A DNA stretch of 63,718 bases, filler included, from Choristocarpus tenellus KU-1152 (lineage: Eukaryota > Protista > Phaeophyceae), in NCBI GenBank assembly GCA_964200185.2. It is 11 parts of 11 records of this genome, joined end to end, with 100 filler letters (N's around TTAATTAATTAA, not from the genome) between each part and the next. Parts side by side here need not be neighbours in the genome. Positions count along the whole stretch, not along the records: positions 1 to 13,698 come from CAXNAD020001403.1; 10 more parts are not named here. One strand, written 5' to 3'. Below are positions 1-63,718 of this stretch, one piece after another (position 1 is the first letter of the stretch; every line of letters starts with the position of its first letter). Below the pieces are notes generated by a model. That model searched no databases and was not told the DNA's origin. It saw nothing but the letters and a program-made list of their open reading frames with translations. The translations under genes were made by a program, and so were the position numbers.

Positions 1-352
1 AAATAAATCGACCCCCCCCCCCCGTTATGATAGGATACACATAAACAGACAAGACACGCACCAAAACTATTAAGAATTGAATACAGTATTATTTGAGGTA
101 TTTATACATTTATTTATATTGGGAACTGAAGGGGACAAAAAATAAATAGCAGCACACCTGTACCTGCAGCAGGTACAGGCAGTAAGAAGAAAACAAAAGC
201 ACAGAGCTAAAAGGGCAGTCCATATATGGACTTTGAAGTACACTACATACTAGCAGTGTGTACAGTAATTGTCCAGGGAAGATATAGTTCTTTTGTAGGC
301 ACACAGCAAACAGAGGTAGAGGGAGAAGAGGTACGCAGTAGAATGTCCTCAC

Positions 353-3300
353 TGGATGGCAATTCTTGTATATGCCTTGGCTGCATTCTTGCTCCACATG
401 GCCGTCTTGTCCACGGTGCTCTTCAGTGTACCATCTACAACTGACTTCGAGACTCGGTCCACAAGACCTGGTGGTTGCTTTTCAGGGCAGTGCACCTGAG
501 GGTAGGGGGGTTGTGGCAGATGTAGGTGGAATAGAGTGCAAAGGCTGGGAAGGATTAATGGAGGAATGCCTTGAACAGAGCAGACATTGGTTTAACGTCT
601 CCTTACAATACATAGAAGAGCAATTGTCACATGACATGGACTCTCTCCTGACCTAAACGGACTCAACGAGCACAGCCCTTCACACAAAAACATTCAACAC
701 AACAGAAAAGATAGCTATCAATAGTAACACCTTGTTGCTCACCCCCTCCCCCTCCCCCTCCCCCTCACGCAATGCAAAACACTACTAGTGTGCATAAAAT
801 CCAGAGATATCTCAACTCCTTGGTTGAATCCCAACATGTCTGAGCTGCTACCTTACAAGCAGCAAAACCAAAAAGGCAAAGGTGTTGTCCCCACATCAAC
901 ACCAAAATAAAAAGGTGCTATTGCTCTAACTGCTGTTCACAATTCTACACCCCTTGGGTAACCGGAGAGAGGCAGTAGTTGCAAATGATAGAAATACTCT
1001 TACAAGGTTCTGTGAAATAATAACTCAGCCCCGGTGCTATCACAACAAGAAACCTTCCCCATGCACAACTTAATAGTTCAGAAAAAAAATCTCAGGTTTC
1101 CTAGAGTCTTTTCCAAGGAAAGACCTATTTTGCCAACATCTGTAATGCTAAGGGGGTCTCGTCATTGGCATTTTTTCTGCCATTCATCAGTGTGTAGGCA
1201 GCACTTACCACACAAGCCTTGAAACTGCCAACTAACTCCATTCAGGAAAAATATTTTTATTTTCTTCAGTCAAATTATTTTGTTCTCCTTTTTACTCTCT
1301 TCCCTTAATCTTCAGCATTTGCCTGACTTAGGCTCTGAAATATATCCACCCTCAGTGCTATTACCATATATGTTGATCTTGGTATTATTATTATTATTAT
1401 TACTATTTATTTTTGTAATGAAGTGAACAAGAAAAACAGTGGAAGTGGACCAATCACAAAACTAGGTCTAATCTTCAATGGTAGAAGATCGATTAAAGTG
1501 CACAGGGTGAGATAAGTGACGTGCCTGCACCTCAAATGAAAACCAAAAAACTATACACCTCTAGTATGAATAACCGTTACAAAAAAAATGTGCTGATCGG
1601 GGTTTTTTTCCCCCTTTTCAAGTACTCTGACTCATCATCCCTATCAGCATAACATTCCAAGTCAACAAAAAACAGTACAAGCATCAAATCGACCAAGTCA
1701 GAGACTCCTCTCTACTGACAAACAATGCTCTGAGCTCTCTGGAGTCCTCAAGAGACCTTTCGTACTCAAACTTAATCTTACCGGATCACCAGTGAGAAGC
1801 TCCATCATGACCACACCCAAGCTGAATATATCTGAGCGCTCATCTAGGTTTCCACTTGTCTGATAAACAGGATCCATATACCTGTCCAAAATTGGTGCAA
1901 GAGGTCAAACACGAGAGGGCTCCAGTTCAGGAATTCCATTCAGGGGAAAGGGGGTAAGGGGGGGGAGGGGAGGAGCAAACTCCCCTTGGTGGGTAACAAC
2001 ATGTCAAACACACTTGACAATGGGCATTCTCAGGCAACAGAACAGCTAGCACACACTGCAAGAAAGCAATCCATTTCACTACTATGCTGCCTTTCAGTTG
2101 CCTGCTGAAAAAAATAATACACATCAAAATTTCTTCATTAACCTCGATTGACTCTTGCCATTCACCTTCTGTACCACAAACTTGTGCCTTTTATTCAAAC
2201 CATACATACTGCACTGTCATACCCAGCACAAACACATACACACATACATTCAAACCCCTGTCCACAAACTGCCAGGACCCTTCTCCTCACACACCCAAAT
2301 GTTCCCTCTAGTGTCTGCGCCTCACGCAGTGCTGCTGCTGCACCACCACCCCCCCCAGGGCCAGAGCCACCATCACTATTACCCACTCTGGATATGCCAA
2401 AATCCGACAGGCGTGCATTGAAGTATTCATCGAGGAGGATGTTCTCGGGCTTGATATCCCGGTGGATCACCTGCTTGCATGTAGATTGCAAAAAGGGGGA
2501 GTGGACAACCATATGAGGCTGAAAGTGAATGGGACAGTGCGAGGTCCTGATTGAAGATGTCCCACGACAGCAGTACAATGCACAGGTGGTGGTACCAGAA
2601 TTTGAACCAAAAAGAATCGGGTTTCAAAGCTGGAGAGTTAATACGCCAGTACCAAAAATCAGCGTACCAATAGCTGAATAGCCTTTCGATCTGGCACCAT
2701 GAGCACAACCAGGATGCCACAGACAGGGTATGTTCACAACCTTCTCACGCACCCTGTCCTGTACTACTCTACCTGGGAGAGCTCAATCAGTTCATTCATC
2801 CAAAAGACGGCTTCAGTCTTCACATGGACCACACCCAGCCCAAAATCCCAACTCAACACAGAATTACGAAAATGCTCTACATCGTAACACCACCCCACTG
2901 ATCTGCTCGTCCCCCCCAAACACATTCAACCCTTGCAAGAAAACACCCTCTGCTGTACCTTAGGCTTGTCAGTAGACTCGCTGTGCAAGTACTCCAGTCC
3001 CTTGCACACATTTACCGTTACACGAACACGCAAACGCCAGCCAAGGCGTCCTCTCAGCGCCTTCTTGTCCAAGTGGTGCCTGAGACTGCCGCGTGAAACC
3101 ATCACCAAATAGCCCATCACAGAACAAGACCAAATGCAAAGAGGGGAGGGCAGAGGGACACAACAGGGGAAAGGCAGCAGAGGCCAACTATGAAGGCCAG
3201 GTCCAACCTCTCAATAGATCTCTAAAGGGCAGAAGCATGGGCAGAAAAAAAGGTGGATGTAGAGTCATTCAGGGATGGATTGTACTACTACTAGGATGAA

Positions 3301-6066
3301 AAAATATGGAAGGTCTTTCTCTTCAACTCTGACTCCGTGTGAGAGGTTCACTGAGTGACCTCCCAAACACGTACTTGGCATGTTAAGTACAAAGGGAAAA
3401 AAATACCTGTTGTTGGGCATGAGGCGGTACACCAGGCAAGGGGGCTCCATACAGACCCCCAGTAGTGGTACAATGTTCTCATGCCGACAAGTGCTCAACA
3501 CCTGAAAGCAGAGGACAGGGTGAGTGCATGCATGGAGGTAGAACGGCAAAGTGTGAGTTGTGACTGGGGGAAGGGGAGGGGGGGGGTCTCCTTCAGTGCT
3601 GTTCCCAGTGCAAGGGGTGTATGGGGCAACAAATGGGTGAGGAGAGATGCTTGGGAGGAACTTGTTGGGGGTGTTTTGTACTATGATGAGCACATGGGTA
3701 GTACATGCAGTCCTGATGTCAGGATCCATGTGCTTGGCTTCCCACCATGTCCAGCAGTACAAGCAATAATAAAGCATTGCCCTTCCAATGATGAAGGCAG
3801 AGCACCAACACTCAAAGGAAGGGGGAGAGAGTAAAACCTCCCCCACTAAATGTACACGCACTCATACTATAATATTGTCCTTCACGTAAATGTAACAAGA
3901 AGATCAAACTGCTCGTCTTGATGACAGCAGACTGAACTAGATGTGACACAAGCAGGTCCTCAGATCAGATGAAATGCCATACCAATGACAATGATAGTGC
4001 ACATGTACAACTAGTACAACATGATAGCTCTCGAGCATTGAACTACCCACAGTTCAACTCATTTGTGCTTCACAAATCAGTGGACAAAAAATATGAACAA
4101 GTATTTGGATGTCAAGGTTGAAGATGTACAAATCATTATACACAGGAATCATGTTCCACAGATCATGTACTAGGTAAGACTCAATCAATGTTGATAAAGT
4201 ATTTACAAATCCTGACTTTTTTGTGTAACCCTTGTTGGTTACACATGGCTGGTAGATATCACTCACCATTTTATCAGAGCATGTAAAAATGATTTGACCC
4301 AATGCATCCAGGCAAGATAATTGTGCATTGCTGATCTGTCCCTAACTAACCTTCTATAAAAAATGTCTACACATTGTTAGGTTTCACTACTATTAAATAC
4401 TGTAATTATGTGCAGGCAGTACTAGGCCCCCTTGGTGTTCTATGGTAAGATAAACAATTCCACCCCCATTTATAAACATGTACAATGTGGAATCCCCAGT
4501 AGTAGTGTACATGGTAACATCTGGTGTGCCATGTCCCCAGGTTCAATAACTGCTGGGGCTGCCCTTAACTTTTCAAGTTGATAAAATTCAATGGGATATC
4601 GGTGCTCAACCCTCACATATACGACGTATCTCCCATTGCGAAAACGCCCACAAGAATCTGTTGGTTCGATCAAACCTCTGTAAAATGTGTTAAGCACAAA
4701 AGTTGTCGTACCACTCCTCCATCTACAAAACGTGTACAACTAACTGATTGTCTGTACGGGCTCCCCTACCCGCAAAAACATGTACATTTGGTTCCCTAGT
4801 ATGAAATTTAGGGTTAGGGTTTTCCGAGTTGAATCCCTTCACAACGACTTGTGCTTGTGAGTGAAGGTGGTACAACTCACAGTCCATCGATTCATCAACT
4901 TCTCATCAGGATGTTTGGAAGATTTTGTCCTACACCGCCTGTTTAAGAGTTACGAAATATGAACGGATAAAACGATTCCAATAATCCGAAAATGAAAATA
5001 GTTAACTCGTAAATCTCTGACTTGTGAGGATGTGCCCTGACCCACATAACTCAGATTTGTGAAAGGAACAGCCATTAATTTGTACGAAATTGTTTTGTAC
5101 AACACATTTAGGATTTGATATGATTGGTCTGAACGTGATAGATCTGCTGCGAATAGATCATTCGGGATCCTCTACCTCTTGAACAGGTCCCATAAAAATG
5201 AACCTTGGGGCACTATGGAGAAGGTGAAGTCCATTACGGGTTAGCTGTGGGCCTCAAATGGAATGAGGCAGGGGTAATGGGGTTTGGGAGTGGGTGTTAT
5301 GGGTTGGGGGCACTTAATTGAAACAAATATCTCACCTCCACCTCCCTGAAGAACTGCTCACGGCCCTGCAGTCCTGTTTCATCCAGCTTCTTAACTGCCA
5401 CAGAAACGCCCATCATGCTTCCCCGGTACACCTTACATCAGATAGACGTTATACATGTAATGATTGAATGATTGATTCATTGATTTACCCATTCATTGTC
5501 AAAATTAGGTTCAATTTGGGGTTGAGGAGGAACTCCGATGACCTCAGACTGAAGACAATGGAACTAATGAGGATGTGACACAAACATGCCCAGGGTGAGA
5601 GACCAGAAACAGTATAAGAGACACAAACCACCGCAGCGGGGGCCACAGCAAGGAAGGCTGAGGTCAGGGCTAGGGGCATACCAAACAGAAGGCGCTGATA
5701 GAAGATGCTGAGGAGGAGGCACTTAAAATCCTCAGAGGGTGAGAACAAAGATATAACCCTCTTAAAATTCAATCCTGTTCACAGACCATCATACAACGTG
5801 GCAGTCTCAACCAAGATAGCCAGAGACAGATATTCTCATCACCCAACCCTCCTCCACTTCCTTATCATACCGCTTCAACCAACCCGCATTCCATCCATTG
5901 CACTTGCTCATAACCCACATACAAATGCATTAATGATTCTGTGCGAATGAACCAGGGGGGGGGGGGGGGGGAAAGGAATTGGGGGGAACAAAAAAAAAAA
6001 AACCCCCCCACCGGGCCCCACCCCCAACCCTCACCNNNNNNNNNNAAATGAAAGTTATGAAGGATT

Positions 6067-6101
<35 letters not shown>

Positions 6102-7751
6102 AATGGGTATGGGGTGAGACAAAAAAAAAAGAGGCTACAATTGGTTTCTAACTCCAGCCATACAACCAAATATACCCTTCTGTTTCACACGAACAGCGCC
6201 TGCCACCCTTGTCCCAAACTCAACATCACCTTTCCAAATCCACCCTCGCCGATACACCGATGTGTATCAAATCCTCCACAAGCCTCCCGAACTTCAGGTA
6301 GTTGGTAAAGTCGCAGCGATGCTGAATCCGACCCAGATTTTGATATCGCACTCTCTTGAGACTGTTCAACATGCTTCTTTCTGGGCAATGGCGTATTAGG
6401 AGCCGAACGATCAGTGCCCCCCGTGCCCCCCCCACTTCCTCCACCACCAGCACGGGGGGGGAAACTCATTCCGCTCTTGTTGCCCCCCTGCCCCCTGCCC
6501 ACATCACCTCCGTTCAACGGGACTGGTACGAGACCTGTACGCATGTTCTCATTAAGACTGAGCGCCGAATTGAGCAAGTCCATTGCTGCAAGATATGGCT
6601 CCAGGCCATCCACCTTGCCCTGCAAAGAAACCAGGGCCAGACACATCCGGAAGTGCAGGGGGGGTCATTGAGAGAGCAAAGACGGAAAATTGTTCTTCTT
6701 CTCAGAATTAATTGTGCGTACAGGAGAGAAAAAAATCAACGCAGCTCAGGTTTTCTGAGAAGGAGCAATCGATTTCCTTCACTGCATTTACTCCCCTCTC
6801 CTACAGCATCCACACACCTTGGGTGAAGACATCCTCAACATATTTCTTGCCTTCTTACACACTAACCCCTTGACACACACACATCTCACCCACTCCCTAC
6901 CCCCCACGATTCCTCAAGCACTGTTCCAATTGCTTCCCCCAACCACAAGCGGAGAGTCTCTAAAATTAAACATACCTCATCGGCTCTGTTTTGGATGACT
7001 CCTCGAAGGCGGTCTTTGTGATCTTTGCACTCCCGAGACAGCTCCTCATAATGCCGATTCTTCAGCAAACACAATCGATACAGGTATGAAAAGAGGTGTG
7101 GACAAGTCGAGGCCGGATAGGCATGGGGAGAGCTAGGCATTTGGACAGCTAACTAACTACTCAGACGAAAATAATTGCCAATGGAATTGAGCTGTTGACA
7201 CCAAACTTAAAACATGCGTAAATGTGGTGGTTGAAGGGAAAATAGACAAAATACAGGGTACTTCCGGTGTAGAACAAACATTTTCACAACTTGCCCCCTG
7301 CTCATTGTCCCCGGAGCCTGCCTCAATTCAACTTGTGTTTTACCTCATACTCGAGCCTCGGTCGGGTAAAAAAGTTCCATTCTTATCTCCTCTACATTGC
7401 CATTGCGAGTGGCATGCCATAGAGCCCCTCAACTACTTATCTGCGATCGTAAGGAACCCTCAAGGAAAGCTGAGCAAGAGACTCCAGTCAAAGGGAAACA
7501 CAAATGTATCACACTGATAGCTGCAATAGACGATCGGTGAGGAAGTGCTACAAAACAGTCAACACAAAAAATAGGGCATTGATAAATGATCGCTTGCGTG
7601 GGGGTCAGAGCACTCGCGCATCGTGCGTGGCACATGAACCTAAATTTAAAACACCTGCAACTGTAAACAAGACCCTCTGTTACAGGGGGAGCAACCAAAA
7701 AAAGATAAGACAAATCATGCGCACACACACACACACACACACGCACGCACG

Positions 7752-7786
<35 letters not shown>

Positions 7787-10700
7787 TGGCATAGCACACC
7801 TCAAATAGTTCACCCCATGACTGGCAGGCTTTCAGGGTCTCAAGTAACAGCTCCGCAGAGATATTACTAGAGCGGAGCACATTGTCCGACACCACCGGTG
7901 TCTTCTTGACTGCCGCCTGGATTGCATTCCTGGCCTCCTGCGTGGACACAACATCAAGGTTTAGGAGTTCTCACAGGATCAAGAGAACACATTATACCAA
8001 GCCTAAAGTGTAGCAGAACACATGTAGTGGGGGAGAGAGGAGGCACAATCTCAATAGGTAGAAATATATACCCTCCCTGCATGCCACGACGCTGTTCGGT
8101 GAGGGCAGGGCTCAACAATAAGAGGGGCTAATAGGAGATGATTCATGCCATGGGTAGAGACTTGGTTTGGTACACCCCAAAAATCTGGCCGTACAACTAC
8201 TGCGGCTGACATCAGGTGTGCTGTGGGGCATGGCCAGTCTACCATGAAGCGGAAAGGGGGGGGCGTAACCTCGAGCAAAAAAGGGCAGAAATAAATCCTG
8301 CGTCAAAACCCACATTCATCATTTGGGGCAAAAGAGATGAGATACGAGGCGTTGACGCTGCTTCTGCAACTGCGGGAAACAATCATGGCCACAAAAGAAA
8401 AAATTGCACCTAACTCTCTTGGGACCAAGGCTTACTCCTCGGGAAAGCCAAGGAGGGCAATGCACACAATACAGCACCTTTTCTCCTCAATTCCTAAATC
8501 ACCACACCCTCAAGTTGCCCTTAGCCCACTCCCAATACATCACCTCTGGCACACTGGAGTGAAACTCAGATCCAGGCACATGCCCTTCCCCATCTACAGC
8601 ATCAGTGGCAGAACCCCTGGACACAAGCTCCTCCACACTGGAGATATGACCACGGTATGCAGCCCAGTGTAGGGCAATCTTTTTCCATGAGTCAGAACAC
8701 TCTGCTCTTGCACCCCAGAAGATAAGCTCCCGGATCACCCCCAGCTGCCCATTTCCTGCAGCCCAGTGCAGAGGCGTTCGTAACCTATTCAAAGGGTTGA
8801 GGGCAGCAGCTTATAAATTGTCAACTACGATTGTAAAGTTGAAGGGCGAGTGCCAGTGCTCGTACAACGGAGACGTAGGTATCGCCATGGGCGTGAAGGG
8901 AGTAGGGGAGAGAGGCAGACAGTTCTACTCTGATGAGATCTTCGGCGAAGGACCGTCATATTTCAGGTTTCTGACGGAAGATGAGAACCTGCACGTGTAA
9001 TAAGGAGCTCTACTACGTCATCCAGCTGCCGCCAGCACTAGCTTCAAGATGTGATCAACAGAACAACCCCCCAAAAAGGTGTACAGCACATCTAGAGTTG
9101 TACGCTGGGGCAATTGAATCAAATCGTTACCGATTTGAACCCGACAAACTGAGGGGTGATTTTTGATTAGTCGCTTCTCACACAAACACATAAAGCTCAG
9201 CGGTTTGCACGCACGCCTCCACCCGTCCACTGCATACAGGCAGGCGTTTTCCACTATAATGGAGTACATTCGGGGGGTTTTCTAGTTGATTTCAACCTTT
9301 ACAGATTGTCTAAAGTTTGGACTCACAACACTCGAGTATAAAGTAGGTATCGAGCATATGTGCTGCTGTTGATCACTAAAACTCCGGTCCAGTAGGAGTT
9401 TTCAGGAAAGCAAGGAGAGTTCCTTCAGATGGAATTGATGTAAATTTTGCCAAAGTTGAAGATAGAAGATTTTTTTCTTGAGAGTGTGTGGGAAAGGGTC
9501 GGGTCCAAGACCAGGGGAAAAGGGCTCAGCTCCACGTATGCGTGAGTAGCCTCTTGTACCATACAAAGATGCAAGGACACACACACACACACAATCTTGA
9601 ACAGGCAGTATCAAGTCTAATGTTGAACAACAATGCAGTTGTGGTCCTTATCAAAAAGCTAGCCGATGCAATGCAGAAATATTCTCAATCACAACATATT
9701 TTCGCAGTTGAACAATGCGTTCACAACATCCATCATCGTCTGTAGGCCATTACCCCCAACCCCCAACCCCGCACAACACAGTAGGCTCACGAGCTGTCTC
9801 TGCTGTTCACATCAGCCTCCCTCATCATCAGCAGGCGGACCACAAACACATGCCCCTTTGCCGCTGCCCAGTGAAGTGGTGTCGCTGAGCTGGGAGCAGC
9901 AATTCCCAGTGATTGCGTGGTGAGGGGAGAGCGGATTGGAATGGGGAAAATGTCTGAAGCGCTTTGGGATTGCTGGGGGGAAAAGGCGTGGCATTGAAGG
10001 GGTGCACTGACTTCCTCCGACTTCTATCCTCTTTTGCAATTAAACATGTGTACCCGATTTTCTTGTGTGTGTCACTGCTTGCTAGAAAAACCCGTTAAAT
10101 TGAAGCGGTGCAGAAGAGGTGGGGTTAGTTCTTGCTCATTCCTCTGCTATCACACACCACACTCATCTCTGCCACCCTCTCACAATATTCGGAAGCATTG
10201 TAAAGTGAACTCATCCAACCAGTCTTGCGGTGTTGCTTTAGCTCAAGTTGAGAAAACAAAAAAAAGTGGAATTTGGACATGACCTAAAAGTTCACAAACT
10301 TGTGTACTGGCTCAGACATCAAACCCTCCACTGTTGCCAGGCAGATCACAGCACTTGATTGGTTGTCTACAAAAAACCTAACCCTACCTCTAACCTGCTC
10401 CCACTTTGTTCTATTGATAATATGTGGCACTCTGTGTTGACTACATTGCCCCTGTGACTGTCTTCAAGCCAAGCAAAGTCTTTACGTGCTGGGCAATTTC
10501 ATCACACTCGAAGTCCTTGTTCAATGTCACACACTCACTGCCTGCCATCCCTGGCATGGACATCTGCACCACAGGTCAGCAAATGCTCCACAGTTGGCAC
10601 GTGGCCCTCGTTCACAGACCAGTGGAGGATTGTTGCATCATATTGACTGTCTCGAAGATTGGCCTGAGGCATGGTAGATGAAAGGGGATGGAAGGAAGGG

Positions 10701-11451
10701 CGGAGGGCGGGGGGGTTGACCTTTGGAAAGCAAGACAAAACGGAGTCTGTCACAACTGAAGGAACTGAGGGAAGATACAAAAGACTTCCACAATAGAGTG
10801 GTTCAGTTCTTGAGCATCCAGACCAGAATGTTCAACGGATCAAACATTTGAGATAGTGACCAACAGATTGTCGCGTCTGCCAGAATGAGTACACGGCCTC
10901 CAGATTGAGATATTTTGAAGCTTGACTCAATCTGTTGCATCAGACACGTCCCTCAGGCACTACCATAGAGGCTCCCGATCACCTTATCCATCCCACAAAG
11001 ACGCATAATGGATACACAAAGTTACTTGGGTGGGATTAACATGAATATGTACCTGTCCCTCAGGTCAACACCCCTCCACATCACTCTATAGATGTAGAAA
11101 ACCTCAGGATATTTGTGCCCTATCTTTTCCTCATCAATAAATGTAACCAGCTATTTCAAATGGCCAGGGTACAGGCTCTCAATGTGAGGCAGCATGGGGA
11201 AAGGAGTGGTATCCCTCCCAGGAGTCAAGAGGCCCAATTGAAGCACTAACATCTCAACACATCTCTAAATTCTACCCTATGGTGCTTCTATTGATGTGGC
11301 ATCTCCTAGTTGACCAAACCCTCCCGTAGTACCATTTTCCTTACAGATAGTCTAAACTCGCCTTTCCTGGTGTAACAGCCTCCTTCACTTTCTGCCATTC
11401 AGAGCGGTTGATAGCCTCAAAGAGGTCCACCCGCCCTCGAAACAGGTTCAT
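353..11451 (-). CDS. Spliced gene: ankyrin repeats + GAT-like domain + IRAK/Pelle/RLK-type Ser/Thr protein kinase (3' end runs off the window)
   Basis: Hand-built exons (minus strand): 11362-11451, 10539-10663, 9791-9889, 8544-8784, 7800-7937, 6976-7059, 6230-6619, 5336-5431, 3407-3501, 2959-3085, 2295-2470, 1782-1881, 353-495. All phases are compatible, giving about 634 codons with no stop. Ankyrins: [48 protein letters not shown]. Kinase motifs: [97 protein letters not shown]. The subdomain XI exon was not found inside the window. Confidence 0.88.
4529..5218. mobile_element. Possible non-autonomous DNA transposon in a kinase intron
   Basis: Imperfect terminal inverted repeats CCATGTCCCCAGGTTCAAT (4529) / AATGAACCTTGGGGCACTATGG (to 5218) and a non-coding interior. 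Single copy in the window. Confidence 0.3.
7721..7784. repeat. (CA)n/(CACG)n microsatellite
   Basis: Directly visible, just inside the intron after exon 7800-7937. Confidence 0.9.
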
Positions 11452-13198
11452 CGCCCAACAGATGTGAGGAAAGCGTGGTTGGTCACTTCGCACTTCACTC
11501 TAGGTCAAGAACACTCCTCACCAGTACAAGGGAACCTTGGCTCACCAGCTCCAGAACAGGCCTGATATGAGGTTGCTACGCCTTCCACTCTTACAGATTG
11601 TCTTGAGTTCCCCCTCTCTCAAAGCTCTCTGTTAAGTCTACCTGCTTTGTCACCTGTTGCTACCTATAGCTGGAAGAGAGGCAATGAGATGCAATCTTTT
11701 GAGGATGGGAGTGGATGCTTGAGGGCAAGGGGAAAAAAAAAATGAAGTCCCGTACACAATATAGACCACTCATTATCCACCTTACGAGGTGTTTTGGTTT
11801 GCAGCTGTATACAGAGCTCCAATGCAGATTATACATAAGAGTTGCAAGATATAAATGTTGTAAAAACCTCATTCTTTCGAGAATCGACATGCAAACCCTT
11901 CATATGGATGGTGCTTGACTAGCATCAACAGTCTAGACAAAGTTGCCACATGGCCAACACTCGAAAGGCACGCAAAAACAGGAGGAACCTCTAGCTGAAG
12001 TGAAGAGCGGCTTGTACTTAGCTTATACTGATGCGTTCCTCTTATTACTTGTAGCACTGACTGTCAGTGCTAGCAATTCTCTCTCAAAAAATATACGACA
12101 ATCAATCAACAAGACAACTCGAGTAGAAAAATGCCAAGTCATCGTCACAATGGGCCAAAGGTTTCGTGAAAATTACAGAAAGGCAATCAGGGGAGAGGTT
12201 ACGCTTTAAGCAATGTGAAATAAGCATAATTACGAAGACGTTGCAGCGGAACACCTCGGAAGGTCAACCAGCTTCGCTTGATGTTGGCCGAAAACGCTAC
12301 ATATTATGACGGGGCAGAGGAGGGCAGGGCGTCGAGCTGTGGATCAGTATTCAAGCATGGCCAATGATGTAGTTTGGTTTGAATCCCGACCCAGGCACAT
12401 ATATATTAAGGACTGACCGCATGGACCATCACATACTGTCACGCAACGATGTGCAAGCCTGGCACCAATCAGTGCCTCCCAATAACCTATCTTCAGGCTC
12501 AACTTTCAAGCTCTTGTCCCCCTGATCGAGGATAGATATAAGTGACCAAGGATTTTGGCACTAGTGGGAATCAGTAGGACACATCGCATGACCCCATCAA
12601 TCATAAACCTGTCACCCTATCATTCCACAATTTATCTCCCATAGTCCTTCTCAACAACACCTACATGTGACAGCCGTAGACCACATCACCTCAAACAACC
12701 AAAAACAGACACGTAGTGGATAAGAAGGAAGATCTTTAACCCTCAGCAAAAACGGACTTGATCGGAAATACCCACCCCGATTCTAGGAGCCTGATTGAGT
12801 CAGCCTGTCTGGACCCAAAGAGTTCTTGGTAGCTCTGCAACACGGGATCAAGGAGTGTTAAAACACACCACTTCGAACAAGTGTTTTCTTAAGCTCGGTG
12901 TAAGGCACAGGTAGTCACACTCTGCCCAGACCAGGGAGTCGGGAAGTCATATTTCCAAAAAACATCGATGAAACATTAGGTGATCCTAATAATTGGAACG
13001 CAATTGCCAATAACGCGGGAGGCCTGGGACTTCTCTGCTTTGCTTTCACAAAGAAAGAAACATCTAATAAATAGGAGTTGTTTCTTGTTTTATTTTCGAT
13101 TTATTCTCCCCTTTTAGAAATTACAGTTCACTCAACATAATAGTTTGGAAAAGAAGGGGTTGGATAGTTTACCTTTGTATAGTTGGTAGTCATCTCTA

Positions 13199-13520
13199 GG
13201 TGGAGACCAGTCTTGATTTTTTTGAAAGGGTTGCACAACGAGTTCAACGACGATCAGCCTATCGAATGAACGTTCTTGATCTAAGCTATCGATTTCCGGA
13301 AAGGAACTATTTCGGAACATTATTTTGGGAAGGTCAAATTTTAACCGAATGTTTTCGGCACAACCTTGAAAATATCTCGGAATGAATTATCACGGCCAAA
13401 CATATTTTCCGAAAGAATCCCTTTGCCTAAATCGATAGCCTAGACCCAGAGATTTCATTTGCTATGCTGATCGTGGTTTAAATAATTGACCAACCTTTAA
13501 AAAAATCAAGATCAGTCACC
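13199..13520. mobile_element. Foldback/palindromic MITE-like element
   Basis: About 130-bp degenerate inverted arms, e.g. TCTTGATTTTTTT..AAGGGTTG vs CAACCTTTAAAAAAATCAAGA, ACGATCAGCCTATCGAATGAA vs TTCATTTGCTATGCTGATCGT, and GCTATCGATTT...TTCGGAA...TTTGG vs CCAAA...TTCCGAA...AAATCGATAGC, around a loop of about 65 bp. Confidence 0.6.
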
Positions 13521-13608
13521 GCCAAAACGGTACCTGGGCTAACCTCGGGTTAGTACAGTTTAAGCCACTCACAGGAAATTATGAAGCACATCGAGTCCAA
13601 GTTGTGAC

Positions 13609-13698
13609 CTGCCCCTTACAGAACACTGTGAATTGAACCCAATAGAGATGGTCTGGGGGCAGGCGAAGTACTATGTACAAGGCCACTGTGACTACACA
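13609..13698 (+). mobile_element. IS630/Tc1-mariner (DDE_3-type) transposase fragment
   Basis: Translates LPLTEHCELNPIEMVWGQAKYYVQGHCDYT, the catalytic-E motif (LPxxHCELNPIExxW). Cut by the contig end. Confidence 0.7.
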
Positions 13699-13798
13699 NN
13701 NNNNNNNNNNNNNNNNNNNNNNNNNNNNNNNNNNNNNNNNNNTTAATTAATTAANNNNNNNNNNNNNNNNNNNNNNNNNNNNNNNNNNNNNNNNNNNN
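13699..13798. other. Artificial contig-joining linker (first of 10)
   Basis: 44 N + TTAATTAATTAA (stops in all six frames) + 44 N. The same linker occurs at 22905-23004, 26859-26958, 29694-29793, 34168-34267, 37134-37233, 46755-46854, 49731-49830, 54839-54938 and 60528-60627. Confidence 0.97.
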
Positions 13799-14208
13799 GG
13801 TGATTGGTTTTCGGCCTTGGGCTTTTGCGATCTTGGGTGAAGCCCCCCCCCACCCCCCCCCCCCCCCAGATACTTCAGGTATTTTGAGCATAATAATCCT
13901 CAAGAATCAATAGAACTAGTTTCGTTCTTTTCTGACAGGACACAAGCGTCACCTAACAAAAAATAAACGTTTGTGTTTTGATGGCTTAGAATTAAATGAT
14001 TTTTAGTTTTTTGAATATAATAAAGTTACTGCTTTATTCTTGTGCTGTTGTATATTACTGTTGTTGGTCGACAACCCAGAAACTCGAACAAACAGTATGT
14101 GATGATGATAAAATAGCAGCATTTTTTTTTATTGCCTAAATGAAATAATTGTTTTGATCCTGTCCTGATTTTTATTCTTATTTCGTGTGTTTTTTGTGAC
14201 AAAAAAAG

Positions 14209-17200
14209 GGTGGGTGTGAGGGGTACCTTGTGTTTGGCGCAGACAGCTTATCTGATCAGGTTTTTGTACTACTCAGTCCTGAAGGAGCCATGGTTGGTCA
14301 TGCCGGCAGAAGTGCTTCATGGTATGAATATGTATTCTTGCACGCAAACACATAAGCATCTCCACTTCGCATACTTGCATCATTTGCATTGCCACCAACA
14401 TCCTCTGTCTGCACATAGACATATGTTTTTGTGAATATATAGTATAGTGGTGGTGTACACATCTTTACATATGTATGTACGCCACAAGAATATATTCCTT
14501 GTGCATACGTTGCATGTATCATCTAGACAAGGAAGGTCAAGTAGAGAGTATGCAAGAAAGCTCTCTCCACACAGACATGCACATGCTTGGAAGTACATAG
14601 GTTTCCCTAACCCTGACTCTTACAGTGAAAGTTACAAGTAGCTTCAATCTATTACTCATAGAAAATACGGTCCTTCAGGTATGTATGATAATGCAAAAAT
14701 ATTTGTCCAATATTGAAATATCACTGTGTTGGTAGAGTGGTATATCAAAAGTCTGACAAAACCAGAGGCCAGGGTACTACCTGATTTAGTCTACGGGCCA
14801 GCACTCTCCTAGGTGCATGCTTCCTCCCTCCCTCCCTCCCTCCCTCCCTCCCTCTCTCTCTCTCTCTCTCTCTGAATCCCAATCTTTTCATTTCCTGTTG
14901 AGCCTGTGTAACCGCTGGACCCCTGCAAACAGATGTACTGAATCAAAGTTAACAATAGAAGAGAGGTGTGTTGATTTTGGCTGTTTTGAATCTAAGAAAG
15001 GCTCTTTCAATGTGTTCAATAGAAGAAAGAAAAAACACTTGAAGAAAGGTGTCGAGAGGCATAACTCGATTCTGCCAACTGCGTCTACTCCCATAACAGA
15101 CAAATTGCGCTCCACAAGTCTGGAATCTTGTGTGTTCTAAAAACACAGGTGTTTTTAGAACATCGGAAGGGCTCCTGAATCTCTGCTGAATTCCCCTCAC
15201 AGCTATTTTGACTATCCTCCCATCATCAACATGTATGATACTTTTCTCATCTCGCTGATAATGAGGTTCGGGAGAGTATTATCTCAATATTTGGCACTAT
15301 ATGGCACTAACCTTCTACATAGGAATGCTGAGTACAATGCAGGCTCACTTGTACACAGTAACGTGGTATTGACTATTGGCCGTTGACTATTGAGCCCTTA
15401 CCTTAGTTTTGTGTCTGGGGTCCTAGTTTTGTACATCTGAAATTGTTACCATGCAATGTACTCCAGAGTATATATACATTTTTGCAACCCCTGACCATCA
15501 CTTCATCATGTATGATCTAGAAAAATCTGAGACCCATCAGGGCTTTCTAGGAGACCCCCCAATATTTTTTCGGACGCCAACAGCTGAACATTTAGAGGTT
15601 GGCATCAAGTGTTACACCAACTTGAAGCTTAAACCACAGGCTTTCACCGCCTTACATCATCACAAGTATATGCTATATACTGCCTGAGATAGTTGCAATT
15701 ATATCTGATCAATTGAACAATGATCCGCTAAGGATGAAATTTGAAAAAGTGCCTTCAAAGCGAGATAGAAATTTGATTAGTACTTCCATCCGTAATAGTA
15801 GCAATCACTCCCCAAGCAATCATCTCGATATTAGCATTCCCCTTGAGCCCGTTTCCTGGACTGTCCCTGCCACACTAAGGGAAGTATAGTCAATCAAGCA
15901 GTCCAGCTAGGATTTGAACCCACAACCTCTGATTTTGTCAATCCCATGAAACAGCAGTAGTCTCACCATGTAGGTTAACCTCATTGCACATGGCTTGTCC
16001 CTATGAAGGCAGTAAAAATCGTCATGAATTATATTGCAAGACATTGGTGGCAAACTCTGTACATATGTTGTACTGTGTCATCTTATGGCAGGCCTGACGT
16101 TTGCTGCCATGTGGGCTGCCGCTAACTACTATGCCAACAGGCTCGCCCCAGGTCAGCACCCTAACCCTATCCCTCAATGAAGTAGTTGGGGCATTACCAT
16201 TGATTGTAACTGTATCACCCAAGAGTCATTGTTGTGCATTTGTTCATAGCTAGGGTTAGGGTTAGAGCAATATGTTTTTGTGTCAGCGAATATAACAGTT
16301 TTGTGTGGTGTATGCACACACTCAAATTCCCTCATCTATGGGAGCAAAATGAGCAAATTAAGGGTTGTGAACAACGCCTTTGGAAGGCTTTGCCCATCTA
16401 CAACATTTTCCCATCAACATTTAAGTTCAACAATGGTCAGTTTGTACCGTGCACCAAATAGGATGCCTTCACCCTGCTATCTTGATGTCACTCGCCCTCT
16501 TTTTTCCCCTCTCTCCTTCAGCTGAACTCAAATCCACGGTACTGGGACTGGTGACTGGGATTCACTGGGGCCTGGGGTTTGGATTGGGTTCTGTTGGAGG
16601 CGGGTTTGTTTACTCTATTGTTGGAGCCCAGGAGTGTTTTTTGTTGAGTGCTGCACTCCCATGCACCTCGCTTGTCCTCCTTCTGATTGGTGGTCGGCGA
16701 TCTGGATCTGGAGCTGGCTCTGGGGCAGCACAAAAACAGCGATGGGGAAGTAGCGTGCTTGGTTCGGTGGAAGACAAGGTCCACAGGGAGGTGGGAGGCA
16801 AGTGTGGAGAGGAGAAGGATAATTTCTTGCTTACAGAGGTGGCAGGCGATGAAAGCTTTGTGCAAAGGGTGAGGACAGTGACAGTGAGGTCTTTGATGGA
16901 CCTGAAGGGTGTGGGTTTTGTGTGTCAGGGTTCGTGACTATAAGGATAAAGTTACTACCACAATGCATACATAAGTGTATTACATATATATGTGTGTATT
17001 AATACTTTTTTGGCAAATGTGGACCTTGCATACCTCCAAAATATTAGGCCATTTAACTAGTACATCGTGTATTGTACTGGACTGTGCGTGTTTCTTGCAT
17101 GCCCTTTCTAGATGTGCAATTCACATTCATCTCGCCAAAAATCAATGTGGGTATATAGATGGGTGATCTTTTAGCTCAAATCGGAATATGTTGGAGTGTA

Positions 17201-18956
17201 TGTAGTGTGGACAAGATTTCTTTTTTCAAACTTTAGGTTTTTGAAACTACCAGTTGTCTGTTCCGTGTGTGTATGCAGGCTGAAGTGTTTTATGCTCATT
17301 TTTTTTCTGATGATAGTCACTATTACAGTATGCAACAGTTCTGCCTCTAGTCTAAAATAGCCACGGCTATAATAACCTACCTTAAAATTTGTGATTGTTG
17401 ATGGTGGTCATCATCTCTTGTGTTAGAAATACAAGATTTGAGTTTAGCCTCCAGTGTCTCAATGCCTTTTGCAGGTTCTCTTTGACCAACCACCCACCCT
17501 CTGGCTGTGTTAATATTGATGATTGGAATGCATCTCAGCAATGGAGGAATGCAAGCAGGAAGTTCAACAATGGAATATTGATTTTGATCTGTTACTCCTC
17601 AACCTTTTTAGAATACGTTAACCCTACCCCTAGCCACATTAGAATTCAAAGATCTCACATGGTGGGAGTTGGCAAATATAGTTGTTTTTTTAATAATCCC
17701 AATACAAACGTTCTAGAGTATGCTGTTACTGTAATGGTCACTTCTGTGGCTCATCCCGACATTGTAGGCTTGTTTGAAAGCATGTTGCAAGGCCCCATTG
17801 CAGTCTTGTGTGCTACATACCAGCAACAGCAATCCCCCCTGGAAGCTTCCATCTTTCACAACTGAATGAGTGAGACATGTTGTGTCAGATTCTGACCTCA
17901 TTCAGTTTGTAACTGCCAAATATATACATACATATAATATGTATGTATTCCTTGATGATATTTCACTGTTGATTGGTCGTTTTTTCCACTAGTGTTTCCT
18001 CTTTTTCATCCTTGGAATATTAGATTCATCACCACCATGAAGTGCAAGAACAAAGTGACCAATTTTGCAGCAGACCACTGCCAAAATGCCCTGGGATTGT
18101 TTTCCTACAGTATTTGCAAGTGTCAAAGGGGTGATGTGGTGCAAGGACCTTATTCCCATCAGTGGACTGAGAGAACGCATTTCCTAATTTTGCTGGGATG
18201 TATTTCCACGATCTTTGTGACAGAAGCATGTCAACCTTCTTGTTTTTTCTTTTTTGTGTTAATGACTATCGACAAGAAGTGTTACATTTTTCACCACTTC
18301 ACATTTTTTTTTTCTCAATGCATTTAGAATGTAGCCATTTCATGCCGCCCTTTAAAACTTCAACAAGTCAACATTTTTGTTTACAGTAATACAACTTCCC
18401 TAACCCTATTCCCTCGATTCCATTTCTAGAGCCCTCGATTGCTGTCGCCCTCTTTGTTTACAACATCAGTATACCCTTTTTGAAACTCTGTACTTGGTGT
18501 GGTTTTTCTACCGTAAACGCCCATTGCCCTAACCTTGAGACACATCTGTGTGTGTGTGTGTGGTGCTTTGTGTTCTCCAAGGACAACGGCGAAAGAGGGT
18601 ATAGTAATGACATCGAGCAGAATGCTACAAGATTACTGTCATCATCATTGGGATACAAGAGACTTCAGGGACACACACCACCAGCAATTGAGTCAGAGTT
18701 GGGCACTGTGGATACTGATGGGTTCAAGGGGAATCAGGTGGCACCATCGCAGGAGGAGAGTATTCCTCCTTGTGTACAAGAACAGGGCTCAATTGTTGGG
18801 AGTGACCATTCACCTCACTCTACAAGATCTGGCAGGCGTTGTGCTACACCCCCTGCGTATTCCTCATTATTGAGCTTGGGGGGTAGGGCTCATGAAACTG
18901 AGGAGGTGGAACTTGTATCGATGGGGGAGGATGGGGCAGGAGCAGAGGTACTTTGA
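14209..18956 (+). CDS. MFSD6-like major facilitator superfamily transporter, 3' portion (5' exons missing from the contig)
   Basis: Exons 14209-14321 (VGVRGTLCLAQTAYLIRFLYYSVLKEPWLVMPAEVLHG), 16092-16151 (LTFAAMWAAANYYANRLAP), 16522-16868 (ELKSTVLGLVTGIHWGLGFGLGSVGGGFVYS...) and a probable last exon 18582-18956 (hydrophilic tail). GT-AG sites and matching phases. Motifs are typical of the MFS_1_like/MFSD6 C-terminal half. Confidence 0.85.
14821..14872. repeat. (CCCT)n-(CT)n microsatellite
   Basis: Directly visible. Confidence 0.9.
15901..15982 (-). other. Degenerate tRNA-like sequence (possible SINE head) in an MFS intron
   Basis: The minus strand has a B-box-like GGTTCAAATCC and an upstream A-box-like segment. 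No clean cloverleaf. Confidence 0.3.
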
Positions 18957-20004
18957 ATATTGTGGCAAAGCCTCAAGGAGTTCAGCTCTTGGTGGTGGTT
19001 GTAGCGGTTGTTGTGGATGGGGGGAGAAGGTGGTCGATGCACAAGATGAGAGATTGAAAAGGTGGGAATTGATGGTGCTGTGAAGCTTTCATCAGGGGAT
19101 CCATGGCAGCACTGATTGCTCTGCTGTGAAGCATTTTGTACATCAAAAGGAACCAACGCGGTCTGGTCTGTGATAATATTACCACCTACCGACCCCCCTG
19201 GTTGCTTACATTGATGCAGAGGATGAACATGCCTTTGTCTTGTTTGACTGTGCTGAATGTTGTTGATGGTGAAGTATGATGAATTATGATGAAGCACGAC
19301 TACAGAGTGAGCAGTTCCTATATTATTTAAGCTCAGGTCGTTTCTGTTTTAAAGAGTTTTTTGTTTATTTTGTCTAGTGTACAGTTGTGGTGACTGGCGT
19401 CGATTTTTAACAAAATACTTTGAAAGTACCTCGTTTTTAACCCGGCCGTTGGAGTTTTTAAATGCTTTGACTATTAGATTTAATAATTGGTGGTCGCATC
19501 CCTTGTTATTAGACTGTGTATTCTTTGGCAAGGAACACATTTTTGTTTTTTCAGGGCCATGTTCTTCAGTTACTGTAGATAGTATTGTTTTCAGGGTGGC
19601 ATCTTGGCAATTTGTGAGGTCCTACTTCATACATGGTACTGTTTGAGAGTGGGACTTTACATTGATTCAAGCATTTTCTGCTGTGTGTCTGCTTTTATCT
19701 GTTTAGGGAGGAATGTCACAAGGGAACATTAGGATAATGATCAGGGGAGGTGGAGAATTTAATGCTTCTAGTTTTTATTGGTGACGGGGTAGAATAATCT
19801 TGATTGTGATTTATGCATGGGACTATTTGAAGGGATGCACTTTCTGATGGTCAATTTTGCAGGTGCTTTTTACGAGAAAGAGGATCGATTTTAACTTCAG
19901 AAGTGTACAGCACATTTAAATGAAAATAAGAAAAACGAACCAACCTGGTTGCCACCCCAAATCACAGGTTGTGGTAGTACAGAATTATTTATAGTACTGT
20001 ATAT

Positions 20005-20670
20005 AACAGCCGATTTCAAAAATTGAGGATGGAGCTTTTCATTGAGGATGGGCTTGACCCAAAATTGACTGGGATAAAGTGTAGCTCCATCCTCAATTTT
20101 TGAAATCGGCTGTTATATATCAATGCGAAAAAAAAACATATCGACAATTTATCCCGCCTACCTCTCAATTGGTTTGAATCTGCATGCAAAATTGATATTC
20201 CCCCTTTCCAGACACAAAGTGACACCACAATTCAGCAAAGGCTCATTCGGTAGTTGTACAAAATTGCGTCTCTTTTGCCCTTTCTCAAGATCCTCATAAT
20301 GCAACTCTCCCTACTGCTCGATTGGTTTGGCTAAAAAGAGGGAATTTATGGAATGTGCAAACCACTCGCAGTTCAAGATGATGATGGTAGACCAATCAGA
20401 ACTGCTCGCAAGTGCACAGCAAGTAAGTATGCTTTAACCAATCAGCGCGCGGCTTAAAAACTCGAAAACCTGTAGCCAATTACTCTTCTGGTGGTGTATT
20501 TGCCCCCTCACCTGTCTTGACGACTGTCGGTATGAACAGTAGGATGGTACAGGTAATTTGCTAGGTAACGAGGTAAATGTGGAGTCATATCGACAGTTTA
20601 TCCCAGTCAATTTTGGGTCAAGCCCATCCTCAATGAAAAGCTCCATCCTCAATTTTTGAAATCGGCTGTT
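20005..20670. mobile_element. Non-autonomous element with perfect 74-bp terminal inverted repeats and an extra internal 32-bp terminus copy
   Basis: 20005-20078 is the exact reverse complement of 20597-20670, and 20083-20114 is identical to 20639-20670. Interior 20187-20262 resembles 48446-48521. Confidence 0.75.
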
Positions 20671-21287
20671 GTTATCACAGTGTTGTAGTATTCAACACAA
20701 TATATAGTCGGATCAGCACTATAATTTTAAGAATGATATGTCAGAAACAGGGCCAGGCAGGGTCATATACAAACGACAGATATGTTCTGACAAAGAAATG
20801 ATCCTTCCTGTGCGACCAAGGGAATCTACGGATAAAAGGAACAAGTAGATGTATCTGCGGGTTTGGGTTTGCGGACGTTTGGAGGAGGGGAGGGGGAAGC
20901 TCACTTAGCACGCGATTCTAATATGGTGTAACTCAATGTTGGGCTGTCGGCTGGTAAATTCGTCGCAGAACTTTGTGCCTACGGAGTTTTATATTGTCCT
21001 TGTCCCATTTATGTATCATTACATGGAAATGCTATGCAGAGTTTTGTGCCTTTGTCAGGTTGACCTTGTTGTGCTGTGACCAAGAGCAAACGCCAGATGC
21101 ATTAGATGGCCGCCATTGTAAATACACATCTTATACATTATTTATTTTGAGAGGTTCCAGCGCACCACAGATGGGCGATGGTGAGCAAGTGCTAAGTACA
21201 GGAAAAGGAGGGACTCAAGATACTATAATTGTTTTTTGAAGAGAAAACCGCTTGATAACATCACCATTCCAAAACATTTTGCTTATT

Positions 21288-21402
21288 AATATTATTATTA
21301 TTACTACTACTACTACAGTAGTAGTAATAGTAGTGGTGGTGGTGGTGGTGGTAGTAGTAGGAGTAGGAGTAGGAGTAGCAACACTGTAGTAGTAGTAGTA
21401 GT
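21288..21402. repeat. Compound trinucleotide microsatellite (TAT/TAC/TAG/TGG/TAGGAG)
   Basis: Directly visible. Confidence 0.9.
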
Positions 21403-21811
21403 GCAGTTTGTTGTGCCTTTTCTAATATGATCTAAACAAGGTGGCCATTTTGGCTTGGGACAATAGATTTTTATTAAATTTCAAGTCATAAGGTGTATTT
21501 TGGGTTATAGTGGACAGGCTTGCCTTAAAGTGGACATACCTGTCAAGAGTAGTCAGAACCCCGTTCATGATAATATCTATGTAACCTAATACAGATCACT
21601 TTGTGTATTCTTTAACCTTGTTGTATGTGGTGAAGCATAGCTGTCTCATTCCTTCCATGGCGCCCTGACTATCACACTTCACTGGGCAAAAATAAGGTCG
21701 GTCCAGAGGCTACCACCTTCTTCATGAAATTTTTCGCACTACAGTGGATCTGGATGGGGACAATGATGAGATGAAGAGTTTTTGATTCGATTGTCTCACT
21801 CCTGGTGAGTA

Positions 21812-22068
21812 GAGTGAAATTATCTTAGAGGGTACGAGTTTTGCCCTGTTTGTCCATTTTGGGGCTTGGCTTCCATGTTTTTTTTAATGACATATTCCTA
21901 CTCCAAAATATTTCGAGTAGGTAAAATGTATATGCTATGGAAAGGTGTGTCCGGAACAAGGGTATTGACACTTCCTAACAAACACGATAGCCAAAAACAT
22001 ATCAAATCGCAACATTGGATTTTGGGCCCCAAATGGACGCGGATCTACCCTCTAAGATACTTTGGCTC
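21812..22068 (+). mobile_element. MITE family A (about 257 bp)
   Basis: TIRs GAGTGAAATTATCTTAGAGGGTA...TACCCTCTAAGATACTTTGGCTC; 4-bp TSD AGTA. Confidence 0.9.
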
Positions 22069-22299
22069 AGTATATACTTTTGATGAGGAGAAGGGGGCAC
22101 TAGTGATGGTGAACCCGTCATTGTGTCATTGACTTCTTCTCCTCCAATCAGAAATAGCCTTTTCACCACCGACAAGTTGCGCCTGTCTGGCACGGGGTTG
22201 ACTTTGAGGATATTTTCGAAAATGCAGCTGGGGGCAGTGCCTTGTCAAGCATGGATAAACGCAAAGGGGAGTGTAAGGACAATGCAACAGGTTGTACTG

Positions 22300-22535
22300 A
22301 CCAGATAGAGAGGCGAAAATCTTTGGATCAGAAAGGTGAAGTGCTGGATTTGCTAGGTAGGTACAAGATAAACAACAACAATATAGTCAAGCGACACGGT
22401 ATTGGTTTGAGGAGCGTCTACAAAATTTGATCCTGTAAGACGGAGATTGGGAAGAAACTTTTTGCCAGTAGTGGAATGGGCAATGAGAGGTGGTTGGAGG
22501 AAACTCAACACCTATCTCGAGGGATGCGTTTTTAA
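22300..22535 (+). mobile_element. pogo/Tigger (CENP-B-like HTH_psq) transposase N-terminal remnant
   Basis: RRKSLDQKGEVLDLLGRYKINNNNIVKRHGIGLRSVYKI*SCKTEI resembles the KRKxLTLxQKxEII...YGIGxSTVYxI psq-type HTH. Contains an in-frame stop. Confidence 0.5.
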
Positions 22536-22713
22536 GACTGCCAATATATGCGTGTATGTTGTGGCAGTACTGTCTGCACAAACTAGACCAGTGGTTTGTG
22601 CCGTCGACCTGGTTGGCAGCTGTAACTATGTCCTATGTCTAGATCGATGATATTTTGCAACGAACAACTAGTTGCTGACTGCTTTTGAGTTCTTATGGCT
22701 GGATCAGACAGCA

Positions 22714-22861
22714 GGGTCAAAGTATCTGGGGGGGTGTCGGAGTCTGTTTCTTAGCCTTTTTTCGATTTTCACTTTTTTGGTGTGATTTGGTGGCACATGT
22801 CGGATTTGAAGTGTCAGCAAAAAAAAGAGTTGTTTGACCGAAACGGACGCTCCCCCCTCAC

Positions 22862-22904
<43 letters not shown>
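22714..22904 (+). mobile_element. MITE family B-related copy, truncated at contig end
   Basis: Starts GGGTCAAAGTATCTGGGGGGG and runs into poly-C and the linker. Confidence 0.65.
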
Positions 22905-24377
22905 NNNNNNNNNNNNNNNNNNNNNNNNNNNNNNNNNNNNNNNNNNNNTTAATTAATTAANNNNNNNNNNNNNNNNNNNNNNNNNNNNNNNNNNNNNNNN
23001 NNNNCAAAAGGAGAGATGTCGTGGCAGAGGGTCGTGGTGTCCCCCACTTCTGTCTCGGCATCCTCCTGTGAACCCTACAGATATCCCAAGTTGTGAGGAA
23101 CCATGAGTGCACTGGAATGAGACCTCAATGGAGTTTCGAGTGGCATGATGAAAGGCATGCAGAACTGACCGTGTGGCTGGCTGTGTGTTGCTTTGGTCAG
23201 GGGGTTATTGTTGAAATGTCTCACCAGATATATACCTTGATCCTCCATCAGCCGCAAGCCTTCCAAGTGAAGAATTCGAGCCAGAATCACAAGGCCCCTG
23301 TCGATGCCCCCGGCTGTATCTTGCAGTAGAATGAAAACCGCCATTTTGGCCAACTCCTCTCTGCCTTCCTCCTCAGAAAGGAGTAACAGGAACGCATGGG
23401 CGGTGCTCATGTCTTCGCTATAAATCTCCTAAATATACACATTGGGATGTGTAAGAGAAGGGAGTGGATTTGGTTGGGTGGAACACAGGTGTTTCAAGGA
23501 TATCAGGCAGTCACTCAGATTTGATCAAGAGAGTCTAGAATGATCATCTCATCTTCATATGTCGTCCAGAATGCTTGGGATTTGAAACCCAGTATCTGAA
23601 TGCTTCACATAGTATCAGTACCTTTGTGATAAAATAACCCAACCTTAGAGGTCTTTTCGGGTTGTTGCACCTTCCCCTACCCTCGACGTCTAACCAGGGT
23701 TGTTGAATATTCCATCCTTGAATCTCTACTACCATATGTTTGGAGACAGTCCATCTTCAATTCAAATCGACTCTGGAAGTACTCGTTCTTCCACTGGTCG
23801 ACCAAGAGCCCAACCCAATGACTACGCAATGCCTATTCCAAATCTCCAGGACCTGGACTATGTGGCGTGGCCCTAACCCTCCTTGTGCATGGGGACTTCA
23901 CCCTTGGGTTCCAAAATTTACCTCAAATCAGTGTGCCAACTAACAAGCTTGTCACAACAACAAGTTCACAACTCAATGAAGCACCATTTTACATATCAGA
24001 AACAATCATAAACCCCATGGCATGTAGATGTATGTCTGCTCGTAGAGAGAAACTGAAGTAGTTCCGATAGGAGATATCTCCAAGTATACTATTCTGCACT
24101 CTGGTGATAGATATTTTATGAAATGCTTTGAAGTTGTTCAGAACTTGACATGCAGAGACAGTTGGCTTGTGACCGATCAACCGTCAAGCGGCATTGAATT
24201 TTGACACGAGATATATTGTTGATACTCTTCAATATGCACAAAACTCGACTCTTTTGCCACTTTGTGGTTTGAAGTTTTGCAGGGTGTGCTTCTACCCGTG
24301 GATGATTCAGTATATTTGATGGAATCCAATATTTTCACAAATCTGACGTTTTTTTGTTGACATATATACATTGCACA

Positions 24378-24790
24378 TATGCAAAAGAGAACTACTCAAG
24401 TAGAGTATTTTGCTTGTGTGGTATGGATATGTTTATTAGCGGAGTGAGCTCAGCCCTCGGTGGTGGGGGGTGCTCTCTCTTATTATCTTATTGTTTATTA
24501 CATGTATCAGCTGACTCATCAGCTGACACATCAGCTGACACATCAAAACATGTCCTGCCGTTACATCGTTCTATGTCACTCATCTTGTGTAGCTAGTACT
24601 AAGCCAGAACCCCTCCATCAGTCCATATATATCAAGCAATATGAAATCGATCATCTGAGACTCGACCTCATTACCTTACGCACACGAACACAAGTCAATG
24701 ACACTTGTTCCACTTAGCCAACATTCCTGTTGTCTAGTAGTGTTCACTACACAGATATAAACCATATAGACTATCAGCCTATATTGCACA
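24378..24790 (-). mobile_element. Solo LTR of a Ty1/copia family (TG...TA termini)
   Basis: Closely similar to the LTR at 50453-51031. Flanked by a perfect 5-bp TSD GCACA (24373-24377 and 24791-24795). Contains 12-bp TCAGCTGAC(T/A)CA repeats. Confidence 0.9.
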
Positions 24791-25230
24791 GCACATACCG
24801 CAAGCGTTTCCCAACCCTAGGCACAGCCCACATCACCATACCCATCATAGTATGAGGGCTTGGACTATATTAACATCTTCACCCTCCCTCCAGGTACTGA
24901 ATATTCTTGGTGGTACCATCCCGTCTGACACCTCCTTCCCTAAGACCCATTAAATTGCGGGGGTTGTTAGTTCATCAAAGACCAATGACCTTCCCTAAAG
25001 GCCCTTCATCTCAACCCTACCTGTGGACTACCGTGTGCTGTTCAATAGGCATACCTCACAACCAACTGATCGGGCCAGTACGGGCATTCAGTCATCCTTG
25101 GAATGAATCGCGACATACTTTGATTTGAGGTAAGGAGGGGGTTACTACTAACACCCAACCTCTACCGGCGACTCCCGCGCCTACATCTCTAGACAAAGGC
25201 ATCACTGGTGGCTCGCTAGAGCAAGAAAGA

Positions 25231-26560
25231 GTGATAGAGCAGAGGCTGAGGGAAGGCCCTGACCGTAATTCGGACCTGATCTGGTTTAGCGTGCTGGCAG
25301 AGGACCAAGAAGGAACGGGCGAAGACTGTACGATTGCAGCATTCGACCTCCAGAAGTACATGGATCGCCAACTCATCTACGCCAAGAAGATTGTCGATGA
25401 GGCGATGGTTGGGACTCCGCATGCCCAAGGTATTGTAGCAGCCGCCATGCAAACTTTGAATATAAAGATGAGTGTTGCAAACACAGAGTTCAATAGCCTT
25501 TCTGTGTTTGATACATTTCACGCAAACCCCCTGGTTGTCAAATACCCTTCACACAAAGACTTTCCCTCTATGCGTTTTTGGGATGTACAAGAACTAGGCC
25601 GTCCTCCAGTGTCCAATTTTGGAAAGTTGCTCACTACTTTTAAGATTCGCGTCGGCGCCATTGCCATAGTCAATTGTCAATCTGTTGATTAGTCCCACAT
25701 CCCCACCTACGATCAGATTTTAGGCAATAAGGTATGATCATTTTTCAACACTAAATCTAGGTGTCACCAAGGAAGCGTTCAATTCTTTTATGAAACCCCG
25801 AATGTTTTGTTCTGGGAGGATTTTGTGACACTGAGCCTTAAGGAATTTTCTGTGCCTAATCCTTTGGATGGAACTTTCCAGAACATGATTGACATATGTC
25901 AAGACTTCAAAGAGGATGTTAGGACGTTTGGAAGGAGGGTGATTGAGTTAATTGATGCTTTTGTCCGTGAGCTGAGAGTCAACCCCTGAGACAGGTCTGA
26001 CCTCGACCCAGTTGACCTTGCCCCAACCGATCTGACTGCCTTGCTCATTGACTGACATAGGTACTATGCTTTGAATATCGGTGTTTTGCTGTCAATCCTT
26101 GGGGTTTAGGGTTCAGGTCCTCAGCAGTACGAGAACTTTGCCATGCTAGTTGATCCTACCGCAGGTAAAGCGTATGTCGAGTTTAGACCGAGGATCATTT
26201 GCCCACGTAGTGATGTCCAGTATATCTGTTGATAATTTGAATGACTTACTACACATGACAGACTTGAGATTTACAGACATAGGGGCCATTGCTGAACGTA
26301 GAGAAAGGTCTAGCGACCGACCTCAAACAAGCCAACTCCGAAATTAGACAATTGAAAGCAAAAAGACGTGCCCCAATCCCTGAGAAACCCCCACAATCAC
26401 TGACTTCGACGGTCACTGGGCCCCACGATTCCCATCTGGTTTGTGAGTTTGAAGGGTACCAGGCGAGATCACGTTGGGGACATGCCACAGATAGGAATGT
26501 TGGGCCAACCCTAATGGCAACAACTATCGTCCCTCAAGGAAAATCGGGAACCTCCGGCTA
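25231..26560 (+). pseudogene. Degenerate Ty3/Gypsy-like gag
   Basis: One reading frame (25231 and 25807 ORFs in the same frame) broken by several stops. LFWEDFVTLSLKEF...ICQDFKEDVRTFGRR resembles the Retrotrans_gag capsid motif (TWxxFxxxFLxxF...LxQ..ExVxxYxxRF). Confidence 0.55.
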
Positions 26561-27039
26561 GATGGGATCGACCTGATCTCCACGACGAACATTCATTAGA
26601 CCACTTGGTGTCAGCATTTACTGCCCGCCTGGCGACCTCATTGCTTCATCGTACCCCTGCGAGTTCAAACACTGACCAAGATGATAGTGAACTCAGCGAG
26701 AAAGCACAAGGACTAGCCGGACATAGGGGTCCTTTTTAGGGTCCGTTTCCCCGGAGCCTGTAGGGTTAGAATATCATAGGACAACTAGGGACCTGTGTTC
26801 GATTAGACTCTTCCAACTCTATCGGACAGTTATGGTAAAATATGTATGGAGTAATGGANNNNNNNNNNNNNNNNNNNNNNNNNNNNNNNNNNNNNNNNNN
26901 NNTTAATTAATTAANNNNNNNNNNNNNNNNNNNNNNNNNNNNNNNNNNNNNNNNNNNNATCAGTTACAACAGAATAAATACATCGGTGCTTTGCAGCACA
27001 ATCACACCTATCCATATCATAGACTATGCATATCGCTCA

Positions 27040-27900
27040 TCGGTGCTTTGCAACACCATGATTCTTCATCGCTCGTAGTCTATACGCATATTGCTTACAT
27101 GTACGATGCATTCGATTCAGGTTTCAACATGTACGCTTCTTGCAGAACTTCTACACGAGCCAAACAGCCTACCTATATCCTCAGCTAGTTACATGCATAA
27201 AAGAACATTAATTTGGAGTCCGTCCAAAGAATAGGTACAACGCTGTCATAGCCAGTGCTTTGCTCGACCCCACACAAGCTCAATGGGGTTGAATTCACAG
27301 TGATACTTTGGGAGCATTAGGCATTCTCCTCCGCCATGCGAGTCCCTTCGACCTTCTTTCGGGCTGCAGAGAGCCCTTGTACCCCAACCCTAACACCTCA
27401 TTTCTCGTTTCCTTAAGCCACTCCGGCTCACATAACTTCCAAACAGTCAGTGCCTCCTGTAACGGTCGACTACTAAGATATTCTACATCAGGGATTTCGC
27501 TTAGGCGTTTCCTGAGCGCAATGGCACACAGTCGCACTGCTCTCTTCCCCAACCTTCCCTTTGGCCAGCCACCCTGGTTCTCCCTTCGCCCACATGACCA
27601 GGTTTCCCCACAGACTTCGTCCCTATACAACCTGGTGATGGACTTGCTGCTCTCTTCCTGCTCTCCTAAGACCGTAGAGACTACTGAGCAGTGCTCCGCA
27701 GCTGTTGAAGATCCAACCTCGTTTGTGTGGAAATGCTTTCCATTCATCTTCTCTCAGCACCAGTGTCGCCGCCGCGTGGTCCATTGCGCAATTTGATCAT
27801 GCTGCTATGCCACAGTACACGCACTTTCTCATCGCATCGCACTGAGTGCCACACGGTACTTGTTTTTCTGACGCTTCTCGACAGAGAAGGTGCCGCGGGT
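27040..27900 (-). mobile_element. Degenerate IS630/Tc1-mariner-superfamily transposase
   Basis: Across frameshifts: ALRKRLSEIPDV..SSRPLQE, then CLMLPKYHCEFNPIELVWGRAKHWL*QRCTYSF (about 27325-27225), then LV*KFCKK...KQYAYRLRAMKNH. Same motif type as 13609-13698. Confidence 0.75.
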
Positions 27901-29448
27901 AGACCCAGAAGGCAGAGCGACCTCGGCGGCTCTCCTTGTCTCACCGTCGTGGTTGATGTTGCTGTGTGGGTCACCCGTGTGTCTGCTCATAGCCTGTCTG
28001 CAAATGGCACTAAAAAAATGTCCGCAAATCTTGCTCCTTTTTTTTCAGTATTGCCACATGCACCATACTTGATCAACAACCTAACCCGCAATTGTTTGTG
28101 GCAGGGAGTTCGATCAACCACTTTATTCTTGTATCTTTTGAAGTTCTAACCGTCAAGGCTGTGCCGCAAGTGTTTCTCCGCGTTTTGGTAATAATTTGAT
28201 CGACGCATAAGCTCCTGTTCATCGAAGTTTGTACATTCGTGCATACAAACATTCAAAAGCCCCTGCCACAAGCTTTCGTTTGATATATATTTTTTCTATA
28301 TATGTGGCATTACAGTGAAAAAAAGCAAGATTGCTCCAGGGCGCTAAGCTACTGGTATCACCTTAGATGGACAGGTTGGTAGGGGAGGGAGAGGGGGCAT
28401 GCTCTTTAGTAGAGTGGCAAGAGATGGTGGAGGTACGGGGGCGACAAGTGAAGTCCTTGGAGAACCTGTTGAGTAATTGCGAGACAAATACAGATACGAG
28501 GAAGCATGGGTAGGTCAGAGGATGAAGAGAAGACAGCGAGCAGGGGAGGAAGGAGAGGGGGCAGAACCAGGAACAGCTTGGTCATCAGAGGCGGCTCCGG
28601 TATCATGGCAAGAAATAACACTCCAGCTTAAAAAGGCCACAGATATATTGGATGAAATGAATAAATAATACAGGAGCTATATTGGGATAGGGGCACCCTG
28701 AACGAACGTGTATAGTTGACACAGTGTCTCTATGTTTCGACCGACAATTGATATGGTTGCGACTATAGAGTCAGGGGGGGGTATGGAATGTCTGCTTAGT
28801 TGGGGAGACATCATTTATGGAGGTATTTGGTATGGAGTTGGAATTTGGAGACGTGGTAGGAGAGAACGGAAGTGAAGGAGATTTGGTCTGAAAGAGGTAT
28901 CATTGACCAAGAAAGCACGACTTCAACGTATGAGAATGTTATATTGGACAACACCATAATTTCCTCATGTGTTTGTGTTGAGGGGGAGATGGCGCACCAG
29001 TCTGTTTTCACCAAGAGCAAGCAGGGAGAGACAACTTGTAAGTATGCCAAGGTCCACTAAGGAATAGCCGAATATTTTATTCAGATGACCGGGTGGAAGA
29101 TTGTGAGATTTACTTTCCTCAAAACGGAAGAGGGTTTGTGGAAAAAGTAGCATATGACAAGGCTCATTCTCAAAACGTGGACGAAGGCTGTAGGGATTGT
29201 TCTGCGGTTTGATATGGGCAGGCAAAGGATACTTGAATGGACCAAGTAGATGACCTTACGAAGTTTTAAAAGGTAAATTAAGTGGAATGATGTATGACAA
29301 GGAACACGGGCTGTCCGACCTCCTTTGAGTCAAAGTAAAGAAGAGGTGCCCAGAGTTACATTCTAAGGATGCTGACAACTATGTGCAAAATTCGTGTAAT
29401 TTTACAAATGTATACACGAAATATTCTGAGATGTGTCTCAATGTTTTT

Positions 29449-29632
29449 GGCTCAAATTGTCTGGGGGTGGGATGGCATCTGTCCATTTGGGGTCAATTTA
29501 TTCATGTCACGATTTTTGGCTGATTTGGTTGCATACGTCGAATGGAAAATGGAAATGCACTTTTTTTCCTGATTTTGACCCAAATGAACCACCTGGTGTA
29601 GACCCCCCCCCCCCCTCCAGATACTTTAGCCC
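29449..29632 (+). mobile_element. MITE family B (about 182 bp)
   Basis: GGCTCAAATTGTCTGGGGG...CCAGATACTTTAGCCC; interior matches the 33471, 34279 and 61464 copies. Confidence 0.85.
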
Positions 29633-29932
29633 TTTAATATAGACAAAACAACGTTTTCCAGTCCAACTTAGCACTTCATCCATAGAATTATGGNNNNNNN
29701 NNNNNNNNNNNNNNNNNNNNNNNNNNNNNNNNNNNNNTTAATTAATTAANNNNNNNNNNNNNNNNNNNNNNNNNNNNNNNNNNNNNNNNNNNNGGGGGGG
29801 GCAATTTTTATGTTTTTGCTAAATCTACCATTTCCGAAAAAAAAGAAGAAAAAAAAAGGTGTTTAGAGGGCGGTTTCTCAACCACTTCGAAATGAACAAA
29901 TGTTTTGAAGATATCTATGCGCAAGGTGATGG

Positions 29933-30020
29933 TGTTGGCTATCAACAGTTTCATTGTTGGCTATCAACGGTTTCATTGTTGGCTATCTACAGTTTCATTG
30001 TTGGCTATCAACAGTTTCAT
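29933..30020. repeat. 22-bp tandem repeat x4
   Basis: Unit TGTTGGCTATCAACAGTTTCAT with 1-bp variants and no spacers. Confidence 0.9.
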
Positions 30021-30910
30021 TTGTAGTTTGTGATTCTCACACTCGAAAAAGTTAATCACAAAAAAACACAACGAGACGGACTTGTGGGACAGATGGAGTA
30101 AGAATGTGCCCCATTCTGTATTTCATTCTTTTGGAACCATTTTAGAACAGAATTCTTTGTAAAATCCTTTGAAATTCAGTTCTCTAATGTAAATTATTCC
30201 AAGGAATCCAACGCAAAATCCCGTTTTGCAATCGGAGGTCATCCTGAAGAGCTACAGCTTAACGGCCCAGACCTATGGGACAGAGGGAGTATTATTATTC
30301 TCTGGAGAATCACGCTTATCACGTTTTTCCGTGGAAGATTGCCTGCAGTAGTCTCTACTAACAATGCATTCATAGAAACATTTTGTGTCAAATCCTGTTC
30401 TTAAATGTACTCTGAGAGTTGTATTAAAGCTTGTCACACTGCAATGTTGAAAAGCGCTGGCTTGACTGCCGTACTGCTACCATACTGCCCATGATGGTCC
30501 AGTACCATACTGTAGCATACTGCACATGGGTTTTGATGGCGTTAGGGTCCCAATCTCCTCTATCGGAGATTGGGTTGTTCATGGGCTGCCTGCTGGGATG
30601 ACTTGTGTCGCCTTTGAGGTAACTAATATGTTGATATTTTATTGATATATCAGTGAACCCATTAACCCAATTCACAAGTCCAGCACACAATGTGCAAAGG
30701 GTGCAGCAACTTCTGCTCTCCTCGTAGTAGAAGAGTGGCACTTTTGCCCCTTTTGCCTGTCCGAGCTAATGAGGAGGTGTGTGGGGTTTGTGAGGTATGT
30801 GGGGTGACCACAGCACAGCCCCTTCGCCTGCTTGGTCAGAAAGATCAGCACCCTATCCTTATGTGGACCCCTGTTGTTTTTCCAATACAGCATGTTTCTT
30901 GTTTACATCT

Positions 30911-31168
30911 GAGTGAAAGTAACTTAGAGGGTACGAGTTTTGCCCTGTTCGTCTGTTTGAGGCTTGGCTTCCCTTGGGTTTTTTAATGGCGTTTTCCTAC
31001 TCCAAAATGTTTAGGAGTAGGTAAAAGGTATACCTTATGAAAGGTGTGTCCGAAGCATAGATATTGACACTTCCTAACAAACATGATAGCCAAAATTACA
31101 TCAAAATCGCAACATTGGATTTTGGTCCCCAAATGGACGTGGCGCTACCCCCTAAGATAGTTTGGCTC
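30911..31168 (+). mobile_element. MITE family A
   Basis: Full-length copy; flanks TCT/TCT (3 bp). Confidence 0.9.
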
Positions 31169-33470
31169 TCTGCAATATCTCCATATACTTGTAAGTGTTT
31201 TTTTTCTGTAAATTTGGTCTCCCTCTTTGCCTTCCCTTCTTACAACGTTTTTTGTTCCTTGCACCTGGTTATCTTTAGTATCGCCACTAGTATTACAAAA
31301 ACTGTCTCTGCCCCCCTGAGGTGAGACTGCTCATTACTGATATGCTGTTCTTGGTGTCTAAGCCAACTTGACATCTCACACAACAACAACAACAATCTCC
31401 CCTCTTCTTTTGTGCCCAATGCAGGACTGATCGACTGGAGAGTCCAGCAGTGGAGGCATAACAGCCTGGATAGAGGAGATAGTGCTAGACCATTGTTGTT
31501 CAGGATGTAGGGGGAAAAGAAGAGGGAGGATATAAGGACGGCATATCGACGTTGTAGTAATGGTCCTACACCAGGATCAAATCGAAAATTGTCTTGTAAT
31601 TTGATCCCTATCCTTGCTACATGGGTGTGCTCTTAAGAATGATATTCACCACACGCTATGTAGTACTGGTGTGCATGTTTTGCATAGAGAGGAGTGCAGG
31701 GAAATCGTGTATGTCTGTACAAGAGCCTGGCCTTTGCTCTCACCCCTTGGGAGTTCATCTGTGTTCATTCCGTGATAGTAGGCGACCATGTGCATGCCTG
31801 AACAAGGCGCAAAAAGGCCTAATTCAGAGCATGTAAGTGGGTTTTACCACTCTGGGCACTGCAACACAACACAGATTAGATTCAGTGAAATTCAAATATT
31901 TGCATTATTTCTCCTGCTTCACTTTCTCGATATCACAGGGTCCTGAGGATGCACAATCTCTTTCATCAGTAGGCTCAACCCTCGGCAATAACGTGCTTGT
32001 GTTTATTGACGCTATGCACTTGTTCAGCAGCTTGGTGCTGTGGTTGAAATTGACCAAGGTCCCTGCTATTTTTTGTGGGGGTGCTTTTTGGACCACTAAG
32101 AGAAGATGCACAGGTTTTTGAGTCCCAATCTATGCTCTTCAAAGCACTCCTGATGGGTCCTTCTCAGAGAGATGGGGTCAGGACTACTTGTAGATCATGT
32201 GGAAATGTACAGTATAGTTGCATCCTTCTCCACAAAGCCCTTTGCTTTGTCAACCAACACGGGCTTATGTAAGAGGACACCCCTCTTGATGTGGCTGCCT
32301 GTGTTACCTACTTGCTACCTTCACCTCCATGAAAATCGCATGGGCTAGATGCCCCTTTCCTTTCCTTCAAGAGCTTCACAGTCCAATGAGGCATAATGAA
32401 CCGCACTCAACATGTTCCTAGTCCCCCAAAGTTTAAGTACCAATTTCTTGGTCCACATCATGTACCCCCGTCCACCTCAACCCATGGCCATGTGAACCCA
32501 CTTTCTTTTTTGTGGCAAACAAGTGATCATGTCGTTGGGATATGATGCCTTCTCCCAAAAACACACACATTTTATATCAGAGCTCAGAGGGAGCCAGAGA
32601 TAGATGATACATGCTTCCTGGACTGGGAATGAGGACAAGGTTCGCAATCAGACCTGCTATGTCGCAGCTTTCTGTTGAGGCTAGACCCTATAGTCTACAG
32701 GAAAATCCAAAAGGGAGCAATTTGGAGTTTGTGCAGGCAATTTCAATTTTTGTCAGGAGGATGAGAGGTTAGGTGCGTGTTAGTTGATGTGGTGCATCGT
32801 TGTCCATCTTGAGAGCTCAATTTCTCACCCATCCCCTTTTTTATTTTTTTTCATGGTCAGTGCATTTTCTTGAGGAACTACAACTGTTTCATCTTTTTAT
32901 TTGACTCTTGAATCGTTTGAGTGGGGAGGAGTCCAGGAGTGATAATCTCATTGTACTATATTGTGAAGAGCTGTGGGATATATTTGACTTTGCGGTCAGG
33001 TGACCAATGTAGCAAGTACACATTTCATCAGAGTCTTATTTTGGAGGGGAATATAAACCTTCCCTCTGCGTAGGACAAACATAGAAAACTGAAGGATGAG
33101 AATTAGAAGATTCACAAGAGAGTTCTAGATCTTAGCCAACAACTGCTAGGAATTGTATCCGTCTCCCTTTCCCACTATGTGAGCTGCACCCATACTTGCT
33201 GGTGGAAGTTTGCAAGTAGCTTCATTTGCTACACTTTAATTTTCCAATTGTCATTCTGAACACGTTGTAGGTTGTTTTTTTTTGTCAGGGTACGGATGTG
33301 TGTGAGAACTTTCCCTGTCAAGTTTGGTATCCACACTAGCTAGTGCGTCAAGGCTTCTGTTCCTTGTGACAGCAAGATCAAAAAACCCGCATCACTTGGT
33401 ACCACAACAGTTGAAAAACCATTACATGGTTGCCCGTCTCAGTCCAATGTGCAACAATACAGTAGAATTA

Positions 33471-33652
33471 GGTTTGAAGTATCTGGGGGGGGGGGTGGCG
33501 GCTGTCCATTTGGGGTCAATTTTTTCATGTTGCGATTTTTGGGTCAGTTGGTTACATGCGTTGAATGGATCATTTAAGTGCACATTTCCTGGTTTTGGAC
33601 CAAATGAACACCCTGGTGCAGACCGCCCCCCGCTCCCCAGATACTTTGGGTC
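33471..33652 (+). mobile_element. MITE family B
   Basis: GGTTTGAAGTATCTGGGG...CCCCAGATACTTTGGGTC; flanks TTA/TTA. Confidence 0.88.
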
Positions 33653-33999
33653 TTAGATTGTTGCAGCAAGAGGCACTTTGATGTAGGATGTTTGCTCTTC
33701 GTAGGATCACCCTTTTCCTACCTTTTCCTTATGAGTCTCTTCTAGTAAAACCCCTCATTCTACCTTGCTATACTTCATCAAAATAGTTCTACTACACCTC
33801 CTACTTAGGGGTAATTTCAGTTGCGATTCTTAGCAGAATAGTGGAGAGACTATACTCACATGTAGTGCTGTACTTGTGACAGTTGTCCTACAATGATGCA
33901 GAGGTGAGAACAACGTTTATTGGGGAGACGTACGGAGCTAAATATCAGCCCTGTTTTAGTTAGTTACGCCAAGTTTAAAGTTCTCTAAAGTTTGTAAGT

Positions 34000-34167
34000 G
34001 TCTCAAAGTATCTGGGGGGGGGGTGGCAGCTGTCCGTTTCGGTTCAATTTTTTTCATGTCACAATTTTTGGATGATTTAGTTGCATATGTCGGATGGATA
34101 ATGTAAGCGCACATTTACTGGTTATGACCCAGATGGACATCCTGGTGTAGATTCACACCCCCCCCCC
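34000..34167 (+). mobile_element. MITE family B, truncated at contig end
   Basis: GTCTCAAAGTATCTGGGG start with the shared interior; ends in poly-C at the linker. Confidence 0.85.
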
Positions 34168-34278
34168 NNNNNNNNNNNNNNNNNNNNNNNNNNNNNNNNN
34201 NNNNNNNNNNNTTAATTAATTAANNNNNNNNNNNNNNNNNNNNNNNNNNNNNNNNNNNNNNNNNNNNACGTTAAATGC

Positions 34279-34459
34279 GGCTCAAAGTATCTGGGGGGGG
34301 GGGGTGGTAACTGTCCATTTGGGAACAATTTTTTAATGTCGCAGTTTTGGGGTGATTTGGTTGCATACGTTGGATGGATAATGTAAGTGCACTTTCCTGT
34401 TTACTGGCCAACTGGACATCCTGGTGAAGACCCCCCCCCTTCCCCGGATACTTTGGGTC
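34279..34459 (+). mobile_element. MITE family B
   Basis: GGCTCAAAGTATCTGGGG...GATACTTTGGGTC; 4-bp TSD ATGC. Confidence 0.9.
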
Positions 34460-34982
34460 ATGCTGGAGATGAGGTCATCTTTGTCACTGAAGACTTCGAG
34501 GTGCTGAGTGCTAGCCCTTTGTTGATGGAGTGCCATCTATTTGTATGTCACAGACGGATAAGGTGAGAAACGCTTCTTATTGTTACTAAGAGAACAATGC
34601 TCCACAGGAATGATTTCACGCTGTCCATACACACATGTTACATATCCCCTGATATCCCCTCATACCCAAATAAAATTCTCCCTTAACATCCAACCCTGAC
34701 ATCCAAACCAGTGTCATTTTTTTCTCCTACTCCACAACCGCGAACGTCAACTTTCACAGAATACTTTACAAGTTCTGTAGGGCAAATAAGCATATCCCAT
34801 TCCTTCATTTCGCTGTCTAAGTGTGTTCTCTATCCTACATTAAACTCTCCATTCCTTAAAACCAAAACAAAGAAGACCCCTATACAACTGAACAAGGCCA
34901 TCACGCGCAAACACATACCAATAGTCCAATACACCAACACACCAACACAGCTCCTGCAACGGATATCTTTGTGTTGATGCAG

Positions 34983-36082
34983 GAGGCACAACCGGGTCCC
35001 CACGTTGTGCCCTTTCAGGGTATCATCATCCCAGACTTCACAGACATCGACCACAACCACCTGGACAGCACATTCACGATCCTGCCTGGTCAATACCAGA
35101 GGTTCACCACAGAACCAACCGGCAATCCCTCCGTGCAACACCTGCTCGCTTCTCAAGGCAACTCAGACTTGGGGACACATGAGTCAAAGTACCTTAGAGG
35201 TTAGAGCCGTGTCCGTTTGGGCACCAAAATCCAATGTTTCGATTTTGATGTAATTTTGGCTATCATGTTCGTTAGGAAGTGTCAATATCCTTGTTCCCGA
35301 CATACCTTTTCATAACGTATACATTTCACCTACTTCTAAACATTTTGGAGTAGGAAAAATCTCATAAAATATCCGTGGGAAGCCAAGCCCCAAATGGACA
35401 AACAGGGCGAAATTCGTACCCTTTAAGATACTTTCACTCCATCCGACGCCAGGTTTCGTCAAGGAACCAGCTTCATCCTATGCGCGAGTGGGGGGTCTAT
35501 CGTACAGGGGAAGGTCAGCGATATTCACATGGACGGTTCAGGGGCGTCCATTTACTCAGTGTCCTACCTTCCGGACGATGGTGAAAAATCTTTGCCCCCT
35601 CTTCTGAGGTCGTACATGAAACAGAGGACGAGATAGAGGAGGGTGTCGACCAACTTTGGGAGAAGAACAAGAGGGAGAGTGTCGAGGCTGCAGCCCAGCG
35701 TGTCAGACAATGCCACTGGTCGATGGTTGACCGCCAGCGGAAGCACATTGACATGGAAAAGGATACGAAGAAATATATACTACTTGAACTGACACTGAGG
35801 GCTTTGCCGGATTTGCATGAGGGAGAAACACTCAATGCCAGTGCCAAGGGCAGAGGACTATACTTCAGATGGGACCATCAGTGGATGCGAGGGACCGTGA
35901 CCAAGTACCAGCCCCACTACACGGTAAAAGTTAGAGATGAGCGAGTCAGCTACCCCTACGAGGTTAAATGGGAGAATGGCGAATTGCGATATATCCAGCT
36001 TCTTGTGGAACGATACAGTATGGACCAAGACGCTCCTACACGGGCCTGGTTCTGGACAAGTCCCACTTTGCCCCCATACTGA
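34983..36082 (+). pseudogene. Disrupted coding remnant with SH3/Tudor-like barrel domains, interrupted by a MITE
   Basis: After the MITE: FRQGTSFILCASGGSIVQGKVSDIHMDGSGASIYSVSYLPDD, then a frameshift to ...GRGLYFRWDHQWMRGTVTKY...YPYEVKWENGE...RYSMDQDAPTRAWFW*. The aromatic-rich beta pattern is typical of Tudor/Agenet-like modules. Confidence 0.4.
35181..35439 (-). mobile_element. MITE family A
   Basis: Full-length, reverse orientation; flanks CAT/CAT (3 bp). Confidence 0.9.
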
Positions 36083-36363
36083 CGAGACGCACGACTTTGA
36101 GGAGCAACCTTGACCAATTCCTGATCGTGAGTCACCCTCTACTTCACCAATCAGATACATGCATCGACAGAAATGTTGTACTGGAGAGTTCGGACGTTCT
36201 CTAAATCAACGGACTTACACATTTGGTATATTAATTTTAATATTTTCCTGAAGAGTTTGTGTCTATGTGTCCTTATACGCATGCTTCTTTTGGCCCAATG
36301 GCAACCTGGAATTCATCTCAATTAGTGCATTCTGCCACTATCCTCTAGCACTCTTACTGCCAT

Positions 36364-36631
36364 GAGTCAAATTATCTTAGAGGGTAGAGCCGCGTCCATT
36401 TGGGGGCCAAAGTCCAATGTTGTGACTTGATGTAATTTTGGCTATCATGTTTGTAAGAAAGTGTCAATATCCTTGTTCCAGGCATATACATGATACCTAC
36501 TCCAAAACGCACACATCTTACCTACTCTGAAACATTTCGGAATAGGAAAATGTCATTAAAAAAAACGTGGGAAGCCAAGCCTCAAATGGACAAAAGGGGC
36601 AAATCTCGTACTCTCTAAGATACTTTCAGTC
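36364..36631 (-). mobile_element. MITE family A
   Basis: Full-length; flanks CCAT/CCAT (4 bp). Confidence 0.9.
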
Positions 36632-36946
36632 CCATGCCCCAATTGTTTCTCATCCCCTCTTTGTGTTGATTGGATCACAGAGCATTTGAAAGAAACCTTG
36701 CTAAAACAACGCTGACGCAGAAGCATCTCGTACTCCGTACCATCATCTTCAGCACAAGTCAAGCTTTTCACAACAGATGACCCCTCTTCCACATCCAATC
36801 CAAACGGCGGCAACCATCCCAGCTCCAAACTTTGAACGCAACGGCAACTTCCCTGAGCCTAACAATACAGTCGAGATCCACTCAAGTGCCAAGCGTAGGT
36901 CCTAAAGGCATTTCATTCCAAAATTCATAATAAAAGGACTGTGACT

Positions 36947-37133
36947 GGGTCAAAGTATCTGGGAGGGCGGTGGTTTGTGAGGGGGCGTCCGTTTCGGCCC
37001 GGACGAGTTGCTCAGAAATGATAGCAATTGCTGTCTTCAGTCGTGGGACTCCCCCTCACAAACCACCACCCCCCCCCCCAACCACCTTGACCCCTACTCA
37101 AAAAGCAATTTGGAACAAAGAACCTAACAAACC
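36947..37133 (+). mobile_element. MITE with family B-type terminus, truncated at contig end
   Basis: GGGTCAAAGTATCTGGGAGGG...GTCCGTTTCGG with a different interior. Confidence 0.55.
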
Positions 37134-37278
37134 NNNNNNNNNNNNNNNNNNNNNNNNNNNNNNNNNNNNNNNNNNNNTTAATTAATTAANNNNNNNNNNN
37201 NNNNNNNNNNNNNNNNNNNNNNNNNNNNNNNNNCCCCCTGTGCCACTACAACACCTTTTATACGCGAATAAAAAATTT

Positions 37279-37454
37279 GGGGGGGGGGGGGGGGCTATCT
37301 ATCTACACCAGGGTGTCAATTTGACCCAAAACTGTGGAAAAGTGCACATGTACATTATCCATCCGACATATGCAACCAAATCACCCCAAAAAAGTGACAT
37401 AAAAAAATTGACTCCAATTGGACGGCCGCCCCCCGCCCCCAGATACTTTGAACC
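37279..37454 (-). mobile_element. MITE family B, partial
   Basis: Reverse-orientation interior ending CCCCAGATACTTTGAACC. Confidence 0.8.
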
Positions 37455-38555
37455 TGCCCCATGGCATGAGATGAGATACCCACTGCAATTTGTTGTTTGT
37501 TCAGATCAAGATTATCCCCATTGATCCTACTTACATTAATTGGTAGTCATGATGGGTTTTGGGTTGGTAATTTGTATTTGGCATTCCCATGAATTGGTAT
37601 GTATTAAAGCTGTGATATTACATGTATTTACAGTGCTCTTGCATTGGTATTTTGCATGAGGTTACGTGGCACAAAGAGGGTTAGAAGTTTTTGAATCTAA
37701 AGCATCATTTTGGATTTTATGCTGGCTTTGCCATAAAGTGTTAACTAACTTTCCATATCAGATCAGGCATATGCTATCAAATAAGCCTTTGGTAACATTA
37801 TTCCTCTATTTAAAACTAGGTGCGAGAAAAGACTCCAGTTAGATGGTGAGCTTTGTTGAACTTGCAAGAGTAGCTAGGCATGGTAGTCTTATCTTGTTGG
37901 ACTTGACTATCTAGATGCCTGTTTAGAATGTTATTTAGGGAGTTCAGAATTTTCTCCCCCTGTATTCAGCATTATTGTTTCTCAGTGCCATTGGCCCTGA
38001 TGGATGTTTGAAGGTAGGACACACTGTATTGTGACTGTAAAGGGTTGTTTGAATCACGGAGCGTGTTTAAAATGACTGTTCCAAGTGTATCAGAGATCAT
38101 TGGTAGAATATATGTTGAGTCAGAATACAACATTATCAGTTTGTAACCAAGAATCGTATTAGCATATGAACAGATGGAAAAAATGGTTAGGATATAGCAA
38201 GGTGCTATTTGAAGGTGCTAGTTGTCTAACTCTGAAACAAAAGTCACTCTGAAATGCTATGCGACATTCCGGTGTATATCACTCCTACTCCAACATTAGG
38301 CAGGCTATACACTAACATCAAGGAGGGAGAGTGTACAATGTTGTCAACTTCATCATACTCTCTCATATGTATATTAGCATTCGGCAATATAGTTGAAGTT
38401 CCTACTGCCACACTACTTGTGGTGAGAGTGGCAGTGCATCGCCCCATCCAATCACTCAATGGCAACATGACAACTACCAAAAATACATGCAGGTCAATGT
38501 CTATGCCAGTACGTCATCAGGCGTAGGGAGGACGGTGTCTGCCTCCTATGTCCAG

Positions 38556-38855
38556 GTGAAAGGAGATGCAAGACTTTCAGAGACTTCCTTCAGGCAGCAG
38601 GACTCTGTCCTTACCGTGCAACAGTGGGGTGAGAAGGCTAGAGTGAACGAGGAGGAGAGGGAGTTGGAGATTCTCATTCTCCGCGCTGAACTTTCTCCTC
38701 GGCAGGGCAAGAGCACTGCTCTCCAGATGCGACTGGCCAATGAACTGGATGAGAAAGCAGTTTCTGAGACCAATATCACAGAACTACAAAAAGTTGAACT
38801 TGGAATGCGTACACAATTGGCATATATTCAATTAAAGAAATACAGTAATTGTTGA
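38556..38855 (+). pseudogene. Coiled-coil-encoding exon-like segment (possibly upstream part of the kinase pseudogene)
   Basis: AG acceptor followed by an E/L/K-rich heptad-like sequence (EEERELEILILRAEL...LQMRLANELDEK...ITELQKVEL). Link to downstream exons not established. Confidence 0.3.
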
Positions 38856-40539
38856 AACTTGGTGGAAAACTAGAGTATGAGTAGACTCTCTGTCATTACT
38901 CGTTTCTGTTTTACCATTTCCATTGAACCAGGATGGGCTGTCACCCATGGACGAGGAGAAACGTGCATATCCTCAAGCAGAGTCATGGAGAGGCTGCACC
39001 ACGAAAGCCCACAGGCGTTGCTGGGTCAATTTCTCTGTATGAACAACACCTTGAACTAAGAGCACTGCAGTGTTTACCATTGACCCATCTTTGTGTGAAT
39101 ATCCAACCACAATATAATTCCTATTGCAGTTTGGAATTTACTCCCAACAGCAGTTGCATGGAAGAACTGCACATGCCTTGGCTCGCTGATAGTAGCAGAA
39201 GCTCCTCCATCAGTAGTGGCTTTGGACCTGCTGCTGCTTGCTGCAATTTGATGTGGTTGGTCCCTGTAGTTGATATGAAGTTGCACCCTCCTGATCCTGA
39301 CCTAAATACACTACTATGCTGTATGTGCTCTGAATCTTGGAAACAGGGAACTATAAGAGATGCCAGGAAAATTTGGATGTGAAACTGTGGGAAGCAAGGG
39401 TGGGGGTCTTCAAGGCAAGCAAGTCAACCATGCATGAGTTTCTGCAATAGTGGGGGGGGTGCAAGGATAAGGCAATATTGCACATGTCCTTATGGGCGAT
39501 ACTCCACACAAGCTCAGGACTGAAGATACCCCTTGTAACCTTACATCTTGGACCTCTTAGCATGAATGATCATGCACCTAAACACCACCACTCAATCTTT
39601 CTTGCTTTTCTCCTGCACCCAGTGTGCCTGGTACCAACCAGACAATCCTCCAAACCATTGGAATTTATATGTGCCTCTTGAAGGTGAGCTTGAAACTCCT
39701 GATAAATGTATCCTTGAGGTCCTTCAGGTTCACCACAGGTTGCCTCTATCACGAATCAGACAATCGCAGGTACCAGGTACCACCCTTTTGTCAATAGGTG
39801 GAGTGAGCATCATGCACAGTCCCATTAGAAGTCATATTCAGCACGATATCGCTTGGCACTCAGCATCACACAAACAAAAGTCAGGGACGGTAATGGTTTG
39901 TGTGCACAATGTTGTGGTATGTGAAGATGATGGTGCCTTGGGATCCTGTTAGCTGATCTGTATGTTCCCAAAGACGGCCATGGACTGAACGCCCATTCTA
40001 TTCTCAACACAAGCCAAGTGCATCGAAAAGGATGCAGCCCTCAAGAAACTGCAGACTGAGGGAGGCATTTCCGTCATCCTTTCCCAGTCACAAAGCTCAT
40101 CAGACACGGAGGTGGAAGCGTTTAGTGCTCATGATGCCCTTCAATGCAGGAGGAATCATGAGTGCTGCTACCAAACGGGGATGTTATTGGGCGGAAAGCC
40201 CTCTGTCCTAGGTGGACGCTCCAACCAGCTGGATGCACATCCCTTTGGCTAAAAGTGTAAACTTGGAGAAGGCTCAACAGGTGAGTTGAGGGAGCCTCAT
40301 TGTGATTTCACAGCATAGTGGATTGCCAGGGAGGAGAGTGGGTTTTGAATTTAAACCACATGGGTCTCACCTGACAAAGGACAAGAAACATTGATGACAC
40401 ATTGCTCTTCCCACACCCCCTTGTACTCTACACAGTACGACAGAGAGACTCTATTTAGATCATTGTCTTCATTGTTGGTGTTAGGTTGATATTGTGTGAA
40501 AGAGCCAGTTGTCCTATAGTTCTATTTTGTGGAGTGTCC

Positions 40540-40798
40540 GAGCCAGATTATCTTAGAGGGTAGAGCTGTGTCCATTTGGGGGTCAAAATGCAATGTTGCG
40601 ATTTTGATGTAATTTTGGCTATCGTGTTTGTTGGGAATTATCAATATCCTTGTTGCGGACACACCTTTTCATAACATACACATTTTACCTACTCCAAAAT
40701 ATTTTGGAGCAGGAAAATGTCATAAAAAACCCCAAGGGAAGCAAAGCCCCAAATGGACAAATAGGGCAAAACTTGTACCCTCTAAGATACTGTCACTC
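40540..40798 (-). mobile_element. MITE family A
   Basis: Full-length copy with both TIRs. Confidence 0.9.
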
Positions 40799-41475
40799 TC
40801 TACAGGTAGTCCTCCTACCCATACATGTTCTCTTGTTGCCCATGAAATGTATCTTGCTGGTATCGAGGCCTTACACAAATGCACACCCCAGGTAGCCTTG
40901 ATATTCCACCGAAGATCAATTCTCGCTACTTCCAGACTCTTGCTTTGGGATGATTTGAGGATGACAGTGTTCCTATGTGTGTCTAATGTGAGGAGACGGG
41001 TTGTGCAATAGAATTGTTGCATGGACTCAATATTCTTCATGATCACTCATTTGCATATGCCAGAGTACTTTCCCTGATAGTTCCATCCCGATTCTATCCT
41101 TTTCTGCACTTACCAATTCCTCTTGGCAGAGACGGTGCGGCTGGTTGCATATGATCCCACGAACGAACATGTTATTGTAGAGGAATTTGGGGCAACCAGG
41201 GGGTGTGATGATGACCCATCCCTTATAACCGTCAAGACAAGGAGCGATGACATTGGCTTGACATTTGAGCGGGTGGGGATAGTGTTGATACCCTCTCAGC
41301 AGTATCTGCATATGCCACTACTGAAAGAATTCCTAAATGAGAAATTGATGTGTACACCTTTTGATTCACACCAACATTGGAATATCCCTCTGTGCTACAC
41401 AGCATGGCGATAGGAACTCCTCCAAGTTAATATTGCCAGAAGTAGCCCTAGGCGCCGTGGTAGTGTTTCTGAGCC

Positions 41476-41733
41476 GAGTCAAAGCATTAATGAGGGTAGG
41501 AGTTTTACCCTGCTTGTCTGTTTGGGGTTTGGCTTCCCATGGGTTTTTTTACGCCCTTTTTCGGTTTTCTTTGTGAACACAGTTGCCTAAAATGCATACA
41601 ACCATGAAAGTGTGTCCGGAGCAAGGATATTGACACTTGCTATAGAAAGCAATAGACGAAATTCACCAAAATCGCAACATTGGATATATCACCCCGAACA
41701 GACGCAGCCCTCCCCTCATGAATGCTTTGGGTC
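41476..41733 (+). mobile_element. MITE family A, variant subfamily
   Basis: GAGTCAAAGCATTAATGAGGGTA...CCCCTCATGAATGCTTTGGGTC; homologous interior; similar to 59645-59906. Confidence 0.8.
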
Positions 41734-41758
41734 ATTTGTTTTGAAGACGTCTGATTGA

Positions 41759-42025
41759 GAGTGAAAGTATCTTAGAGGTACGAGTTTGCGCTGTTTGTCC
41801 ATTAGGGGCTTGGCTTCCCATGGGTTCTTTTTTGGCATTTTTCCTTCCCAAAAATGTTTAGGAGCAGGTAAAGTGTATGTGTTATGAAACCGTGTCCGGA
41901 ACATGGATATTGACACTTGCTAACAAACACAATAGTCAAAATTACATCAAAATTACATCAAAATCGCAACATTGGATTTTGGCCCCCAAATGGACGCAGC
42001 TCTACCCTCTAAGATAATTTGGCTC
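41759..42025 (+). mobile_element. MITE family A
   Basis: Full-length, with an internal 12-bp duplication (AAATTACATCAA). Confidence 0.9.
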
Positions 42026-44842
42026 AGAATGCCTTTATGTTTATGCCATTTGGTCCCCCTTTGCTCGATTTAGTTAGTGTCAGGAGCTCATGCTATTGCA
42101 TGAGCAAAACCCCAACATCATTGTTGCCTTTCGAGTCTGTGCAGGGATGGGCAACATGCTGGTGATGGAGTATGATTCTAGAGGTTGTGTGAATCGCTTG
42201 GCGAAGGCATTGGCCGCCATCCCAGAGTGAGGGGCTGAGTCGAATACATCGTTAATACCTATGAACTACTATGTTCATACTATTGTTGACCAATGACAAC
42301 AACAGTGCAATTTGATGGTATACACTTCAATTGCTTGTTCATGTTTGGTAAATCAAGTATTCAAGTCAGGCGTATCACTTGTGGGATTATGACTTGCGGC
42401 AGTTACTGCAACTCCAGACACAAATACGATTTTGGAAATACTTGAGCACTGAAAAGAGGGAGCAAAGAGGAACATGAACCACTGTAGTTTTACACAAGAT
42501 CGAGCTTCTTGAGTAGAATTGAAGTGATTTAGCATCAGTTACCTGTTGATTATATTGAAACAGTCAATTTTTCCCCTGCCTCTCTATCACCTGCAAAATT
42601 CAACCCCAAATTATCCCAACAATGCCATCTTCACAATTCATGAGACCCCATCCCACCCTTCCTCTTTTCATTGCCAGTGCACTTTCCTTCAAGCACAAGA
42701 AGCGTATTGTGCATGGAGACATCAAGGACGACGGCATCCTCTTGATGTTTGCTTTCTGGGAGGGCAGCCGATGGGTACATTCTGCGTCAGGGCCATTTCT
42801 ACTGTCCAATATGCTTTGTAATACAAGATTGCCTTCAAATCCCTTATCTGCTGGCAGGTGGTGAAATTGACCGATTTTGGGCAAGCTGTGACCATAGATC
42901 AAAATGTTGGCCTCACAGAGTCTTGCTGGGGGACTCTGCAGCATTGTGCCCCGGAATTCATTAGCAATACGGTAAGCCTGGTCTTAGAATTTGATTGTCT
43001 CGGCTAGGCACTTGGGAAAGCCTTCAGATCACACTCTAGTCATCAAACCGCTTTTGGAGCGTAACTGCATCAGCATTATCCAGGTGTACGAGTATTCAAG
43101 TGGTCGAACTTTGACATATACTCCTCATAACTGGATCTAATCCCTCAAACAGTGTTGGGGCTGATGATGCACCGACTCTGTTCAAATGGCCACTTTTAAA
43201 CTAGTGTTTGCACTGTGACATGCGTTGCCAAATATTTTGTGTGTGTGTCCCAGACTTGCTATTGCATGGGGGGCGTTTGTGATGTTTGTGTGGGAATTTA
43301 GTTGTCTGCATCGGTATTGAGGGAGAATAGAATTCATCAACCATTGCAATATGCAAAACATGTACAACAACCCTACAAGGCAGCACCATCACTGCGATCC
43401 CAGTCGGCTTTACAAGTCAATTCTTTGCCATCATTTTGAAGGATACATGTTGATTTCCCATTAATTATTTGGAGTGTGGGATTCGGCAATCACCCAGCCC
43501 TGTAGACTCGATATATTGATACACACGGGCACCACCATCTTGTTCAACAGTAGTGGTACCATGGGCAACTACTGGACTGGTTTGTCATTACACTTCAACT
43601 CTGTCGCAGACTTGGTTGTGTGGAGTGCAACATCTAGTGTGACATGTTTTGGGACCTCACACTAGTTGGTGTGTGAAGGAGAAATGCAGACTCTACATGA
43701 AGTGAGGTATCACTAGATGGTGTTAGTGGGTTCGTCTTACGAGAATACTTCTCTTCTCTTTGGTCAGTCAATGGGTCAACCTAGGAAAGGGCTGCATCAT
43801 GCTGCCCTATGAAATTCTTGTGTAGATCATATATACAAGTTCAAGCAGGTGCTGCTTGGATTGAAATTACAAGTTGTAAAGAAGGAACTCGGCTCTGACA
43901 GATGGGAAATAACAGGTGGGTCACATGCTCAACAGCAAAAGGATATGGTGGAACTCTGGGACACCTGCGGATGTGTGGGCTCTGGGGGTGACCATGAGCG
44001 CACCCACAACTCCAAACGAGATCTATTTGGAGATATTCCCTCACTACGAGATGCAGTCTATCTTCGGCCATGGTAGGATCACACCCTGCCACAACAGTCC
44101 GATCAACCTGCCGGTCAAGTTTCTCAAGGTACATACTATGGAACAAAAATGGTCAACCTCTCAGCCAGGCCAGTGACGTTCTGAGACATGTAGTTGGGTC
44201 GATTGTGGGGAAGTGCCTTAATATATAAATAACAGAAATAGTAAAAATATCAGCAACAATATTAACAGCAATCAACAACTATATGTTAAAATATATACTA
44301 TTTGATTTTATCATTAAGTGTATGTTCACAATCTCTTAGGACATTTGATGGGATACTGCGTTGGATCCGCATGTAAATGGGACATGCTTCTGTAGAAAGC
44401 AGACCTTTCCCACGAACCTCACTATATATTTCTGGATGAATAATCTCGATTCTGTTTAGGGTAAGAGGGTGAGAGACCATAGTTGGGTGTTTTCACATTA
44501 TTGGCAGTCTTGCAGATCATGTGGTAGTATTTTCATACAGAAGTGTATCAGGAAAATTGAGGTAGCTTCCAGATCATGTACTTACCCCAATGAATGTGTT
44601 CTGGGCTCTTTGTACTATGGCTTCATGGTCCACCGACACAATCTGTAAGCAAGTTGGTGATGAGTGTCTGCCCTCTCGTTGCTTTGTCACTTTATAAGAG
44701 GAACTAGTGCATTTGCTGAATGTTGAGGCGGGACTGTATGTGTTGCTGGAGATGGTGTTATATAGTATGACAATGCTTATCCACGAGGAGGGTGCAACAT
44801 CAATTGATGTAGTGGTTAATTCAATGTTTAAGAAAATCAGAT

Positions 44843-45100
44843 GAGTGAAAGCATCTTAGAGGGTAGAGCCGTGTCCGTTTGGGGTCCATAATCCAATGTT
44901 GTGATTTTGATGTAATTTCAACCGTTGTGTTTGTTGCGAAGTGTCAATATCCTTTTTCCAGGAAATCCTTTCAAAACATATACATTTTACCTCCTCCAAA
45001 ACATTTCAAAGTAGGAAAAACGTCATGAAGAACCAATGCGAAGCCAAGCCCCAAATGGACAAATAGGGCAAAACTTATACCCTCTAAGATACTTTCAATC
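44843..45100 (-). mobile_element. MITE family A
   Basis: Full-length; 4-bp TSD AGAT. Confidence 0.9.
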
Positions 45101-48100
45101 AGATACTGGGGATCTAACTCAGCACAATCTGTGAGTCATGAATTTCGTACTCTCCCCCACTGGTCTTACTAATCTTACACTTACCCATTAGTCTCTCTGA
45201 TGATCACTTCTCTATCCATATTTCTAGGCTCTACAGAGTAAGGAAATGTGTTCAAATCAGAACCAATCCCACAAACCTTGCCTTTGCGACATATTGAGAT
45301 TCCACTCTCCTGCAGGAGAGATAGTGAGATGTTGTGTGCGTCTACCGCAATCAACCTGTGATATGGCAATGTTTGACAATCTCGTAATGCCTTCCTTGGT
45401 CAGACCTCATCTGCATACTGTCTGGAATTTCACAATACTTCCACCTGCAAATAAAAGGTGCCTAATTGTTATCAATAGCACTATGGGTACAATCCTACAT
45501 GTAAGTACACATTTGGAGATGTCCATCCATTGTAGGGGAGACCATAATCTTCACGTTTGAATTGATAAGGATAAGACTCTCACCCACAGGGCCAAGAATA
45601 AATGGGGGGCAATGTGCTCACTCCTTATGGTCACATGACATTGTGGTACCAATGACAAACAGCGATTGCACCTAGCAGCTGTTGTATCTTTGAGGTCATG
45701 AGAGACCTAACTTCATTCAGCACATCTGTTTTGTTGTAGCGGTTCACTTATGTTTGCCCCCATTGATTTGGATCATGATTGATCCACCCATGGCATGTGA
45801 CCTTAACACACAGGCACTTGCGGTAGATCTAAGGAAGCGCATCACTGCCACTCAGATGCTTATTCATCCCTTCGTTCATGAGAGGAACTGTGTACTCCTC
45901 TGGCTTAAGGGGAGGGTGGTGGAGCACTAGCCTATGAGGTGAGAGGCCGCATGGTCCTGGAGACACCTTCCATTTGTGCTCATGGCAACAATCTCTCCTA
46001 CCTACCCATGGCTACATCAAGATGAAATTCATATACACGTGTCAAGTACAGGATGCAATCATATTAGAGCTTGAGTTTCAGAGAGGCGATATTGCCTTGG
46101 TTACATCTTGGAGTGGTATCCCATCCCTATTTTGTCAAAAGGCCCCTATTCTGTTGAGTAGATGCAAAGTTGAGAAGGTTGTACTTGTATCACGTATTGC
46201 TAGAGAGTATGCAGTGGTTATCTGCAACGATCATCATGCCACCTCCCCTCCCTTCTACCTCTGTAGTTGTTTGAAGCGATAAGAAAATGATTTAGCCATT
46301 TTCAATTCTGGTCAAAACGTTTGCAGTTGTGATTTTTATAAGGGGTTGTGCTACTCATCGATGTGAATGCTTTAGTCCTACCTACTAAGCTCCATATTTT
46401 GAATTCGTTTGTCATTATCTCTAATTTCATAACAGTACTCAATGTTTCACTGCTTACAGCAACATCCATGCCAAGATTGAAAATGATCAAAACCATTAAT
46501 ATATCTACTGCAACTCCTACTAATTTTACGGTTGAAGGTAGCACTAATGAGAATTATGGTAAAGAAAATATAATATATTGAAAGGGCTAGAGGGCATGGT
46601 TTCGAAAAAACAAATGTCCTACTAATCGAATAGCCGAAATGTAGAAATACTCACAATATTGCTTTGAGTCAATCAGGTACCCCACCCCAGCAATTTGCCC
46701 TACCTCCCAACCTTATTGTACTATATGGTGTACATTATTGTGATTACTACAACTNNNNNNNNNNNNNNNNNNNNNNNNNNNNNNNNNNNNNNNNNNNNTT
46801 AATTAATTAANNNNNNNNNNNNNNNNNNNNNNNNNNNNNNNNNNNNNNNNNNNNATAAATATAGGGCGCGACCTATAATATATACCAGTATTTCGAGCAG
46901 GCTCCCCCTTGATACTGCCCCCCCCCCTATTACCCACCCATAACTCTGAGCGTGTGAGAGGTCTGCCGCACCCCAATCTGGTCACTGAAGGCCAGTATCA
47001 GACAGTGGTACTACTTTGGATATCGCTCACAAGCATTGTCAAAACCCTCTTTCGTCACGAACTTGTTTGTCACCACATTATGACAAAAAATACCACACAA
47101 CATAGCACAATCGTACGCTGATACCTTAATTCCCACACACCGAACCAAAACTACATATCGAAACGATGCAAATACTCTACATGCCACTCACAACTGTGAG
47201 GTAAATATCCACACATCCATTACACACTGCCAGTATCCATCAACTCAATTATGGCAACTAAAATTACAACGTGAAAGATGTGGGGAAACGATTACAAATC
47301 CGACAAATTGCATCATACAAGTCACTCCGATTTCAAAATAAATCGCTTCTTCTGTCCGATTTTTTGCTAGTTCAGGAGAACGCGTGCCAGCCTATGGTGG
47401 TGTTGAATCCATGCTTCAAATATGTGCATCTATCTGAGGGTCTAAATGATCGAGGATCGACACACAGAAAATGAGAACATACCCCAACTGATTGATAAAT
47501 TGAAGCAGAGTTGGTGCAAAGGTTTGCCTGAATAGATATGATGCAGTACCTAAGACACATGGCATAGTAGAATGCTTAGTCTAGACCCTCCCTACACGTG
47601 ACATAATAAGAGTATATGTTATGCCACTTTACTAACATGAATAGAATACTTGTGAAGATTGAATATATTTATTATTGCACTTAATTAGGTCCAAATTCCA
47701 TCCCAACAATTGACATTTTGCCCCAACATTGCGCAAGTATTTATTCTCGTGCTCTAACCAGTGCGAGCAGTAAACTTGCGTGCAGAACGACCAAATGGGG
47801 AAGTCTGATTTGTTATAGATACAGTTGTGAGATCTGAAACTTAGGATAAAGCAACAGTTTTCAGATGTATTACGGCGTCTGTAAACTCAATGGGAATATA
47901 TTTAATGGATGAAGACGACCCTTGTCTCTAGTCTTGTTACTATTGTCGTACACTTCCAATGAAAGAGACTATACCTTCATCTGCTGACATGATATCCACC
48001 CTTCTCGCTGGACCTTAGACTATCGGCATGCCTCAGGAGTCCTGTACATGCGTCAGCACCATCTATAGGCTTGTGGACTGGAGCTATACATTCCGTAGAG

Positions 48101-48908
48101 GTAAGCTTTGGAAGCGTGCTGCAACAAAGTGCCTTACCAAAAAAGTTGAATTGTGTCTGCATTTATGGCATCACCTTTCAATTCAAAATGTTTGAAGAAA
48201 AGGACAAGTTTTTATTTATCGAGTAAGTCGAAGACAAAATAATTAACTTACCTGAGTTGATAACCCTGAAAACATTGCACCACCAGATTTGTTAAGGAGG
48301 CCATGCCAAGTAAAACTGGGAAGATATAATATGATCCAAGCCAATTGTAAGGTAGGCAGGTTTGGACCCTTTTGCTTTCCAAGTCATCTTTATTACCTTG
48401 TGCGATACACTCTGTTTCATTGCTTTATCTCCACAATACTGTAGGCAAAATTGATATTCCCCCTTTCCACACACAAAGTGACACCGCATTTCAGCAAGTG
48501 CTCTTTCTGCAATTGTACAAAAAGGCTTATTTTTTCCCCTCACTTAGAATGCAAACGTGCCTAACTCTCAGTTGGTTTGACTCTGAGATTATTTGAAATC
48601 AAAATCACTACCACAAAAAGTTGATGGCATGTAGTGAAACGTATCATACGATACTGATGTGCGAACTCAAATAAGACTTGACGCTACCACCGAATTGGTG
48701 TATATAACCGCGAACTATTTCGGGTTATTCATTTTATCTGCAATGATTGATGCTACATGGCAATTTCCACATTGAAAAGTGGACAGCACAGGTGTTGTTT
48801 TGACATGTTATTATTAGTATACCAACATTCTACAGGTTGATATTACCTCTGGTAAATTTCATAGAAATGGACAACGCAAGGGTTTCTGGATAACGATATG
48901 CCAAATAT

Positions 48909-49161
48909 GAGTGCAAGTATCTTAGAGGGTACGAATTTTGCCCTGTTTATCCATCTGGGGCTTGGCTTCCCACGTTTTTTTTTTACATGTTACCTACTCC
49001 GAAACGTTTCTATATATTTACATTATGAAATTATTTGTCCGGAACAAGGATATCGACACTTTCCTAACAAACATGATTGCTAAAATTACATCAAAATCAG
49101 AACGTTGGATTTTGGAACCCAAACGGACACGGCTCTACCACCCCCTATGATACTTTGACTC
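48909..49161 (+). mobile_element. MITE family A
   Basis: Full-length; 4-bp TSD ATAT. Confidence 0.9.
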
Positions 49162-49489
49162 ATATGGCTCGTCCTAGCCACATTATCAGACAGGAGCATA
49201 CTCAGACAGGAACTGATAATGAAGTGAAGCATTACTGGGTATTTGCGCATCTTACCTTAGTAAGTACTAGTAGTGCTATTTCCAACTGAAACTGTGACGA
49301 GTTATGACCAAATTGGAGGGATCGTACAATCATTCACCTTTTTGAATTGAAATGACCATTTGAACATACTTCAAATGGTGCCACAAATGATCGCTGAAGG
49401 CGTCACATAAGTATCGGGTTCCTAAGGTATGAAATATATAATAAAAAAACTATTTTGCATTAAAAAAAGCGTTATATGATGTAACTTCT

Positions 49490-49730
49490 TCGAGGAAGGG
49501 TGCAGCAGTAGGTCTCTCCGCCTAGAGACCCACCAACAAGTACAGGCACAGATGCCTACAAGTGCGGGGGGTCTAGGCCTCTCTTCCATGAAACACCGCC
49601 AGGATGCGGCTTTTGTAGGATCACTGGTGGCTACCCTACCCACCCTTCTAGCAAGGCAGCAAGGGCCTCATGGCGAGTCCTTCTCACAAGCCGTACGTGC
49701 AAGCCCCACCATAAAGGCCTTGGGAGGTTC
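49490..49730 (+). mobile_element. Non-LTR retrotransposon fragment (CRE/R2-group-like, post-RT thumb region)
   Basis: QVQAQMPTSAGGLGLSSMKHRQDAAFVGSLVATLP matches the QAxLP...GGLG....A..AAF.GS motif of CRE-type elements. Abrupt shift from AT-rich DNA, consistent with 5' truncation. Cut by the contig end. Confidence 0.6.
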
Positions 49731-49830
49731 NNNNNNNNNNNNNNNNNNNNNNNNNNNNNNNNNNNNNNNNNNNNTTAATTAATTAANNNNNNNNNNNNNN
49801 NNNNNNNNNNNNNNNNNNNNNNNNNNNNNN

Positions 49831-50433
49831 GCGTTCTTGAGCTGGTCATAAGTGAGTTCAGGAGATGTTGACAGCTGTGCAAATACTTGTGGCATGCTGT
49901 CCCTGATGCCTATAATGAGAGCTCCTTTTTTGGCATGATCCTCTTTGGCTGCATCCAGCTGCTCGTATTCAGTCCAGATGTGATCAAGACGGATCACGAA
50001 ATCTGCAGCGTCCTCCACTGACGAGCAGAATGTATCTCGCAGCTTCATTTCAAGGGCAATAAGCTGCATAGGTCGCTGAATCGTAGCGCGCCCACCATAT
50101 ATTTGCTCTAGTTCGAGCCAGGCAGCCCTTCCATCAGGGTTACCATTGTTCTCGTGCGAGCTGACAATCATAGCTGCGGCACCTCTCGTGGCCTGTCCCA
50201 GCAGGAACCATAAGGCTTCTCGATGCCTAACGTATTCATCGTACGTGCAGCGTTCTTCGAATGATGTGTCAACCGTGGGAGGTGCTGGAATGCAAGTATG
50301 CAGGTTGAAGTATCCGGTATAGTCCTTTGCCGCCTGCGTAACTCACCAAAGCCATCCGCCATTCAGCCCATTTCTCCCGTGTATGACCCCGTGCTCCACT
50401 CCAGAGTGGCAGCTTACGGGGGTCCGCTTCCAT
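49831..50433 (-). mobile_element. Ty1/copia gag (frameshifted, truncated by contig end)
   Basis: ATG at 50433 (MEADPRKLPLWSG...KWAEWRMALVSYAGGKGL), frameshift near 50290, then ALWFLLGQATRGAAAMIV...DGRAAWLELEQIYGG...FVIRLDHIWTEYEQL...ALIIGI (Retrotran_gag_2/UBN2-like). Confidence 0.85.
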
Positions 50434-50440
50434 ACCGCTG

Positions 50441-50452
50441 AGGCTCATAACC
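50441..50452 (-). promoter_or_regulatory. Primer-binding site complementary to the anticodon stem-loop of initiator tRNA-Met
   Basis: Minus strand reads GGTTATGAGCC immediately after the LTR, the copia-type half-tRNA PBS (complement of GGCUCAUAACC). Confidence 0.8.
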
Positions 50453-51031
50453 TATGCAAAAAAGAACCATTCAAGTAGAGTATTTTGCTTTGTGTGGTAT
50501 GGATATGTTTATTAGCGGAGTGAGCACAACCCTCGGTGGTGGTGGGTGCTCTCTCTTATTATTGTTTCTTACATATATCAGCTGACTCATCAGCTGACAC
50601 ATCAAGACGTGTCCTGCCGTTACATCGTACTATGTCACTTATCCTGTGTAGCTAGTATTATGTCAGAACTCCTCCATCAGTACATTTACATCAAGCAATA
50701 AGAAATCGATCATCTGCGATTCGACCTCACTACTTTACGCACACGAACACAAGTCAATGACACTTGTTCCACTTAGCCAACATTCCTGTTGTCTCGTAGT
50801 GTTCACTAAACNNNNNNNNNNATCCTGTGTAGCTGCTAGTACTATGTCAGGACTCCTCCAACAGTCCACTTATATCAAGTAATAAGAAACCGAACATCTG
50901 AGATTCGAACTCATTACTTCACACACACTAACAGAAGTATGCCACTTGTTCCACTTAGCCAAGATTACTCTTGTCTAGTGGTGTTCACTACATGCATATA
51001 AACCATATAGACTATCATTCTATATTGCACA
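50453..51031 (-). mobile_element. 5' LTR of the copia element (contains a 10-N gap and a duplicated block)
   Basis: Homologous to the solo LTR 24378-24790, with the same ends (minus strand TGTGCAATA...TTTGCATA). Confidence 0.85.
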
Positions 51032-51326
51032 GGACGAGTGTGTTGGTCTATCATCAGGCACAAAAGTGGTTGTCATTTTGTGTGTCGAATCTCGGAAGCA
51101 TATCTGTTGTGGACCTATCTCCTTGAGAGTAGTGGAGTTCGCGCGTTTCACAGATGTAGTCTATTCCATACATGGTGCACATGAAAATGTTTACCACAAA
51201 GGATCCATGTTGTTCTCACAATAGGTGGCGACTGTCCCTGCCCTCACAATTTTGTTTTCCGTACCTCGCACCACATCGTTTCCCGCCGTCCGCAAACACA
51301 ATATCCTCGTCCCTCCTTGTGCGTAG

Positions 51327-54302
51327 CTCCAAAAGCAGACGAGAATGCAGTACTTTGCACGCATGTGCACAGATGTCTTGGCTGCTCGAGGCCCTACCCT
51401 CCTTGGAGAGGAAGCTCCACAAGGCCACAAGTGGAACGATATCGTGGAGGCAGCCGCTGGAGTATTCGCGGAGAAGGCCGCAGAAACGTTGCCAACTGAG
51501 TTGCTGTCCCTGTCCTACATGGTTGGGAAAAAACGCTTTCCGGAAGAATGGGTAAGCCCCGGATCCGCGAGGATTCGTCAACCAACCTCTGTACAGATGG
51601 ATATAGCGGTACAGATCACAGCGATTCTCTGGTGTATGATCCGAAGTACCTACACAACGACCAATACGCTCACAACATACTATACATAGAGAGGGAGCGA
51701 GTTTTATCATCGAAATGTTCAATTTGCTTCTCTATGTCAGATACCTTTGAAGCGCATGTTGTCACAAGAAATAAACAACAGAATGAATTTGTAGCGTCCT
51801 CTCATGGTGTGATCTTTTGTACGCAGCGTTCCATTCTACTCCCTAAGTATACAGACAGTGAAGAAGGAGTGTGCATTCGTGTCTCCTGCTCTTATCGCAC
51901 TTTCACCACATTGATATTGCATTCCACACTCCACAATAGGCCCTAATTATATACCAAAGTACTTGCACAAGGACTAAAACGCTCACAACATACTAATTCT
52001 GTCCTTGCCCACTCCATATGCAATTCGCCTTTTGCAGTTCTCTACAACACTAACCGGTGTCCGTGCCAAGAAAGAGCACACAACGAAGACAAAGAAACCT
52101 TCCTCCAAAAGGAAGAGCAAGAGCGAGGAGGAAAGTGTGAAGGAGGCCAGCCCCAGCCCCTCCAGAGGTGAAAGAGACGAACTCCCCTTCACCTCAGAAA
52201 AACAGAGGATTGCATTCACGAAGAGAATGCACATGAAGGATGTTTTAATTGAGCAGGCTGTTCTCGAGGTCGCGTTGATGAAGATGAAGGAACTGAAGTT
52301 GCAAGATGAGCACGAAATGGGTGCCAACAAGGAAGGGAATTCCAACACCACATCAACCATAGAGCCTGCAGAAGAACCCTACATCCTATCAGAGGAGGTA
52401 ATTTGTACCATGTTGACGGTTTAACCTCTTCACTTCCTTGCGTGAATGCATCCTTTGGCAAATCGAGATGCAGGAAATATCCGCACTCGGTAGGACCCTA
52501 TTCAGACTCTTGCACTGACTTTAATATCGTCTGTATGAAAACGAACCCATTTTTACTTGAAAAGTACGCCCCACCCCTGTGTTTCAAAGGTGGGAAGGAG
52601 ATTGCTGCTGAGGAATGTGGAAAAGGGTGACGTCTTCCTCAAGATTGTGGAAGGCTCGAACGGTGTTGCCCTACGCAAAGGAGTAGGAAGTGAAGTCAAG
52701 CAAGTCTAAATAAACGTTTCATGACATGATGATAAAGAGACCAGCAATAGAGGAGCAATGAGTTTTTGGTTTCTTTCGTAATGAAGAAGAACAGACCTGA
52801 AATCCATTTTAGTCAAGAATGCCGTAGTGTATTGACGCGCAACCCCGTCTCCCACACCAAATGGTAAATAACATGAAGAGGTCAATTGCCTAGGATAGTC
52901 CACACCACGCATGACAATGCTACCATGGTGATTTTGACACTCGCAATGGTTAATGGCATACAACATTTTTTTTTGCTTTGTTTAGGGCTTGTACTGACAC
53001 ATGGACAGTTCTCGTCTGTTTCCCCCCGCACACATCTCAAAAATGTCAAAGATCACAATAACAATATAGCGGAGGGGAAGAACACAAGTCGTAGAGACAC
53101 TGGCCTCACTTGTGCGTGTTACTCACTTCCACTCATAAATCCCTAATGAGTTCGCCTTAAAGATAATTGCACGTGTTTTAAAATTAATTTATCACTTTTC
53201 GAGTTGCCCTAACACATATCAGGACACACACGAGATACGTCACCACCTCTGCTCCTGACATCCGTTCCCCACACAGCTCCAGATTCGAGGCGTGCCACCT
53301 GCGTTGTCATCGTGCCAGGAAACACGACTTGTGGAGTCCATGACACGGACGATGTATGGACGAAGCTGAAGGGTTCGTTCAACGCTGGCTTGTCGTCCCT
53401 GCTTCTACGCTCGGGGGGGGTGGTCCACGTATTTGCCAGGCTGCAGGGGAATCGTTACCCCGACAAGGAGAAAGGCTTCGCACATGATCTCGTCAAATTA
53501 TGTCACAAGTGGTGGCCAGAACAAGACTGTGCAGAAGAAGAGGAGGGGAGACTTAGCGGCACTCTCGACTCGCCCGAGGGTGTCCAGGTCTCCCGTATTC
53601 GAGTGTGTGCCGAGAGTGACTCCGAAGAGGACAATCCAGGATGATGAGAGCGACGACGGATCTGCATCAAGTGGAGAGGTTGGTCGTGAACAGGTCGATT
53701 TGTACTGTCGATCTCCTCCCGCTAAGAGGAGGAAGTCTTCCAAAGATGTGGTTGTTCGGGATTCAGGACCCACACAGCGTTCTGGTTCCGAAAAACGCAT
53801 TCCCACCCGCAAGGGAAAGCGTATGCCCGGGACTCCGCCGGCAACCTTGCTGGAGAATATCTTTTCTCCGGTGCATGGCGGTGGGGAGATACCATCACAG
53901 GACACACCATCTGGCGTGAAGGGGAGTGATGTGGACTTGGCGGACAGCGAAGATAAACTGTCCATGTCGGATGATGGTAAGTTCAACATTGGAATGACCG
54001 ATCGATTCCTTAAGGCTTGCGCGGAAGAACTCCTTCGCTCGGCAAACCTATCCTCATCGACATATTATCATGTGCAAACCTGTGTCCTTCAACAGGTTTT
54101 CCATGACTATGGCTTCAGATCGGTGCGGGTTGGTAAATCTGCAAATCTTCTTGTCCTTGACGATCACTGCTACATGCAAATCCTCGATGGCTTGTGTCGT
54201 GGTATGGGATACCAAGAGGACGCTGTGTGCGAAGGACATAGAAGCACTCGCCGTGAGAAAAGCTGTGTTCCTCCATCGTGTCGAGGCAGAAGTGTGAAAT
54301 GA
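51327..54302 (+). pseudogene. Spliced gene of unknown function with one premature stop
   Basis: Phase-0 exons 51327-51551, 52038-52397 and 53277-54302 with canonical AG/GT. A single in-frame TGA at 53367-53369. K/R-rich NLS-like and acidic low-complexity stretches. Confidence 0.5.
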
Positions 54303-57300
54303 CAAGTACTCCTCCCCCCTAAACCTCTGGCATGTGTTGACAGAGGTTTACCCTAAGCTTATAGATTGGTGGCAGGAAGGGAGGTGCGACTTCACACTTG
54401 CTCACCAGCTCAAGTAGATTCTTTTTGGTTTCAGCTCGAACTTGAAGTAAGAGTGTATTTTTCGCGGACTTTAGTCTTTCTGTTCCTTGCGCAATGTGTC
54501 AAACAACCAGGTTTGTATGGTCTAGACCAAAATTGTATTTGTAGACTCTGTCGTTGTACCTGTACAGCATCTGACTTTGCACGGCCTCGGGCAAATGTTT
54601 TGGATTTTGGAGTTTATAACTGGCAGGGCAACCCTAATTCCAGACAAATTAAATGAAACGCGCTCGCTGCTGTGAACCACTCCACTTGGTGAGGTCCAAT
54701 GTTTCCTTCTCTTACCAAAGAACCAGCTTTGGAATAATATTTGGGTTCTCATATTGTTTGGGTATTTGCCACGTCTTTTACAACAGCACACACCTACTCA
54801 CAAGTACAAGTATAGTATCCCGTGGGATATCACCTCTTNNNNNNNNNNNNNNNNNNNNNNNNNNNNNNNNNNNNNNNNNNNNTTAATTAATTAANNNNNN
54901 NNNNNNNNNNNNNNNNNNNNNNNNNNNNNNNNNNNNNNGGATGCCGTGAGGAAGGGGGAGAAATACCAAACAATAATGATTCACAAATACACCAAGGTTG
55001 AATCTCACTTAGGTTAACTACAGGTGTCCGTTAAGACCTCCCCATCAAGTGTACAACATGTATGTCCCTCACTTGATAAATCGAAGTACTGTAGGAACCG
55101 CCAGCTACCAGATGCTTGATTTCTCACCAGATTGTTCCCAAAAAAAAAATTCAAGTGAACGTTCAAAATAAACGTAAAAGATTTTTTGATCTCTGCACCA
55201 AAAAAAAAAAAACAAGGGTACCTGTGACAGATGATCGTCAGGCGAACCTTCCCTCCCATACAATGCAAAACTAACATAGGGAGACCCCGCAATTTCGAGA
55301 GAATTTGAGAAGGAGTTGGAAATGGAAATGGCTGCCAACTGCATATCGAGGGTTCAGCGGGCTTTTGTGGCAGTAGAAATATAAACAATAATGAGGATGT
55401 GTGCGCAGATAGATACCTCCGTTCATGGTATAAACACCATCCATCACGCCGGCAGCACTATTTTTTTCCACAGTCAAACAACCACAAGCTGACCTCAAAG
55501 AAAAAAGGAACAATAAGAACAGATAGATGAATATCAACTGCATGGTGGGTGTACAGTGTCCAGTTCAAGGAAGCAATACAAGATTAATTTGGTTGCCACC
55601 AAACACAAAAAAGGATATCCCTGATCCCCGAAAAGGCAACAGCTTGTTGGCCATGAACTCTCTCCACTTCCTAGTTTCATGCCACGGTCTCTTGTTGTAT
55701 GGGATGCACATACGCATGACCGGTGACTACTGGAAGACTTGTACGTTATCCAAAACCGTTCCCTCTCCCGAACATTGTGTGCGGCAATCGTTGTCTATCG
55801 CCCAAAAGACCGCGCTAATAGAAGAGGGGAGTGTGCCTTGTTGGGATATGAGGGAGGGTGGAGGGGAAAAACTGCATGTGCCCTTTCAAACCAATAAAAG
55901 TTCTATCACTTACACACCCTGCCTATCGAAGAGGGGAAGCAAAACTTGCTAGAACGGGAGGGTAGAGGAGGGAGGAGGGAAAGGAGAAAGGGGAAAGGGG
56001 AGGGGGGTGGTGCATTCCCTTTTGAACTATTGACACGTTCCTTTAACACGAAACAACCTGCCCATCGGAACGGGGAACAGCCCCTCGCCACCGAACGGAA
56101 GGAGGGCGGGGTGTTAGGGAATTTCTCTCACTAGCCAACAACGCTTGTGTCTTTTAGCCCAAAGGACCATGATTTGGGGATAAAAAAAGGAACACGTGGG
56201 GCAGGAGCGTTGTCGAGCGTGGTGCAATTCATCTCAACTTTCGCTCCAACTGATTTGGACAGAGGACTTATCGACGCACATGCCGTGCGTACCAAGGGAT
56301 AGATAGTACGCGATTCAATCGATGACAACGCGGAGGTCTCCCGCCAAGGTCAATCATATATTCACATACAGCACAACGACAACAACGGTGGGGAACTGAG
56401 AGGACGAATAAACCACCAAGGAAGTAACAAATTGAAACGTAGTGGCGGAGACGCATCAGCACGCCGAACGACAGCTGTCACGGGTGGAAAAGGGGACGGA
56501 ATCGGTAATCCGACCCTCTTCGGTCCTTACTTCAATCAAACTGCAGAATTCAAAGATTACAACGGGTACTCTGAATAAGGAAAAGAGCAAATGACTTACT
56601 GGCTGTTTGTAAGTCGCCTATACCGGAACTCGGAAGGACTTGACAATTACGTCTCTATGGTCCTATCCCAAGGTGCAAAGAAAGTCCATGCTCTCACCAT
56701 TGTGAACATCCTCTACTATCAAGGCATTGTCCAAAGTTCGGACAGGTGTTCAGGGCTGAGAGTCCGTGCGTAAGTGTGGTGTGGGATCTCAGAAGAAAAA
56801 TGTCTTCAAGAGGAGAGAATACTGACATTGGACATACGTCTCCATTGAGCCTCGCTTGGACGTCAGACCATACTCTTCCACAGTTACTATTGTGGACTCT
56901 CTCTCAAGCTAAAGTCAGAACCAAAGGTACACCACCCTCTTCACACACCAAACGTAGCTTGCCTGATGCTAGCTGAAGGCCAGTTGCAAGAATGACTACT
57001 GCTCCACGATGATGTCCACCCCTTCCATCTCCCAACAGCCGCATCTGCCCCAATCACAGTCCCACTCTAATGCAATTGGTTGTGATGTCTGGGAACTAGT
57101 TTACCAACAGCCTTCCGTCCAGACCCCCTAACTTGCGACAACAGTGGCGGCTCCCCTCACAACAGTTGTAAGAAGAACACGTGAGTAAAAATAATAATCC
57201 CAGTACTCAACTGTGTTGAAAGGGTATTGGAAGGTGGAAGAACTCGACCGATATTCAAGTTCGGAAATGACAAGATCAGAACGATACACTCTGCACCGAC

Positions 57301-59644
57301 GTTTGTGGGGCCACCGCTAGGAATTTTGTTGGTCCACTTCGCTCAACAAATATTGGTAGTTGGATTGAATTTGATTGCTATTATTAATTAGAAGGGTTAT
57401 ATATATATAGTTGGAGAATTTCCATTCTGTCCCAAAATATCGAACATACTCTAAAGTCCGATATTCTCAGACGTAAAGGACATTAAGGGTTCTGAAAATA
57501 CAGTAGTGGAGGGATATTCGTTCTGTTATACTACAGTATATTCCATCATTATCATTAGGTTATAAAATTTTGAGATTCTCTAAATTTTGTCATGATGGAA
57601 TATTCGCTGTGAGCTAAACAATAATAATATACAATACACACAAAACGTTTTTAATTTTTGGGGGGGAAGATGGATAATAGATTGTTTGAGTTCTGTGTAA
57701 GGGGTTCATGAAGGGTAACATTTTCTTCACTACAAAATGGGAAGGATGCCAGTTTCAACGTAAAAACGTCATTTGTAATAAAATTTTCCATTATTAGAGC
57801 TGGAAGAAACAACGAGGTGAGACATGGAGGTCAGATGGGAGTTAACACTTGATCAATGTCTGTCGGTCATGGCAAATGTTGACGATATGGGTTGTGTCTA
57901 TGGACCAATAAAGTATGACGAAGATTATGTTACAGTGATTGGGTCGAGAGGATAGGGCATTCGGGTTCACTGTGTCTGAAGTGAAGACAGAGGGCATGTG
58001 TTCTTCAACCTCCCAACTAGGTCGAAGACATCATGGAGATCTGACCTGCCGATCACATCTACAAAGAGACTGAAAATATTATCTACCTTTAAGGATCGAT
58101 CGGTGATGACGCTGACATCACCGCCAAGTTTAAGTCTGGGGGGTTTGCTCTAAGTATGGCCGTGTACTTCAATAGAACCACAAATGTATCACTTGAGCTT
58201 AAGATCCGAACACTCGAGGGTGTAGTGCTTTAGGTCCAATTGTACAGTTGTGTGACGAGGACTCTCTGCAGGTTCACAATGTTAGGTTTCGCTCTCATCA
58301 TAAATTCCTCCTATGCTGCATCGTATCTAACAGAGAGGCGCAAATCAAACACTGTTTATCCCATAAATATGTCATTATGAAGACCGAGTGTGCAATTGAA
58401 TCTTTCTTTTGCCCTTTCCCCCATAGGACAAGACGTTATATGTTATGACTTCAAGGATATCCTATCCCAAGTACCGTTATTGGGTGCTTTGGGATGAGCT
58501 TGGGTTTTCTTAACAGCCTTCCTTACCTAATTTAGCTCTTTTTTGTGCGTCTATACTCCTTTCTACGTTTCTGGAGTAATTTTTGGATTCACAAGCTTTG
58601 TGTTTGGTACGATATTAATTATATTTTACCCGTTTGGATTTTGGAGATGTTCTCGTGGAGGGAGCAAGATGAAACCAATATAATGCAAAGAATGGCTACA
58701 AATGCCACAGAAACAGAGTCTGCATTGCTTGTAATGGTGGCCTTCTGATATACTAACCATACATTTGTGCTACTCCTCTTCATGTACCTCTATTACCATG
58801 GGTTTGGGACCCCTCACACCAATTATACACTAATGTGAAGATGAAGGTATCAGTATCTGCCGGTGCCTACAAAGTGGTACATATTTGTGCGCTCGTAGTA
58901 ACTACAATAAGAAATACACCCATCCTCTTCTATCTATAGTCCTATTATTTTGTTGAACATTGATAAAGGGATGGTTGACCCAAAATACATTTTTATTTTA
59001 AACTGTCTTGCAGGGTGTTGGAGAAAAGGTGCTACAACACACATAGACACCACTGATAATTGAGTTGCGGGGACAGTTTGTAGTAGCTACCAATCATGTC
59101 ACAGCAATTCACTAGTGGTAGGTGATGATAGAGCGTATCACAGATTCGTATTCTGGTCCCAAATATATACTCAAAGAGCTGTTGCTCGTGTGCAAGTTAA
59201 CTGGAGAGATCTCTATTATGAACCTACTGCTTATTATTGCTTCTGTTGAAGGGATCCCTTAGGAATCCAGCAGAGTATGTGAATGCATGTGTGAATGAGA
59301 AATGGGAGGTTTGCATTGCTGCAGTTCGCTAGTGTTTTGCTATTCAAACTGGTGTATAGATCACAACACCAAGACCATTCTTGTTCACAATGTATATCTT
59401 TATGGATAACATTCTCTTGTGGCATCATCACCATTATGGAATCGTTGGGACACAGGGCGGCGGCCGGTGGAGCTTTCACTGGCTAAAGAATTCCCTGTTA
59501 GCAGCTTCGAAAATCAAGGATATGCACAGACCTTCAAGATTATTACTCATGTACATTTAGGTAGGTTACCTCCTTTTGCGCAGGCAGGCATAGACCTCCC
59601 CTGGCCCAAATCGCCCATCCTACCCAGGTACAGCCCTACCCATT

Positions 59645-59906
59645 AACCCAAAGCAATTAAGAGGGTAGGAGTTTTGCTGTGTTTGTTCATTCGGTGCTTG
59701 ACTTTCCCACTGTTTTTTTATGCCCTTTTTCGGTTTTCTGTGTGAACACAGTTATCTAACATGTATACGACTATGAAAGGTGTGTGTGGAGCAAGGATAT
59801 TGACACTTTCTATCAAACATGATGATAGCCAAAATTCATCAAAATCTCAACATTGGATTTATGACCCCGAACAGACACGGCCCTACCCTTTGAAAAGCTT
59901 TTTGTC
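59645..59906 (+). mobile_element. MITE family A, variant subfamily (diverged)
   Basis: Homologous to 41476-41733; flanks ATT/ATT. Confidence 0.75.
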
Positions 59907-61243
59907 ATTTCCTCCTTCGTGTTGGTGAAGCCTTGTTACTGCCAGTTGGTACACCTTATCCTTATGCTTTCCTCCAGGCATAGCCCTTGAAGCCCCCCCT
60001 TCTGCCTTTCTCGCCCGTGCTGCTGGAGCGCTGTGGCTGCTTATTTGTGATCATCATCTCCTTATCTTTACCCTGCAGCATAACCCTCCCACTTTTACCC
60101 TGTGCAAAGTAGGAAATATGTGAGGCACCCATTGGTTTCGTGTATGAGTCGAATTTGGCTTCAGTCCCGGAGAGGTTTACTAATGAGATATTGCGTTCGG
60201 ATTGATTATTATTGATGACTGGCATTTTAGTTAGACTACACACTGCATTGATAAGTTCTATAATGTGCTTTCTGTATTACCAGTATAGTGTCGGGACATC
60301 AATTGTACCATTGAACAAGTAGCACTGTCAATATATTGTGTTGTGTGATAGGGCGATTCTTATGTCCAGCATCAAATCAAACAATTTCTGAACCAAATTA
60401 ATTGAGTGGTAGGTAAGTTAGGACCCTTTTGCATTCCAGATCAACTTTCTCGCCCTATGTAGATACGCTATTTCATTGCTTTGTGTGCGCAATAGACTCA
60501 AAGCATCTGGGGGGGGGGGTTGTGAAGNNNNNNNNNNNNNNNNNNNNNNNNNNNNNNNNNNNNNNNNNNNNTTAATTAATTAANNNNNNNNNNNNNNNNN
60601 NNNNNNNNNNNNNNNNNNNNNNNNNNNACTGCGTAGACGGGGGAGGTGGGGGGGGGGGGGTGGGATAAGGAGGGGAATAAAAAAAAATCTAAATCTATAT
60701 ATACATATATATATATCAATAAATTTGTATGCATATATATATATATATATATGAACAAAATTTCATTGTATTCATGTCTTGGGATATAAAACACCTCCGT
60801 AAACTAGAACCTCATGGCGTAATGGGTAGGTTTGGAACGGACTTGCACCTATTGAGTTGAGAGGAGAGCCTGCAGTCAACACTGCTAAAGCTAAAAGAGA
60901 GTAACTTCAATCTGTGTAAAAGAGAGTTGTTGTTCGTGTAGCAATAAGATTTTATTTTTTTGTCAAGCAGAAGCTGAGCGGGCTACTGAGGTACTATTGA
61001 TGTGTGTGACTGTATCTATCCCGATCTCTGAACGCGGTTGAACCAAAAAGGTTTCAACAAAAATTGGAGCATATTTCATTCACCATCTCTCAGGTGTGCA
61101 CAGGACCCTGTATTATTGATAAAGGGCATCTTCCAATCTCATGCTCTTGCAGTGAGTCAGTAATGAGCAGGTCACACCTGAATAGCTCGAGTGACTTTGA
61201 GCAAACTTGCAAGTGATTGGTACTGTTCTATATGTCTCAGTGT

Positions 61244-61248
61244 ATGTA

Positions 61249-61285
<37 letters not shown>

Positions 61286-61425
61286 CTGCCCAGCAACATC
61301 CTAACCCTAACCCTAAGACTGATTTTGGTGACTGTTAATAATAGATATCGATGCAGATACATCCATGAAGAAACGTGCACATATATAATACATACATACA
61401 TACATACATACATACATACATGCAT
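61244..61425. repeat. (TG)n, short CCCTAA telomere-like and (CATA)n microsatellites
   Basis: Directly visible. Confidence 0.85.
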
Positions 61426-61463
61426 GCATTATAAGAGATAGCACTTGACAATAGAAAATAGAT

Positions 61464-61648
61464 GACTCAAAGTATCTGGGGGAGGGGTGGCGGCTGTCCA
61501 TTTTGGGCCCATTTTTTTCCACATTATGTTTTTTGGGTAATTTGGTTCCACATGTCAGGTGGAAAATATAAGTGCACTTTTCCTGGTCAGGGCTTGAATG
61601 AACACCCTGGTGTAGACCTCGACCTCCCCCCCCCGGACATTTTGAGTC
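61464..61648 (+). mobile_element. MITE family B
   Basis: GACTCAAAGTATCTGGGG...CATTTTGAGTC; flanks AGAT/AGGT. Confidence 0.88.
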
Positions 61649-62102
61649 AGGTCTCAGATTTCAGGAGCGAGTGACCTCAAGCTTGGATTGCATCATAGTA
61701 AGAGGTCCACCAGCCACCTCACAACTCCCATTCCCCCATCCCCAACTCAAATCCCAACCCTCTGCAAACGTGACCCTCTACAAGTACATTGTTTGGAATG
61801 CAAGATCTTGTCACATTTTGATGTTCGTCCAAAACAAAGAATACACAGACTGGACAACCTACGAACAAGCTAGTGTTCACAATTGTCCAAAAGTACTAAT
61901 GCCAAAACACGAGAAGGGGAGGTGAGAGAAGCTGAATTTGTAGGTGGTGTGTTGAGAGTGTTCATCTTGGTAAATCTTGACAACCAAGAATGCTCTGGCA
62001 CATGATAGAACACACTCTCTCCCTCTAAACGATAGGACCATAGTGGAAAGAAGAGGGGGGGGCTGGTAGGAGTACTTGTTGTAGGTGTTGACCACACAAT
62101 AC

Positions 62103-63718
62103 CTGAGAGGATCCTGGCGGAGAGGATGACGGGCCTGCGCCTAATGCGGCAGCCAGGTTAACCAGAGAGGCTGTGAGCATTGGAGCTATGGTGGCAGAAG
62201 CTCGAAGGTGGTCAAAGGACAGGAGGGAAGCCAGGGTGGGAGGGACAACTTGGAGCAGGGCTCGAAAGTCAACAGCATCGGCGGCTTTGGAAACACCTGG
62301 CCCTGTCTCGGCGTGAGCGCCTTTGCTGCTCCTCTTCAGCGCGTCCTGGAAAATATAAAAAAAAGTACATATGGAGGTCTGATCGACAGCTGTGCTGGGT
62401 GCATTTGCTAGGGATTATGGAGAGACCATCTGGTCGGTTAGCCTGCTCACAAAATGAGTGAAGTGGGTTGATATTGACGGAGCGGAACTACACAGCTTGC
62501 TCGGCGAAGAAACCGAGATAAATGAACCAACACTAGCGTAAAAGGTACACAATAATTAGAGAGCATGCCGTTAGACAGGGGTCACTCGTATTTCTTGGTC
62601 TCTGAACCGTAGAGGTACATGATTGTTGGTGATAATTTCCTTGCAATGCAACACCCTGGCATAGAAGAACTGTAATCTTTCGGTACCCTCCAGAGCTTCA
62701 GGCAACGACACTTTGGAGGTGCTACTTTCACCGTCACGCTCACCATAGTGAGGTCAAGAAGCAGCCTCGACAACTCAGGAGCGACACTTGCAAGCTCCTC
62801 CATTCTGTGAGCAAACTCTGAAGCTATCACTTCCTGCTCTTTGACCTCTTCGTCGACTTGTTCGCAGAAATCGGTGCCGCACTTTCTGGTTCCACTTTCG
62901 TCTACGGCCTGGCGTACATTCTCAGTTGCTGCCCCTAACGCCTCTCGGGCAGCGATACATCGATCGACCACCACCTTGGCCATTCTTGCCCTCTGCAGGG
63001 CGGACGTAGGGGAGGCATCTTTGGGATCCACATCAAGTCTGGACATATCGACATCGTGTTTGATCATGGTTTGTGTTTTATCAATTTTAGGTAAAACTTG
63101 AGAAATGGAGAATTTCAAACAACTTTCCATAACTTGCACTTTCGGGCGAACTGATTGGGACCATAAGAAAGAACTTTGTTTTGACAAGCAAAAAAGCATA
63201 AAAAAAACATCGTCATGGATTAAACTAAATACATGTTGTCGCCACCATCGCCTGCGGCAGTTATTAATATCTGCCACAACAAATATGCGTACTCGGCTCT
63301 CAATACACACCACCCATTCTTCAAGAGGCCAACGAGGTATACTTTACTAACACGAATATCTGCCACAAGCTTACTAATCCGACATCTCTCTACATTTCCC
63401 TAGCGCCAGAATTGGACCGAAAATGTGTAGCGGTAAACCTAACCCGCGTATTTGGCTCCAGCATTTGCGTAGGAGCCAAAGGTCTCTTCCATGCCGCCGT
63501 ACTGCTCCGTCCTTTATCCGCTCAAGGATAAGTCCTTGGACGGACGTATGCAAGGGCACTCCCGTACATACGCCTGCCCTGGCAGAGGCCCCCCTCCCCT
63601 CCCCCCCTTACCAATGTTTTCCTCCTCTTCATCTTCCTCCTCGTCCTCCTCCTTGTCGTCGCCGGTGTTGTCTTCCCTTTCGTCCCCATTCTCCCCCCCC
63701 CTCTCCTCTCCTCGTCCC
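62103..63718 (-). CDS. Internal exons of a spliced gene of unknown function (5' end off the window)
   Basis: Exons 63444-(63718), 62744-63038 and 62103-62345 with GT-AG and matching phases: acidic D/E tract...VQGLILERIKDGAVRRHGRDLWLLRKCWSQIRG|LDVDPKDASPTSALQRARMAKVVVDRC...LLLDLTM|DALKRSSKG...DFRALLQVVPPTLASLLSFDHL. Confidence 0.65.

Follow-up and report, generated by a model that had tools for sequence, protein, structure and literature searches.

What kind of signalling protein is encoded at positions 353..11451, on the minus strand, of the window (the whole 63,718-nucleotide stretch analysed, a concatenation of contigs) from the brown alga Choristocarpus tenellus, and in which cellular setting would it act? 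A preliminary description, made from the sequence alone, had read the locus as an intact 13-exon frame joining four ankyrin repeats, a GAT domain and a kinase with RLK/Pelle hallmarks, and had proposed an immune or endosomal signalling module in a lineage that is neither animal nor plant. The lineage is indeed a stramenopile one, and splicing 13 minus-strand exons from 11451 down to 353 yields a stop-free frame of 634 codons, in which four ankyrin repeats are followed by a GAT-like three-helix bundle and an IRAK/RLK-Pelle-type kinase. The NCBI protein P0001 from the same species is identical to residues 1-588 of this frame, and Pfam finds in it the four ankyrin stretches and the kinase (E 3.7e-37). 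As had been stated, no transmembrane segment is evident in the 634-residue frame, since the best 19-residue hydropathy mean reaches 1.4.

The gene model is borne out by 11 of the 12 introns being joined at their modelled lengths in spliced contigs of run X3, which we treat as RNA because its contigs are spliced; the run comes from one study, is of a kind not on record and possibly derives from the same material as the assembly. These contigs place the ankyrin and kinase exons in a single gene, as first proposed. Runs X1 and X2 contain none of these joints. The joint of intron 5 is not among the X3 joints listed; given that joints at repeats were dropped (two in one comparison and one in another), this argues neither way. 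Upstream, the 3′ end of a 5′-UTR exon (12777..12805) is spliced to about 11670, where the loose end of an X3 contig matches it exactly (0 expected by chance). The coding part of exon 1 (11362..11451, residues 1-30) opens with an ATG at 11451 preceded by an in-frame stop, shares its N-terminus with P0002, P0014 and P0214, and ends in a GC donor with an X3 joint. The ankyrin repeats are encoded by exons 2 (10539..10663, residues 31-71, repeat 1), 3 (9791..9889, residues 72-104, repeat 2) and 4 (8544..8784, residues 105-185, repeats 3-4 and cap), all backed by the frame and X3 joints. Exon 5 (7800..7937, residues 186-231), assigned from the frame, the Pfam GAT match, an AlphaFold model and structural matches, supplies a bridging helix and GAT helix A; exon 6 (6976..7059, residues 232-259), which follows an AAG acceptor and is backed by the frame, identity to P0001 and the model, supplies helix B. 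Exon 7 (6230..6619, residues 260-389) runs from GAT helix C through a Gly-rich linker and an IRAK/RLK-type N-terminal extension into the glycine loop of the kinase, the remainder of which is spread over exons 8 (5336..5431, residues 390-421, the VAVK lysine K403 and αC E419), 9 (3407..3501, the hinge with Tyr446 in the gatekeeper position), 10 (2959..3085, residues 453-495, αD-αE, from the frame and X3 joints), 11 (2295..2470, HRD at 498-500, DFG at 518-520 and a Gly-rich activation loop), 12 (1782..1881, subdomains VIII-IX, with Val559 in place of the usual subdomain VIII Glu) and 13 (353..495, residues 588-634, subdomain X). AAG acceptors are used at introns 5 and 7, the latter preceding exon 8. 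Exon 13, which has an X3 joint and matches P0007, P0020 and P0214, is absent from the NCBI model P0001, where the reading goes on into intron 12.

The frame is thus open, but the gene is not intact in the sense first claimed. An apparent stop just past base 353 sits within a GT splice donor (352-351) that begins intron 13 (1..352, minus strand), and an X3 contig exits the window at this donor and then reads C-C-S-P-K-P-E-A-R, which is kinase subdomain XI. As the transcript runs past exon 13 and no such exon was found in positions 1-352, the 3′ part of the gene, from exon 14 onward, lies past the contig end: the window holds only its front part, the first 13 coding exons. We disregarded ORFs past 13698 as genomic context, the window being a concatenation.

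Where the transcript leads can be read from the orthologues. P0014 (Ectocarpus, 1483 aa), P0214 (Ascophyllum, 1402 aa) and P0139 (1078 aa; 71% identical to the window protein in the kinase and 45% in the ankyrin repeats) are full-length proteins in which ankyrin repeats, GAT-like bundle and kinase are followed by a motif-rich linker and a divergent β-propeller corresponding to the clathrin terminal domain. In P0020 (Discosporangium) the kinase C-lobe is joined to the propeller, and in eight more ORFs from several sources (P0050, P0052, P0054, P0055 and P0059-P0062) a single frame covers both subdomain XI and the beginning of the propeller; it is this same subdomain XI exon that the window's transcript enters. 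In Choristocarpus tenellus itself a propeller fragment, P0043, lies on another contig. Judging by its orthologues, the gene in the window probably ends in a clathrin-terminal-domain-like propeller too; the ankyrin-GAT-kinase order of the preliminary description is confirmed, but its onward continuation had been missed. One might suspect that gene predictors merged neighboring kinase and propeller genes, seeing that the E. siliculosus record P0022 comprises linker and propeller without a kinase and that P0001 and P0043 are separate records. We regard this as very improbable: the junction is in one frame in the eight ORFs, P0139 holds all four domains in one protein, and the split records, P0022 excepted, are partial or on short contigs.

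The full architecture is conserved across brown algae, and its ankyrin-GAT-kinase part is also present in Chrysoparadoxa. In a full-library HMMER search, family members made up three of the 150 matches listed, the list being swamped by long ankyrin proteins; hence it does not show that diatoms, oomycetes or other groups lack the family. A metagenome scan with P0139 as query gave no match, and one with alignment A5 returned generic ankyrin loci, none of whose 79 members matched the GAT-region or propeller profiles. The nearest Atlas clusters to P0139 (0.91-0.93) are ankyrin-kinase proteins, such as RIPK4/ANKK1, TNNI3K and the plant ankyrin kinases, which likewise combine ankyrin repeats with a kinase; these kinases belong to families other than the algal one, and none of the clusters listed includes GAT or clathrin families. 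The architecture had not been recognised at the outset, and our literature searches also found no description of an ankyrin-GAT-kinase-linker-clathrin terminal domain protein. The family members are annotated as unnamed proteins because Pfam fails to detect the propeller and scores the GAT too low.

For the kinase, all the motifs originally quoted are present, and the RLK/Pelle assignment stands on the best matches. With the Ectocarpus orthologue fragment P0018 as query, the 54 PDB sequences with E<=1e-22 are without exception RLK, Pelle or IRAK proteins (E 3e-37 to 1.8e-25), and the first outsiders, EGFR (8e-21) and CTR1 (3e-19), score 4-6 orders below this group; P0007 and P0139 give a like pattern, with RLK, RLCK and IRAK proteins best. 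A Tyr gatekeeper and an N-terminal extension are hallmarks of the IRAK/RLK-Pelle kinases, and six of six family members have CLVY at the gatekeeper, aligning with LVY of SymRK, while the N-terminal extension aligns as well. A tree of 14 kinases lacking named reference kinases left eight of its 10 inner branches open, and we accordingly class the kinase as probably of IRAK/RLK-Pelle type from similarity, not from a tree. In this domain it resembles IRAK4, IRAK1 and Pelle and the plant RLKs and RLCKs (SymRK, Pto, FERONIA, BAK1 and BIK1) and, like IRAKs and RLCKs, it is predicted to be cytosolic; unlike these kinases, it has no death domain, transmembrane segment or ectodomain and instead bears ankyrin repeats, a GAT-like bundle and, in the orthologues, the propeller.

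Its catalytic residues bear on whether the protein acts as a kinase at all. The subdomain VIII Glu is replaced by Val in P0001, P0014 and P0214 and by Ser in P0139, being retained only in P0112; the transcript does encode its usual partner, the subdomain XI Arg. Of the five members with the RD motif, three have lost the arginine: the window protein and P0139 keep it, whereas the motif reads HGD in Ectocarpus and Ascophyllum and HSD in Chrysoparadoxa. All five IRAK-class kinases of P. infestans are predicted to be inactive (PMC3019232). One could therefore picture mainly an adaptor between ubiquitinated cargo and clathrin adaptors with little or no kinase activity; however, the glycine loop, VAVK lysine, αC glutamate, HxD..N and DFG are kept in all five spanning members (P0001, P0014, P0214, P0112 and P0139), and we think such a scaffold rather improbable.

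The same kinase also raises the alternative of an immune or stress hub, wherein an IRAK/RLCK-like kinase would be recruited to ubiquitinated internalised receptors and relay a defence signal, with the trafficking contacts serving for placement only. Besides the RLK/RLCK/IRAK matches, this draws on the non-RD members, as non-RD plant RLKs function mainly in immunity (PMC10943584), and on the sorting of IL-1R1 by TOM1/TOLLIP (PMC7952518). Yet both the window protein and P0139 are of the RD kind, Pfam finds no sensor, TIR or death domain in P0001 or P0139, and the 87-89% identity of the kinase domain across brown algae would seem more housekeeping-like. An immune hub is thus unlikely, if somewhat less so than a scaffold.

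The helical region aligned by eye with GAT domains in the preliminary description proves to be GAT-like, falling short of a formal Pfam assignment. On the isolated region, PF03127 matches at E 9.4e-5 over profile positions 3-70 of 77, with 23 bits (18.3 in the whole protein) against a curated cut-off of 31; it is matched in six of seven members. The AlphaFold model of the region (pLDDT 83.8) is a three-helix bundle for which GAT chains ranked 1, 3, 4 and 10 of 48161 in a structure search, including GGA1 (Z 10.8, rmsd 3.0, 83 aligned) and TOM1 (Z 10.3, rmsd 3.2, 89 aligned); these Z scores tie with those of designed helical bundles, and the GAT chains are 16-20% identical in sequence versus 8-12% for the other top-ten rows. 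Foldseek placed GATs at ranks 1, 2, 5 and 6, with no match reaching E 0.001, the Atlas TM values are 0.67-0.71, and the GAT profile, searched against PDB sequences, gave GGA1 first, at E 0.07 only. On helix C, L269 is present in seven of seven members and D273 is an Asp in six; both align with the Leu/Asp of GGA1, which we take to be ubiquitin site 2 (helices B/C). The helix B glutamate E237 is a Glu in two of the seven members only, and the residues of ubiquitin site 1 (helices A/B) of the GGA3 GAT (L227, M231, E246, L247 and E250; PMC7721868) map onto the bundle in no single register. The bundle is likely a putative ubiquitin-binding module. The TOM1/TOL/GGA proteins share with the algal family a GAT-like bundle and a later disordered region with clathrin-box-like motifs; however, in the latter ankyrin repeats occupy the position of the VHS domain (Pfam finds no VHS in P0001, P0014 or P0139, and no GAE was detected), and only the algal proteins have a kinase and a clathrin-terminal-domain-like region of their own.

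The propeller and the short helical linker align with clathrin heavy chain residues 1-363, with 21-27% identity over 277-334 columns, and we take them as homologous to its terminal domain and linker, placed at the C-terminus of a kinase. The PDB matches of P0020 are clathrin heavy chains in 18 of 19 cases (best E 1.1e-7), the mostly C-terminal propeller profile A2 retrieves clathrin in 16 of 16, weakly (E 0.005), and hhalign gives a probability of 95.9. Structurally, Foldseek lists only clathrin down to rank 39 (best E 5.4e-11), and the Atlas comparison yields 0.96 for features and a TM of 0.65 over 345 residues; in VIA-align, with a poor model (pLDDT 45), clathrin came second and fifth among tied propellers, which backs the propeller fold without singling out clathrin. 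The Pfam Clathrin family had no match in P0014 and P0139, the orthologues searched. No clathrin terminal domain is known to us other than in clathrin heavy chains, and our searches found none beyond these proteins. The orthologues stop just after the propeller and linker, with neither leg repeats nor a trimerisation domain, and therefore cannot build a lattice.

Conservation within the propeller is highest in blades 1-2, where the clathrin-box groove is formed. By comparison with site residues given in PMC5182127 and PMC11543927, I80 is kept and F91 is F/Y in all six propellers, and K96 is R and K98 is K/R in five of six; the anchor Q89 is Q in only two (H in three, R in one), R64 is Y/F in all six, W-box residues Q152 and I154 differ from those of clathrin, Q192 falls in an alignment gap and the Royle residues are not alignable. 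In the linkers, L[LIVMF][DE][LIFM] occurs in 18 of 25, including the 62-residue linker of the distant P0139, with the pattern picked after viewing the sequences and many rows being close kin (25 of 28 rows were counted, P0043, P0047 and P0048 having no linker); in most of these motifs the acidic residue that ends the strict clathrin-box consensus is missing. PPxY motifs are found in 24 of the 25, but a partner for them is not obvious, as ligases of the WW-HECT Nedd4 type are reported from Opisthokonta and Apusozoa only (PMC3673628). Such divergence would also suit modules that have lost their binding of ubiquitin and clathrin boxes and now have a generic or intramolecular regulatory function in a signalling kinase unrelated to coats: identity to clathrin is low, the propeller has large Gly-rich loop insertions, Q89, R64, Q152 and I154 are changed, and the GAT is under threshold, with identities of just 21-29% between distant members. 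Against this, it is precisely the clathrin-box groove that is best kept, the LIDL-like motif survives in P0139, and a chance pairing of two separate trafficking modules in one chain seems unlikely; we give repurposing only a small chance, marginally below that of a scaffold.

As the gene continues into such a propeller, the endosomal or coat side of the original proposal is favoured, and for the immune side no support was found. We consider it somewhat probable that the product of this gene, which is expressed, is a cytosolic kinase of IRAK/RLK-Pelle type associated with coats or endosomes. The GAT would bind ubiquitin on membrane cargo, while the groove of blades 1-2 might bind clathrin-box motifs of adaptors or, as a latch, the LIDL-like motif of its own linker, which could also dock onto true clathrin; jointly, these contacts would bring the kinase to sorting sites, clathrin-coated or endosomal, there to phosphorylate coat, adaptor or cargo proteins or to relay a signal, with the ankyrin repeats choosing partners or substrates. 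Functional analogs among coat-associated kinases are ACK1/TNK2, bearing a clathrin box, a PPxY motif and a UBA, and the NAK kinases AAK1 and GAK, with their coat roles, which are of different kinase families and reach the coat via peptide motifs that bind the clathrin terminal domain; the algal kinase instead carries a copy of that domain, and a GAT in place of the UBA. ACK1 binds EGFR and clathrin in clathrin-mediated endocytosis (PMC5897031), and TOM1 has both ubiquitin and clathrin as ligands (PMC7952518). A bolder version, which we hold as tentative and on balance doubtful, is that of an ochrophyte coat-reading kinase, wherein a clathrin terminal domain and a GAT were grafted onto an IRAK/Pelle kinase so as to mimic the adaptor-binding head of clathrin, latched by its own clathrin-box motif and active only where ubiquitinated cargo meets clathrin adaptors. 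This would be a non-lattice use of the clathrin head, of which our searches found no counterpart.

Since Ectocarpus is a genetic model, the proposed role is directly testable. If true, an IRAK/RLK-Pelle-type kinase would here be linked to trafficking instead of receptors, and a conserved kinase with a clathrin terminal domain and a GAT would represent an independent way to regulate ubiquitin-dependent sorting, in a lineage whose multicellularity arose separately from that of animals and plants.

The gene under study, on the minus strand of a contig spanning positions 1-13698, is truncated at its 3′ side by the contig end. Its 13 spliced exons (coding part of exon 1, 11451-11362; then 10663-10539, 9889-9791, 8784-8544, 7937-7800, 7059-6976, 6619-6230, 5431-5336, 3501-3407, 3085-2959, 2470-2295, 1881-1782 and 495-353) yield 634 stop-free codons, preceded by a 5′-UTR exon near 12777-12805 evidenced by X3, a run with spliced contigs. 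Each of the 12 introns has AG at its end; the start is GT in 11 and GC in one (11361-10664), and two (7799-7060 and 6229-5432) have AAG acceptors; X3 backs the GC intron and one of the AAG introns. It joins 11/12 introns at their modelled lengths, the exon 5-6 joint alone being unlisted; hence the ankyrin, helical and kinase exons share one transcript, as the preliminary description supposed, although X3 comes from a single study, possibly of the same material as the assembly. Exon 7 is 100% identical to the NCBI protein P0001, whose record names the brown alga Choristocarpus tenellus, and the model equals P0001 across residues 1-588; the C-terminus of P0001 is false, reading through into intron 12 (1781-1701) and skipping exon 13. 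A GT donor at 352 closes exon 13, and an X3 contig exits the window there with 30 extra letters encoding C-C-S-P-K-P-E-A-R, which matches the orthologues in their subdomain XI. Bases 1-352, the rest of the contig, do not contain this exon 14; the frame claimed earlier as intact is thus open throughout, but the gene is incomplete.

In intron 8, loose ends of DNA contigs gather at the edges of the stretch 4061-5240 (4061, 4091, 4119, 4276 and 4996-5037), which suggests a dispersed repeat. The window chains short contigs through N-spacers (N44-TTAATTAATTAA-N44 at 13699-13798, where the letters were read, and eight similar sites up to 60627), so nothing past 13698 is true neighborhood. On the next contig, a plus-strand ORF (16425-16934) with a weak major-facilitator match in Pfam (MFS_1_like, E 2.2e-5) is probably a transporter gene's final exon; a minus-strand ORF beside a contig end (49830-50342), without a Pfam match, looks by eye like a copia-type gag fragment.

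Complete orthologues, namely P0014, P0009 and P0007 of Ectocarpus (the latter two without part of the N-terminus), P0214 of Ascophyllum and the distant relative P0139, run past the kinase into a Pro/Gly-rich linker and a domain of ~380-500 residues, for which the Pfam scan gave no name. Sequence and model comparisons identify it as a clathrin heavy-chain terminal domain of divergent sequence, i.e., a propeller: a protein search gave four matches, the sole non-family one being clathrin heavy chain (E 3.1e-6); clathrin makes up 18/19 PDB sequence matches of the Discosporangium protein P0020 (best E 1.1e-7); hhalign gives 95.9% for propeller versus clathrin; and P0043, a propeller fragment from the same-named species, shows clathrin features in the Atlas (0.96; TM 0.65 across 345 residues). 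Our own P0043 model is poor (pLDDT 45); with it Foldseek finds clathrin alone down to rank 39 among the matches listed (E 5e-11, TM ~0.3), and VIA-align places clathrin second and fifth amid tied propellers. Identity to a fish clathrin terminal domain is 21-27%, extending through the short helical linker, and that alignment revealed no leg repeats in the family proteins. Separately, a catfish record, P0021, bears the name clathrin heavy chain but also has helicase Pfam domains and ~550 extra N-terminal residues, and is likely a chimeric model.

Could the kinase-propeller fusion be a modelling error? This appears unlikely from the sequences, and an artefact is very improbable as an explanation of the family, given that eight further ORFs carry subdomain XI together with the opening strands of the propeller in a single reading frame, and that P0139 has all four domains despite identities to the window protein of 45% (ANK), 21% (GAT) and 71% (kinase). 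P0012 and P0019 start exactly at the start of exon 14, and P0020 also shows the join; in P0061, the one of the eight ORFs examined over its full length, the flanks resemble translated intron. Because P0001 and P0043 come from different contigs, for the window's species we infer the join, and a propeller on its own gene, from orthology. A partial record from Chrysoparadoxa, a PX-clade relative and not a brown alga, contains the ANK-GAT-kinase part. A full-library search was flooded by ankyrin proteins, with three family members among the 150 matches listed. The order ANK-GAT-kinase of the preliminary description stands, but that description misses the linker and propeller of the orthologues.

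The helical region, previously proposed as a GAT domain, is GAT-like by sequence and predicted structure, though under the Pfam cut-off: Pfam GAT matches the whole protein at E 0.0028 and the isolated region at E 9.4e-5 (23 bits versus 31), with matches in 6/7 aligned family members. AlphaFold predicts three long helices (pLDDT 83.8). Among 48161 chains, the GGA1 GAT ranks first (Z 10.8, rmsd 3.0, 83 aligned) and third (Z 10.4) and that of TOM1 fourth (Z 10.3), with designed bundles scoring level; in Foldseek, ranks 1, 2, 5 and 6 go to GATs of TOM1 and GGA, none reaching E 0.001, and the Atlas's own model gives GAT TM 0.67-0.71, under its naming bar. In helix C, L269 (7/7) and D273 (6/7) are kept and align with GGA1, at what we take to be ubiquitin site 2. 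Family residues have no confident mapping onto ubiquitin site 1, as described in the consulted part of PMC7721868; the third helix of the TOM1 GAT binds ubiquitin (PMC7952518, PMC13386808, both in excerpt).

The kinase, by sequence comparison, is IRAK/RLK-Pelle-like, as was first claimed: all 54 PDB sequences matching Ectocarpus P0018 at E<=1e-22 are RLK, RLCK or IRAK, counting a few generically named entries that are presumably Pto or RIPK, and the first outsiders are EGFR (8e-21) and CTR1 (3e-19). An immune relay, as such kinases might suggest, is nonetheless an unlikely role. A stramenopile precedent exists in the five IRAK-class kinases of P. infestans (PMC3019232, in part). In Prymnesium parvum, another protein, P0211, combines multiple ankyrin repeats with an IRAK-like kinase but shows no GAT or propeller match; the pairing of ankyrin repeats with an IRAK-type kinase thus also occurs in haptophytes. 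Family kinases retain the catalytic Lys, Glu, Asp and Asn and the DFG, with Tyr as gatekeeper in 6/6 members; in brown algae Val takes the place of the subdomain VIII Glu, and the HRD of the window protein and P0139 is replaced by HGD in both Ectocarpus and Ascophyllum and by HSD in Chrysoparadoxa. That the proteins are scaffolds with little kinase activity we consider quite unlikely.

Among 25 linkers (three linker-free rows left out; many are close kin, and patterns were picked after viewing the sequences), PPxY and a [WF]W pair each occur in 24, DLLxLF in 23 and a LIDL-like motif in 18, the last arising in 0.3-4.4% of shuffle trials per linker. In the available portions of PMC5182127 and PMC11543927, the strict clathrin-box consensus has D/E as its final residue and fits between the first two blades of the terminal domain, contacting Q89, F91, K96 and K98. 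Family propellers have I80 and F/Y91 in 6/6, mostly R at the K96/K98 positions, Q89 in 2/6 and altered W-box residues; that the domains have been repurposed is, in our estimate, about as improbable as a scaffold. As the part of PMC3673628 consulted does not report Nedd4-type WW ligases for heterokonts, PPxY has no evident partner.

The architecture is undescribed in titles and abstract starts among the matches listed (for one query, the best 20 of 1122), most subscription papers being outside coverage. Clathrin, ankyrin and IRAK have zero occurrences in the main text, as available, of a preprint on 60 brown algal genomes (10.1101/2024.02.19.579948), whose composite-gene supplements may list the fusion; the sections covered of PMC10463195 and PMC3473312 do not mention it.

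The family thus places a cytosolic kinase between two modules whose known relatives serve ubiquitin- and clathrin-dependent sorting. We lean towards a kinase sited at coats or endosomes through contacts of the GAT, propeller and linker motif: the GAT would read ubiquitin on cargo, the propeller would read either clathrin-box motifs of adaptors or, forming a latch, the motif in the protein's own linker, and that linker motif may dock onto true clathrin. Through these contacts combined, the kinase would sit at coated pits, at TGN buds or at clathrin patches on endosomes. ACK1 offers a working analogue (PMC5897031, in part), with a like mode of work, although the family lies outside ACK1's kinase family; likewise, it would work as a TOM1-kinase hybrid without being a TOM1 family member. 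The type, a coat-associated kinase or ubiquitin adaptor, would be a known one, built here from an unusual set of parts.
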